This document shows, one piece after another, positions 1 through 54,707 of a DNA stretch of 54,707 nt; positions within the stretch are counted from its first letter, which is position 1; the number at the start of each line of letters is the position of its first letter. Source of the stretch: a virus. Lineage: Duplodnaviria; Caudoviricetes. Made by a program: the position numbers and the translations under genes. The notes beneath the pieces are model-generated. The model saw only the letters and a program-made list of their open reading frames with translations. It had not been told where the DNA came from and made no database searches. The stretch is from the IMG/VR virus record IMGVR_UViG_3300020455_000018, positions 1-54,707 of that record. One strand, given 5' to 3'.

Positions 1-83
1 GCAGCAGACCAATTAGGTTTCTCTACAGGCGGTACTAATAGAATGACTTTAACCAATAGTGGTTTAACTCTTGCTAATGGAGG
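1..83. repeat. Terminal direct repeat (left copy), matches 54625-54707; indicates circular/permuted assembly
   Basis: 83-nt match with a single synonymous mismatch at position 21 (TTC vs TTT). Confidence 0.95.
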
Positions 84-2187
84 TGTTTATTCTGGAGATA
101 GCACATCTGGAGTATTAAGCACAGGAAGTTGGGCAGGAGATTTAGTAAGTGGACAAAGTTTTGAAAGAGTTTGTGGATTATCTCATGATGGTGGAGAATT
201 TGTAATTGTTGAGAAAAATGGACAAGTAAGTACATTAATTGATGGTAGTTATTTTGCTTATGAAGCTGGTACTAATCAAGGAGGAGGTTTTTATAGTAGT
301 TCAGATAGTAGCTATGCTAATGCTACTGGTATTGTTGCAAGTGGTGGAACATTATATGTTAAACAAGCTGATGGAACAAATGCAAGTTTTTATGTTACTG
401 GAGATACTACAACAAATGGCTACATAAGTAGTAAAGATGCTTCAACTGATTTACGCTTAAGAAGAGGTACTAATAATGATGATATAATTATTATAGAAGC
501 ATCTCAAACAAGAATTATTGGAGATGCAGTAGAAAGAGTAAGATTTGGTAGTTGGGGAATAAGAAACAATTATTTTGGAAGTAATAGTGCTCCTTCTTAT
601 AGTTTTGTATCAGATACTGATACTGGTATGTTTAGAAGTGCAGCTAATCAATTAGGGTTTGCAGTCGGAGGTAATGAAAAAGTAACCATAGATAGTAGCG
701 GTAGAGTTGGTATAGGAGTTAATTCATCAATTCAAGAAGAACTTGATGTTGCTGGTGTAGGAAAATTTAGAGGAAACTCTCATAGTAGCGATGTTTTAGA
801 GCTTGGACAATTAAATGACGGAGCAACAACACAGCAATATTTAATAAGTACTTATGATAGTGCTGGTGGTATAAGAAATGTTGGCGACCACATGCAAATT
901 AAATCACAAAGATGGGGACAAGATATTACCTTTGCAAGAAATGGTCAAGGTGGAGCTGTTCCAACAGCAAGATTTTATAATAATGGTAGTAATGGCTATA
1001 TGGAATTATATAAAGCTAGTAATCCTAGTTCTGATGCTACTTATACAAATCCAGTACAATTAAATGTAAATGGAAATAGTTGGCTAAATGGAGGGAACGT
1101 GGGAATTGGTACCTCGTCTCCTGGTTCATTATTAACAGTATATAAAGATGGAACACAAGTATCTAGTCCAAGTACATCATATCAAATAATGACAGTATCA
1201 AATTCCAATGGTGGTATTGCTATACAAGCTGGTGCAAGTTCTGATGCATTTTTAGTATTTGGAGATTATGGGCAATATGACGCTGGAAGAATAAGATACC
1301 ATAACGATACACACTTTATGGACTTTTGTACTGCTGGTAATAATCCAAGAATGACTATTAAAAACGATGGTAAAATAGTTGTTAATGGTACTGATAGTGA
1401 TGGTATGTTTAGAGTTAATTCTACTTCAGCAGAAAACGCAGTAAAGATTTATGCTAATGCAGCAAGAGGAGCATCAAGACACGCTTTACATATTGACGAC
1501 AATGATACTAACGGAAGAGGAAGTGTTGTAATAGATAGTGCTAGTGGTACTGGTATGAAAATAACTACACAAAATAGTAATTGGAATATGGAGTTAGTTT
1601 CGGCAGATGGAGGTGGTAGTCCAGCTATGAGTATGGGCGTAAGAATGCAATCATTTGAAGGTAGAGCTAATGGACATTATCAATTTGATGAAGATTATAG
1701 CGGTCAATGGTTTAGTGGAAATAGATATGCTGGTAATATGCAAAGTTGGCAAGTAGGATATAGAGATGGAAGCTCAGGTAATACGCCTGATTATATAGAT
1801 AGAGCAAGAATATATGTAACTACTGATGGAGATTTGCATGCAAACGAAGATGTAATTGCATTTTCATCTACTATTGGTTCTGATAAAAAACTTAAAAAGA
1901 ATGTAAAAGATATTAATTATGGATTAAAAGATGTGCTAAATATAAGAGCAGTAGAGTTTGACTGGAAAGAAAAAAGAAAAGGTCAGCACGATATTGGATT
2001 TATAGCACAAGAAATAGAAAAAATTATACCTGAAGTAGTAAATGAAGTTATGACTATTGGAGAAGGTGCTAAAGAAGGCGATACTCACAAAACAGTAGAT
2101 TATGCTAAATTAACTTCAGTATTAATAAAAGCAGTACAAGAACAACAACAACAAATAAACGAACTTAAGGAGAAGTTAAATGGCTAA
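1..2187 (+). CDS. C-terminal part of long tail fibre with intramolecular chaperone (peptidase S74-like); continues ORF from 52705 across the junction
   Basis: In frame with 52705 through the terminal overlap; G-x-VGIGT repeats; C-terminal SDKKLKKNV...GFIAQEIE..PEVV...AVQEQQQQI chaperone motif. Confidence 0.9.
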   Translation, partial: AADQLGFSTGGTNRMTLTNSGLTLANGGVYSGDSTSGVLSTGSWAGDLVSGQSFERVCGLSHDGGEFVIVEKNGQVSTLIDGSYFAYEAGTNQGGGFYSSSDSSYANATGIVASGGTLYVKQADGTNASFYVTGDTTTNGYISSKDASTDLRLRRGTNNDDIIIIEASQTRIIGDAVERVRFGSWGIRNNYFGSNSAPSYSFVSDTDTGMFRSAANQLGFAVGGNEKVTIDSSGRVGIGVNSSIQEELDVAGVGKFRGNSHSSDVLELGQLNDGATTQQYLISTYDSAGGIRNVGDHMQIKSQRWGQDITFARNGQGGAVPTARFYNNGSNGYMELYKASNPSSDATYTNPVQLNVNGNSWLNGGNVGIGTSSPGSLLTVYKDGTQVSSPSTSYQIMTVSNSNGGIAIQAGASSDAFLVFGDYGQYDAGRIRYHNDTHFMDFCTAGNNPRMTIKNDGKIVVNGTDSDGMFRVNSTSAENAVKIYANAARGASRHALHIDDNDTNGRGSVVIDSASGTGMKITTQNSNWNMELVSADGGGSPAMSMGVRMQSFEGRANGHYQFDEDYSGQWFSGNRYAGNMQSWQVGYRDGSSGNTPDYIDRARIYVTTDGDLHANEDVIAFSSTIGSDKKLKKNVKDINYGLKDVLNIRAVEFDWKEKRKGQHDIGFIAQEIEKIIPEVVNEVMTIGEGAKEGDTHKTVDYAKLTSVLIKAVQEQQQQINELKEKLNG

Positions 2188-2419
2188 AGTAATTAAAGCA
2201 ATAGAAGTTGCAGCAGATGCAGTAAAAATGGTTTCAATTAAACATACTAAAGTTATGAAAGATGCATCTGATAAAGATGTAACTGTTTTAGATTGGGAAG
2301 AAACTAAAAATGTAGATGATGCTATAACAGATGCAGAAGCTCAAAAGGCTAAATTAGAAGGTATGTTAAAAGACGTAGAAGCTGATTTAGTAGAATATAA
2401 AAAAGTTAAAGACGCATAA
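2180..2419 (+). CDS. Hypothetical protein (tail-fibre associated, coiled-coil C-terminus)
   Basis: AAGGAG RBS, overlaps upstream stop, 79 aa. Confidence 0.75.
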   Translation: MAKVIKAIEVAADAVKMVSIKHTKVMKDASDKDVTVLDWEETKNVDDAITDAEAQKAKLEGMLKDVEADLVEYKKVKDA

Positions 2420-2730
2420 TGGGCGTTACAGTAGGAAGTACTAATGTAGGATTGTTTAGTAATGGTTCAGCAGTAGGCGAAGCTACTGTTGTTCAGGAAA
2501 CAGCAAATATTAGTTTAAAAGGATTGTCTACTGGTGGCGAAGGTATGACCTTTGCTAACGATGGTGGACCTGGAGATGAGTTTGATAAAATTGGAGGCAC
2601 TAATAGTGATTTTCAATCTACTCAAGCAGATATTACAGCATCTCAAACAGCGGCTATAGAACAAGCTCCATATAAAATGTCTGAGCTTATAGGCGGAGAA
2701 CACGTTGCTGGTGGAGGTCCTGGTCGATGA
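2419..2730 (+). CDS. Hypothetical Gly/Thr-rich protein (possibly structural)
   Basis: TAATG coupling, 103 aa. Confidence 0.7.
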   Translation: MGVTVGSTNVGLFSNGSAVGEATVVQETANISLKGLSTGGEGMTFANDGGPGDEFDKIGGTNSDFQSTQADITASQTAAIEQAPYKMSELIGGEHVAGGGPGR

Positions 2731-3377
2731 AAGGATACGCATATGCAGCAAATTATACAATTAAAGAAGATTGTATTATAGACGAAGCTACTGGGTGGGA
2801 TGTAATGTCTACTTGGGAAACTCCTATTATGCAAAAACACGCTGATATTGTATGTGCTAATGGTGGACATATATTAGAATTTGGTTTTGGTATGGGTATA
2901 AGTGCTGATTTAATACAAGCGCACGATATAGAATCGCATACTATTATTGAAATTAATGATGGCATATATGACGCATTAGTAGAATGGGCTAAAGATAAAC
3001 CAAATGTAATACCAGTTAAAGGTGATTGGTATGATAATATACCTACTGATAAAAAATACGATGGTGTATTTTATGATGGTTTTGGAGATATGATAAATAA
3101 AAGATATTTTCCTACTAGAATAATGCAACATTGTAAAGAAGGAACTATACTTACTTGGTATAATAATTTTTTACAAGAAGAAAGTCAGTATGACGGAGTA
3201 CAAAAATACATTAAAAAAGTACACGAAATACAACAATTTGAAAGAAAGAGTAGGATAGATTTTGAATCAGTTAATTTAACAATACCTGAAAAAGCTAGAG
3301 TAAATTGGTACTTAAAAGGCGAAGGTAATACTTATTATGCACCTAAATTAATTGTGGATAATAATGATTTAAATTAA
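2727..3377 (+). CDS. Class I SAM-dependent methyltransferase, GAMT/Rmt2-like
   Basis: VMSTWETPIM...GGHILEFGFGMGISA...HTIIE...DGVFYD resembles guanidinoacetate/Rmt2 N-methyltransferase motifs. Confidence 0.8.
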   Translation: MKGYAYAANYTIKEDCIIDEATGWDVMSTWETPIMQKHADIVCANGGHILEFGFGMGISADLIQAHDIESHTIIEINDGIYDALVEWAKDKPNVIPVKGDWYDNIPTDKKYDGVFYDGFGDMINKRYFPTRIMQHCKEGTILTWYNNFLQEESQYDGVQKYIKKVHEIQQFERKSRIDFESVNLTIPEKARVNWYLKGEGNTYYAPKLIVDNNDLN

Positions 3378-3415
3378 TAAATTAAAGCACTATTAATAGT
3401 AAATAAGGAGAAACA

Positions 3416-3583
3416 ATGGCTAAAGAACAAGATAAAGCAAAAGAAATAGTACAAGAACCTATCAATTTAGAAGAACAATTGAAGGTAATTGAAGCTCAAA
3501 TTGCTGAATTGCGTGGAACACACAACTACATAAATAGTCTTTTACAACAAGGCTTCAAAGTTGTGCCTCCAGCTGAAAAATAG
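3416..3583 (+). CDS. Small coiled-coil protein (55 aa, MAKEQDKAKE...; not in ORF track)
   Basis: AAGGAG RBS, ATG 3416, TAG 3581-3583. Confidence 0.75.
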   Translation: MAKEQDKAKEIVQEPINLEEQLKVIEAQIAELRGTHNYINSLLQQGFKVVPPAEK

Positions 3584-3588
3584 AAATG

Positions 3589-3612
3589 AGGGGGGAGTTA
3601 ATTCTCCCCTAC
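3589..3612 (+). terminator. GC hairpin, possible terminator or processing stem
   Basis: GGGGAG-ttaatt-CTCCCC stem after a stop codon; no strong U tract. Confidence 0.45.
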
Positions 3613-3638
3613 ATTAACCTTTAGATTACGGAGATAAC

Positions 3639-3929
3639 ATGGAAGTAGGAAAAGACACTAAGTTTAGTCTTACAATTGAAACAGCAATTAGTATTCTAGT
3701 TTCTGTTGGTATGGTTATTGGTATGTGGTTTACTCTTCAAGCGGATATTGAAGAAGCAAAAGAACTACCAGTTCCAGAAGTGGGTCGTACAGAATATGAT
3801 TTAAAAGACCAAATGATACGAAACACCATCATAGAAACGCAAAAAGATGTAACAGAAATGAAAGAAGAGCAAAAAGAAATGCGTGATGATGTCAAGAATA
3901 TCGAACGTATGATGATGCAACAAAACTAA
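3639..3929 (+). CDS. Membrane protein: one N-terminal TM helix plus coiled coil (i-spanin-like topology)
   Basis: GGAG RBS; ISILVSVGMVIGMWF hydrophobic helix followed by a heptad-rich tail. Confidence 0.75.
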   Translation: MEVGKDTKFSLTIETAISILVSVGMVIGMWFTLQADIEEAKELPVPEVGRTEYDLKDQMIRNTIIETQKDVTEMKEEQKEMRDDVKNIERMMMQQN

Positions 3930-4015
3930 TGAGGTACAGAGATGAACTTATATTATGGTATTTTATCGTTACTTGGTTTGTCGTTGTGGCTTACGCCATT
4001 ACACTCACAAGGTAA
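3929..4015 (+). CDS. Putative 28-aa single-TM peptide overlapping the next gene in another frame
   Basis: TAATG coupling to upstream stop; MRYRDELILWYFIVTWFVVVAYAITLTR. Confidence 0.4.
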   Translation: MRYRDELILWYFIVTWFVVVAYAITLTR

Positions 4016-4343
4016 ACTAAAAGATTTAGAACAAATACAGTTATTAAGTCAAGACGAATGCGTTATAGTTCAAGTCAATGCAGACTGGAATATTAAAGCT
4101 TCTATAGATTTAGGTAAATTAAAAAATTGTAAATGGTTTAACGCAAGTATAGACGATAAACAATATGGTGCTATTATAGCTAATGAATGGGGAATTAAAT
4201 CAGTTCCTACAATTATTATGTTTGAATATGGCAAAGAGATAAAAAGATTTGAAGCAGGTTTATCATTTAACCTGGACAGCAATAAGATAAAAAAAGAAAT
4301 AGATGATGAAATTGATAAAATAATGTTAAGGAGATTTCAATGA
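3942..4343 (+). CDS. Exported thioredoxin-fold protein lacking CxxC
   Basis: Signal-peptide-like N-terminus; VQVNADWN at the WCxxC position; GIKSVPTIIMF..GKEIKRF cis-Pro motif. Confidence 0.75.
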   Translation: MNLYYGILSLLGLSLWLTPLHSQGKLKDLEQIQLLSQDECVIVQVNADWNIKASIDLGKLKNCKWFNASIDDKQYGAIIANEWGIKSVPTIIMFEYGKEIKRFEAGLSFNLDSNKIKKEIDDEIDKIMLRRFQ

Positions 4344-5434
4344 TGTATTATTTAAGTTTGTTTTACAAACAAATATTAAGTTGCCTATTATTAGTAGGCA
4401 CTTTATCAGCACAAGACTTCTTTAAGTTTAGCACTATATACGGCGCATATAGCTTCAGTAGTCCAATAACTAAAGAATTGCAATACCAAGTGTCAGGTGG
4501 ACAGTTACAGGAACTACAACAAGAGTTAGATGACCATACAGTTATGACTTTTGGTATTCGTAAACTTGCAAGATTTGGTTATGAAAATAAACCTGAAGTT
4601 TGGTATACTGGTAAAGAAGCGCCTATTAATGAAAGTGCCGCTATTGGTAATGTTCCTACAGGCTGGGAATATGTAATAGAATATTCAGACCACAAAGAGT
4701 TTGAAGAAGAGTTTACAAATAAACAATTTATGCTTAGATATATGGGTGAGCATTTTATTGCAAAAGCAAATTACGACTTTAGAGGATTAGAAGATGTAGA
4801 ATTTGCAGGTTTAGATATGAGAGTAAAAAAAGATTTTGGTAATCTTGCTTTATCTATGGGAGTTGCAGGTAGAAGCCATCCAGCGTATTTAGACTTTAGA
4901 CCTATTGATTTATGGTGGGATGAACAAGGTATAGATACTAGTGAATATATTCCATTTTGGGAATTTGCATATTTCTATGGATTTACAGATTCTTTTGAGC
5001 AACAATATACTCAATATGGATATGAATATTATGATTATTTATGGTGGGATGCTGAAGGCAATCTTGTAGCTACATCAGATGACCAATTTTATAAACAAAT
5101 TTATGGTCAAATTGTAAGAGAATATAACGAAGAGTATGCAAAAGACCTTGGTTATCAAAACGAATTAAGTTTATCAATTGGTGCTGACTATTACAAATAT
5201 ATGCCTAATAATTGGTTTCACTTTTGGGCTACCGCATATCCAGTAACAAAGGGTATGTCTGATTATTCATTTAATTACGATGTAGCTGAAAATGGAATGG
5301 ATTATGATTTAGGCTTAGTGTATGGTTGGAAGCTTAGTAAAAAGTTTGGTATTTTCTTAGAAGGAAGATACTTAAGTATGTACGATGTACAAAGTTATGA
5401 GTCCAAGGTTGGATTCAATTGGTTAATATATTAA
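4340..5434 (+). CDS. Exported protein, probable outer-membrane beta-barrel
   Basis: Signal peptide ending TLSA-QD; alternating amphipathic strands; C-terminal KVGFNWLIY aromatic end. Confidence 0.65.
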   Translation: MMYYLSLFYKQILSCLLLVGTLSAQDFFKFSTIYGAYSFSSPITKELQYQVSGGQLQELQQELDDHTVMTFGIRKLARFGYENKPEVWYTGKEAPINESAAIGNVPTGWEYVIEYSDHKEFEEEFTNKQFMLRYMGEHFIAKANYDFRGLEDVEFAGLDMRVKKDFGNLALSMGVAGRSHPAYLDFRPIDLWWDEQGIDTSEYIPFWEFAYFYGFTDSFEQQYTQYGYEYYDYLWWDAEGNLVATSDDQFYKQIYGQIVREYNEEYAKDLGYQNELSLSIGADYYKYMPNNWFHFWATAYPVTKGMSDYSFNYDVAENGMDYDLGLVYGWKLSKKFGIFLEGRYLSMYDVQSYESKVGFNWLIY

Positions 5435-5448
5435 TGATAGGAGAAAAT

Positions 5449-5607
5449 ATGGTAGGATTTATAGTAGGATTAGCTTTAGGCTTTGGTCTTCATTATGCAC
5501 TATTTTGTGCTGATGATTTAAAACAAAGATGTAAACAATGTTTTGAATTTGCAAAACTTAAAGCAAAAGTTGTAAAAGCGAACAAAAAAAAGAAAGGTAA
5601 AAAATAA
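5449..5607 (+). CDS. Small membrane protein with basic tail
   Basis: AGGAG RBS before ATG 5449; GFIVGLALGFGLHYAL TM segment. Confidence 0.65.
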   Translation: MVGFIVGLALGFGLHYALFCADDLKQRCKQCFEFAKLKAKVVKANKKKKGKK

Positions 5608-5978
5608 TGCCTAAACTAAATGTAGTTGCTGGTATTATTGATAAGGTTGCAGGTCATGTAGACAAGTTTACTTTAGACAAACAGGAGAAAGCTGAGTTGA
5701 TTGCAGAAATTAACAAAGCACAAATGGAAGTCAATAAAGTAGAAGCTGGTCATACAAGTATCTTTGTTGCGGGATGGAGGCCCTTCACGGGCTGGATATG
5801 TGCCACAGCATTAGGGTATCATTTTTTATTGCAACCTTTACTTACATTTATTATGTATAGTTTAGGAAATGAAATTGTATTACCAACCTTTGATATGGGT
5901 ACTCTTACAACAGTACTTCTCGGAATGCTCGGTCTTGGGGGAATGCGTTCATTTGAGAAGGTGAAAAAAAGTGCCTAA
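5607..5978 (+). CDS. Holin (3TM gene-transfer-release type)
   Basis: AGWRPFTGW motif, TM segments and LLGMLGLGGMRSFEK end typical of this family. Confidence 0.8.
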   Translation: MPKLNVVAGIIDKVAGHVDKFTLDKQEKAELIAEINKAQMEVNKVEAGHTSIFVAGWRPFTGWICATALGYHFLLQPLLTFIMYSLGNEIVLPTFDMGTLTTVLLGMLGLGGMRSFEKVKKSA

Positions 5979-7575
5979 ACAAGAATTTAAAATATTAGCA
6001 TTTCATGGTGGAATAAACGACAATTCAGACCCTAGGGATATAGAAGATAAAGAATTTAGATTAGCTGACGGAGTGTCTTTTCATCGTTTAGGAAAAATAG
6101 TAGGTTTAGGAAACAAAGGCTCTGCTTTGTCTTCTACTTTAACAGGAGCTTCTGTAAAAATAGAACCAGGGTATGGTTTACATTTTTTTTCACAAGATTA
6201 CGATAAAGATGGAAATAATAATTCTGAAGATTATTTAGCTATGTATAACAAATCTAACAATAAAATTAAATTCTATTATAGAGATAAACCAGATTATAAT
6301 AGTGATGGAGACGAAGACCCTGGATTTATAGACTCGTCACACGAAGTTACTTTTGGTGGAAACATTAAACCTAATTATTATTACGGAGAGGGTATGTTAA
6401 GAATATCAGATGCTAATTTAGCTTCACAAAGTTCTAAATGGTTTGGATATATAGATTCATCATTATATTGGACTAATTCTTCTGGAAACACTAACAACGT
6501 ACATGATATTAAAAAATTTTCATCTGGTGACCAAAAATTTAATAATTTAAATTCATTGGCTGGTCAAGGGTTAAAATTGCAAGACATTACAGAAGCAAAT
6601 CCTACTGAAAATGAAATTGGGTCTCAAGCAGGTAGATTAATTTTAGGTTATATGAAAGACGAAGGAGGAGAATGGAATGGTAATTATACTTTTGGAGCAA
6701 CTCCAGTATTTAAAGATAATCAAGAAGGACCTATAACTCCTATTTATAGCAATCTTGTAGGATTAGTAGAAGATATATTGCCTTTGTATAATAATAGAAT
6801 GTCATTCCAAGTATATATATCAATGGGCACAAGCAATAATATATCATCTTCTACAAATCATATTTTAGGAAATGAAAATAGAATGATTGGTATTAATTGG
6901 TATTTTAAAGAACAAGGCGATGATGAATGGACTTTTTTAAGACATACTGATTTGCGTGAAGGCGGTAAACATTATTGGAAAGTATTTGATGCTACTAACC
7001 AAGGTACTCACGGTATATGGATTGGAAGCAATGTAGAACCTGGAAATGCAGGAACTGGAGAAGTAAGAAGAGAAGGTGTTTCTATTTGGAGTAATGAAGG
7101 AACTATTAATAGTGCAATACATTTTAGCGATAAAGCTGATGGTACTGGAACTAATTGGATGTCAGCAGATGGTGGTAGCGCTCCTTTTACAGATTACAAT
7201 ACAAACACTACGGGTAAATCGTATGCACAAGTTTATTTAAGAGTAAAAATAAAAAACAATAATGCGGCTAATGGATTTGATAATAGATTTGGATTTTTAA
7301 GAATATGGGGTGGAGCCGTATCTCCTTTATATGTAAGCGCTGTAGGAACTTCTTTAATTAAATTAAAAACTGGAACATCCCCTAATTACAACACAGATGA
7401 TACTTATTATGTTCCTATAACATTGCCTAGTTTAGGTACTGATAGAGAATTTAGAGTTCAAGTATTAGATGAAAATTTTAATGTTATTGCAGATACTGGT
7501 ATTTATACTATAACTATAACTGATAGTGGAGCTGCCGTTCCACCTGAATACGAACAAGAGGTAGAAATTGGCTAA
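5971..7575 (+). CDS. Tail structural protein (nozzle/stabilisation-like)
   Basis: N-terminal F-x-GG-I-N...DPRDI motif seen in podovirus tail proteins; position before ejection genes. Confidence 0.6.
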   Translation: MPKQEFKILAFHGGINDNSDPRDIEDKEFRLADGVSFHRLGKIVGLGNKGSALSSTLTGASVKIEPGYGLHFFSQDYDKDGNNNSEDYLAMYNKSNNKIKFYYRDKPDYNSDGDEDPGFIDSSHEVTFGGNIKPNYYYGEGMLRISDANLASQSSKWFGYIDSSLYWTNSSGNTNNVHDIKKFSSGDQKFNNLNSLAGQGLKLQDITEANPTENEIGSQAGRLILGYMKDEGGEWNGNYTFGATPVFKDNQEGPITPIYSNLVGLVEDILPLYNNRMSFQVYISMGTSNNISSSTNHILGNENRMIGINWYFKEQGDDEWTFLRHTDLREGGKHYWKVFDATNQGTHGIWIGSNVEPGNAGTGEVRREGVSIWSNEGTINSAIHFSDKADGTGTNWMSADGGSAPFTDYNTNTTGKSYAQVYLRVKIKNNNAANGFDNRFGFLRIWGGAVSPLYVSAVGTSLIKLKTGTSPNYNTDDTYYVPITLPSLGTDREFRVQVLDENFNVIADTGIYTITITDSGAAVPPEYEQEVEIG

Positions 7576-8764
7576 TTACGCATTAATAAATCCAGGAAAG
7601 TTTCATTTAGGAGACCCTCATGATTTTCCACCTAGACAAAATAGAAGATTTGACGAAAGAAATTATATATCAGAAATCAAATGGAAAACGTCTGTAATGT
7701 TAAATAAGAGGGTTTATATAGGAAATGTAAAATTAGTCCAATCTGATGGCACTGAGAGAGCTTTAAGCGATAGTATGTTTAAAAGCAAGAGCAATAAATA
7801 TGATTCATTTACATTAGATAGAAGAATTGATGTTGCTGTAGCTGATGGAGAAGAAATTATAAGACTTGCTACATTTGCAGATAGAATTTTGCAATACAAA
7901 CAAAATACTTTACATATTATTAACGCTACAAAATCACAAGAATTTTTAGAAGCTAGTTATAAATTTAAAGGAGTTTCTCATCACAATGCTGTATGCGAAT
8001 TTGATTATGGAGTTGCTTGGTGTAACCAACAAGGAGTATATATGTATAATGGGCAACAAGTAATAGAATTAACGGTAAAAGAAGGCGTTCGTAGATTTTC
8101 TCAAGAAGCTTGGGAAGATTTTTATGAAGACGGTAAAACTTCTATTGGTTATATACCAGAACAAAAACAATTATTATTAGTAAAAGGTTTTGAATCAGCT
8201 CATTCTTCTAATATTTTGTTATACGATATGGTAACAAAAAGTTGGACTAAAGGAACTGGAAGATTAAGTGTTTCTAATGCTGGTAAAAATATAACTAATT
8301 TGATAAATTTATGGGACAATAAATTAATATACGGATATGAAAATGCTACCGATGAAACAACAGTTGTTCCTTGGAATGTTGCATCTACTGAAGCAATTAA
8401 TAATTTTAAATTGCAAACAAAAGAATATACGTTTGGAACGCAAGCAAAAAAGAAAATTATAAAAGTTAGAATGACTTATAAAGGAGCTTCAGGTAGCAAT
8501 ACTAACATAACTCCTAAATATTCTTATGACGGTAGTGGATTTGTACATTCTTTTCAAGATGAAAACGGTGTTAATATAACAAATATACCAGGAAGCGCTG
8601 ATTGGACTGAAATAGATTTATATACACAATCAAATGCTAATGGAATTAGAGGTTTTGGATTAGAATTAGCAGACGAAGATGGCGCAACTACTACTAAAAA
8701 AGTAGCAAATGATTTTGAAATAAATGACATAACAATAATTTTTAGAACAAAAAGTGTAAAATAA
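7568..8764 (+). CDS. Tail structural protein (beta-rich, nozzle/stabilisation-like)
   Basis: GAGG RBS with TTG start; beta-propeller-like segments; gene context. Confidence 0.6.
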   Translation: MANYALINPGKFHLGDPHDFPPRQNRRFDERNYISEIKWKTSVMLNKRVYIGNVKLVQSDGTERALSDSMFKSKSNKYDSFTLDRRIDVAVADGEEIIRLATFADRILQYKQNTLHIINATKSQEFLEASYKFKGVSHHNAVCEFDYGVAWCNQQGVYMYNGQQVIELTVKEGVRRFSQEAWEDFYEDGKTSIGYIPEQKQLLLVKGFESAHSSNILLYDMVTKSWTKGTGRLSVSNAGKNITNLINLWDNKLIYGYENATDETTVVPWNVASTEAINNFKLQTKEYTFGTQAKKKIIKVRMTYKGASGSNTNITPKYSYDGSGFVHSFQDENGVNITNIPGSADWTEIDLYTQSNANGIRGFGLELADEDGATTTKKVANDFEINDITIIFRTKSVK

Positions 8765-9078
8765 TGGCTGAACAAGCAGAAAAAAAGTTTCAAAGACCAG
8801 AAGGAAGAGGCGTAGGCGGTTCAAATTCTATTCATAGAACTATGTATCCAGAAAGATACATGAGAAATGAAACTCAATCTAAGCCTAAGTTTGTAAATAG
8901 TATTCCTGAGCAAGAATCGGGACAAAATGGAGATATAGTTTATTTTGTAAATGAAAGAAATTTTAACAAAGTAGAACAATACTTAAAACATGAAAATCAA
9001 TGGATAAATATTACTAGCGGTAGACCTTCTACAGATAATGCCAAAGTAAAAAAGTTTATACAGGCAAAAGCTGGATAA
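8764..9078 (+). CDS. Hypothetical protein
   Basis: TAATG coupling, 104 aa. Confidence 0.7.
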   Translation: MAEQAEKKFQRPEGRGVGGSNSIHRTMYPERYMRNETQSKPKFVNSIPEQESGQNGDIVYFVNERNFNKVEQYLKHENQWINITSGRPSTDNAKVKKFIQAKAG

Positions 9079-9086
9079 CAAAACAG

Positions 9087-9115
9087 TTGATTTTTTACAA
9101 TATAATAATTAATTT
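9087..9115 (+). promoter_or_regulatory. Candidate sigma70-type promoter TTGATT-N17-TAATTT
   Basis: Only intergenic gap upstream of the ejection cluster; fits the genome's TTG..-N17-TAWWTT pattern. Confidence 0.4.
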
Positions 9116-9138
9116 TTTAATAAAAATCTAAGGAATTT

Positions 9139-10143
9139 ATGAAAGCATATAAAAATCAAGGAATAAAAAGCGCTAGAATGCGTGCTGCAGATTCAAAAGC
9201 TAATGAGTTTGCTTTAGACCAAAAATCAAAAACTATAGCCTTAGATAGAAAATTAGATGTAGCAGACGCAGTTACTGATAGTACTTTTATTTCTAATGCA
9301 ATATCGTTTGGCGGAGAATTACTAGCTTTAAATCAAGATAGAAAATCGCTAAATGAAAGAAGAGGAAGAATTAAATTTGGAATAGATACTTATCAAAATA
9401 TATCCGAAGAAGAAGTAGATAGAGAAATAACAACTTTAGCCGATGTAAGAGCTGGTAAAGCTAAATTAAGTGATATTGGCACAGAACGTTTTTATGTAGG
9501 AAAAGGAGAAAACAGAATAGAGTTTAAAGGAGCAGATTTTGACGCTTTTGGTAAAATGTATCAAGAAAATAAAATGTCTGCTATGTTATTACACGGAAAA
9601 AAACCTAATGTTGCAAATATTTATGAAAAACTTATAAAAGCAGAATCAGGCGGAGAAGAAAACCCTTTAATGGCTGTTTCTTATGCTTATGACGAAAATA
9701 CTGGTGTAGAAGATAAAACTAAACCTATAGCTTATGGTCCATCTCAATTAAGACCTTCTACAGCTATGCAACCTGGTTATAGTAGAAATATATTTGAAAT
9801 AGCTGATAGTATGGGTATTAAATATGATGCTAAAGATGAAGCTAGTGCTATTAAATTATTGCAAACTAAAGGTTTAGGAAAAATGATGGGTTTTGAATAT
9901 TTACAAGGATTAGCAAAACATTATAAAGGCAATGTAGAAAAAGCTGTTGCAGCTTATAATGCTGGAGTAGGAAATATAGATAAATGGAGCGGAAATCGTG
10001 CAGACCTTAAAAAAGAAACAAGAGAATATTTAAAAGAAATTTTAGGGGATACAAAATATGATTATAGTGTAAATTTAGGCGAGGGAGATTCTGATTTTGA
10101 TATGGGCGATAAGACAATGTGGCAATATTTAATGGGAAAATAA
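9139..10143 (+). CDS. Internal virion protein with lytic transglycosylase (SLT) domain
   Basis: LIKAESGG (catalytic E), AYGPSQLRPSTA, AVAAYNAG, ETREYL motifs. Confidence 0.85.
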   Translation: MKAYKNQGIKSARMRAADSKANEFALDQKSKTIALDRKLDVADAVTDSTFISNAISFGGELLALNQDRKSLNERRGRIKFGIDTYQNISEEEVDREITTLADVRAGKAKLSDIGTERFYVGKGENRIEFKGADFDAFGKMYQENKMSAMLLHGKKPNVANIYEKLIKAESGGEENPLMAVSYAYDENTGVEDKTKPIAYGPSQLRPSTAMQPGYSRNIFEIADSMGIKYDAKDEASAIKLLQTKGLGKMMGFEYLQGLAKHYKGNVEKAVAAYNAGVGNIDKWSGNRADLKKETREYLKEILGDTKYDYSVNLGEGDSDFDMGDKTMWQYLMGK

Positions 10144-10153
10144 AGGAATATAT

Positions 10154-10657
10154 ATGTTAAAATTAGCAATGTTTGGATTAGATATGGTAGATAGAACTTC
10201 TAGAGCTTTAAGCGCTAATAGTCAAGCTGCATTAGACATACAAGGGTTAAATGCACAAATAGCTAATCAAAAAAAACAAAAATTACAAGCAGACGAAACT
10301 TTATATTCTCAATTAGATGTAGCACAAGATGATTATGAATATTCTACAGATGAAGTTTTTGATAAAGTTCAAAAGGTAAAAGAAAAAGCAGAAGATGCTA
10401 GAGATGTAAATATTCAAGGTTTTAAACATTCAGGGCAATTTGAACAAACTTTATATGAAGCTACTGAACAAGCTGACCAAGATACTTTAAGCGGTATGAG
10501 AGCAGCTGATAGAAGATTTGATAGAATGGTAGCAAGCGCACATCAACAAAACGAACAAGCTCAAGCAATGGCAGATGAAAAAATAGCGCAATATAAAAGA
10601 GAAATACAATCCAAAAGAAAAGGTAAAGGATTTTTAAGAAACTTTTTTGCAGGCTAA
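10154..10657 (+). CDS. Internal virion/ejection protein (helical, Ala/Gln-rich)
   Basis: Composition and position. Confidence 0.55.
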   Translation: MLKLAMFGLDMVDRTSRALSANSQAALDIQGLNAQIANQKKQKLQADETLYSQLDVAQDDYEYSTDEVFDKVQKVKEKAEDARDVNIQGFKHSGQFEQTLYEATEQADQDTLSGMRAADRRFDRMVASAHQQNEQAQAMADEKIAQYKREIQSKRKGKGFLRNFFAG

Positions 10658-10669
10658 AGGACAATAATT

Positions 10670-11851
10670 ATGGCAATATTAGAAGTATTAGATAGATTAC
10701 TAGAACAAGAAGAAAGAAGATATCAAACAGACGTAACAGCTTCTTTAAGAGCTATGGAATTATCAACTGATAGACAAATGAGAATGCAAGCAGCTGATAG
10801 AGAAGAAAGAAGATTAAATGCTGAATTACGTGATAAATTTATTAATAGAATGGATTTAGAAAAAAACAAAAATTTACAAATTAGAAATCAAGAATTATTA
10901 ACTTTTTATGATAGACATTTTGACCAATATGTAGAAGCTCAGACAGATAACCAAGGAAAAATTAATGGAACAAATTTGCAAAACGATTTTGAAGATTTAG
11001 GATTTAATGTAAAAGATGCTGAATTTATAGCAGTAACTTTAGATGGATACATAGAAGGTGGAAGAACAAATAGTAACGCTCTTCTTAGTCTTGTTAAATT
11101 TTTTGATGAAGATTCAAGATTAAGAGAATCAACATTTGTTAAAGGTTCAAGAGCTTTAAATATTATTCCTTTAAATGTAGGTCAAGATGGAGACCCTATA
11201 GCACAAAGAAATTTTGTAAATGCTAAAAATAGATTAAATGAATTAATTCAATTAGACAATTTAGATAAAGAATATACAAAAGAAATTGAAGATGCTAAAC
11301 AAGGAGAAGATTTTATACAAAATTTTGAAGAGCAATCATTTCAACAACCTAAAATGCAATTTGATTTTGATGATGCTGAATTAAGAAATTTAAGTAGCTT
11401 GTATGAAGCAGATAAAATAGTTTTAGGTGCAACTGATGTTGCTGGTGTTAATCCACAAGCGCAAGCATTAGAAGCTTCTGGATACATAGGAAATAAATCA
11501 TATTTAAAATATAATGCAAATAAAAAAGAATATATTGTTCCAGGTGTTAAAACTTATTATGAACCACGTAGTAGCAATTTTGCCAAAAAAACAACAACTA
11601 CAATTTCTGGAAATATTGAAACAATAGAGAACAGTATTGAAAAATTACAAGAAGAAAAAAATCAAATTAATCTAAATTTAGAACAAGCTTTAGAAGCTGA
11701 ATTAGACGAAACAAGAGATGCGATAATACAAATGAACGCAGATAGAAAATTAGTTCGCATAAATACAGTTTTAAATATTTTAGAAGATAAAAAAGATAAT
11801 CAGGAAAGCGAATTTGAAAGAATTAATACACTTTTCCCTGAGAAAGAATAA
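10670..11851 (+). CDS. Internal virion/ejection protein (coiled-coil)
   Basis: 393 aa helical protein between SLT gene and giant gene. Confidence 0.55.
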   Translation: MAILEVLDRLLEQEERRYQTDVTASLRAMELSTDRQMRMQAADREERRLNAELRDKFINRMDLEKNKNLQIRNQELLTFYDRHFDQYVEAQTDNQGKINGTNLQNDFEDLGFNVKDAEFIAVTLDGYIEGGRTNSNALLSLVKFFDEDSRLRESTFVKGSRALNIIPLNVGQDGDPIAQRNFVNAKNRLNELIQLDNLDKEYTKEIEDAKQGEDFIQNFEEQSFQQPKMQFDFDDAELRNLSSLYEADKIVLGATDVAGVNPQAQALEASGYIGNKSYLKYNANKKEYIVPGVKTYYEPRSSNFAKKTTTTISGNIETIENSIEKLQEEKNQINLNLEQALEAELDETRDAIIQMNADRKLVRINTVLNILEDKKDNQESEFERINTLFPEKE

Positions 11852-11865
11852 ATAGTTATTCATAT

Positions 11866-14800
11866 ATGAATGGACAAAATAAAGAAAATATATTAGACGC
11901 ATTGTCTAGTGTTCTAGAAGAAAAGCAAGGTCAAGTTAATCAAAACACACAAAGCGACCTATTTGACTTAAGCACAGCAATAGATTTATCCCCCGAAGAA
12001 GCTGTATATAATGATGTAGGTAAAAGTTTGTTTGAAGCTGTAACTGCAGGTCCAACTGCAGCAGTAAAAACTCTTACTTTTGATTTTCTAGATTTAGAAA
12101 AAATGGGTGTTGTAGATAAACCAAAAACAAAACTTGGTCAAGCATCTGAATCTATAGGTACTATGGGAGGTTATTTATTAGGTTATAAAAAAATATTACA
12201 AGGAGGTAAAATTGTTGTAGGCGGTATTGGTAAACAAGCTGCAAAAGGAACAAAATTAGGCAATACAATTAGACAAGCAGATGTTCAAAGAGAAGGAATA
12301 AATAAAGCCTTAAAAGGAGTTAGAATAACTAGAGATGGTAAAAAAGTATCTAGAGCTGATTTTATTAAAGATGTTGTAGACCCTGAACTTTTAAATCCTA
12401 TTAAAAACTTTTCTCATTTAGCTCAAATATTTAGGTCTTCTAAAAAAATGGATGCTAATATTTTTGATGATATTATGCGCACAAGAGCTGGAGAGTTTTT
12501 AGTTAAAGCTGGTAAACAACGTGGATATACTATTGGAGCAGGTACAAAAATTATTGGGGGTAAACCAAGAAACGAAGTAGTTGATAGAATTACTAGAATT
12601 GCTAGCGATAATTGGAAAAACATAGGAGGTAGACCTATTAACACTCTTCCAGATTTAATAAGTTCATCGCTTCCTGGAAGTGGTAGATTTAACGCTTTAG
12701 CAGGACATATGGTAGAAGATATGTTAGCTTATGGTGTAGTAGAGGGAGGATTTGTTGCTTCTAGACATATAAGAGGAGAAGAACAATTGCAAACTCCACA
12801 ACAATTCTTTACAGAAATGATGGGATTTGGTGCATTAGCAGGTGCTTTAAGATTTATTCCTGGTGGAGCTCCTCAAGGTTCTCTTAGATTATGGAAAAAA
12901 CAAGATAGAGATAATTTAAAATTATTATTTGGTGGAACTAAAAAATTCATGAATAATGTTAAAATAAACGGTAAAAAAAGTCAAAATAATAGAGAAGACG
13001 TTTTAAATGGATTTAGTTATTTTAGGAGAATGAGACATCCAGTAGTTGAAAGTTCTTTTAATACTAGTATATATAGTAAAAAAAATGAAGGTTTAAGAAA
13101 AATGTTAAAAGGCGATTTAACAATGGATAATCTTAGAAAAATTACACAGAAAGGAACTCCAGAAGAAAAAGAAGCCGCTGCATTATTAATGAAAAGAGCT
13201 ATGAATGAACTTGGTCAAGATATTGCTACAACACATAGAAAACAATTTTTAGAGTTTATTAAAACAGATTGGTGGCAAACTAAACCAAGACAATTAACTG
13301 GGGCTCTTTTATTAGGTGGAGCTCAACAATTTATGACTGGTCAAGCTTCCGAAGTAACTCCTGATAATGTTTTGGGAGGTATGTTAGGATATTTTATGTT
13401 TAAAAGAGGACATAAACTACAATACAAAGGAAAAGGAGCAGAAGCTGATACTTGGATAACAGGAGGTAGTGGTTGGAATAGAGCTTTAGGTGATGAGCAA
13501 ATATATTTAAAAGAAATGGTTAATTTCAGTGAAGCAATGCAATTTAGAACAGACCACGAATTATGGATGCCTATTAGAGCCAAAGTAATGCAAAGCGATG
13601 TTTCAGGTGCAAGTGCAAGTGAAATGTTAAAAATGGCACAATTAGACATACAAAGTCCTAAATATATGGAAGCTGATGCTTTAATAAATACTTCTTACAA
13701 ACCTAAAAAAGGTGAAAAACAAGGAAAGTTATTATTTGTAACAAAAAATAGAAATATACAATCTAAAGATATTTCCAAAAAAGAAAGAGAAGAGTTAAAC
13801 GCTTTAGGAACAGATAGAGTAGAAGGAATACGTAAAAGCTATGATGCTTTTGTTGAATACTTTGACAATCCTAGTTATTTACCTCAAAAAAATAGAGGAT
13901 TTAAACCATTTGATTCTTTAAATAAAAAAGAAGTTTTAGAGTTTGAATCTAGAATTAAATCTATGGGAGCTAGAATTGGATATTCTAGTGATATTCAAAT
14001 ACTTGCTGGTAGAATTATTAAACCTACATTTGAAAAATCTGTAAGTGATTTAAGTAACGAATTAGTAGATTTATATAGTCAAGCACAAAAATCTGGAATG
14101 GTTGGAATAGAGTTTCCTACTAGACCTATTATAGAGCCAGATGCAATTACAGGTAAAAATGTTTATACTTTTCCTAGGTTAATTCAAGGAAACATACAAT
14201 GGAAAAAAGCAGAATATGCAAATATGTTTGAAGAAATAACTGGTATGGTAAAGTATGCAGAAGAATTTTCTAAAGGAACAGTTAAATACTCAGGTAAAGA
14301 AATTAAAGTTAATGAAGGAGATATAGACCAAGATGTATTTTTTAGTACTATGATGGGTATAAAAAGAGGATTTACTAATAATTATAAAGCTTCGCAATTT
14401 TCAGATGAAGGAATAGATAGACCTGTCACATTTTCTACTACTGATTGGGTTTTTCAACAAAGTAGAACAATGAAAACTATATTTGACGCAGAAGATATAG
14501 TAGAATTTGTTCCAAAAGTTTTAGATTCACAAGCTGGATTAGATGCTAGTTCTTTGCCTTTAATAAGAAAACAATTACAAGATGTTTTTCAGGAAAACGA
14601 TGCATGGAGATATCGTGCTGAACATTTTAATTTAACTGGCTTAAATAAAAAAAATAAAGCATTTATAGAAACTATAGCTCCTATGTTAAGAAGCCAAGGA
14701 AACGACTCTATAAGTTTCAAGGGTAATGAGAAAAAATTAAAAGATTCAGATGTTACTCCTTTACGAAATTCATTTATTTCTTCTGGTTATGTAAGATTTA

Positions 14801-17800
14801 AAAATGATGAAGTTTCTCCTGTGTTTAATGATGTAGTAGATGATTTAATGTGGAAAGAAGATTTTTTAAGTAGACGTAAAATAGATGAAAATGGAGATTT
14901 AGCAACTTACGATAATCGTGATAGGGAAATTATAACTATTTTTGAAGAAGCTAATATTTTAACTAATAGACGTAGTACTTCAGTTCCAGCAGAAATAGTA
15001 GCTGTACGAAGTTTAAATACTAACGAAATTCAAAAAGCTGATTCATTTGTAAAATATATAGACGAATATGTTCAAAACCCGCAAGACGCACAAATACATA
15101 ACGATATGCACAAAGCATTGCAAAAAGTACATAATGATTTAGACCCTAAACAAATTGATGAATTACATTTATCGTTAATAAAAGATATACAAACATATAT
15201 AGAACCTTATATGTATAGATTTGACGAAAAGCTACAATCTAACGTAGGTCATTTAAGACCAAGTACTGAAAAATATTTAATTTTTGACGCAGATATTATT
15301 CGTGACATGAGAAATAAAATTGAAGCTGTAAAAGTAGCAGATATGAATTACAATCTTACTACATTTGCAGAAAGTGTTGCTGAAATGAAACAATCTACTA
15401 TTGCACAAGAATCACAATTAGCATCTTTAGTGTATAAATCATTAAAAGAAAATTCTCCAAGACTAGATAGTTATTATACTTTATTAATGAATCATGGATA
15501 CATGAATAACAAAACAAGACAATTAAAAAGACCTCCAAAAAATGATAAAAAATATAATGCTTACTATAATGATTTACGAGATTTGTTAAATCAAGAAAGT
15601 AAAAAATCTTGGGGAGATGTAAATCAAGAATGGATAGACAAAACTGAAAAAATACTAGATGCTGATGCTAACAATCTATCAGAAGTTAATAATTTAGCTA
15701 TTACTTTACCAAAATTTATAAGTAAATATGGAACTGATTTAAAAAACAATTCAGATAATCCTTTGTTTCAAGAACAGTCACAATATCCTAACAATTTATT
15801 AAAACAATTACAAGAATATCATAGTATTGCAGACATACAATCTGGAAAATTAAAAGGACTTTTAGGCTGGAATGGAGATACAGCTAAATTTTTAAAAGAT
15901 TTAAGAAAAGAAACTATTAAAACAAACAAAGATGTTGATGTAGATGTTTTAGACCAAGAATTAATTAGTATTGGAGCTACATTAAATAATAAAACTCAAA
16001 TGAGATTATTAACTTTTGACCAAGAAGCAAGACCAAATCAATTTGAATACGTTACAATGGAACAAAATCTATTATTAGATTCCTTAGAAGACATATTTAA
16101 AGTTAACGGATTGCAAGATTCTGTTTTTATGATTAATAATAGTGGGTTTGCTAGAAATAGTTATAGACCAATGAACTCATTTAAAGATGAAGTTTTTATG
16201 TCAAATGCTTTAAGAAAAATGACAAGCGATGGATATGCTCAAGTTAATAATAAACTTATAAGAAATAAACAATTAGACGACCCTGTTGATGTTATTACTG
16301 GAGCTATAATACCTATAAGGCTTAATAGAAATACTGTTATAGGTATAAAAATGGATGATAGCGTAATGCGTGAAATTGCTAATAATTATGTAGATTGGAG
16401 AAAAGCTAACAAATTAGCATATGACGCAATAGAAGGAATAATTTTTGATGAAGTAACTCAAGATTATAAAACTGATTTTAATAAAAACGCTGAAGAAACT
16501 GCAAACAAATTAACAAAATGGATGCAAGATTTAATTTTTGGTAAACCAGTAGAACAAGGAGGAATAGGATATAAGACATGGCAAAAAATAGATTCAGTTC
16601 CTTCTAAAGACCAATATAAAGGATTAAAATATTTTAAATTGCATGACAATAAAAGTGCCAAAGTAATTAAATCAGTAGACTTGAAAACTATGATTAAATA
16701 CATAGATGGAAGAACAATTAAAAATCCTAAATTATTGGAAATGAAAAAAACAATGCAAGGTATATTAAATAATGAATATAATATAGTATACTATACAGAT
16801 GAAAGTGTTAATAAAGCAACTAAATCTAAAACTGGAGGAGTTCAAGATATATTTAGTTCTCATACAACAGCAAAAACTAATTTTGACAATGAATTTAAAT
16901 CAATTACTGGTAAAGAATTTGATGATTTAGATAGTAAAGATATACAAAAGTTCAACAAAGTTCAACGAAGAGCTTATGATGCGATTAAAGAAGATTTAGG
17001 TCAAAAAGATACATCTATCGTAGATGGAGCAACGTTTCAACCAAAAGAACTAGCAGAATTACAAGCTATGTTAAGTGGTAGAACATTAAATGAATTAGAT
17101 GAAGTTTCAGGAAATAAGCTTATAGGACAAAAAGCAGATAGTAAAGGTGAGTTAGTTCCTATTAAAACAGCTAAACTGCCTAATATAGCTTCTAAACATT
17201 TACCAGACGAATTAACTAGCGCAGATAATAGTAAAACAATTTTTGTAAATACTAGTTCCGCTAAAGCTATAGGTAATTATAGTGATGAATTTTATAATAA
17301 AGTATTAGAAGTTAATAGTTTTAATGATTTTATAGGCATAGATGATTTCCATAAAAATCCTTACACAATAGAAGATTTTAAATTGTTAAGCACAAAAGGT
17401 AAAAAAGAAGGTAAAATGGTTCCTAATTTTACTGGTTATTTTTATAAAATGCCTAATCACGTAAATGTAATGAATGATTTTATAGAATATAATATGACTC
17501 AAAATGTTAGAAACAATAACGCTATTATTAAACAAGCGTTTTCTAGTTCTGATAGAATGCAAGCAAAAGAATTGTTTTTTGAATTAACTTTAGCACAAAG
17601 TAGAATAAAAAGCGCTGAATTAAATGATGTAGATACACAAGCTGGAGTTTTATTAAAATTAGCTCAACATGGTATTGACCCAATAATGTTTAGAAATCAA
17701 TTTTTTAATATGTTTGATAAAAAATATATGTTTGATGATAAATTAAAATTTTCTAATGATGCTGTTATTCATCCTGATATGACAGGAAGTTTAAAATCTA

Positions 17801-20664
17801 CAATAGCAGATAAACAAGGAGTTATTACTTATGGAGAAAGTTTAGAATCTTGGGTAACTCGCAATAAAACTATAGAACAACAAAATATGGCTTTTATTAT
17901 GAGAGATGCAGGCGGTTTAGATACTTTAGTTCATTATGAAGATTTACGATTAATGAGTAAAAAAGATTTACAAACTGCATTTAAACTTACTAGCAAAGAA
18001 TCTGCAAAATTAAAAGACATGTTTAATCAAAAATTTGACACAATGGGACAATTGTATGATTATATATCTCCAAAAGGTAAAGCAGGTTTTGGAATAAAAA
18101 ATATGCAAATAGCTTCTATAGATTTTAGAAATCCAATTTCTAAAATGAATAGTATTATTGTTACTGGTATAAAAGATTTTGGTGGAAAAAATGAAAAAAA
18201 TAAAAAAGTAATGGGTGCGTTAGATGTTATAAATCATTTAAAAGGAGACTATGACATAGACAACGTAATTAGTATTTATGCGCAACCTAAATCAGTTTGG
18301 TATGGATTTAACGATTTAATGGGTCAACATATATATACTCCAGAAAGCAATAATGCAAAAAATAATTTTGATAAATTTGAATTAAAAAATAGACAAAGTC
18401 TTCAAAAATTAATAAGCAATGAAAGAGTTGGAGACCAGGTAAAAGGTACAGCAATGAACTTACCTTCACAAATTAGCTGGTTAGTACAACCTAAAACACG
18501 TATGCCTCATGGAGAAACAGTACAAGGTTTAGTAATAAAAACAGGTGTAGGTAGATATGTAAAAATTAAAGATAACTTTTCAGATTTAAAGAATACAGAT
18601 ATTGAAGCTAAAATAGATGAGTTCAATCAAGATGCTTTAGATGCAGAAACTGGTGGTTACAATGTTCAAAAATTAACTAAAGATAAAATGTTAAATAGAA
18701 TTTTTACAGACCAAGACGGAATTTTAGAAGTCATTGTGTATAAAGATGGAAACCAAATAAAACAAAATATTCAAGGAGATACATTAAGAGATATGGATAA
18801 ATTTGTTTTTTATGAGTATTTAAAAATAAGAGATAATTTATTGCTTAATTCTGGAGGTAATTGGAGTTCTGGAGAAAAGAAAACAGCTGTAGCGACTGAT
18901 GAAGTTCGTGCTTGGGGTGAATATAGTCAAAAAATGAAAAATCCAGCTGATGCTATTAAGAAAAAAATAAGATATATGTTTGCTGATGAAAATGGAAAAT
19001 TAGACCCTGAAGTACAAAAGGTTATAGAGAATTTGAATTTTAATGGACATAATATGGATGTACACCCTGCATTAAAATTGTCAACACTTAAAAACCAAAC
19101 AGATGCAATAAAAGCTACAGCTTTAGAAAATGTATTGCCGTTAGACTATAAACTAGCAGTTAAACACGAAGCTTATCATAAAAATGTAGAATACGGAGCA
19201 ATATCTTCAGCAGATAGACTTATATATGATGCTGGTTATACTACTTGGGTAGAAGATGTTATTGTTGGAAAAAGCGATGTTATAAAAGATGATTGGTTTA
19301 GTAATCAAAAATTTGAAGAACAAAATCAAGCAATTCAAGAATTAAGAAATAAGTTAAATAGTTTAAGAGAACAAAGAAATGAATTTTTAAATATTAATAA
19401 ATTTGATAGAAACGATATTGACAACAAGCAAATAAAATATTTTGATAATGCAATAGATAATGTTAGTAATTTTATTAAAAAACAAAGCAAAACATTAAAA
19501 GAAATGTCTCTTGATAAAAAACTACAACAACAAGATGTAGATTCTATAAAAAATTACATTAGAAGTAAAATTCAATATGAAAATCAAAAAAATAAAATAG
19601 AAATGACAAGCGAAGAGTTAGATGGTAGAGTTCAAGAAGAATTTAAGAAATCTATTTATGAAAATGCTAGACAAGAAAGAACAATATTTACTTTAGCTGT
19701 TCAAAATTTTAGTGGAAGTTCTTTAGATGCTATAAATGGTAGAGGAGGAAAATTAAGCGACAATGTTAAAAAAGACATTGAAGATTTTAGAAAAGATTAT
19801 AATAGAGATTTTATTGCGGTTACTAACAAAGGTAATGAAAATTATGCGCCTCAAGATTTTAATATGTTAGCTTTTAATTACGAAGGAAGATTGTTAAGAT
19901 TGATACAAGAAAATGGATTAAAAGGAGTTCAAGTAGATGCAGTTTTACATAATATTATGGCTCCTAGTTTACAAAAAAATAAATATTCAGTTTATAATGG
20001 AATATATAGTCCTGTATCTGATAATAAAGGATTTACAACAAGAATGATGTTAGCTTTAAGATTTAATGCAAAAGCAAGAGTAGAAAGTTTAAATGAACAA
20101 GTTATGTCTGATATGTTTTTTAAAGACTTTGCAGAAGTTTCTAATAAATCTATTGAAACATTAATTGGCTCTACAAATTTAGAATATATATCTCCTCACA
20201 TGAGAAGTGAAGCAAGACCAATTATGGTTAAAACATTTATGCCTAATCAACATAGTAAAGATTTGCTAGATATTATGTCTCCATTTAAAAAAGCTATAGA
20301 ACAAAGCAATTTAAGTCAATTAAGTTTTTATGAAAGATTTTATTTTGCTAGAAATAGCGGTTTAGAAGCGGCAATGTTAAATTCTAATGATTCGTATGGA
20401 GGTTATGTTAGAATGTACAACGAACTTACAGGAAAAGATGTTCTTGTAGATGGTATGCCAGGATTTAAAACTGCATTAGATGAAGGTTCTCGTTCAGGTA
20501 GAACAATAGATGGTAATAGAATTAATCCTTTATTAAATGTAGGACCAAATCCAAACACAAAACCTCCAAAAACTTGGGCAAGTAAAGGCAATCATTCAGA
20601 AATGAGAAAATTTAAAAAAGAACGAGCTAAAATGATTTGTAATAAAACAAAAGGAATGAAATAA
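11866..20664 (+). CDS. Giant virion protein, probable two-barrel (double-psi) virion RNA polymerase
   Basis: GDYDID at aa 2127-2132 (nt 18244-18261) with R-N-P at aa 2088-2090; upstream DG (D1720), K1751 and SSAK (K1800); located in ejection cluster. Confidence 0.72.
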   Translation: MNGQNKENILDALSSVLEEKQGQVNQNTQSDLFDLSTAIDLSPEEAVYNDVGKSLFEAVTAGPTAAVKTLTFDFLDLEKMGVVDKPKTKLGQASESIGTMGGYLLGYKKILQGGKIVVGGIGKQAAKGTKLGNTIRQADVQREGINKALKGVRITRDGKKVSRADFIKDVVDPELLNPIKNFSHLAQIFRSSKKMDANIFDDIMRTRAGEFLVKAGKQRGYTIGAGTKIIGGKPRNEVVDRITRIASDNWKNIGGRPINTLPDLISSSLPGSGRFNALAGHMVEDMLAYGVVEGGFVASRHIRGEEQLQTPQQFFTEMMGFGALAGALRFIPGGAPQGSLRLWKKQDRDNLKLLFGGTKKFMNNVKINGKKSQNNREDVLNGFSYFRRMRHPVVESSFNTSIYSKKNEGLRKMLKGDLTMDNLRKITQKGTPEEKEAAALLMKRAMNELGQDIATTHRKQFLEFIKTDWWQTKPRQLTGALLLGGAQQFMTGQASEVTPDNVLGGMLGYFMFKRGHKLQYKGKGAEADTWITGGSGWNRALGDEQIYLKEMVNFSEAMQFRTDHELWMPIRAKVMQSDVSGASASEMLKMAQLDIQSPKYMEADALINTSYKPKKGEKQGKLLFVTKNRNIQSKDISKKEREELNALGTDRVEGIRKSYDAFVEYFDNPSYLPQKNRGFKPFDSLNKKEVLEFESRIKSMGARIGYSSDIQILAGRIIKPTFEKSVSDLSNELVDLYSQAQKSGMVGIEFPTRPIIEPDAITGKNVYTFPRLIQGNIQWKKAEYANMFEEITGMVKYAEEFSKGTVKYSGKEIKVNEGDIDQDVFFSTMMGIKRGFTNNYKASQFSDEGIDRPVTFSTTDWVFQQSRTMKTIFDAEDIVEFVPKVLDSQAGLDASSLPLIRKQLQDVFQENDAWRYRAEHFNLTGLNKKNKAFIETIAPMLRSQGNDSISFKGNEKKLKDSDVTPLRNSFISSGYVRFKNDEVSPVFNDVVDDLMWKEDFLSRRKIDENGDLATYDNRDREIITIFEEANILTNRRSTSVPAEIVAVRSLNTNEIQKADSFVKYIDEYVQNPQDAQIHNDMHKALQKVHNDLDPKQIDELHLSLIKDIQTYIEPYMYRFDEKLQSNVGHLRPSTEKYLIFDADIIRDMRNKIEAVKVADMNYNLTTFAESVAEMKQSTIAQESQLASLVYKSLKENSPRLDSYYTLLMNHGYMNNKTRQLKRPPKNDKKYNAYYNDLRDLLNQESKKSWGDVNQEWIDKTEKILDADANNLSEVNNLAITLPKFISKYGTDLKNNSDNPLFQEQSQYPNNLLKQLQEYHSIADIQSGKLKGLLGWNGDTAKFLKDLRKETIKTNKDVDVDVLDQELISIGATLNNKTQMRLLTFDQEARPNQFEYVTMEQNLLLDSLEDIFKVNGLQDSVFMINNSGFARNSYRPMNSFKDEVFMSNALRKMTSDGYAQVNNKLIRNKQLDDPVDVITGAIIPIRLNRNTVIGIKMDDSVMREIANNYVDWRKANKLAYDAIEGIIFDEVTQDYKTDFNKNAEETANKLTKWMQDLIFGKPVEQGGIGYKTWQKIDSVPSKDQYKGLKYFKLHDNKSAKVIKSVDLKTMIKYIDGRTIKNPKLLEMKKTMQGILNNEYNIVYYTDESVNKATKSKTGGVQDIFSSHTTAKTNFDNEFKSITGKEFDDLDSKDIQKFNKVQRRAYDAIKEDLGQKDTSIVDGATFQPKELAELQAMLSGRTLNELDEVSGNKLIGQKADSKGELVPIKTAKLPNIASKHLPDELTSADNSKTIFVNTSSAKAIGNYSDEFYNKVLEVNSFNDFIGIDDFHKNPYTIEDFKLLSTKGKKEGKMVPNFTGYFYKMPNHVNVMNDFIEYNMTQNVRNNNAIIKQAFSSSDRMQAKELFFELTLAQSRIKSAELNDVDTQAGVLLKLAQHGIDPIMFRNQFFNMFDKKYMFDDKLKFSNDAVIHPDMTGSLKSTIADKQGVITYGESLESWVTRNKTIEQQNMAFIMRDAGGLDTLVHYEDLRLMSKKDLQTAFKLTSKESAKLKDMFNQKFDTMGQLYDYISPKGKAGFGIKNMQIASIDFRNPISKMNSIIVTGIKDFGGKNEKNKKVMGALDVINHLKGDYDIDNVISIYAQPKSVWYGFNDLMGQHIYTPESNNAKNNFDKFELKNRQSLQKLISNERVGDQVKGTAMNLPSQISWLVQPKTRMPHGETVQGLVIKTGVGRYVKIKDNFSDLKNTDIEAKIDEFNQDALDAETGGYNVQKLTKDKMLNRIFTDQDGILEVIVYKDGNQIKQNIQGDTLRDMDKFVFYEYLKIRDNLLLNSGGNWSSGEKKTAVATDEVRAWGEYSQKMKNPADAIKKKIRYMFADENGKLDPEVQKVIENLNFNGHNMDVHPALKLSTLKNQTDAIKATALENVLPLDYKLAVKHEAYHKNVEYGAISSADRLIYDAGYTTWVEDVIVGKSDVIKDDWFSNQKFEEQNQAIQELRNKLNSLREQRNEFLNINKFDRNDIDNKQIKYFDNAIDNVSNFIKKQSKTLKEMSLDKKLQQQDVDSIKNYIRSKIQYENQKNKIEMTSEELDGRVQEEFKKSIYENARQERTIFTLAVQNFSGSSLDAINGRGGKLSDNVKKDIEDFRKDYNRDFIAVTNKGNENYAPQDFNMLAFNYEGRLLRLIQENGLKGVQVDAVLHNIMAPSLQKNKYSVYNGIYSPVSDNKGFTTRMMLALRFNAKARVESLNEQVMSDMFFKDFAEVSNKSIETLIGSTNLEYISPHMRSEARPIMVKTFMPNQHSKDLLDIMSPFKKAIEQSNLSQLSFYERFYFARNSGLEAAMLNSNDSYGGYVRMYNELTGKDVLVDGMPGFKTALDEGSRSGRTIDGNRINPLLNVGPNPNTKPPKTWASKGNHSEMRKFKKERAKMICNKTKGMK

Positions 20665-23555
20665 TGGCAAGACGAAAAGGACAAGGTAGAACTCTTGTGC
20701 AAAAACTGTGTTCACCATTTAGTAGAAATGCTAGAGAAAATGCTGATATTGACAGAAGAATATTATCAGACGATAAATATTGGAAACAATGGACTGAACA
20801 CCCTGTTATAAAATTATTTCCAAAAGCTCAACAAACAGATATGTATGATGCTTTACAAATTAGAGCTGCAAGAGGACAAGAAAATATACCTGATACGGAA
20901 TTTTTAACTGTAGAACAATATAGAGTTCAAGGTCATATACAAAAAGACTTTTTAAAGAAATTAGAAAAACAACCAAATAATGCAGAAAGATTGTTTTATA
21001 TTAAATCTGAATTATTTAAAACAAGTCCTATTCACGATAAAGAATTTGGAAAAATACTAGATGCAAATGATATGTTTAATGCTAAAATTTTAAAAGACAA
21101 TAAAAAATTAGGAAATGTTATAGATTTATTAAAAATAGCTTCAGAATACGAAGGAAGCGTTCTTCAATCAACAAAAGAATTTCTTGTTGGCTCAAAAACG
21201 CCTCAAGAAAAATTATTAACTAATTTAAATAGACGTTTAATTAGAATAGCTAAAGGGCAAGAAAAATTTAATGGAGCAACTGGAGAAAACGCAGCTAGAG
21301 AATTTTATTTAAAGGGTGATGTAAATGGAAAAATGACAGAACCTGCATTAGATGTTGATGGTAAAATGGTTCACAAAGATTCTTTAGATTATTTAACTAA
21401 AAAAGGTGAATTAAAAGTTTTTAGAGATTTTTCCAGAATAATTACAGCTACTAAATCTGAACGTGCAAAATTGTTTAATAACGAAAAAATAAAAGCTGAA
21501 ACAAAAGAAGCTGCAAAAACTTGGTTAAATGATGTAGCTCATTCTACAAACGCAGAAATGTTAAAAGGTATAAAAAAGTTTGGAAATTTATTAAAAAATT
21601 CAAAAGCAAAAGCTATAAAAAATCATCCAAATTATGAAAAACTAGTAAATAATATAGATAATATTAAAAGAAATATAGAAGCTCAAGAAAAAGGAAACGA
21701 AAGTTCTTTGCTTCCCGTTTTGACTTTAGATGTTTTTCCTACCATTGAAGGTAATTTGCAAAAAATATTTACAGCAAAAAGTGATAAAGAAATGAATATG
21801 GGGTTTGATGGTCTTATTGCTATAGACGATATACTAAAAAACAATATGTATACAGCTAAAAAAATTAAAGACGATGCAAACCAAGATGTTATGATGGATT
21901 ATAATATTTTTCCTTTATTAGATTCATATAGTCGTAATTCTGCTAAATTTTTACATAGCATGAGAATGACTGAATCTTACTTTAAAGTATTAAATAAAAC
22001 AGAAGAAATGGCTCGTAAATATGGAAATAATCCAGAATATACAAATTTTCATAACGCTATGGATGTGCAAAACGCTATGATGCATAAATTGTTTCAAAAA
22101 ACTACTGGTTTTTCAAATAATCCTTTGGCTGATAAATTAACTAGAATTTCTACTGGATTGCAATTTTTTAGTAAAATGGGTTGGAATTTTAAATCTGTAG
22201 GTAAAAATGCTACACAAAGATATTTTAATCATATTTATTATGGAATTTCTGGTGTAAAATCTTTACGAAAAATACTAGAAGACGATGAAACTATAAGAAT
22301 ACGTGCTGATATAGGTCTTGATAAAAGTGGTTTAAAAAGGGCTGATATTAAAGAAACTTATTCTGATGTTAATTTACCAGTACAACAAGCTGCTGACGGA
22401 ACTTATAGTATTGCATATACTGAAAATTATTTAGATAGTATAGATGAATTTGTTGGAAGAGCTGTAGAAAGAAGTGGTAGATTACTTCAAAAAGTAGAAA
22501 ATGATATTAATAGAAAATATACTTACGAACTATCTTTTGCAAAAGAATGGACAAATCAAAATAGAAATTTGTTAATGCATCAAAGAAAATTTGAATATAG
22601 CTTAAAAAAGAGCAAAAAAGAAATTGAAGAAATGAAAAATAATACTGAGGGAGATAGCGCTGTTGACCCTATTACAGGCGTAAAAAGTAATGAATATGAA
22701 GTTGCTTTTAAAAACTATAGACAAAAAAATGCTGAAATATTTGCTAAAAATATAACAAAATTTTTACATTACGATTATAGTACAGCTCAAAAATCTTTTG
22801 CACAAACAAGTAAAAGAGGTTCTCTTATTTTACAGTTTAAACATTATTTATTATCTAACGCTGTTATGCAGAAAAAAATGATAGAAGAAGGACTAGGAGA
22901 TATAAGGTCTGGACAAATTAATACTAATGCTGTAGGTAGAGCAGTTAGAATGTCTTCTTATACTATGATAATAGAAGCTATAACAGATATTGGAAATTGG
23001 CAATTGGGTAACTTTTTTGAAAACGCAGCTTATAATGAAATTAAAAAATTCTATGATTTAATGACAGTAGAAGATGACGAAGAAAGAGATAGAATATTTT
23101 ATAATAGAGGTATTTTTGCAGGAAATATGGGTCCTACATTTGGAATGATATTAGATGTAGGAGAAATGTTGGGTGTATTTGATATGTTTGTAAAAGATGG
23201 AACTTTTGCTTCTTACATGCTAGGTAGAGAAAACGCAGCTAAAGAAGATGGCGATGTAACTATGGCTGAAAAAATAACAAAAATTGGAAATGTTCAAGCA
23301 CATAGAACTATATGGAAAAGTGGACCTAGATTTTTTGAAGCATTAGCTTCTGGTAGAAATCCTTTTATTCCATTTTTAGAAACAGAAACGGGCATATATC
23401 CAGCAAGACGTGAATTAACAGAAAGACCTATAGCAAGCGCAATTTTAAACACGTTAGGACTATACCCGAAATCTGCTTTAGAAAAGAAAACGGCTAATCT
23501 TAATACAGATGAGGCGATATTACAATCTTTGAATTATATGGAAGGTAGAAATTAA
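20664..23555 (+). CDS. Large internal virion/ejection protein
   Basis: 963 aa, TAATG-coupled to giant gene, last gene of late block. Confidence 0.6.
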   Translation: MARRKGQGRTLVQKLCSPFSRNARENADIDRRILSDDKYWKQWTEHPVIKLFPKAQQTDMYDALQIRAARGQENIPDTEFLTVEQYRVQGHIQKDFLKKLEKQPNNAERLFYIKSELFKTSPIHDKEFGKILDANDMFNAKILKDNKKLGNVIDLLKIASEYEGSVLQSTKEFLVGSKTPQEKLLTNLNRRLIRIAKGQEKFNGATGENAAREFYLKGDVNGKMTEPALDVDGKMVHKDSLDYLTKKGELKVFRDFSRIITATKSERAKLFNNEKIKAETKEAAKTWLNDVAHSTNAEMLKGIKKFGNLLKNSKAKAIKNHPNYEKLVNNIDNIKRNIEAQEKGNESSLLPVLTLDVFPTIEGNLQKIFTAKSDKEMNMGFDGLIAIDDILKNNMYTAKKIKDDANQDVMMDYNIFPLLDSYSRNSAKFLHSMRMTESYFKVLNKTEEMARKYGNNPEYTNFHNAMDVQNAMMHKLFQKTTGFSNNPLADKLTRISTGLQFFSKMGWNFKSVGKNATQRYFNHIYYGISGVKSLRKILEDDETIRIRADIGLDKSGLKRADIKETYSDVNLPVQQAADGTYSIAYTENYLDSIDEFVGRAVERSGRLLQKVENDINRKYTYELSFAKEWTNQNRNLLMHQRKFEYSLKKSKKEIEEMKNNTEGDSAVDPITGVKSNEYEVAFKNYRQKNAEIFAKNITKFLHYDYSTAQKSFAQTSKRGSLILQFKHYLLSNAVMQKKMIEEGLGDIRSGQINTNAVGRAVRMSSYTMIIEAITDIGNWQLGNFFENAAYNEIKKFYDLMTVEDDEERDRIFYNRGIFAGNMGPTFGMILDVGEMLGVFDMFVKDGTFASYMLGRENAAKEDGDVTMAEKITKIGNVQAHRTIWKSGPRFFEALASGRNPFIPFLETETGIYPARRELTERPIASAILNTLGLYPKSALEKKTANLNTDEAILQSLNYMEGRN

Positions 23556-23764
23556 ACTTCTGCTAAACTTTCTAAAGTATATTCTTTAGGACATCCAAAT
23601 TCGTCAAGTAATTCTTGTAAACCTGGTAATCCATTGTCGTCAAATTTGATAAGTTTGTTTTGCAATAGGGCTATTTCATATTCTATCTCCATACGTTTAT
23701 CTAATATTTTCTTTCTAGTTTCTTTATTTTTGCATTCTTCTTTTATTTTATTTTCTAATGTCAT
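23552..23764 (-). CDS. Hypothetical protein
   Basis: GGAGG RBS, ATGA overlap with upstream gene. Confidence 0.7.
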   Translation of the reverse strand: MTLENKIKEECKNKETRKKILDKRMEIEYEIALLQNKLIKFDDNGLPGLQELLDEFGCPKEYTLESLAEV

Positions 23765-24204
23765 TTTTCCTCCGTTAATGCGTACATTCCAATACAGATT
23801 GCGTCTGCATTTTTTAATGTAACTTTGTGATTATTTCCTGCCCAATCTTGAGCAACTTTCTTAAAATATCTTTTTCGTTCTGTATAATCTTTTGGTATCT
23901 CTCCTCCAATGAACTGTTGCCATACTTTAGGCAATACATCTACTCTCTGCAATCCTAATGACGCTATAATACCTAGCCAAACGCCATAATTTTCTCCAAA
24001 AGTAAAAGCACCTCTTTCATAAGGTCTAGCCCAAACTCTTTCTATATATACTTTAGGTTTTTTACGAGCTATAGCGTTTTTTATTATTTTTACCATATCT
24101 TCAGGTTCCCTGGAAGTAGGACAATTGGTAGTGAATTGGAGGTTCGTTGAGTCAAAGAAAGCAACTGCCCCACTCCATCCAGGGTCTATAGTTATAATTT
24201 TCAT
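23761..24204 (-). CDS. RuvC-like Holliday junction resolvase
   Basis: ITIDPG, YIERV, AFTFG..YG, P..WQ, ADAICIG motifs. Confidence 0.85.
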   Translation of the reverse strand: MKIITIDPGWSGAVAFFDSTNLQFTTNCPTSREPEDMVKIIKNAIARKKPKVYIERVWARPYERGAFTFGENYGVWLGIIASLGLQRVDVLPKVWQQFIGGEIPKDYTERKRYFKKVAQDWAGNNHKVTLKNADAICIGMYALTEEK

Positions 24205-25553
24205 TTATTCATCATTCTAATTGCTTCATTTCGGTCAAAGTATACACTACACTTGTCTCCATTAAAGCCCATATTATATGAACCTAATTGCCCATATCTA
24301 GCTTTTTGACATATTACTTCAATTTCATATTTATCATTGTCTCTATTATCTACCGCATAAGGATAGTATACAAAGAACGCCGCTTCAGCAGTTTGTTCAA
24401 TCACACCACTTTCCGCAAAGTCTGATAACTTTGGTCTAGGGTCTAATCTTCTTTCAATTTCTCTATTTAATTGAGATACTAATATAGCACTACATTTAAG
24501 TTTCTTACAAATCCATTTGTAATCAAGCATAATGTCTTCTATTTCAAACCTTCTGTCCTTACTATTTCCATCTGTACGAATAAGTTGGATATAATCATCA
24601 AGGACTACATCTGGTTTTTCTTTACTTATCTCTTTCATAGCATCTGCAAGTGTTTTACAATCATCTAACATAATTAAGTTTTTGTATTTTTCACCAAGTT
24701 CTTCTTTCTTTAAATTAATTTCAGTTATTTCTTTACTAATATCAGAAGCTTTCCTAATACGTTCGTAACTAAATTGCTGAAACTCCATTACTAAAATCTT
24801 TTTCATCATTTCAACATTAGTCATCTCACGATTAAATAGCATAACTTTTTTACCTTGTTCAAGTAATCGTTTAACAATATTAATAATCATAGTAGTTTTA
24901 CCATGTCCTGGTCTACCACCTACAACTGTAATTTCGCCTCTTGTCATACCACCTGCTGCACTATCTAACTGTTCAATACCAAAGGGTATTAAGTTTGTGC
25001 CTTCTTTTAATGCTTTAACTGTATTGTCTAATATATCTTTAGTTTCTACAATTTTACTTGGAGCAATATCTTTTAAGTCTTGTATAATCTTTTCATGTTG
25101 ATGTAAGACTTCTACAATATCATCCGTATTTTGTAAAGTTAAGTTATATAATATTTGGGAACTTTTTACCGCTTTACGTTGTATAAACTTATACCAAATG
25201 TTCTTAGCGTAAGTTTCAGCGTTCGCAGTAGTAGGAACTCCATCAGCTAATCCAGTTAAATAATAAGTAGTTAAAGTATGGTCTTTTACATTATCCTTTA
25301 AATCTCCAAATACTGTAACAGTATCTATTGGCACATTGTTTTTATACAGCCTATGAAATGATTTCCACAACTCTTGATGTTTTGTAGTATAGAATGCTTT
25401 AGATTCTTTTATAACTGATTTAGCTTTTTCAAAGATTTCATCGCCTTCTAGTAAAATACTACCTAATAAAGCTATTTCTGCTTCTTCATTCTTGGGCATA
25501 GGTTCCAGTCCATTTGTCTGCTTAAGGTCTTTTTTGTCTGTAAGCTCTTTCAT
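24201..25553 (-). CDS. dnaB: Replicative DNA helicase, DnaB family
   Basis: N-domain P.NEEAE.ALLG; Walker A GGRPGHGKT; DYIQL; SQLNR; SGVIEQ; KARYG. Confidence 0.95.
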   Translation of the reverse strand: MKELTDKKDLKQTNGLEPMPKNEEAEIALLGSILLEGDEIFEKAKSVIKESKAFYTTKHQELWKSFHRLYKNNVPIDTVTVFGDLKDNVKDHTLTTYYLTGLADGVPTTANAETYAKNIWYKFIQRKAVKSSQILYNLTLQNTDDIVEVLHQHEKIIQDLKDIAPSKIVETKDILDNTVKALKEGTNLIPFGIEQLDSAAGGMTRGEITVVGGRPGHGKTTMIINIVKRLLEQGKKVMLFNREMTNVEMMKKILVMEFQQFSYERIRKASDISKEITEINLKKEELGEKYKNLIMLDDCKTLADAMKEISKEKPDVVLDDYIQLIRTDGNSKDRRFEIEDIMLDYKWICKKLKCSAILVSQLNREIERRLDPRPKLSDFAESGVIEQTAEAAFFVYYPYAVDNRDNDKYEIEVICQKARYGQLGSYNMGFNGDKCSVYFDRNEAIRMMNK

Positions 25554-26383
25554 TACACCTCCGATTCTGTAAATAAACTAATTTGTTTTTCTTTTGGAAT
25601 ATAGTTTGTAATAACTAATTCATTTTTCTTTTCATCACTATGTAATTGACCAGCATATTTAATTGGTATTACATCTATAAAGTAAAACTTATACATTTGC
25701 CATATTTCAGGTCTATCATCATAAGACACCATAAACTTTCCCCCGCTTGCATCAATTTCATCGCAAACTTCTTTTAAGCTCAAATGGTCATCTTCTGTAA
25801 ATGAATGTATATAGTAATCATTTCTATCTGTAGCTGCAAAGTAAGGAGGGTCTAAATACCACATATCTCCTTCTTTTGGCTCATACTTTTCAATTAACTT
25901 TCTAAAATCCATGTTTTCAATAAACACATTATTTAGTTTTTGTCTACTTGGTTCTAAATCAGCCAGAATATTATCATTCCATTTTGCATCTTTAGATAAA
26001 GGCAAATGTGGATTCTTGTTAAAAGCAGTTTTTAGTACAAAAAAGTACATTGCCGCTCTTTTATAATCTGGTATATCTACTTTTGATTTACTATGTATTA
26101 GTTTCCTATAGTCTTCGTGAAGAGTTCTAGACAATAGTATGTGTTTACAATAATGTCTAAACTTGTCGAAATCCTCCGCTACTGAAATATACAAATTTAT
26201 TATATCATTATGCAAATCATTTAATATATTTATTTGTGCTTTTTCTTTTCTGAAAAACATACTTCCCCCGCCAAGAAATACTTCAATATAACGTTTATGG
26301 CTATAAAACTTAGGAACAAGTTTTCTGGATAAATTATATTTGCCTCCATAGTAAGGGAATATAGTTGGACAATCATTCTTCAT
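25553..26383 (-). CDS. DNA adenine methyltransferase, Dam/D12 class
   Basis: YYGGK, EVFLGGG, ND, DPPY, SY motifs. Confidence 0.92.
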   Translation of the reverse strand: MKNDCPTIFPYYGGKYNLSRKLVPKFYSHKRYIEVFLGGGSMFFRKEKAQINILNDLHNDIINLYISVAEDFDKFRHYCKHILLSRTLHEDYRKLIHSKSKVDIPDYKRAAMYFFVLKTAFNKNPHLPLSKDAKWNDNILADLEPSRQKLNNVFIENMDFRKLIEKYEPKEGDMWYLDPPYFAATDRNDYYIHSFTEDDHLSLKEVCDEIDASGGKFMVSYDDRPEIWQMYKFYFIDVIPIKYAGQLHSDEKKNELVITNYIPKEKQISLFTESEV

Positions 26384-26651
26384 TTTTCTTTCTTCCAATA
26401 CCGTATGTTTTCCAAAATACTATATCATGTGCTGAATCATAATATTCAAACACAAATTTATCTATAACACCACCAGCATAATCTGGATGAAACTTTTTCT
26501 TTATAGCCATATCAGCCATCATTTGATAATGTATAGCTGTATAAAACATTCTTTCATCGTGATTATCAGCTGTAGTCCACCAAGGGTATTCTCCGTATGA
26601 TAAATCTAATAGTTCTTCAAATGTATATTTTTTAACCATCTTTAACTCCAT
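26373..26651 (-). CDS. Hypothetical protein
   Basis: Overlapping operon arrangement; start may be 26639. Confidence 0.7.
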   Translation of the reverse strand: MELKMVKKYTFEELLDLSYGEYPWWTTADNHDERMFYTAIHYQMMADMAIKKKFHPDYAGGVIDKFVFEYYDSAHDIVFWKTYGIGRKKNEE

Positions 26652-26982
26652 TTAATTTTTCCCACATTTCTCTATATGATGAATTGCTTTCTACGCCTAC
26701 TGGTAAACAAGAAACACATAGTCCTTCTTTTTTAAACTTTTCTCTACGTTCATCGCTCATACCAGTATGTAATGCACCTGGACCATTACCTTCATCATCC
26801 ATTCCTAAAAAGAATACGTCACCTTTGTCTGTAGAAAATACTAAACCAGTACCTTCTTCTGGATAATCTTTATCCCATTCTTGCCACCATACATTTTCAA
26901 TAGTTCTACCTTGAAGCAATCTTCTAGCTGAATCGTACCACATTTTAGTTCTTTTATATTTTTTTTCTAAAGTTTCTTTCAC
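26632..26982 (-). CDS. Hypothetical protein
   Basis: GGAGG RBS with GTG start; MDDEGNGPGALH motif. Confidence 0.75.
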   Translation of the reverse strand: MKETLEKKYKRTKMWYDSARRLLQGRTIENVWWQEWDKDYPEEGTGLVFSTDKGDVFFLGMDDEGNGPGALHTGMSDERREKFKKEGLCVSCLPVGVESNSSYREMWEKLNGVKDG

Positions 26983-27180
26983 TTAACCCTCCATATATTT
27001 AGTTCTTAAATGGTCATTACGTTCGTGATTTAGATTGTCTATATTTTCCTCTATTTCACCTAACCTTGACATAAATTCATCTGTTATACCTTCTCTATCA
27101 AGATAATATCCTGTTTCTTCATCAAAAGAATAGTATACATCTACACTAATAGTGTCATCTATCTGTTTTTCTTTTTCCAT
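26983..27180 (-). CDS. Hypothetical acidic protein
   Basis: GAGG RBS, abuts next gene. Confidence 0.7.
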   Translation of the reverse strand: MEKEKQIDDTISVDVYYSFDEETGYYLDREGITDEFMSRLGEIEENIDNLNHERNDHLRTKYMEG

Positions 27181-27307
27181 AATCCCTCTTTCTTCTTATT
27201 GAGCTTATATTATTATAATACATATATTCAAATCCAAGCTCATCTAGTTTATCTATTAACTTTGCTATTTTTTCTTGCAAATCAAATGCTTTTTCAGCGT
27301 CACTCAT
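27155..27307 (-). CDS. Hypothetical 50-aa protein (MSDAEKAFDL...; not in ORF track)
   Basis: GGAG RBS, overlaps both neighbours and fills the gap. Confidence 0.6.
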   Translation of the reverse strand: MSDAEKAFDLQEKIAKLIDKLDELGFEYMYYNNISSIRRKRDYGKRKTDR

Positions 27308-27539
27308 CTCTATGCTCCTTCAATTTATCATCAACTTTTTTCATCTTTTGGTAAAGTTTTTGATATTTATTAGTATGGAAGATTATATTATTTCTGTTCA
27401 AGTGTCCTTCGTGTTTAATACTCCACGTAGTATCTTCACTTGGTTGCACAGGAATATCTACATTGTCTTTAAAGTCTTCTGCTTCTCTCAACTTGTAGTT
27501 ATCCATTTTTTCTATTTCTAATTTCTTAAAATATCCCAT
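27300..27539 (-). CDS. Hypothetical protein
   Basis: GGAG RBS, TAATG coupling. Confidence 0.7.
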   Translation of the reverse strand: MGYFKKLEIEKMDNYKLREAEDFKDNVDIPVQPSEDTTWSIKHEGHLNRNNIIFHTNKYQKLYQKMKKVDDKLKEHRDE

Positions 27540-27799
27540 TACATTCTACTCCCATCCATTATTTTATCATATTTATCTTTATTGCCTCCGCATTCTTCAA
27601 TAATCTTTTCTTTAAATTCAAAGTATGTTATTGGTTCTGTTTCTTCTTCACAGCTTTCACACCAATAAGTACCATCTATAAAATCTATCATTGTTTCTGT
27701 ATTGATGTTAACCCATGCACTTTGAGATACTTCTTCTGTACCGCAATAATCGCATACCCACATATCATCCATATCTATTTTTGATTTTCTTTCAGACAT
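27539..27799 (-). CDS. Small Zn-ribbon protein
   Basis: CDYC...CESC; GGAGG RBS. Confidence 0.75.
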   Translation of the reverse strand: MSERKSKIDMDDMWVCDYCGTEEVSQSAWVNINTETMIDFIDGTYWCESCEEETEPITYFEFKEKIIEECGGNKDKYDKIMDGSRM

Positions 27800-28029
27800 C
27801 GTTCCTCCTTAACTCTAAACTGTTCAATCCATTGGTCTTTAAACTTTTCAACTTGTTGAGTACTACAAAAAACCCACCAAGCTCTACCATGTTCTTTTGC
27901 AAACTTTTCAGTTAATGCTTCATGTTCTTCTGTATAAGCATAGATTGTCTTAAATTTTTTAAGTCTTTCTTCAAAACTGCTTTCACATTTTAAGGGATTG
28001 TTGTTTTTATCATGTAAACTTAAACTCAT
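27775..28029 (-). CDS. Hypothetical protein (true start likely 28029, not 28197)
   Basis: TAGGAG RBS before ATG 28029; upstream extension lies in a structured RNA region. Confidence 0.65.
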   Translation of the reverse strand: MSLSLHDKNNNPLKCESSFEERLKKFKTIYAYTEEHEALTEKFAKEHGRAWWVFCSTQQVEKFKDQWIEQFRVKEERCLKENQK

Positions 28030-28034
28030 ATTTT

Positions 28035-28530
28035 CTCCTATAATGTTATAGGAGTAGCTAGTTTCGGCTTCTATAGACTTTAAGTAAGACTCACCTTCTG
28101 TTGCTACTCCTAATGTTTTGGCTGTGTTATTACGTAACCATTTAACTATCACTCCGATAGCACCATATAGAAAGATTCGCTTCAAATATGAGCTCAAACT
28201 CTGTCCCCAACCGATTATATTAAAGGTATCGCCCTAGGGTTCGGTCCGTCATTGAGTTTTACGATATGAGTTTTCTCCATATCAACTTTCTAATTCTTTA
28301 GGCGGCTTATAAACTCTAGAGTCTACTGGCTAATCCATCACCACCCAAAAAGTAACCATAACAAGACATTTCACATGTTAGTAAGTTGTTACCTTTAATT
28401 ACTAGCAAGAGAATAGACTTTGTAGAAAGGGTCATGCTACGCTCTCTATATGACTTCTGTACAGTAGCCAGTCTCTATCAAGTGGTCTAATCTCAGGGAC
28501 CTTTATTAAGAAGCTATCTTATTCTCAGGA
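28035..28530 (-). ncRNA. Putative ~500-nt structured RNA/leader
   Basis: Nested helices 28510-28520/28172-28183, 28494-28500/28203-28209, ACUGGCUA/UAGCCAGU; pseudoknot GGGUGGU/GCCGCCU; G-U wobbles favour the minus strand. Confidence 0.65.
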
Positions 28531-28532
28531 AC

Positions 28533-29318
28533 CTACGCTCTTGCTAATCTTGTTATTGTTGGATAAATCTGATTCTCCATAATATGAATAGATTCTCTAT
28601 CTCTATGCGCAACGTGTGTTGCTACATAAGTACAAGCATTCAATAAATCCCAATATGTTTTCATATTATTATTTAAACAATATCTTGTAAAGTCTTCCAT
28701 ATATTGTTGTGGAATCAGTTTAGCCATATCAACTAAATGTTTACCTCTTAACTTAGTCTTTGTTAGTCTTGGAAATTCTGTTTCAAACATTTGAACTAAC
28801 ATAGCAACTGTATCAGTAATAGTACTATCTATTTGGTTAATACTAGTATTATTATTTTTATGTACAGCTTTCTTTTTTGTTAAGACATTACCAATTGTCA
28901 ATCCATTTAAGCATACAAGCCTAAATGCACCACCCATAACATTAACAGATGTGCTACCATCGTAACTATTTGCTACTATTAATTGTGGATTTATTAAATC
29001 ACCTTTTTCAACTTTTACTTCAGTTTTAGGAAAATTCCATTTCCAAATAGCTTTTGAACCATTAGAAAATGTTCTAGCTTCTGATAACTCAGCACCAGAA
29101 CCTTTTAATACTTTTTGAACTTTACTAACAACTGATTTGTTGTCAACTACTTTGTATTCATCAGTCATACAAGACAATACATCTCCTGTATCTTCTCTTA
29201 TTATGAATTTATGACCTGTTCCAGACACTAAAGTTCTTTTCTTACCTTCAGCTTTCATAAATGTTGCTGGAACTTCTTTAACTGGAAATAGAGTCTCCTC
29301 CATTGCTACTATAGACAT
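28533..29318 (-). CDS. DUF932/DUF945-like phage protein
   Basis: IREDTG.VL....DEYKVVDN, NSYDGS, GAFRLVCLNG motifs. Confidence 0.85.
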   Translation of the reverse strand: MSIVAMEETLFPVKEVPATFMKAEGKKRTLVSGTGHKFIIREDTGDVLSCMTDEYKVVDNKSVVSKVQKVLKGSGAELSEARTFSNGSKAIWKWNFPKTEVKVEKGDLINPQLIVANSYDGSTSVNVMGGAFRLVCLNGLTIGNVLTKKKAVHKNNNTSINQIDSTITDTVAMLVQMFETEFPRLTKTKLRGKHLVDMAKLIPQQYMEDFTRYCLNNNMKTYWDLLNACTYVATHVAHRDRESIHIMENQIYPTITRLARA

Positions 29319-29712
29319 TCTTATACTCTCCTCTTTCTACTTTAACTTTTTTTGGTGTTCTACCAAACTTTCTTATTTCATTTTCTAACATTTTTTCTTC
29401 ATTCTGATATCCAGATATAATCATTTTCTGTAAATAAGCAAATCCTTTACCTTGGTATACGTGTTCATCCATATTATATTGATGAATTATTCTTTCTACA
29501 GTTTTATCAGGTATCTTAGATATTGCTTGCAAAAAGTAAAATGTTTTTTGATTGTTTTTATCGGAATTTATATTTTCACGAATTAACTTTATAACTCGTT
29601 TCAACCTTCTTTGACAAATTGTATTGCTTCCTCTTTCTTCTAAAAGCGAAATGATACGCTTTGTTGGATTGTATTTTCTTCCCGTTTCGTGTCCACATGC
29701 TTCGCATTTCAT
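29278..29712 (-). CDS. Hypothetical protein with N-terminal CxxC (possible replication initiator/loader)
   Basis: GGAGG RBS; CEAC; GKGFAYL..MI resembles DnaD-like C-termini (weak). Confidence 0.6.
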   Translation of the reverse strand: MKCEACGHETGRKYNPTKRIISLLEERGSNTICQRRLKRVIKLIRENINSDKNNQKTFYFLQAISKIPDKTVERIIHQYNMDEHVYQGKGFAYLQKMIISGYQNEEKMLENEIRKFGRTPKKVKVERGEYKNVYSSNGGDSISS

Positions 29713-29933
29713 TGTTCCTCCACAAGTGTACCAGCTGACCAAGTATGTTTACCTTTATAATAACTTTCGTTTTCATTATAATGTTCAATATTTGGTAAAC
29801 TATAAACCATAACCTCTGCATTAATACCAATACTCAATAATACACCTTCTGTACCATTTTTATTAAATCTTGCACCTGGTTTTAATGTTCTCAATTTAAC
29901 TTTTTTACCCAATTGTAACCTCTCTACTCTCAA
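29709..29933 (-). CDS. Hypothetical protein
   Basis: Operon overlap; start uncertain. Confidence 0.6.
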   Translation of the reverse strand: MRVERLQLGKKVKLRTLKPGARFNKNGTEGVLLSIGINAEVMVYSLPNIEHYNENESYYKGKHTWSAGTLVEEQ

Positions 29934-30108
29934 TTAGTTTTTTAGTTCTTCTTTTAGCTGCTACATTTTCCATTATACCTTCAAAATCTCCTTGCAATCT
30001 AGCTAAAGGTTCTTTCATAGTACCGTTTAATGTAGTGTTTCTTAGTGTTTCAATCATAAGATTCAGTTCACTATCTGTTATTTTTAATGTTATTACTGCT
30101 TCGTTCAT
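29905..30108 (-). CDS. Hypothetical protein
   Basis: ATG 30108 with AAGGA upstream. Confidence 0.65.
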   Translation of the reverse strand: MNEAVITLKITDSELNLMIETLRNTTLNGTMKEPLARLQGDFEGIMENVAAKRRTKKLIESREVTIG

Positions 30109-30262
30109 TGCGTATTTCCTTCGCCCATTCATTATGCACAATATCATCTATAATGTCTTTATCGCTAGAACCAATATCTAAATTATCTTTAATTTTTTCT
30201 ATTATTCTATTCCAGACAACGTTGACACGCAACAATTCTTGTGCTTGTTTTAATTTATCCAA
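30071..30262 (-). CDS. Hypothetical protein
   Basis: AAGGAGG RBS, TTG start. Confidence 0.7.
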   Translation of the reverse strand: MDKLKQAQELLRVNVVWNRIIEKIKDNLDIGSSDKDIIDDIVHNEWAKEIRNERSSNNIKNNR

Positions 30263-30274
30263 GATTCCTCCTTA

Positions 30275-30625
30275 TATATGCGGACTTAGTAGCCAACCTT
30301 TCTACGTTGATTTTCCATGGAATATCCTGGACCACAACATAAAACAAGTCCGCACATAATATACGATTTTATGATTAGAAAACAAAGAGAAATAGTAAAC
30401 CCACGTATGTTTATTTTACTGTTTGTTGTATATATACATTGTGGAGTTGCGCTATATACGTTGATAAGCTTTCTCTTTATCTTCTAATTTTTTGAGGATT
30501 AGCTATCCCATCGACTCTATATAGCTTTGTTGCAAATGGAATCCTCAAATCTATAAGCTGAGTGCCTACTTTATGAACCTAGTAGATAACCGATAGTTAA
30601 ACTAGGTGAGGCACCGCCGCTTGGT
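30275..30625 (-). ncRNA. Tandem array of four stem-closed RNA domains
   Basis: Closing stems 30276-30287/30346-30357, 30374-30392/30470-30488, 30491-30500/30540-30549, 30562-30567/30609-30614, each with inner helices. Confidence 0.6.
30358..30385 (-). promoter_or_regulatory. Candidate promoter TTGTTT-N16-TATATT
   Basis: TCGTATATTAT -10 region shared with the 34601 promoter. Confidence 0.45.
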
Positions 30626-30639
30626 AATGCCATTCTATC

Positions 30640-31203
30640 CTAAAATGGCAAGTCATCAACATCTACTTCTTCTTCAGATAATCTATCACCGTCATCCCAT
30701 TTGTGAACATTAGTCACTTTAAGAGAGGTTCTTTCTTTACCTTCTGAATTAGTAAATGAAGTTTCTTTTAATTCAATTAAACAAGGAAATCCGATAACAT
30801 CCTTTTCTTCTACTTCAGCTAGTGTAGTATCTCCAGCGTCATTGCTTGGAAATTGTACACCTAAGCCTTCAAAGAACTCTTTGTATCTTCTGTTTTTCCA
30901 TCCTTCACCTTCTGCAGGATTAGGAGTCAGCCAAACACCTTTATCTACACGATATGTGTTTCCTGATACAAAACCAGCGTTAACTACATCTCCTGTTGGT
31001 ACATAATTACCATTAGAATCTTTAGTTAGTTTTGGTATTTCTATTTCCTTTGCTTCTTCTGCTACTTTGAATGTTAGGTTAAACACAATGCTACCATTGT
31101 ATTCATTAGATTCAAACTTGCTAACATGAGCAGGATAAGTTCCTTCTGCTACTGGTACAAATCCGTCATCTTTTTCGTTATACGTTGCTTTTACTTCTTT
31201 CAT
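30640..31203 (-). CDS. Single-stranded DNA-binding protein (DUF669-like)
   Basis: F.PV.EGTY.A.V N-terminus; acidic DVDDLPF C-terminal tail; next to SSAP. Confidence 0.75.
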   Translation of the reverse strand: MKEVKATYNEKDDGFVPVAEGTYPAHVSKFESNEYNGSIVFNLTFKVAEEAKEIEIPKLTKDSNGNYVPTGDVVNAGFVSGNTYRVDKGVWLTPNPAEGEGWKNRRYKEFFEGLGVQFPSNDAGDTTLAEVEEKDVIGFPCLIELKETSFTNSEGKERTSLKVTNVHKWDDGDRLSEEEVDVDDLPF

Positions 31204-31469
31204 TTAGCTTCCCCTTTCGTATATTTTTCTATTATTTTATTTACTTCCATTTTGAGCTTAGTCATCTCTTTAGAATACTTTGCTCCTTTTAAACCCGCAA
31301 AATACAACATAGGTGATACCCAAGTACCATCTCCTGTTTTAACAAATCTACGAGTTGTGCCTCTACCTGCACTAATCAAACCATCTGATTGCATTTTTTC
31401 AAGGTCTGATTGTGTGAAGACGCCATCTTTTACAAGTTCTTCCGCTTGTTTTAAGGTTAATTTACCCAT
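31200..31469 (-). CDS. Hypothetical protein
   Basis: GGAGG RBS, operon overlap. Confidence 0.7.
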   Translation of the reverse strand: MGKLTLKQAEELVKDGVFTQSDLEKMQSDGLISAGRGTTRRFVKTGDGTWVSPMLYFAGLKGAKYSKEMTKLKMEVNKIIEKYTKGEAK

Positions 31470-31722
31470 CTTGTTTATCCTCCATAGGTTCTTCTATACT
31501 ATAAGACAAATAACTTTGATTAATATTTAAATTAATATGTTCATTATCTTCTGTTTTCATAACAAATGTTAACATTGGTTTGCCATGGTATAGTTTAGTT
31601 CCTGTAAATATTGCATTACGAAACTCTTTACCATCATTTACACCAATAGTATAACTATTATGTGTTTGATACAGTTCATCTCTATAGTTTTCTTTTGCTT
31701 TTCCAATTTCACTTAGTTTCAT
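31462..31722 (-). CDS. Hypothetical protein
   Basis: Operon overlap. Confidence 0.7.
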   Translation of the reverse strand: MKLSEIGKAKENYRDELYQTHNSYTIGVNDGKEFRNAIFTGTKLYHGKPMLTFVMKTEDNEHINLNINQSYLSYSIEEPMEDKQDG

Positions 31723-32318
31723 TTAGCCGCTCTCTTTTCATCAAGTTCGTCTATTGCTTTTTTTACTTTATCCGCTTTACGCTTCAATTTATTAAAAGCC
31801 GCTTTATAGTTAGAATCATTAATAGTTTCACTACCAATTTGTTCAACTAATTTTGCTTCCAAACCCTTATCGCCAATAATAGCAAGTAAATCTAACATTG
31901 ATTTGTATTGCTCTTTATTTAACGCATCTGGAGCTTGTGGTAAATCTTCACCAGCATAGATATATAAACCTAATCCATGTAATGCTATTGCTTTTGCTAA
32001 ACAACGTTGTATTGATGTGTTTACTTGAAAAGCATTAGGTTCATCTACAGTTTTATTTCTATTGTCTAATACTGGATGTATTTGAGTTCTAATGACTTTA
32101 TCTATCTCAACAGATACTTGTACAAAACAACCAGCGTCAGTACGCATATAAGGTGATTCTGTACCATTATCTATAAAAGTATGTACTTGCCATGTAGCTT
32201 TAGGAAATTCTTCAAGCAATACTTTAACAGCCCACGCCCAAGAAAGATAAGTATAATTACCTTTCTTTTCTGTATGCTCACTTACATCTATTTTACTTAA
32301 TACACTAAACGCACTCAT
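31719..32318 (-). CDS. Sak/DUF1071 Rad52-like single-strand annealing protein
   Basis: YLSWAWA and NTSIQRCLAKAIALHGLGLYIYAGEDLP signature. Confidence 0.92.
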   Translation of the reverse strand: MSAFSVLSKIDVSEHTEKKGNYTYLSWAWAVKVLLEEFPKATWQVHTFIDNGTESPYMRTDAGCFVQVSVEIDKVIRTQIHPVLDNRNKTVDEPNAFQVNTSIQRCLAKAIALHGLGLYIYAGEDLPQAPDALNKEQYKSMLDLLAIIGDKGLEAKLVEQIGSETINDSNYKAAFNKLKRKADKVKKAIDELDEKRAAK

Positions 32319-32550
32319 TTAAATCCCCCCATTTATCATACAAATCGTCAAAGTTACTCATAATTTGTTTCCAAGTATCTTTGTCTATACTAGCACTATT
32401 TCTAGCTTCAGGACTAAACATATTATGTTGTCCATCTTGTCTAACTTCAAGAAATGCTATCCATTCGTCTTTGTATATTTTGTTTATTGGATTGTTATCT
32501 TTTCCGTCTCCAACCATTGCATAATTATCTTCATTTGTAATTTTTAACAT
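32305..32550 (-). CDS. Hypothetical protein
   Basis: VRQDGQHNMF motif; GGAGG RBS. Confidence 0.72.
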   Translation of the reverse strand: MLKITNEDNYAMVGDGKDNNPINKIYKDEWIAFLEVRQDGQHNMFSPEARNSASIDKDTWKQIMSNFDDLYDKWGDLNECV

Positions 32551-33173
32551 ATTGAAAACCCTCCTGATTGTTCTGCGAATTCTACAAAGTTTTCTACATT
32601 TTCCCTGTTAATAGGATAACTAGCTGCCCAATTTCTTTCTTCAAGCAATGCGTCAAACTGTTTCTTTAACTCTTTAGGATAATTCATTGGAACAATGTCC
32701 TTATCTCCTGTCATAGTTATAGCTATTTTATTTAATGCATCTTTTTGTTCATTGAGCTTTTCATTTTCTTTCTTTGCTTGTTCCATTTTTCTTTTATGTT
32801 CATCAAAATATTCTTTAGTTTCAGGACTTTCTAAAGCTTCTTTTAACCTTTTAGCTATTGCTATTGCTTTATCTTCAGTAATAACATGTCCGTCATTCCA
32901 AGTTCCAGCATTCATATCTTTTTCTGTTAAAATGTCTTCACAATGGTCGCAAGTAAATCCCCATAAAGGTCTCCACCACCAAACATTATTTCTAAAATAA
33001 GTTCCTGGATTTTTATTTTCCCATTCACTATTTAATTCCCAATACTCATCGTTAAGTCCTTGTTTTTCTCTATCTTCGTAAGACATAGCACATAACTCTT
33101 CATATCGTTCACTTTTCTTATCTGAAAAGCCTTTTACTACTTTTGGATTTTCTCCGTATAAATCGAATCCCAT
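32544..33173 (-). CDS. Hypothetical conserved phage protein
   Basis: MGFDL...YFRNNVWWWRPLW...NDG...SGGFSIC; GGAGG RBS. Confidence 0.8.
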   Translation of the reverse strand: MGFDLYGENPKVVKGFSDKKSERYEELCAMSYEDREKQGLNDEYWELNSEWENKNPGTYFRNNVWWWRPLWGFTCDHCEDILTEKDMNAGTWNDGHVITEDKAIAIAKRLKEALESPETKEYFDEHKRKMEQAKKENEKLNEQKDALNKIAITMTGDKDIVPMNYPKELKKQFDALLEERNWAASYPINRENVENFVEFAEQSGGFSIC

Positions 33174-33176
33174 TTG

Positions 33177-33383
33177 TTATTCCTCCAACTTTCTTTGTTT
33201 AACTTGTTTTACTATCATTTCGGCAACTTTACTGCCTTTATCTGCAAACATTAATCTTATTCTTGTAGGCAAAACTATATCAAAATTACAGACTGCACAA
33301 CATCTACCATCATTGATAGGTTCTGCATTGTGTCCATAAGGGTCGTCATGTTCTTGTCCACATATACTACATTCTAATTTCAT
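33177..33383 (-). CDS. Small Zn-binding protein
   Basis: CSIC...GHNAEP...GRCCAVCN...V.P.R. Confidence 0.78.
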   Translation of the reverse strand: MKLECSICGQEHDDPYGHNAEPINDGRCCAVCNFDIVLPTRIRLMFADKGSKVAEMIVKQVKQRKLEE

Positions 33384-33399
33384 ATTATCTCCAATTAGT

Positions 33400-33837
33400 T
33401 ATCAGCCGTACTTTTAGGCGTTACCTAGGTGTGTACAGCATACCATGCGATTAGGTGTCCAATGCCTATTTTGGATGTTCTTTGACTTCTTCGCTCGTTA
33501 TCCCTCTTTTTAAACTCTATTTAAGCATAGGCTGCACTTTATCCACTTTGGGATAAGCTAAGTTTAAATTTCTTAAGGTCCCTAAATTCCTGTTTTCATT
33601 AGTGTTTCTCCGTGTTAATAGATAGATAAAATCCACGGGTGCACCAAGTCTTCAAAATCAAGACTCACTCCTTAGAGGCTGTGTTCTTGTCTTATAAAGT
33701 GTTTCTGTATATAAGTATTGTAAGTGCTAATGGTTGTACTTTCCATGAAATACTTTACTAGGTATGTTAGCTCAACATATTATCCCATATATATACTTGA
33801 CATCCTCATTATAAAACATTCTATTTTTATCTATCTA
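33400..33837 (-). ncRNA. Putative structured RNA region (two domains separated by a minigene)
   Basis: Perfect 13-bp stem 33619-33631/33825-33837 enclosing 33688-33697/33809-33818; second domain closed by 33509-33516/33561-33568. Confidence 0.6.
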
Positions 33838-34584
33838 AATACTATATAATCCAGGACAGTATTTGCCCTGAAATTCACAATATTTACATTCCCAATTATA
33901 TACGGGAACATTTTCTGTACCAGGTTTAAGCATTTCCGCTTCACCCTGTATACTATCACTTGTTTCGTTCAAGTCAGTCCAATAATTAAACGCTTCTTCA
34001 AGATATAGTTCACTAATCTTCTCTTCACGCATCATTGAATTGTCTTTATTATACCACATAATAGATAGTCTTATATCAGTAATATCTTCTTCATTACCTA
34101 ATCCTATTGCATAAGTAGCTAATTGTAATTCATAGTTCACACTTGGGTTCTTGTCTGGATTTCTACCAAATTTCATACGCCATTTCCAAGCTCCTGCTGT
34201 CTTAATATCATATACATGAATCATTTCACCTTCTCTATTAATAACACCTACATCTAAGTGTCCTACTACATTAAGTTCAGGTATTTCTATTCTATGTTCT
34301 GTAACAACTTGTAATTCATCAGGTTTATCTGCTCTTTCTTGTATGTCGTAATCTTTCATCGCTTCTTCAAAATCAGCGTGTACAAGAGTTCCAAGTCTTA
34401 GTAATCTAGCACTTTTTTCATCTAATGCTCCAACTTCTAAACCTTGTGTTCTATGTATTTGTTTTCTATAACAACTACCAGCACTACTAGCTGAGAACCA
34501 ACCTAAATGGTCTTTGTATTTTTCACGATTCTCAACGCTTTTTTTTTGCAAGTATTTATTATATATTTTAGGTATGTCTATCAT
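33835..34584 (-). CDS. Cas4-like PD-(D/E)xK exonuclease with predicted Fe-S cluster
   Basis: SASSAGSC, GTLVH, GHLD, DIKT, QLATY, CKYC....YC; GGAGG RBS before ATG 34584. Confidence 0.88.
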   Translation of the reverse strand: MIDIPKIYNKYLQKKSVENREKYKDHLGWFSASSAGSCYRKQIHRTQGLEVGALDEKSARLLRLGTLVHADFEEAMKDYDIQERADKPDELQVVTEHRIEIPELNVVGHLDVGVINREGEMIHVYDIKTAGAWKWRMKFGRNPDKNPSVNYELQLATYAIGLGNEEDITDIRLSIMWYNKDNSMMREEKISELYLEEAFNYWTDLNETSDSIQGEAEMLKPGTENVPVYNWECKYCEFQGKYCPGLYSI

Positions 34585-34600
34585 AGATTCCTCCGACAAT

Positions 34601-34629
34601 AATATACGAATATTTCAGGTTATATGCAA
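34601..34629 (-). promoter_or_regulatory. sigma70-type promoter TTGCAT-N17-TATATT
   Basis: Canonical spacing, directly upstream of RBS; closely resembles the promoter at 37816. Confidence 0.65.
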
Positions 34630-34641
34630 CACCTATTCAGG

Positions 34642-34905
34642 CTATAATAACCTTCTTAAATCATATAATAATTGATTGTTATTTTGAGTATCTTCTAACA
34701 CATACTTACCAAAGTTTGCTTCTTTGTGTTGTATTCTTCTAGTATCAATATCAAAACCTTCTTCTCTAAGTCTAAATATAATAGCACTTAGCCTTGTTGC
34801 ACGATAAAGTTCAAATGCATCTAAACTCGTAATATTACCATATTTCTTTAAGTGTCTTAATATCTTTACTGTTTGAGTATTTTTTCCAACTGTAAATCTT
34901 AACAT
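34642..34905 (-). CDS. Winged helix-turn-helix protein (HTH_39-like)
   Basis: ILRHLKKYGNITSLDAFELY.ATRLSAIIFRLREEGFDI. Confidence 0.85.
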   Translation of the reverse strand: MLRFTVGKNTQTVKILRHLKKYGNITSLDAFELYRATRLSAIIFRLREEGFDIDTRRIQHKEANFGKYVLEDTQNNNQLLYDLRRLL

Positions 34906-35105
34906 TAGTACCTCTCAATCTTAATTCTAGTTTTCTTCTTTAAGAACTCACGAGTGTTTTGCATTAATCTTACAAACCAATGTGTTCTTCTGTAATTATT
35001 TAAAGCATCAACTATTGCTATTGCTTTACCACTACCTTTATGGTTTATGGAATATGCATTTGCATAATTATCATATCCATAATAATCTCTAACATCTTTT
35101 TTCAC
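34905..35105 (-). CDS. Hypothetical protein
   Basis: GGAGG RBS, GTG start. Confidence 0.7.
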   Translation of the reverse strand: MKKDVRDYYGYDNYANAYSINHKGSGKAIAIVDALNNYRRTHWFVRLMQNTREFLKKKTRIKIERY

Positions 35106-35118
35106 TACTTTTCACCTC

Positions 35119-35640
35119 CTATGGCTGAAATGCCCATGGTTTAACTGGAAACCATAATCTTGCTTTATTTTTTAAAGTTCCATTTTTATTTATATCTTGA
35201 TGAAATATATAATAATTTTTCTTTAAGATAAATCTTGTATCAGTTTTAAATGGAATAATTTTAGTTTTAGGTATAAAATAATAAGGTCTACCATGCTGGT
35301 CTTCATGCATAGATAACCAAGATACTTTAGTAAACTTTTTATCTATTATTCTCCACATTTGATAACGTGGAATAGTATGTAAACTTTTATAATGCTTTCT
35401 ATATTCTTTCACTTCATCTGTTACAACTATATTATCATCCCACATAGTATTAAACTTTTTTATTGTTTCTTTATAATAATCATTAGGAGTTATATGATAT
35501 ATATATTTATTATTAAACACTACCATATAATATGTTTTACCATGTCTATCTTTAGTTCTTCTAGCCCAAGCCATAGAATTTAACATTGTATCATATCCTT
35601 GACTACCGCTTTGTGTAAATGGTGCTAACAAATCTTTCAT
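35119..35640 (-). CDS. Hypothetical basic/aromatic protein
   Basis: AAAGAGGTAG RBS, 173 aa. Confidence 0.75.
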   Translation of the reverse strand: MKDLLAPFTQSGSQGYDTMLNSMAWARRTKDRHGKTYYMVVFNNKYIYHITPNDYYKETIKKFNTMWDDNIVVTDEVKEYRKHYKSLHTIPRYQMWRIIDKKFTKVSWLSMHEDQHGRPYYFIPKTKIIPFKTDTRFILKKNYYIFHQDINKNGTLKNKARLWFPVKPWAFQP

Positions 35641-35679
35641 ATCTACCTCTTTCTTTTTATTTAATCTTTTTTTTAAGCT

Positions 35680-36480
35680 GGAATCCTGAGATTATGGATT
35701 ACAATGATATAACTTTAGCTAGGTTTTAGCCTAAACTCCCTTATTTGTTAGGAGGCATATCCACTCAGTTTTTATTCACCGAGTATTATATCAAGCCCAA
35801 TAGGTATCGCCTATCACTCTTACTTCTGAGTTATTTCTACCCCTACTAAACTATTACTGGATTGCCACCCAATGAATAGTATTTCGGAATACCTAGCGAA
35901 CTTGGAAGTTCATCTAGACATCTTCTATTACAAAGATGCTCGAGGGCTCTATGCTCTCAGAAGTTTCAAGTCTTTTCCCGATTGGTTTTGCCAATCACTC
36001 GTCATTGTTTATAACACGTATTTGTGTCTCTATAATTAGAGTAGACTATCAAAGTGAAACATGTGCTTGAAATAGCAATCAGGACTTCCTTTTGAGAAAT
36101 CTATTGATTAACATGTCTCTATGTTCCTTATAGGAAAAGGTTTACATGGTCTTGGCTGTCTTATACTTACACTTTCATATAAGCATCTATACACCGACTA
36201 AATATAACAACCTGGTTCCTACACCTTTATGTCATATTCTATGGATTATTCCTATTGCTATTACTAGCTCAATTGATGTTGATTCACCAATATAGACTCC
36301 TACTAAGCGCCTGAAGGACTTACTTAATAGTTTTCTATGTATTCCAATTGCATACTCAAACACCAAAGTATATTGATGTCGCATTAATAACCCTACAATA
36401 AGCTATTAATACTTTATCCTTGTTTCCAAGTTTATTTAACGATTATATACAACCGATTCTTTTATGGCAGAATGGACCAA
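35680..36480 (-). ncRNA. Putative giant structured ncRNA (~800 nt), GOLLD/ROOL-like
   Basis: No ORF of 60 aa or more; many nested helices with minus-strand G-U pairs and GNRA loops; long-range closure 36351-36360/35685-35696. Confidence 0.7.
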
Positions 36481-36497
36481 ATCTTTATTGAACTTTA

Positions 36498-36766
36498 TTA
36501 GATAGTATAAAGTCGTGAAGTCGTAAACTCACATTTAAGTCTAGAATTTATAAATGCGCTCAGTTAATTAATGTCACGAACTAAATATTAACTACCTAGT
36601 CATATTCAGATAATTCTATTGTCACCAACAAAATATGGACAACACGTAATGTTTTCAATCATCAAAAACTCTTCCTGACCGCTAGGCATACATTGTAATG
36701 TAATTTGACTAGGTTTGTTTTCTATTACTAACATTCGTTTAACTATTCCTTTTATATACTATCTAA
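36498..36766 (-). ncRNA. Putative ~270-nt multi-stem RNA
   Basis: 12-bp closing stem 36498-36509/36755-36766; inner 9-bp 36594-36602/36706-36714 and 36513-36518/36574-36579. Confidence 0.6.
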
Positions 36767-36775
36767 AATAATGTA

Positions 36776-36833
36776 AAGGCGCACCAAGAGGTAAACAACT
36801 AACTTACTACGCTAAACTGATAAGATGCGCCTT
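36776..36833 (-). promoter_or_regulatory. 3'-UTR hairpin displaying anti-RBS sequence
   Basis: 10-bp stem AAGGCGCAUC/GGUGCGCCUU; loop contains UUUACCUCUU. Confidence 0.55.
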
Positions 36834-37038
36834 AATAAATACTATGTAATGAGCGCTTTAATAACATTGTATCTAATTCTATGATACGTTGTCTTAGCTC
36901 ACTAGCTGTTGTATTATTTCTAATAATTGATAATTCTCTAGTATAAGGTAATGGATACCCATATACTTCTTTGAAAGAATCTTTATACTGTATTAATAGT
37001 ATATCTCTTTCATTATAACTCATCTCACTTAATGTCAT
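36832..37038 (-). CDS. Hypothetical early protein
   Basis: AAAGAGGTAG RBS identical to that of the 35640 gene. Confidence 0.72.
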   Translation of the reverse strand: MTLSEMSYNERDILLIQYKDSFKEVYGYPLPYTRELSIIRNNTTASELRQRIIELDTMLLKRSLHSIY

Positions 37039-37075
37039 ATCTACCTCTTTTTTTTAGTTTTATTATGTGTTGATA

Positions 37076-37105
37076 TAGAGACAAGGGGACTAATCCTTAT
37101 CTCTA
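37076..37105 (-). promoter_or_regulatory. 11-bp hairpin upstream of an early gene
   Basis: UAGAGAUAAGG/CCUUGUCUCUA stem, loop AUUAGUCC. Confidence 0.5.
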
Positions 37106-37135
37106 CATCTTACTATAATGGTCATAGTATAAATC

Positions 37136-37225
37136 TTATCTATATTCATTTATAGAATATATATAACTATTAAATTCTCTAATATCTGCATTAACTTCTA
37201 TTAAATCTGTTAAGTCATTATTCAT
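37136..37225 (-). CDS. Possible 29-aa peptide (MNNDLTDLIE...)
   Basis: Open frame with weak AAGAG RBS. Confidence 0.35.
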   Translation of the reverse strand: MNNDLTDLIEVNADIREFNSYIYSINEYR

Positions 37226-37242
37226 TTATATCTCTTTTCAGT

Positions 37243-37262
37243 TTATCCCCATGTTATCCACA
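37243..37262 (+). promoter_or_regulatory. Two tandem DnaA boxes (TTATCCCCA, TTATCCACA); candidate origin
   Basis: Perfect consensus box at 37254-37262 and a 1-mismatch box 11 bp upstream, near an AT-rich tract. Confidence 0.55.
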
Positions 37263-37339
37263 TAATGTGTATATATAGAGTGTTTCTACTATCTACCTTT
37301 CTTTTCTTTTATTAGTAATATAAATAAATATAATACAAT

Positions 37340-37383
37340 AAAAAAAACTGCAAGAGAGGACTAAGCCAATAAATAGTCCTCTC
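37340..37383 (-). terminator. Intrinsic-terminator-like hairpin
   Basis: GAGAGGACTA/TAGTCCTCTC 10-bp stem, followed on the minus strand by TTGCAG and a T run. Confidence 0.55.
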
Positions 37384-37414
37384 CCAATAATATACTTATC
37401 TCATAGATTCCTCC

Positions 37415-37684
37415 TTAAGAATTTAATATATCGTCTACGCTTTGTTCTGGTGCAGCATTAGGGTTATTCATATGCTGTTTAATAGCTCCAAGAATCTTGA
37501 GTCTATCTTTTACATCAGATGCAAGTTCTCTAGTATTCTTTGGCACTTCAGTGAAGCCTCCGAATCTATTGTCTTGAAATGACTTTGTACACTTGAATGA
37601 GTTACCTACTTCAAGTATCATTTTAGCCATGCTTGCATCTACCAGGTTGTCAGCGGAGTATCTTGATTGTGCTTTCTTTGCCAC
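37415..37684 (-). CDS. First gene of the early block, hypothetical (89 aa; GTG start)
   Basis: GAGGAGG RBS before GTG 37684; the longer track ORF extends into the control region. Confidence 0.72.
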   Translation of the reverse strand: MAKKAQSRYSADNLVDASMAKMILEVGNSFKCTKSFQDNRFGGFTEVPKNTRELASDVKDRLKILGAIKQHMNNPNAAPEQSVDDILNS

Positions 37685-37815
37685 AATAACCTCCTCTTTA
37701 GTTAGGTTGATATTAATTACAATTCGTTTATAACGTAATTCTATATACTTATAATCCCCATCAGAGGGGGTACATACACATATATGAGTGCATTTCAAAA
37801 TCCTACAATTTTTTG

Positions 37816-37844
37816 TTGCAAATAACATGGGGTATACTTATATT
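37816..37844 (+). promoter_or_regulatory. sigma70-type promoter TTGCAA-N17-TATATT for the packaging/late block
   Basis: Canonical spacing, upstream of AAGGAG RBS. Confidence 0.7.
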
Positions 37845-37866
37845 ATATAGAAACAAAGGAGTCTGT

Positions 37867-38061
37867 ATGACGATAACTAGTAAAGATTTAGGTGGCGGCA
37901 ATGCTCTAACTGGAGTAGCTAGAAAAGAGCAAGAAGATAAACTTCGTAAAGAACAAAAGATAAATGAAAAATTGTTAGCTGCTGCAATTCTAAAAGTTAA
38001 AGAAGAACAAAGTAAACAATTAAAGAAAAAGAAAGAACCAAAGAAAAAGAAATCTACATAA
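37867..38061 (+). CDS. Small basic protein
   Basis: AAGGAG RBS before ATG 37867; Lys-rich tail. Confidence 0.7.
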   Translation: MTITSKDLGGGNALTGVARKEQEDKLRKEQKINEKLLAAAILKVKEEQSKQLKKKKEPKKKKST

Positions 38062-38129
38062 TCTACTATTATCTATTAGTATCTGCGATAGCTACGTAGA
38101 TTACTTGAAGATAAAGTGTTTTATGTATT

Positions 38130-38426
38130 ATGTCAAGGAAAAAATGTATGGGTACATCAATTAATTGGTTAGCTAGGTTATCACAAGAGGACCAGGAACG
38201 AATCTTGGGACATATTGAACGCTTGGTTAAATTAGAAAGGATATTGTCTAAACAGATTCTAGAAGATGAAGATATGACAATGGAATATGTTGAAAATGAT
38301 GGCGATGCTGACGAAGGAACTAATAGTGTACCCATAGAAATCAATGGTAGAAAATATTTTATACACAAAGATGTTATGTATTTAATAGAATCTTTACACA
38401 AACAATTAGCAAAACGTGGAAAGTAA
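38130..38426 (+). CDS. Hypothetical protein
   Basis: 98 aa, overlaps next gene. Confidence 0.65.
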   Translation: MSRKKCMGTSINWLARLSQEDQERILGHIERLVKLERILSKQILEDEDMTMEYVENDGDADEGTNSVPIEINGRKYFIHKDVMYLIESLHKQLAKRGK

Positions 38427-39198
38427 AAAAATTAAACACGTAAGACATTACGTCTATGATACAAAAAAAGAGTTTTTAAAGGACCATCCCAAAGGGATAC
38501 TTCACTCCGAATGGAGAGATGCTAAACAAGGTGATTGGGTTAAGAGTGATGATGGTCGTATTGTCCAACTTTTAAAGGTTTCCAGTAATCTATCGCATCC
38601 AAAAGATTCTAAAAACTATAAACAATCTAAAGGCTATGTAAGAACGATAGTTGGAACATTTATCAATTCTAAGAAAACTTACATGGACACGGACTTTGAA
38701 AAACACCCGAATCGCTACACATTTAGCACTAAAATCAAGAATACTTCTAGTAGGGTAAAGGAGAGGTCCAAATGTACAAACAGGGAGAAAATTTTCGCCA
38801 CTAGCGTGGCAGTAGGAAAAGACGCTGTGAATGCTTATATGAAAGCATTTACTGAAAAAAATCGTAATACGGCTAGAAAAAAAGCTGTAATATTACTAAA
38901 ACAGGAGCGAGTAATGAGTGAGATAGAAAAAACTTCAAAAGAGATAGCTAAAGAGCTAGGGATTGACCATGCATATATATTAGGTTCCCTAAAACAATTA
39001 GCTGATACAAGTGAAGACCAAAATATTGCATTGCAATCTTTAAAAGAACTAGGAAAAGCAATCGGTACGCTAGGTAATCAAGTTAAAAAAATAGAAACTG
39101 GAGTAGTTGGAATGTTCCAAGGATTTAGTCCTGAAGAAATAGAAGGAGCATCAAGAGCTATACTTCCAGAAACAACTTCCGAGGAGGAGAGAAAATGA
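38416..39198 (+). CDS. Probable terminase small subunit
   Basis: C-terminal HTH-like region (AYMKAF...AVILLK..RV) and ALQSLKELGKAIG helix; upstream of TerL. Confidence 0.55.
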   Translation: MESKKIKHVRHYVYDTKKEFLKDHPKGILHSEWRDAKQGDWVKSDDGRIVQLLKVSSNLSHPKDSKNYKQSKGYVRTIVGTFINSKKTYMDTDFEKHPNRYTFSTKIKNTSSRVKERSKCTNREKIFATSVAVGKDAVNAYMKAFTEKNRNTARKKAVILLKQERVMSEIEKTSKEIAKELGIDHAYILGSLKQLADTSEDQNIALQSLKELGKAIGTLGNQVKKIETGVVGMFQGFSPEEIEGASRAILPETTSEEERK

Positions 39199-40079
39199 TA
39201 TGTCCACATTGTAGTAGTATGTTGACAAAAAAAGAAGGTAAAAAACGCAACAAAAATACCGTTAAACAACAATTTAGCTGTAAGTCTTGCGGAAAATGGT
39301 TTTCCATACCAATACCTTCTGATGTAAAAGAATACGACAAGAAGCACATAGAGCCAGGAAAATTATTTCAAGTAAAAAGTGATGAAAAACTACGAATACA
39401 CGGATTGACGGATATACACGTAGGAGCACACGAATTTGATTTGAAAAAATTTCAAGAGGCAATCAAAATTATATATGAAGACCCAAATGCACGATGGTTT
39501 GGTAATGGAGATATGATAGAACTGATTCCCCCTAATTATAAAATAAATCAAAGAGGGCAAAGTATTCCACCAGAAGAGCAATATTTAAGCTTTTTAAAAC
39601 TGGTACAACCCATACAGGATAAGTGCCTATTTATAAGAGGAGGGAATCACGACTATCTAAGAAGTTTTAATATATTAGATTTTGATGTATGTAAGACTTT
39701 AGCAAGTGAAATGGATGTTCCATATTTCAGATTGCCTGGATACGCACAAATAACTATTGGCGACAAAGATTGGTTTCTTGTTAGTGGACACGGAAAAAGT
39801 GGAGCTAAAAATGGAGACACAGAATTGGATAAAATGGCTTCGGTTTATTCTGATGGAGATGTATACTTTTTAGGACATAATCATCAATTGTATTGTAAGC
39901 CAATTGATTCATTGACAATAGAAGACGGAGAAGAAAGTCTAAAACGAAAATGGTATGTAAGAGGAGGGTCGTTCCTCAGATACGCAGACTATGCTCGTTA
40001 TAGCTTCTATGGAATTCAACGTACGGGTTGGATTACTATGGAATTTACTAAAGATAAAATAAACTGTTGGGAGAATTAA
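39195..40079 (+). CDS. Zn-ribbon plus calcineurin-like metallophosphoesterase
   Basis: CPHC...CKSC; DIHVG, GD, GNHD, HG, GHNH motifs. Confidence 0.88.
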   Translation: MICPHCSSMLTKKEGKKRNKNTVKQQFSCKSCGKWFSIPIPSDVKEYDKKHIEPGKLFQVKSDEKLRIHGLTDIHVGAHEFDLKKFQEAIKIIYEDPNARWFGNGDMIELIPPNYKINQRGQSIPPEEQYLSFLKLVQPIQDKCLFIRGGNHDYLRSFNILDFDVCKTLASEMDVPYFRLPGYAQITIGDKDWFLVSGHGKSGAKNGDTELDKMASVYSDGDVYFLGHNHQLYCKPIDSLTIEDGEESLKRKWYVRGGSFLRYADYARYSFYGIQRTGWITMEFTKDKINCWEN

Positions 40080-40080
40080 A

Positions 40081-40182
40081 ATGCCAAAAGTAGGAAAAAA
40101 AACATATTCGTACACTAAAGCTGGTAAAGCAGCAGCTAAAAAAGCTATGAATAAATTAAAGAAAAAGAAGAAAAAGAAATAA
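40081..40182 (+). CDS. 33-aa Lys-rich peptide (MPKVGKKTYSYTKAGKAAAKK...)
   Basis: GGAG RBS; not in ORF track. Confidence 0.7.
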   Translation: MPKVGKKTYSYTKAGKAAAKKAMNKLKKKKKKK

Positions 40183-40323
40183 ATGAGAAGAAGAATATTC
40201 GGAACCTTTGTAAAAAGGGTTAAAAGAAAAAAGAAGACTAGACAAGGTATGAGTAATAATACTAAATACTATACTAAAGAAAGTCCAAACTATAAAAAAA
40301 GAAAGGTAGGTCAAGGTGGCTAA
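40183..40323 (+). CDS. 46-aa Arg/Lys-rich peptide
   Basis: Abuts upstream stop, overlaps downstream start. Confidence 0.62.
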   Translation: MRRRIFGTFVKRVKRKKKTRQGMSNNTKYYTKESPNYKKRKVGQGG

Positions 40324-40564
40324 AAGAAATAAACCTACATTATCTAAGCATGATTTAGTAAGAGCAATTAAAGAAATAACTATGCAAATAGATATGCTCT
40401 ATAGACATGTAACTATGATAGATAATGTTTTAGATAAATACATTCATATGAATAAAGATGAAAATAAATTAAAAAAATATATGGAAGATTTATTAGAAAA
40501 GAAAAAAAATGAACAAAATACAAAACATAAGCAAAGCGGAAGAAGCGCTAAGACTAGCAAGTAA
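40316..40564 (+). CDS. Hypothetical protein
   Basis: GTG start, operon overlap. Confidence 0.65.
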   Translation: MAKRNKPTLSKHDLVRAIKEITMQIDMLYRHVTMIDNVLDKYIHMNKDENKLKKYMEDLLEKKKNEQNTKHKQSGRSAKTSK

Positions 40565-42080
40565 AGATATGATTGCATTTGGGAAGTTATTTCTTCCTGA
40601 TGATTTTATGCGAAGTGAAACACCTCCATTTCATTATGAAATGGCTGATGCTATTGATAACCCAGAAGTTAAACAATTAGCAGTTATTTTACCTCGTGGT
40701 CATGGAAAAACTGTGCTTACTAAATGCTCAATTATTAAAGACTTTTGTTTTTGCCCTAAAGACGATATGCTATTTTATGCATGGGTATCTGCTACGCAAA
40801 AACTTAGTACTGGTAATATGGACTATATTAAATATCATTTTGAATTTAACGATAAAATAAAATATTATTTTGGTAATATGAAAGGGAAAAAATGGACAGA
40901 AGAAGATGTGGAGTTAACCAATGGATGTAAACTCATTAGTAAATCAAATGTTGCGGGTATTAGAGGAGGTGCTAAATTGCATAAAAGATACGACCTCATC
41001 ATACTTGACGACTTCGAACACGAAGCAAATACTATTACGGCTGAAGCAAGGTCTAAAAACAGTAACCTCGTTACTGCTGTTGTTTATCCTGCTATTGAGC
41101 CTCATACTGGTCGTCTTAGGGTCAATGGTACTCCTGTGCATTATGATAGCTTCATCAATAATCTTATCGTTAATTATGAACGTCAAGGAGAAAACCAAAA
41201 AGATTTTGCGTGGAGAGTAATTACTTATAAAGCTATATTGCCCGATGGAACTTCTTTGTGGCCTGGTTGGTTTCCATTAGAAAAGTTAGAAGAAAAGAAA
41301 AAATTCTATCAAGATAGTGGAACGCCTTCTAAATTTTTCCAAGAATATATGATGCAAGTACAATCTGAAGAAGATTCTATTTGGACACAAAAACATATAA
41401 AATATTGGGAAGGATATTACGAATATGACGATAATGATAATATAGGGTATATTATAAAAGACGGAGAAAAAATTCCAGTTAATACATTTATTGGATGCGA
41501 CCCAGCTACAGATATTGATACAAAAGAATCAGATTTTAGTGTTATTATGGTTATTGCAGTTGATGCAAATAATAATCGTTATGTATTAGAATATGAAAGA
41601 CATAGAAGTATTCCTACATTAGGAGCAAAAAATGTAGACGGAAAAATATTTGACAAAAAAGGCGTAGTAGATTATATTATTGAACTGTATCAAAAATACA
41701 ATTGTAGTAGCGCAACAGTAGAAGATGTAGCTATGAATCGTAGTGTTTTTCAAGCTCTTAATGATGAAAGGAGGAGAATTAATCGTTACGATATTAGCGT
41801 AATTCCTGAAAAACCAGGGGGAACACAGAAAAGAAATAGAATTTATTCAGGTTTATCTGGCATTTTTAGCGTAGGTTCTTTATATTTTAGGGAAAATATG
41901 TTTGATTTAATTAATGAAATCATTACATTTGGACCAAGAATGGCTCATGATGATACAATTGAGGGACTATATTATGCTAATTTACACGCTTTTCCTCCTA
42001 ATTATAAGTCTGATGGAGCAAAAAATAAACCAAAATGGTACAAACCAAAAAGAAAAGCAAAAAGTTGGTTAGTAGCTTAA
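40509..42080 (+). CDS. terL: Terminase large subunit
   Basis: Walker A PRGHGKT, Walker B IILDDFE, GTP coupling motif, nuclease GCDPA and HDD. Confidence 0.95.
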   Translation: MNKIQNISKAEEALRLASKDMIAFGKLFLPDDFMRSETPPFHYEMADAIDNPEVKQLAVILPRGHGKTVLTKCSIIKDFCFCPKDDMLFYAWVSATQKLSTGNMDYIKYHFEFNDKIKYYFGNMKGKKWTEEDVELTNGCKLISKSNVAGIRGGAKLHKRYDLIILDDFEHEANTITAEARSKNSNLVTAVVYPAIEPHTGRLRVNGTPVHYDSFINNLIVNYERQGENQKDFAWRVITYKAILPDGTSLWPGWFPLEKLEEKKKFYQDSGTPSKFFQEYMMQVQSEEDSIWTQKHIKYWEGYYEYDDNDNIGYIIKDGEKIPVNTFIGCDPATDIDTKESDFSVIMVIAVDANNNRYVLEYERHRSIPTLGAKNVDGKIFDKKGVVDYIIELYQKYNCSSATVEDVAMNRSVFQALNDERRRINRYDISVIPEKPGGTQKRNRIYSGLSGIFSVGSLYFRENMFDLINEIITFGPRMAHDDTIEGLYYANLHAFPPNYKSDGAKNKPKWYKPKRKAKSWLVA

Positions 42081-42093
42081 AGGAGAAAGAAAG

Positions 42094-42309
42094 ATGTGGG
42101 CAATATTTAAAGATAAAAACGAATATAATGAAAAATCTATTATTGGATTTATTTCTTTTGCACTTATGTGTGTATTTGGAGTTGTAGATTTAGTAACAGG
42201 TTTATTAGGACAAGAAATTATAATTAATGATAATATTTACAACTCTTTTGTTTGGGTAACATTAGGTTCGTTTGGAATTGCTGGAGCAGAAAAAGTTTAT
42301 AAAAAATAA
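42094..42309 (+). CDS. Small 2-TM protein (holin-like)
   Basis: Two hydrophobic helices; near endolysin. Confidence 0.6.
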   Translation: MWAIFKDKNEYNEKSIIGFISFALMCVFGVVDLVTGLLGQEIIINDNIYNSFVWVTLGSFGIAGAEKVYKK

Positions 42310-42319
42310 GGAATAAATT

Positions 42320-42787
42320 ATGCCAAAAAACTCACAATACGCAGGAGAAACAAAACAAGATTTTCAAAATAGAATGGCTAAACAAGAAGAGCCTAGCTAC
42401 ATTGTTGCTAAAGAAGATAGAGAAGGACATAAAGAATATTTGTTTGGAATAGATTTATATAATGGACCAATTGATAGCGAAAATACACCTGAATATCAAC
42501 AAGCAGCACAATTAAACGCAGCTTTAGATGAAAGAGGTTTTGATGATAAGAAAAAAATGCAATATGGATATGGATTAAAAACTGGACAACCTGTAGATTT
42601 AATGTTTACTGGAGAATGGGATGCCTATAATGAGTATGGAGATAATTTTAAAGAACAAATGCCTGCGGAAGAATATGAAGATTTATATGGAAAACCTAGA
42701 CAAAGTTTAGGAGGCAGATTAAAAGGTGCTATAAAAAAAATTGATATAGTAGATAAATTAATGCAAAAATTTGATATGTTAAAATAA
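42320..42787 (+). CDS. Hypothetical protein
   Basis: AAGGA RBS, 155 aa. Confidence 0.7.
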   Translation: MPKNSQYAGETKQDFQNRMAKQEEPSYIVAKEDREGHKEYLFGIDLYNGPIDSENTPEYQQAAQLNAALDERGFDDKKKMQYGYGLKTGQPVDLMFTGEWDAYNEYGDNFKEQMPAEEYEDLYGKPRQSLGGRLKGAIKKIDIVDKLMQKFDMLK

Positions 42788-43179
42788 TGGCAAGTTTTGG
42801 TAAAAAATCACAAGAAAAATTGAATACTTGCGACCCAAGATTAATTGAACTATTTGAAAAAGTAGTTGAAGATTTTGATTGTACTGTTTTACAAGGACAT
42901 CGTGGGGAAGAAGAACAAAATAGATTATTTGAAGAAGGGTTTAGTAAATTGAAATATCCAAAAGGTAAACATAATCAATATCCGTCATTAGCTGTAGACG
43001 TTGCTCCTTATCCAATAGATTGGAAAGATAGAGAAAGATTTACGTATTTTGCTGGTTTTGTTATGGGTATTGCAGCTTCAATGGGACTTATTGTTCGTTG
43101 GGGTGGAGATTGGGATAGAGATACAGAATTAAAAGATAATAATTTTGATGATTTACCACATTTTGAAATAAGGGATTAA
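42787..43179 (+). CDS. Endolysin, peptidase M15 (L-Ala-D-Glu peptidase, T5-like)
   Basis: GHR..EEQ, KHN, AVD, RWGGDW, D.PHFE motifs. Confidence 0.92.
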   Translation: MASFGKKSQEKLNTCDPRLIELFEKVVEDFDCTVLQGHRGEEEQNRLFEEGFSKLKYPKGKHNQYPSLAVDVAPYPIDWKDRERFTYFAGFVMGIAASMGLIVRWGGDWDRDTELKDNNFDDLPHFEIRD

Positions 43180-43180
43180 T

Positions 43181-43312
43181 ATGAGTTTAGTAAGAAATAT
43201 TAATAAAAGAAAAAAAGCTGGAACAAGTAGAAGTAAGGCAAAAAGCACAATTACTAAAAAAGCATATAATAATATGAAAAGTAATTGGGGTAAAAAAAGG
43301 AACAAGAAATAA
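43181..43312 (+). CDS. 43-aa basic peptide (MSLVRNINKRKKAGTSRSK...)
   Basis: Fills the gap; TAATG coupling to portal; not in ORF track. Confidence 0.7.
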   Translation: MSLVRNINKRKKAGTSRSKAKSTITKKAYNNMKSNWGKKRNKK

Positions 43313-45540
43313 TGGCTAAACGAGGAAGAAAAAATAAAGCTGACATAAATAAACATTTGTTTAATAAAGCAAATAATTATTATAGAAAAAAATGGTTTAC
43401 TGACTCACAATTAAGTATGGATTTTTATTTAAATGAGCAATTAACTCATGATGAAAAAAATGAATTACAAGAATCTGGTATGCCAGATTTTATTATTAAT
43501 AGAATATCTCCAGCAATAGATATTATGAAATTTTTTATTACAGCTAACAATCCTAGATGGCAAGCAATTGGAACAGAAGGTAGCGATATAGATATAGCAA
43601 ATGTTCACAGTTCTATAGCTGAATATTGTTGGCATTTATCTAATGGTAAAAGTTTGTTTGGTCAAGTAATACAAGATTCTTTAGTTAAAGGTATTGGATA
43701 TTTTAAAATAGATGTAGACCCAGATGCAGATGAAGGTGCTGGAGAAGTTGTGTTTGAAAATGTAGATGCTTACGATGTTTATGTAGACCCTATGAGTAGA
43801 GATTTTTTATTTCGTGACGCTAGTTATGTAATAATACAAAAAAATATTTCAAAAACAGCTTTAGTTAAATTATTTCCACAATATAAAAGAAAAATTGTAA
43901 GAGCTAGCGGTCAAACTCAAAGTAAACAATATTCTTTAAGAAATGTACACGATTCAGAAACAATACAACCAGGAGATGTAGAATATGAAGCATATACATT
44001 AGAAGGAGAACAAGATGAAATTCTAGATTTTTACGAAGTATATTCTAAGGAAAAAATTCCTTTTGTAAACGTATTTGCAAAACAACCTCCTTCTCCTGAA
44101 GAAGTTGCATTAATTAAAGAACAAGCTAAAGAACAAATGGAAAATGTCGCAGCTGAATTGCAAGTATCTGCAAAAGAAAAAGAATTAGAATTGCAACAAT
44201 TAGTTCAAGAAGGTGAAATGTTGCCAGAAAGAATGCAGTTAGAACTTACAAAAATACAAAAACAACAAGAAGCGCAATTAGCAGAACAACAAGCAATTAT
44301 AGAAGCTGAACTTACAGAATTAAACACGAGAACAGTTCAACAAGTTATGGAAAAATCTAAATTTGAAAAATTATTATTAAATGAAGAATATGCAAAATTA
44401 GTTGTTGACGTTATAAGTTTTTTTAAAACTCAAGTAAAAATGTGTGCTTCGGTTGGTGATATGTATTTATATGAAGCGTTGTTGCCTATAGAAGATTATC
44501 CTATTGTTCCAATAGTTTATAATCATACTGGTACACCATATCCCGTAGGAGCTGTAACTCCTATGATTGGTAAACAAAGAGAAATTAATAAAGCTCATCA
44601 AATTATGTTACATAATGCAAATTTAGCTTCTAGTCTTAGATGGTTATATACTGAAGGAAGTGTAGATGAAGAAGAATGGGAAAAATATTCAAGTTCTCCT
44701 GGAGCTATGTTAAAATATAGACAAGGATTTGAAGTTCCAACAGCTATACAACCAGCTCCTATAAATAATGCTTTTTATAATATTACGCAACAAGGTAAAC
44801 AAGATATAGAATATATTAGTGGAGTAGCATCTAGTATGCAAGGAGTTGGAGACCAAAGTCACGAAACTTATCGTGGTATGTTAGCTATGGATGAATATGG
44901 AACTAGAAGAGTAAGACAATGGGTAAATAATTGCGTAGAACCAGCATTAGAACATATAGGAAAAATATTTAGAGATATTGCTCAATATACCTATACTGCC
45001 CAAAAAGTTTTTAGAATAGTTCAACCAGAAGCTGGAGCAAGTGAAGCAGAAGTAAAAGAAGTTTCTATTAATATTCCAATATATAATGATTTTGGTAAAG
45101 TAATTAATAGATGGAATGATTTTCAATCAGCAAAATACGATGTAAGAATTGTAGCAGGTTCTACACAGCCAGTTAATCGTTGGGCTTTGTTAGACGAATA
45201 TTTTAAATGGTATCAAGCTGGATTAATTGACGATGTTGCTATGATTGAACAAACTGATATTAAAAATAAAAAAGCTTTATTAGAAAGAAAGAGTGTTTAT
45301 TCTCAAATGCAACAACAAATTGCTTCTATGGAAGAGCAAATGAAAGATAGCCAAGGAACAATTGAAACATTAGAAAGACAATTAGTTCAAGCTGGTATTA
45401 AAGATAAAATTAATGAAGGCTCTAAAGTTATACAAAAATCCGTAGTAGACACAAAAGCTGAACAAAGAATATTACAAAGTAGATTAAATGATATGTATAC
45501 AGAAACTAAAAAAGAACTAGAAACTGAAGAAGATAAATAA
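43312..45540 (+). CDS. Portal protein (P22-like)
   Basis: DFY..EQ.T, INRI.P, DVYVDP, YPIVP, QREINK motifs; C-terminal coiled coil; position. Confidence 0.9.
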   Translation: MAKRGRKNKADINKHLFNKANNYYRKKWFTDSQLSMDFYLNEQLTHDEKNELQESGMPDFIINRISPAIDIMKFFITANNPRWQAIGTEGSDIDIANVHSSIAEYCWHLSNGKSLFGQVIQDSLVKGIGYFKIDVDPDADEGAGEVVFENVDAYDVYVDPMSRDFLFRDASYVIIQKNISKTALVKLFPQYKRKIVRASGQTQSKQYSLRNVHDSETIQPGDVEYEAYTLEGEQDEILDFYEVYSKEKIPFVNVFAKQPPSPEEVALIKEQAKEQMENVAAELQVSAKEKELELQQLVQEGEMLPERMQLELTKIQKQQEAQLAEQQAIIEAELTELNTRTVQQVMEKSKFEKLLLNEEYAKLVVDVISFFKTQVKMCASVGDMYLYEALLPIEDYPIVPIVYNHTGTPYPVGAVTPMIGKQREINKAHQIMLHNANLASSLRWLYTEGSVDEEEWEKYSSSPGAMLKYRQGFEVPTAIQPAPINNAFYNITQQGKQDIEYISGVASSMQGVGDQSHETYRGMLAMDEYGTRRVRQWVNNCVEPALEHIGKIFRDIAQYTYTAQKVFRIVQPEAGASEAEVKEVSINIPIYNDFGKVINRWNDFQSAKYDVRIVAGSTQPVNRWALLDEYFKWYQAGLIDDVAMIEQTDIKNKKALLERKSVYSQMQQQIASMEEQMKDSQGTIETLERQLVQAGIKDKINEGSKVIQKSVVDTKAEQRILQSRLNDMYTETKKELETEEDK

Positions 45541-45543
45541 ATA

Positions 45544-45572
45544 TTGTTAATTAAAAATTATAACTGTAAATT
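45544..45572 (+). promoter_or_regulatory. Candidate promoter TTGTTA-N17-TAAATT for scaffold/capsid genes
   Basis: Canonical spacing in a short intergenic gap before AAGGAG. Confidence 0.45.
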
Positions 45573-45586
45573 AAAAGGAGTACAGT

Positions 45587-46453
45587 ATGAATGAAAATAT
45601 GAACACGGACAACTTACTAGAAGATGATGCTGTTAAAGCAGAAAATTCTGTAACCCCACAGGTAGATGATACTGTGGCTGATGATTTTTTTACTCAGCTT
45701 GACAAACAAGTTATGGGCGAAACACTAGACCAGCCAAAAGTTGAAATGCAAGAGGAAGTTGTACAACAACCTCAAGTAGAGCAACAAGTTGCGCCAGAAA
45801 TGGATGCAACTAATTTGGAAAAGAGATATTCAGATTCTTCTCGAGAAGCAAAGAGACTTAATACTCAATTGCAAGAGATTGAACCTTATATGCCTTTACT
45901 AAATGCAATGAAAGAAGACCCTAATTTAATCACTCACGTGAGAGGTTATTTTGAGGGTGGCGGCTCAGCACCAAAAAGCGTAAAAGAGCAGCTTGGCATA
46001 GATGAAGATTTCGTTTTTGATTATGATGATGCTTTGTCGGACCCAAATTCATCATCTGCAAAGTTGTTTAATGCAACAGTAGATGGAGTAGTACAAAGAA
46101 GGTTAGGTGATTTTGCACAAAAACAATCTGAGCAATCACGTAAAGCTACTGAAGAAGCAGCTTTTAAAAGCAAACACAATGTTTCAGAAGCAGATTACGA
46201 TGATTTAATGGATTATGCAAAATCGCATAAATTAACATTAGAAGATGTTTATTATTTAAAAAACAAGGATAATAGAGACCAACAGGTAGCTCAAAATTCT
46301 AGACAAGAAGTAATAAATCAAATGAAAAATGTTAGACAAATGCCTACAAGTATTGCTTCTAGTGGAAATAGTCCTAAAGAAGAAAAATCAATAGACGATA
46401 GCGTGTTTGACAAGTTGTTAGCTCAAGGTTCTGGGTTAGATAAGTTAATGTAA
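45587..46453 (+). CDS. Capsid scaffolding protein
   Basis: Acidic N-terminus, EKRYSDS..EA..L coiled coil, between portal and capsid. Confidence 0.8.
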   Translation: MNENMNTDNLLEDDAVKAENSVTPQVDDTVADDFFTQLDKQVMGETLDQPKVEMQEEVVQQPQVEQQVAPEMDATNLEKRYSDSSREAKRLNTQLQEIEPYMPLLNAMKEDPNLITHVRGYFEGGGSAPKSVKEQLGIDEDFVFDYDDALSDPNSSSAKLFNATVDGVVQRRLGDFAQKQSEQSRKATEEAAFKSKHNVSEADYDDLMDYAKSHKLTLEDVYYLKNKDNRDQQVAQNSRQEVINQMKNVRQMPTSIASSGNSPKEEKSIDDSVFDKLLAQGSGLDKLM

Positions 46454-46482
46454 ACAAACCCATAAACCCTTAGGAGGTTAAC

Positions 46483-48063
46483 ATGGCTGAACAAGACTAT
46501 CCTGTAGCAAGTCCTATTTTTGGAAGTTACAGTGAAGGGTTAACTGAATCCTATCGTAATGATGTAGCATTGTCTACAGGTGATTTACGTAGAAGATACG
46601 ATTTTAGTGAGAGATTTTCTGAATTGTCTCTTTCTCAAACTCCGTTTTTTAGATTAGTATCAACACTAGCTAAAAAGCCAACGGATGACCCACAATTTAA
46701 ATTCACAGAAAAAAGACACTCTTTTATGAAAAGATACGCATATTGTGTAGGTTTCAGAAAAGCAAGTGGAACAGTAGTAAACGATGCAGCTTTTAAAAAG
46801 CTTGCAGGTGATGCTGTTATTGACGGTGTAGGAAATGAATTACAATTAATATTTGCTTCAGATTATAAATCTGCAGGTAATTTACAAAATGTATATTCAC
46901 AAACTAATGGTGCAATTAAAATTGGTGACGTAGCAACAAGACCTGAATTTTTCCAAAAAGGTCAAGTAATTAAAGTTCCTACTTCATCAACAGCTCAAGG
47001 CGGTGCTCCAACTGACTATATGTTATTTAGAGTAACTGAAGTTAAACCATCAGGTGCAGGTGCAACACTTAACATTGGCGGTGGCTCAATTGCTGCAGCA
47101 GAAGTTATTGAACTTAAAGGAAAGATTTTAAGATTTCCTACTGGTTCTTTAGAAAATGCGGCTATGAGAAGTGACGCTAACGTAGCAGCAGTAGCTTCAT
47201 TAGATATTGCTGAAGACTTAGAAGGTAGAAGAAGTTACGTAGTGGGTAATGCTCACGAAGAAGGTTCTTCTCTAACTAACGAAGAGTGGAAAGACAATCC
47301 ATACTCAACTGGCTATGGACAAACACAAATCTTTAGAACACAATTTGGTATGACAAATACTGCAAGAGCAACAGCTCTAAAGTATGAACCAAATGAGTGG
47401 GCAAGAACGTGGAAAGAAAAGCTAATTGAACACAAATGGGATATTGAACACGCTGGACTATTTAGTACACAAGTTAGTCAAGATTCAATAAATCATACTC
47501 AAGGTGCAGTAGACTATGTTTTAAATTACGGAAACCTATTTTCTTGGACTAGCGCTAAGACTATAGACGATTTCTTACAAGACATGTCTAGATATCAAGA
47601 CCCAAGATACAATCAAGACGCAGCTACAGTATTCTTATGTAGTACTGAAGTTTACACTTGGTTGCATAAACTAGGCGGATTCTTTAAACAGAATCTTGGC
47701 ATTGGTCAAACTAATGCTGGTGCTTCAAATGCTGGAAATCAAGCATTATTTGGCGCAGACCTAGCAGTTACTGGTCGTAAAAAAGTAATGGGATTAGACG
47801 TAACAACTATTACAACAGTATACGGTAGCATGAATGTTGCTAGATGTATTGCTTTAGATGGTTCACACGTTAAAATCTTAGCACTTAACATGAACAATGT
47901 TAAATACAGACCACTAGTTGGTAACGGAGTTAATAGAGACACTTCTATTTATGTCGGAGTTCAAAATTTAGAGAACTCAGGTGTTGATAAGAGAGTTGAT
48001 ATGATTCTAACTGAAGCTGGTTTCGAATACATGATGCCAGAATCACACGCTATTTGGGTATAA
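46483..48063 (+). CDS. Major capsid protein (with large inserted domain)
   Basis: Strong AGGAGG RBS; TPFF, QTQIFRT, EHKWDIE, ILTEAG.E..MPESH motifs; follows scaffold. Confidence 0.88.
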   Translation: MAEQDYPVASPIFGSYSEGLTESYRNDVALSTGDLRRRYDFSERFSELSLSQTPFFRLVSTLAKKPTDDPQFKFTEKRHSFMKRYAYCVGFRKASGTVVNDAAFKKLAGDAVIDGVGNELQLIFASDYKSAGNLQNVYSQTNGAIKIGDVATRPEFFQKGQVIKVPTSSTAQGGAPTDYMLFRVTEVKPSGAGATLNIGGGSIAAAEVIELKGKILRFPTGSLENAAMRSDANVAAVASLDIAEDLEGRRSYVVGNAHEEGSSLTNEEWKDNPYSTGYGQTQIFRTQFGMTNTARATALKYEPNEWARTWKEKLIEHKWDIEHAGLFSTQVSQDSINHTQGAVDYVLNYGNLFSWTSAKTIDDFLQDMSRYQDPRYNQDAATVFLCSTEVYTWLHKLGGFFKQNLGIGQTNAGASNAGNQALFGADLAVTGRKKVMGLDVTTITTVYGSMNVARCIALDGSHVKILALNMNNVKYRPLVGNGVNRDTSIYVGVQNLENSGVDKRVDMILTEAGFEYMMPESHAIWV

Positions 48064-48074
48064 CTAAATAGATA

Positions 48075-48137
48075 ATTTGCATTGGGTCTTTGTAGGTTCT
48101 TTACCTCCTTTCTCCCTGCGGGGGCCCAATTGCGAAT
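48075..48137 (+). promoter_or_regulatory. Long G-U-rich hairpin after capsid gene; loop matches the 16S rRNA 3' end
   Basis: 16-bp stem 48081-48096/48115-48130 with 5 U-G pairs; loop contains ACCTCCTTTCT. Confidence 0.75.
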
Positions 48138-48148
48138 AGGAGATATAT

Positions 48149-49228
48149 ATGAAATTATGGGAAAAAGTAAATAATATAACTGGAAACGCTTCTAAAGCTA
48201 GATTTTTAGTAGAACATCTAAATGCAGGTGCTAAATTTATTGTATCTAGTTTACCTGAAAAGTTTTTATGGTCTATTGCTTCTGAAGTAGAAATAGATGG
48301 ATTTAATAGTACTGGAACAAGTATTATTGGAGATGGTTCTTCTTTAGCGTACGATAAAATATTAGCAGTATATCGTAATGATGGTAATAAAAAAAGAATA
48401 GCAAAAGAAATTCCTGATATAAATATACACGCAACAGATGAATCTGATAGTTTAGGACTACCTACTAAAATGTTTCCCGTATATTATAAATTAAATGGTA
48501 AAATATATATTAAACCAGACCCTGATTATAATGCACATAACCCAGCAGGTAGCAGTTTAGTGGATGAAACTTGCGATACTACAAGTGGAAATACAACTGT
48601 GGGAATAGACGACAACACAGCTTTAAATGTTGGAATGAAAGTAAGTGGTTCAGGTATACCATCTGGAGCTACAATAGAATCTATTCCAGGCAATACTACT
48701 CAATTTGTATTATCAGCAGCTGCTACAGCAAGTGGTACAAATGCTACTTTGACATTTAGTCAAGTATATACACCAGTAGGAGGAACTCCAACAGGAGTTA
48801 GTTATTTAGGAGGAGATAAAGGAGTGATTGTTTATTCAGCTCCTCCAATTATTGATGAAAATAGCGATGCATGGGTATTAACGGAATTTGAAAACGTAGC
48901 TTTATTATATGCAGCATCATTAGATATGTTAAGGTTATCTAGTTCAATAGATGCTGAAAAGATTTTTGAAGGAGGTATGGCTTCTTTAGATACAATAAGC
49001 AAAACAAGTTTAAGTGCAATTCATTGGTTGCAAGATGAAGACCCTGAAATGGCTAACGCAGTTATTCAAACATCTCAAGGAAATTTAGCTATTGCAAGTC
49101 AAAGAATACAAGCATCTATGGGTTTTTATCAAAGAGCAATATCTGAATTGCAATCTATTACAGGAGCTTTAGGAGCGCCTGAACAACAACAAAGAGCTCA
49201 AAGACAACAACAAGGAGCAACATCGTGA
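48149..49228 (+). CDS. Head-tail adaptor/neck-type protein with inserted beta-rich domain
   Basis: PVYY..NGKIYIKP.P motif; insertion at 48563-48757. Confidence 0.6.
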   Translation: MKLWEKVNNITGNASKARFLVEHLNAGAKFIVSSLPEKFLWSIASEVEIDGFNSTGTSIIGDGSSLAYDKILAVYRNDGNKKRIAKEIPDINIHATDESDSLGLPTKMFPVYYKLNGKIYIKPDPDYNAHNPAGSSLVDETCDTTSGNTTVGIDDNTALNVGMKVSGSGIPSGATIESIPGNTTQFVLSAAATASGTNATLTFSQVYTPVGGTPTGVSYLGGDKGVIVYSAPPIIDENSDAWVLTEFENVALLYAASLDMLRLSSSIDAEKIFEGGMASLDTISKTSLSAIHWLQDEDPEMANAVIQTSQGNLAIASQRIQASMGFYQRAISELQSITGALGAPEQQQRAQRQQQGATS

Positions 49229-49503
49229 AAATTTTAGAAATTATGGAAAGAGCAAATACACGTGATACTAATTTAGTAATTGCGTATATTAAAGATGCGT
49301 TTTTACACATGCAATCAACAAATGAAATAAACACAAAAGTTTATAAAACAAATGTAGTAAAAAATACAAGAGATTATGATTTGCCTGCTGGATTAATTGC
49401 TATAAAAAGTATTAGTGTATTAGATACTGAAGATGATAATAAATATAAAAAAATTAGAAGATTGCAAAGCGAACCAAATGTTACTGAGGATACAAATCCA
49501 TGA
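49225..49503 (+). CDS. Adaptor-like protein (N-terminal-half type)
   Basis: I.YIKDA...YDLP.GLI.IKSI pattern of head-tail adaptors. Confidence 0.55.
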   Translation: MKILEIMERANTRDTNLVIAYIKDAFLHMQSTNEINTKVYKTNVVKNTRDYDLPAGLIAIKSISVLDTEDDNKYKKIRRLQSEPNVTEDTNP

Positions 49504-49961
49504 GCTATGATACAAATTTAACATATTGTTATATGCAACAAGGCAAACAACTTCGTCTTTACAAGTTTGTTAGAAGTTCAAGTAGAATTGTTGACAATCA
49601 AGGAAGAGTTACAGGGGGAATAAGAAGTAGAATTAAATATCCAGATGAAAACATTACAGAAGGTTTGCGCATAGAATATACTGCTATTGAAAAACCTTTT
49701 GTAGACGAAGACCCAGAAACAACAACAAATTCTAGTTTAACTGAGCAATCTAATCCATCTGAATCAGCTCATGTAAATTTAAATAGAATATTAAGTTTAG
49801 CGGTAGTTTGTTATGTAAGAGCGCAATTAGCAGAAAGAGCTGGTAGTTTAGAATTAAAAGAATATTATATGAAAGAATTTTATAAAAAAATGGCTGATAA
49901 TGAAAGTAATAAAAACAAAGTATTTATAGCAAATGCAATGAAACCTTTCGCAGTCAAATAA
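49500..49961 (+). CDS. Adaptor-like protein (C-terminal-half type)
   Basis: YP....GLRIEY...LAVVCYV.A pattern; ATGA overlap. Confidence 0.55.
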   Translation: MSYDTNLTYCYMQQGKQLRLYKFVRSSSRIVDNQGRVTGGIRSRIKYPDENITEGLRIEYTAIEKPFVDEDPETTTNSSLTEQSNPSESAHVNLNRILSLAVVCYVRAQLAERAGSLELKEYYMKEFYKKMADNESNKNKVFIANAMKPFAVK

Positions 49962-49973
49962 CAGGAGAAAACA

Positions 49974-50213
49974 ATGGGTTATAAAGGACTTAATGATTAC
50001 GCAGTACAAGAGAGTGTTGCTCCGTATATCAAAGCAGTAGTTGCAACGGGAAATGACCAAGACGCTTGTAGAGCCGTGCATATGAAAGGCACATCAGCAA
50101 ACGTTAATTTAACAGTAAATGGTGTTGTAGTAGCATTTCATTTGTTAAAAGGACACACATATTCAATTTGTGCAACAAAAAGTAGTTCAACAGACGTAGT
50201 ATTTTTATATTAG
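49974..50213 (+). CDS. Small structural protein (hypothetical)
   Basis: AGGAG RBS. Confidence 0.7.
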   Translation: MGYKGLNDYAVQESVAPYIKAVVATGNDQDACRAVHMKGTSANVNLTVNGVVVAFHLLKGHTYSICATKSSSTDVVFLY

Positions 50214-50222
50214 GAGTAAAAT

Positions 50223-50870
50223 ATGATTTCAGCAAATCAATATCAAGATATAGAAATACAGCAAGGAGCTGATTTTGAAAACCAAATTACATTTGAAACA
50301 AGTCATGGAATGGATACAGAAAAGCAATTTGTAGGTAAAATACAAAAAGATTTTGCAAATAGTACATTCACAGGACCTAAAAAAACAAATGATAATATCG
50401 GAACAGAAATAAATATAGTAGATGCTACTTGTGATATTACTGACGGAAGCGCTAATGTTACTATGGATAGTACAGCAAATATAAAAGTTGGAATGAAAAT
50501 TACTGGTTCTGGGTTGACTGGAACTACTGTTCAATCTATAACTAATTCTACTACTTTTGTAGCTTCGTCAAATTCTTCAGTAACTGGAACAAATGTTACA
50601 TTAACATTTAATGATACTTGGGCAAGTGATAATAATATAACTGAAATACAATTTGATTTAGTTGCTAGTGCAACTGGAAATACTGTAACCTTAACATTGC
50701 CAGCTGAAGCAACACAATATTTTACAGATGATTTTGAAGGAGTGTGGGAATTGGTAGAAAAAGATGTATCAGTTGCAACAAATCCTATTTATACTAGACA
50801 TATACAAGGTGATGTAGTTATTTCTAAAGGTATGATACAATTAAATGATACATGGAAGGCGGCTGTATAA
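50223..50870 (+). CDS. Tail/baseplate-type structural protein with inserted domain
   Basis: DIEIQQGADF...TLTL.AE.T...GVWEL...QG.V pattern; insertion at 50421-50609. Confidence 0.65.
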   Translation: MISANQYQDIEIQQGADFENQITFETSHGMDTEKQFVGKIQKDFANSTFTGPKKTNDNIGTEINIVDATCDITDGSANVTMDSTANIKVGMKITGSGLTGTTVQSITNSTTFVASSNSSVTGTNVTLTFNDTWASDNNITEIQFDLVASATGNTVTLTLPAEATQYFTDDFEGVWELVEKDVSVATNPIYTRHIQGDVVISKGMIQLNDTWKAAV

Positions 50871-51376
50871 TGGCAATAAGTGCTAAAGTTACAACAAATA
50901 AAGCTGTTAAAGCTACTGTGCAAACAACAAGCGCTACAAAAAGCGTAGGTGTACAAAACTCTACTAAAGTTCAAGATAGTTTTAGTATTGATGCTAGCCA
51001 AATACCTATTAGTTTAGACAATAGCGATGCGACTAATGTTAGAGATGCATTAAACGGAACAGCAACAGCTGATGCTACGCAAACATTAACAAACAAAACA
51101 ATTAATGCTGATAATAATACACTCAGCAACGTAGAAGTAGATAATTTGAAAGCGGGAGTACTAGATACAGACTTAAGTTCAGTAGTTGGTACTGATACAA
51201 CATTGCCTAGCGCTAAGGCAGTAAAAAATTATGTAGACACTTTTGGCGGTGATGATACTATTGCTGAAATGGATGATACAAATATTACATCACCAGTTGA
51301 TGGTGCTGTTTTAAGATATGATAGCGGCACTTCTAAATGGATAGATGCTGATTCAATAGACGGAGGAGTATATTAA
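50870..51376 (+). CDS. Short tail-fibre-like protein
   Basis: TQTLTNKT, PSAKAVK.YVD, DG.VLRYD..TSKW, IDGG motifs. Confidence 0.72.
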   Translation: MAISAKVTTNKAVKATVQTTSATKSVGVQNSTKVQDSFSIDASQIPISLDNSDATNVRDALNGTATADATQTLTNKTINADNNTLSNVEVDNLKAGVLDTDLSSVVGTDTTLPSAKAVKNYVDTFGGDDTIAEMDDTNITSPVDGAVLRYDSGTSKWIDADSIDGGVY

Positions 51377-51394
51377 TATATAACGAGGAATGAC

Positions 51395-52696
51395 ATGGCA
51401 AATAAAATACAAATAAAAAGAAGTAATACAAATGGTAATGTCCCTACTCTCGCTTATGGTGAATTAGGTGTTAATGTAAATACAGATACACAACCTAAAT
51501 TTTACTATGGTAATGCATCAGGAAATGCCACCGATATTATGGAAGTAATAAGCAAAGCTACTTCTTCTGTTCTTGGTAAAGCCTCGTTTGCAAGTGCTGA
51601 TTTTGCGGTAAGTAGTGGAGCGGTAACTATTAAAGCAAGTGGTGTATCAAATGCACAATTAGCTGGTAGTATCGCAGATAGTAAATTAAATCAAATAACA
51701 ACAGCTGGTAAAGTAGCTTTATCTGCAATAGAAATAGATGGAGCAACTGATATAGGAGCTGGATTAGCAAGTGGTGATTTATTTATAGTAGATGATGGTG
51801 CTGGTGGTACTAATAGAAAGTCTACTATTGATAGGATAGCAACATTGTTTGCTGGTAATGGTTTATCAGCTACTAATGCAGTATTATCAGTAGGAGTAGA
51901 TGATTCTACAATAGAAATTAATTCAGATGCTTTAAGAGTAAAAGCTGATGGTATAGGTTCTGGTCAAATAGCAGATGATGCAATTACTAATGACCACATA
52001 GCTGCTGACGCAGTACAAGCTGCACAAATAGCTGATAATGCTGTAACTACAGCTAGAGTTCAAGATGGTGCAATTACTAGTGCTAAATTAAAAAGTACTG
52101 ATACAGCAGAAGCTGTAACAAGTGATGTAATTAGAGCTGGTGCAGTAAATAATGCGGCTTTAGGTGCTGATGCGGTTAATGGTGCTAAAATTGCAGATGA
52201 TGCAATAGATAGTGAACATTATGTAGATGGCTCTATTGATACAGCTCATATTGCTAATAATGCAGTAACTGGAGATAAATTAGCTGATAGCATTACTATT
52301 GCACAAGATTTAACAATAAGTGGTAATCTTGTAGTATCTGGAAGTAGCACTACCCTTAGCGTAGCTACTTTAGAAGTAGAAGACACTTTTATTGAATTAA
52401 ATAAAGGTATTCAAGCTGGTGGAACTGAAGATACTATAGATGTTGGTATTTATACCGCTTATGATGCAACAAGTGGTGGTAGTGATTTCTGGAATTGGAC
52501 TGGATTAGGTAGAGATGCAAGTGAAGGTAAATGGGTATTATTCCAAGGATTAGATACTGAACCTTCAGCAACACCTGGAGCAGTAAGTATGGGTTCTACG
52601 ACATCAAGAACTGCAAAATTACAAGCTAATTTAGAAGGATTATCAAATTTTACAAATACTATTGTAAACTATACTATAGATTGTGGTACTTTTTAA
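51395..52696 (+). CDS. Tail fibre with A-[VI]-T..K[IL]AD repeats
   Basis: N-terminal IQIKRS...LAYGEL; 10-aa repeats; C-terminal IDCGTF. Confidence 0.8.
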   Translation: MANKIQIKRSNTNGNVPTLAYGELGVNVNTDTQPKFYYGNASGNATDIMEVISKATSSVLGKASFASADFAVSSGAVTIKASGVSNAQLAGSIADSKLNQITTAGKVALSAIEIDGATDIGAGLASGDLFIVDDGAGGTNRKSTIDRIATLFAGNGLSATNAVLSVGVDDSTIEINSDALRVKADGIGSGQIADDAITNDHIAADAVQAAQIADNAVTTARVQDGAITSAKLKSTDTAEAVTSDVIRAGAVNNAALGADAVNGAKIADDAIDSEHYVDGSIDTAHIANNAVTGDKLADSITIAQDLTISGNLVVSGSSTTLSVATLEVEDTFIELNKGIQAGGTEDTIDVGIYTAYDATSGGSDFWNWTGLGRDASEGKWVLFQGLDTEPSATPGAVSMGSTTSRTAKLQANLEGLSNFTNTIVNYTIDCGTF

Positions 52697-52704
52697 GGAG
52701 TTAA

Positions 52705-54707
52705 ATGGCAACAATTAACAAACTCAAAATTAGGAGTGGTACAAACCTTTCAAATGCTGGTACGCCTGATTTAGGTGAATTAATATTTAAAAGTGATACT
52801 AATGCATTATATGTTGGTGATGGTTCTACTGCAGCTACTGGTTTAACAGCTATCGGTGGTAGTGCTACAATAAATAATTCTAATTGGTCTGGTACTGATT
52901 TAGCAGTAGCTAATGGTGGTACTGGAGCATCTACTTTTACTTCTAATGCAATATTAACTGGTAATGGTACAAGTGCTATACAAGCAGAATCTAATCTTAC
53001 TTTTTCCGATAGCAACAATTATCTTACTGTTCACGAAGCTGGTTCAAGTACTGGCTCACATCTAAGACTTGCAACAGACAATTCAGATTTTTTCTTATCA
53101 GCAAGTGGTAGTTCAAATCAATTAACTATTTATGATGCTAATGCAGCAACTAATAGTTTAGTAATGGGTAGTGATGGTAAAATTACACTTAGAGATAGTC
53201 TTAAAATACCAGTAGGTAAAAGTGTATTTTTTGGAGGAAGTGAGCATACTTATATAAGAGAAGATGTAGATGATAGGTTAAGATTCTTTTGTGGTGGAGA
53301 TGAGTTTTTAAGATTCACTCAACAAGATGCAGCAGGAGAATTATTTAGTATTCATCAACAAGTATATATGGGAGATGATTTAAAAATTCATCTTGGTGGT
53401 AGTCAAGAGTTAAGATTGTGGCACGATGGAACAAATAACTATGTTTATGGCTATGGTGGAGAACTTCGTATAGGAAATACTGTTGATAATGCAGATACTG
53501 TATTGTTTGGAGATGATGGTAGTGGTAATATGACTTCTTACTTAAGAGTAGATGGTAGTGATAGTAGAGTAGACTTTTTTTCTGGTAGAATTCATTTAAA
53601 AAATGATGGTACGTTTCATTGGGGTAGTGCAGCAGCACACGGAGTATTGTCTTGGGATACTGGTAGAGCAATAGTTAGTAGTTTAGGGTCAAATAATTTA
53701 GATTTAAAAGCACAAAGTGGTTATTCGGTAGTAGTAAATGAAAGTAGTTCTGATGTAGATTTTAGAGTAGAAAGTAATGGTAAAGTAAATGCAATTCATG
53801 TAGATGCTGGTGCTGATAAAGTAAATATAGATGCAGCATTTTGGTCTAATTATGGACATAGAATTGGTGGATTATCACAACAAGGTGGTTTTGGAACAAA
53901 TAATAATCAATTATTTACTACTAACAACATAATGACTTTTGCAGACAATACTAATTGGGATGGTGCAATGGTTATTAATACCAATATTACTAGAGCTTCT
54001 GCTCGTATGTGTACTATTACAGTTAAAGGTTATGGTTATGGTAATCAATCTTTTATAGATTTTGATGTTAATTTTTATACTTATTCTGGTGTTAACGGTG
54101 ATGACGGAGTAGCTGGTTATCCTTATGCTGCAAGAATCAATGATAGAGGTAATGATAAAAAGAAAAAATTTGTAGGTGTTAATTCAAGCGGTAATGTAGC
54201 AATAGCTATTGGAGATTATAATGATGCAAATAAATATTATTATGGATTTAAAGTAAGTTTAGATAATCATTTGAATGGAAGTGGTGCATCTGCTTATCAA
54301 AGTTGGACAGTAACAAAATCTACTACTGATGGATTTGGTTGGTTGCACAAGGAAGAACCTACAAGATTGATAACTGGTATTGCGTCACAAGATGCAAGTT
54401 ATACTAAGATATTAAACCCTAATGGTGCTGTATCTGCGTATTTTGGCGGAACTGCTGATGGGAATAATTATTATCAAGCTGGGGAACATAGATTTAGAAA
54501 TTATGCTGGTAATGCTTATTATGCAAGAATTGGTTCAGGATATATTCGTGGAGAAGGTGGTGGTTCAGCTTCAACGCCTTGTTTTAGTTTTCAAAGTGAT
54601 ACTAATACTGGTGTTTATAGTCACGCAGCAGACCAATTAGGTTTTTCTACAGGCGGTACTAATAGAATGACTTTAACCAATAGTGGTTTAACTCTTGCTA
54701 ATGGAGG
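52705..54707 (+). CDS. N-terminal part of long tail fibre (open to window end; about 1368 aa when joined to 1-2187)
   Basis: AAGGAG RBS, ATG 52705; MATINKLKIRSG...GELIFKSDTNALYVGDG; absent from the ORF track, consistent with no stop before the end; in frame with the overlap. Confidence 0.88.
   Translation, partial: MATINKLKIRSGTNLSNAGTPDLGELIFKSDTNALYVGDGSTAATGLTAIGGSATINNSNWSGTDLAVANGGTGASTFTSNAILTGNGTSAIQAESNLTFSDSNNYLTVHEAGSSTGSHLRLATDNSDFFLSASGSSNQLTIYDANAATNSLVMGSDGKITLRDSLKIPVGKSVFFGGSEHTYIREDVDDRLRFFCGGDEFLRFTQQDAAGELFSIHQQVYMGDDLKIHLGGSQELRLWHDGTNNYVYGYGGELRIGNTVDNADTVLFGDDGSGNMTSYLRVDGSDSRVDFFSGRIHLKNDGTFHWGSAAAHGVLSWDTGRAIVSSLGSNNLDLKAQSGYSVVVNESSSDVDFRVESNGKVNAIHVDAGADKVNIDAAFWSNYGHRIGGLSQQGGFGTNNNQLFTTNNIMTFADNTNWDGAMVINTNITRASARMCTITVKGYGYGNQSFIDFDVNFYTYSGVNGDDGVAGYPYAARINDRGNDKKKKFVGVNSSGNVAIAIGDYNDANKYYYGFKVSLDNHLNGSGASAYQSWTVTKSTTDGFGWLHKEEPTRLITGIASQDASYTKILNPNGAVSAYFGGTADGNNYYQAGEHRFRNYAGNAYYARIGSGYIRGEGGGSASTPCFSFQSDTNTGVYSHAADQLGFSTGGTNRMTLTNSGLTLANG
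54625..54707. repeat. Terminal direct repeat (right copy)
   Basis: Matches 1-83 except for one base. Confidence 0.95.

Follow-up and report, generated by a model that had tools for sequence, protein, structure and literature searches.

A divergent GOLLD RNA in a marine virus genome belongs to a branch that scores below the Rfam cut-off

What occupies positions 35641-37414 of a gene-dense viral genome, where no ORF of at least 80 aa is found inside a leftward gene block? The window that we analysed is the whole 54,707-nt IMG/VR record IMGVR_UViG_3300020455_000018, which CheckV rates as 100% complete and which has a G+C content of ~31%. Its genes run rightward to ~23.6 kb, leftward from ~38.0 to 23.7 kb, and then rightward again. 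The leftward block is given to replication and recombination (a DnaB-like helicase, a DNA methyltransferase, a Sak-like annealing protein, SSB, a Cas4-like exonuclease, a resolvase and a winged-helix protein), and the rightward block that starts at 38.4 kb carries the small and large terminase and a P22-like portal. With terminase, portal, DnaB-like helicase, SSAP and resolvase all on the record, the locus is of phage origin; the genome is that of a marine podovirus-like phage, and the element described below sits in its leftward early block. The portal protein had no relative in 185,579 species genomes, TerL was at most 24.5% identical to its counterparts in phage records, and a blastn search of 50,697 phage records with 35641-37414 as query returned no match. 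A sequence-only reading of this DNA had suggested that 35680-36480 encodes, on its minus strand, a giant structured RNA that resembles GOLLD or ROOL or else forms a new class. GOLLD was reportedly first described in 2009 by Weinberg et al., and GOLLD cages have been known since 2025.

Among relatives the element stands out as a conserved block with a sharp start at 36485/36486 and an end at ~35677, upstream of which the sequence is unrelated between lineages. The proposed limits were therefore nearly right, conservation moving them to 35677..36485. The 5' end of the RNA lies between 36485 (the conservation boundary) and ~36466 (the ends of RNA-library contigs), and its 3' end at ~35677-35683. 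The minus strand has a folding energy of -226.9 kcal/mol, compared with -178.4 +/- 7.5 for 20 shuffled sequences (z = -6.47), while the plus strand reaches -165.7 (z = -2.40). Since the minus strand folds far below its shuffles and the plus strand less so, we take the minus strand to be that of the RNA, as had been proposed; folding no better than shuffled controls, which the sequence-only reading had named as counting against it, is clearly not what was observed. All nine pairings listed in that reading are fully complementary on the minus strand (9/9, 8/8, 7/7, 9/9, 9/9, 11/11, 10/10, 10/10 and 9/9). Together with the folding energy and the conservation block, this upholds its coordinates, its strand and its statement that no substantial ORF is present: no ORF that overlaps 35680-36480 reaches 60 aa. 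The longest have 55, 49 and 44 aa (plus strand) and 50 aa (minus strand), and the chance that the stretch encodes such small proteins is practically negligible, as the frames are broken by 4-, 16- and 28-nt indels among close relatives (those of 4 and 16 nt disrupt the minus-strand ORF, 36384..36232), substitutions track base pairing, and the plus-strand ORFs run against the local gene direction.

To which family does this RNA belong? The Rfam model of GOLLD, RF02032, matches 35683-36119 on the minus strand over its full length (model positions 1-416 of 416) with 116.5 bits and E = 1.9e-31, which bears out the GOLLD-like giant structured RNA of the sequence-only reading. A search of the whole record with RF02032 returned the same match (E = 1.1e-33), and none of 14 control genomes was hit by the model. 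Run on the window by default, with gathering scores applied, the Rfam scan was empty because 116.5 bits lies under the RF02032 cut-off of 150 bits, an operational threshold and no biological feature; GOLLD appeared only in E-value mode. The description of the RNA as divergent was thus apt. The published survey of the family, which counts 806 members, used cmsearch with E<1e-5 as its criterion (PMC12286853), and the window RNA passes it. The motifs UCAAAAG, AGCAC, AAGAGUG, GUGGAUA and AUAAUCUCA are in register with the model. Two motifs that the sequence-only reading had likened to those of GOLLD, UCUCAAAAGG and the 3' AUAAUCUCAGG, do occur and fall on the model's invariant L14-type (first-hairpin) loop and last loop, respectively. 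The suggested likeness to ROOL found no such backing: within 35300-37500 the ROOL model did not match at E<=10, nor did it match the window at the gathering score. Four other families with weak Rfam hits around the element (snoR28, U4, BtsR1 and ZNRD1-AS1_2; E = 0.46-8.4) were set aside as chance.

As RF02032 covers only the conserved 3' half of GOLLD, the 366 nt of the 5' domain were examined separately. An nhmmer profile built from the 5' domain of the window's branch (see below) matched 15 of 30 canonical GOLLD loci with E-values from 2e-13 to 5e-4. Each match shared the strand of the 3' domain and lay 109-340 nt upstream. No match to this profile was seen at the remaining 15 loci, as expected given the variable 5' domain of the family. 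Long motifs common to branch and canonical 5' domains were seen when 11 branch and 12 canonical sequences were aligned together with MAFFT (A2). When the predicted 5' helices of the window RNA were mapped onto A2, 74.0% of cells were paired compared with 35.5-40.7% when slid, and the covariation score was 0.352 compared with 0.084-0.111 when slid, a value reached by none of 500 shuffles. Three of the helices are paired in 95-100% of cells, with 3/4, 7/8 and 3/4 of their pairs changed on both sides; the CUUG-GAAA-CAAG hairpin (Table 1) is paired in 48/48 cells in the canonical rows alone. At its 3' side the 5' domain is ~50-80 nt shorter than in environmental GOLLDs (~420-450 nt in the 12 aligned canonical RNAs, one of which has 356 nt), and ~60-80 nt at the 3' side of the canonical 5' domain have no counterpart in the window RNA. 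A possible equivalent of the GAAA-capped stem at 36163-36186 is L11a, a conserved GAAA loop. With 366 + 437 nt, the total length is 803-809 nt, within the ~700-850 nt typical of GOLLD.

The full-model match of the 3' domain and the homology of the 5' domain, with its shared helices, show that both domains are GOLLD. A giant RNA of a new class, with no relation to GOLLD or ROOL beyond a likeness in short motifs, might have been suspected from the missing match at the curated Rfam threshold and from the empty blastn search of phage records. It is refuted by the full-length covariance-model match and by the homologous 5' domain with covarying helices common to canonical GOLLDs, and with the closest relatives reaching 141.2 bits it is left as an extremely improbable reading. 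The possible new class of the sequence-only reading falls with it, both domains having canonical GOLLD homologues. We conclude that the window RNA is almost certainly a GOLLD, a new divergent member of the known family and not a new class. The best explanation overall, and a very probable one, is that 36485..35677 on the minus strand is a two-domain, folded, cassette-borne GOLLD RNA gene. The sequence-only reading had also remarked that no tRNA cluster is nearby, and indeed a tRNA search of the whole window found none. A tRNA neighbourhood is typical for GOLLD and not defining: tRNAs lie within 1.5 kb of 14 of 30 canonical loci and are missing around the other 16, so the lack of one here, as at all 15 branch loci (0/15), is unremarkable.

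Table 1. Parts of the GOLLD locus, with coordinates in the 54,707-nt window and the evidence for each.
Feature	Position	Strand	Evidence
Whole RNA gene, very probably GOLLD, ~809 nt	35677..36485	-	Conservation block, folding z, covariation, RNA-library contigs
5' domain, 366 nt, homologous to the 'cap' of environmental GOLLDs	36120..36485	-	nhmmer and joint alignment
Hairpin CUUG-GAAA-CAAG, common to canonical GOLLDs	36419..36430	-	100% of cells paired in 23 sequences; 3/4 pairs changed on both sides
GAAA-capped stem of 10 bp	36163..36186	-	90% of cells paired, 6 compensatory pairs; loop kept in 4/4 types
3' domain, 437 nt	35683..36119	-	Full-length RF02032 match
First long hairpin, UCAAAAG loop (putative P13/P14)	36056..36119	-	CM alignment; covariation (helices 17-19)
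Variable linker (putative J13/15)	35965..36055	-	Aligns to the model's unpaired linker with a 19-nt insertion
Enclosed core	35822..35964	-	Helix 35956-35964/35822-35830 aligns to the model's enclosing 10-bp helix
Single inner hairpin, GGCA loop at 35862-35865 (putative P21a)	35856..35873	-	Stem covaries (helix 33, 6 compensatory pairs)
Terminal hairpin AAUCC-AUAAUCUCA-GGAUU (putative P27/L27)	35682..35700	-	Aligns to the model's last element
173-aa ORF of unknown family; syntenic anchor outside the RNA	35119..35640	-	ORF list; starts 37 nt after the RNA

The 3' domain can be followed element by element along the model (Table 1); we infer the P-numbers used here (P13/14, J13/15, P21a/b, P27 and L11a) from the text of the published descriptions. 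In the UCAAAAG hairpin, the outer stem is paired in 99/99 cells, and in 7 of its pairs both bases have changed. The linker that follows is the least conserved part of the RNA (36-82% identity, with a 28-nt indel among relatives), a variability that fits the disordered interior linker, J13/15, of the solved cage. The helix that encloses the core is paired in 85% of cells and has 3 compensatory pairs. Inside it, the covariance-model alignment deletes 18 model positions (~250-267), which make up the second of two hairpins in the enclosed junction, so that the window RNA has one inner hairpin where RF02032 has two; the missing one would be of the P21b type. Both inner hairpins are kept in the relative type L131, while the window type and L123 have one. 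The loop of the inner hairpin is self-complementary in each type (GGCA or GGCG, CGCGCA, and CUAAUUA, the last in the first inner hairpin of the L131 type), and the stem covaries. A self-complementary loop on a covarying stem is also the logic given for the L21a self-kissing bridge (B8) in a passage of PMC12286853. At the 3' end of the RNA, the stem of the terminal hairpin covaries (CC/GG, GU/AC and GG/CC types) around an invariant loop.

We then asked whether relatives of the RNA preserve its fold. A sequence-only MAFFT alignment (A1) holds 11 distinct full-length RNAs, which fall into about four sequence types and therefore do not amount to 11 independent observations. RNAalifold predicted 134 pairs on A1, 61 of them with compensatory changes. 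In an alignment-independent test, the MFE fold of the window sequence alone was mapped onto A1: its 252 pairs were paired in 85.7% of cells, compared with 39.3-41.0% when slid, 86 pairs were changed on both sides compared with 23-29 when slid, and the covariation score was 0.303 compared with 0.060-0.081 when slid, a value that none of 500 shuffles reached. In the 3' domain, helices 17-19, 27, 29, 30, 33, 34, 38 and 41 carry pairs changed on both sides. A lack of covariation in homologues had been named beforehand as an argument against a structured RNA; covariation is present, in 86 pairs over about four types. The individual stems of the sequence-only reading, scored over the 11 relatives, fared differently. 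Compensatory pairs back the stems 35822-35830/35956-35964 (3 pairs), 36056-36064/36111-36119 (7), 36201-36209/36230-36238 (4) and 36381-36391/36402-36412 (6), as well as the GAAA hairpin at 36163-36186 (6). For 35705-35712/35786-35793 the pairing is conserved and the sequence is invariant, without covariation. Stem 35701-35707/36002-36008 is weak, with 71% of its cells paired and a single compensatory change. Compensatory changes are missing altogether from 36285-36294/36369-36378, which is also in competition with two local hairpins for which covariation is seen. The proposed pairing over 660 nt of UUGAGUAUG with the last loop is unlikely: it overlaps the closing pair of the last hairpin, and in the env-38 structure the last loop is engaged inside the 3' domain (PMC12286853). 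The two motifs that it would join are nearly invariant, which puts the pairing beyond the reach of covariation. Two long-range helices were discarded as well. One, from the MFE fold (RNA positions 31-41/131-141), is replaced by a covarying local hairpin, and the other, from the 5' end to the 3' domain (A1 columns 8-12 with 778-782), conflicts with another prediction.

The low score of the window RNA is a property of a whole branch. A generic 3'-motif scan of IMG/VR gave at least 119 stretches, and the records of the first 50 were searched with RF02032. Forty of them match, 38 with scores above the cut-off (159.2-325.4 bits), so that the window RNA scores well below these ordinary viral GOLLDs. 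The two below the cut-off have 106.3 bits and, for a partial match, 60.2 bits; the 106.3-bit record belongs to the window's branch. The branch itself was gathered through homologues of the 173-aa gene (12 loci) and through a 5'-domain motif (15 stretches). All 14 branch records with a complete RNA show a full-length model match below 150 bits (89.7, 106.3, 110.8, 113.9 twice, 116.1, 116.5, 119.2, 127.4, 136.3 twice, and 141.2 three times). Some cmscan runs missed the RNAs of L121 and L123; since these same RNAs score 119.2 and 89.7 bits elsewhere, the misses are filter losses and not absences. Three further contigs, which end inside the RNA, gave no RF02032 hit. In a metagenome collection, 15 motif stretches led to 11 contigs with the RNA, of which 8 hold it at full length; 7 of these copies are at least 99.0% identical to sequences already collected and the eighth is new (86.6%). 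The metagenome copies were left out of A1. The sequencing runs that contain the RNA stretch come from nine studies and are labelled marine or aquatic metagenomes in all cases but one, which bears a coded organism label; two of the runs may have yielded the window itself. The branch motif gave no stretches in 185,579 bacterial and archaeal species genomes. A brief literature search found no paper on such a marine sub-cut-off GOLLD branch, and we make no claim that it is unpublished.

Could the low score instead mark a decaying, non-functional GOLLD relic? The score under the gathering cut-off, the loss of one consensus hairpin and the dispensability of the RNA in relatives (see below) would all fit such decay. 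However, compensatory changes keep the helices across types with 41-49% identity in the 3' core, loop motifs are invariant, all 14 tested records keep the full-length model match, and the element is present in RNA libraries. We consider a relic highly improbable. What the scores point to is an entire marine-virus branch of GOLLD under the Rfam cut-off, comprising 14 of 14 tested records and 11 metagenome contigs. As a consequence of these scores, catalogue-based annotation leaves a seemingly empty gap of 0.8 kb in such genomes, and adding branch sequences to the RF02032 seed would cure the missed detection. GOLLD as it is known remains unchanged by these findings.

The 173-aa gene downstream of the RNA gave us a handle on the neighbourhood. 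Its product has no match in PHROG or Pfam, and its homologues (68-92% identity) are found on 12 viral contigs, of which 7 carry the RNA just upstream and 5 do not. In 4 of the 5 contigs lacking the RNA, the distance from the upstream conserved element to the gene is 580-740 nt compared with ~1,580 nt. The five RNA-less records, which are 8-84% complete, gave no GOLLD match at E<=1. The right junction coincides with the 3' end of the RNA, similarity resuming at 35677-35640, and the left junction with its 5' end. The RNA is therefore a discrete cassette, carried or missing in close relatives, and its dispensability there argues for an accessory and not a core role in infection. The two domains also differ in their history. 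L123 is 70-79% identical to the window in the 5' domain and 49% in the 3' core, and what sets L178 and L131 apart is confined to the first 75 columns, where 85% compared with 65% of positions are identical to the window. This mosaicism fits cryo-EM, in which the two GOLLD domains are separate bodies (PMC12286853), and supports the view that the 5' and 3' domains evolve as separate modules of an accessory RNA. Presence or absence of the cassette and its mosaic domains narrow the possible functions.

For a GOLLD one would look for a discrete RNA that becomes more abundant in lytic growth. Assembled contigs from metatranscriptomes of three studies cover the element; they give neither strand, level nor timing, their ends need not be the true ends, and DNA carry-over is possible. 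A 760-nt contig of run X10 lies on 35646-36405 with 1 difference. The 793-nt contig of run X18, about as long as the RNA itself, lies on 35678-36467 and must stem from a relative, given its 15 differences and one gap. Run X20, of the third study, has three contigs between 35702 and 36465. All three runs leave parts of the 3.3-kb stretch uncovered, and run X17 covers 34643-35402 only, with no contig on the RNA. The X10 contig on the RNA has a depth of 351 compared with 21-186 for the other contigs of that run; neither such depths nor missing cover can rank expression. A missing minus-strand transcript had been named as evidence against the RNA gene; contigs from RNA libraries do lie on the element, and strand is not something that these contigs give. 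The contig ends at 36465 and 36467, in two studies, weakly hint that the RNA may start close to the first hairpin, ~20 nt into the conserved block. In every lineage, the conserved start is preceded by an A/T-rich hexamer. The number of promoter-like sites was not above chance (23 compared with 16.9 +/- 4.3), and the best one on the minus strand falls within the RNA itself, at 36470-36442, on a motif that canonical GOLLDs also conserve. That the conserved AAGATTTG at the 5' side might be a -7 box of the Bacteroidota type was considered and dropped, because the phage genes have strong Shine-Dalgarno sites. On the 3' side, a scan for terminators found no terminator-like site, Rfam and tRNA searches found no ribozyme or tRNA-like element next to the RNA end, and the ribosome-binding site of the next gene follows 25-30 nt after the RNA.

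This arrangement raises the question of whether the element is a long structured 5' leader that regulates the 173-aa gene in cis. No terminator-like site separates the RNA from the ORF, the two adjoin in 7 of 12 syntenic loci, and the X10 contig reaches 35646, 6 nt before the start codon. Against this, the gene persists without the RNA in 5 of 12 relatives, and in L121, L122, L124 and L131 a stretch with a small ORF lies between the two. The X18 contig ends at 35678. Moreover, the RNA is a full two-domain GOLLD, from a family that adjoins unrelated genes and tRNAs. A leader is thus very unlikely, and we return to a GOLLD RNA gene of its own.

How might such an RNA act? Transcription would begin at a promoter just upstream of 36485 and end ~40 nt before the next gene, and the transcript would fold into two separate domains, a 5' cap and a 3' ring. 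Copies would then join by loop-loop contacts, with self-kissing loops joining the rings, into a closed RNA cage. Such a cage would be a dispensable helper in lytic growth, perhaps enclosing or sequestering a host macromolecule. Passages of PMC12286853 and PMC12990946 describe solved GOLLD members that self-assemble without protein into cages of 12 or 14 subunits, and discuss the encapsulation of tRNAs, ribosomes or other molecules. By homology with these members, and in view of the self-complementary loops on the covarying inner hairpin, we lean towards a homo-oligomeric cage for the window RNA as well; any particular cargo or role assigned to it is improbable.

Among the closest known counterparts is the env-38 GOLLD, an 833-nt RNA that forms a 14-mer cage with D7 symmetry (PMC12286853). 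Like it, the window RNA is marine, phage-borne and ~0.8 kb long. The order of parts is that of env-38 and RF02032: a cap domain, the UCAAAAG hairpin, a variable linker, a multi-hairpin core and a terminal hairpin with the loop (G/A)UAAUCUCA; the 5' domain is of the type found in high-scoring environmental GOLLDs. It differs in its setting within an early-gene block, directly before a protein gene and with no tRNA nearby. A second solved member, from Streptococcus agalactiae, bears on the missing hairpin. In passages of PMC12990946 it is described as a 700-nt RNA, also without P21b, that forms a closed 12-mer cage. As this RNA assembles without P21b, loss of the hairpin is compatible with assembly and does not disqualify the window RNA. 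The two are otherwise distinct: by the description in those passages, the S. agalactiae RNA also lacks P9 and P11a-c and is shorter, and it comes from Lactobacillales, whereas the window RNA is marine-viral and has a long 5' domain with the GAAA stem at 36163-36186. The self-kissing P21b hairpin would be one contact joining the two half-shells. It is possible, though we hold this only tentatively, that the marine branch is a natural structural variant with an env-type cap and a ring without P21b, for which a different subunit number or half-cages could be envisaged. If so, the branch would offer a structural test of cage geometry and a comparative handle on the use of the cage to the phage, and it is a cheap candidate for learning how differences in secondary structure set 12-mer or 14-mer geometry. 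ROOL, which forms 8-mer or 6-mer cages, shares with the window RNA its large size, ornate structure and association with phages; unlike ROOL, which gave no model match, the window RNA has the architecture of GOLLD.

Approximately 750 nt upstream of the divergent GOLLD RNA gene, on the same minus strand, lies a 37-nt element that is nearly identical in four other viral loci, and whose flanks diverge among these loci (see table). It contains a sequence identical to the DnaA-box consensus, followed 4 nt later by a second copy carrying one mismatch. The element is possibly an origin of phage replication or a site under DnaA control.

Features of the window and of related viral loci
Feature	Location	Strand	Details
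Conserved element, 37 nt	window 37241-37277	minus	97-100% identity in L125, L127, L131, L132
Listed 137-aa ORF	window 37415-37828	minus	from ORF list
Terminator-like hairpin	window 37335-37385	minus	9-bp G+C-rich stem, 12-nt loop, T8 run; after gene ending at 37415
Terminator-like hairpin	window 36775-36832	minus	GGCGCA...TGCGCC; after 68-aa ORF
Extra stretch separating RNA from 173-aa gene	L121, L122 ~3885-4000; L124 ~3800-4000; L131 ~3725-4000
tRNA Lys inside RF02032 match	L157 1826-1899		ARAGORN
tRNA SeC-like inside RF02032 match	L158 1564-1637		ARAGORN
tRNA Lys inside RF02032 match	L159 1827-1900		ARAGORN
ORF running off 3' end of record	window 52705-54705	plus	Mtd_N (tropism determinant) domain
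ORF running off 5' end of record	window 1-2187	plus	C-terminal Peptidase_S74 chaperone domain
2,932-aa ORF	window 11866-20664	plus

The 0.9-kb region separating the listed 137-aa ORF from the RNA varies among related phages, and here holds ORFs of 29, 68 and 42 aa. The true start of the listed ORF is probably the GTG at 37684, which has an AGGAGG site ahead of it and would give a product of about 89 aa; a Pfam search with the product returned no match. Because they have loops of more than 8 nt, both terminator-like hairpins escaped our terminator scan.

The two borders of the RNA also differ between relatives. In L131 and L181, a different hairpin-forming sequence stands in place of the first hairpin (the first ~35 nt), and in L123 this replacement sequence is found ~70 nt further upstream. 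This arrangement suggests that the usual 5' end in L131 and L181, together with any promoter ahead of it, was lost through recombination or deletion. At the other border, four loci carry an extra stretch, in some cases with a small ORF inside it, and the distance from the RNA to the 173-aa gene downstream is therefore variable.

The tRNAs called in the three canonical GOLLD loci (L157-L159; 194–213 bits against the Rfam model RF02032) are embedded in the GOLLD linker. In this they resemble the Mycolicibacterium GOLLD, for which a review reports tRNAs within the linker (PMC12990946).

Marine-phage GOLLDs of the window's branch are missed through search filters as well as through the score threshold: the permissive cmscan mode dropped true matches in L121 (119.2 bits) and L123 (89.7 bits), a loss that varied with what else was searched alongside.

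Finally, the ORFs at the two ends of the record may be halves of one tail-fibre gene, separated when a circularly permuted genome was linearised, but their reading frames do not meet exactly. The 2,932-aa ORF alone takes up 16% of this 54.7-kb podovirus-like genome.
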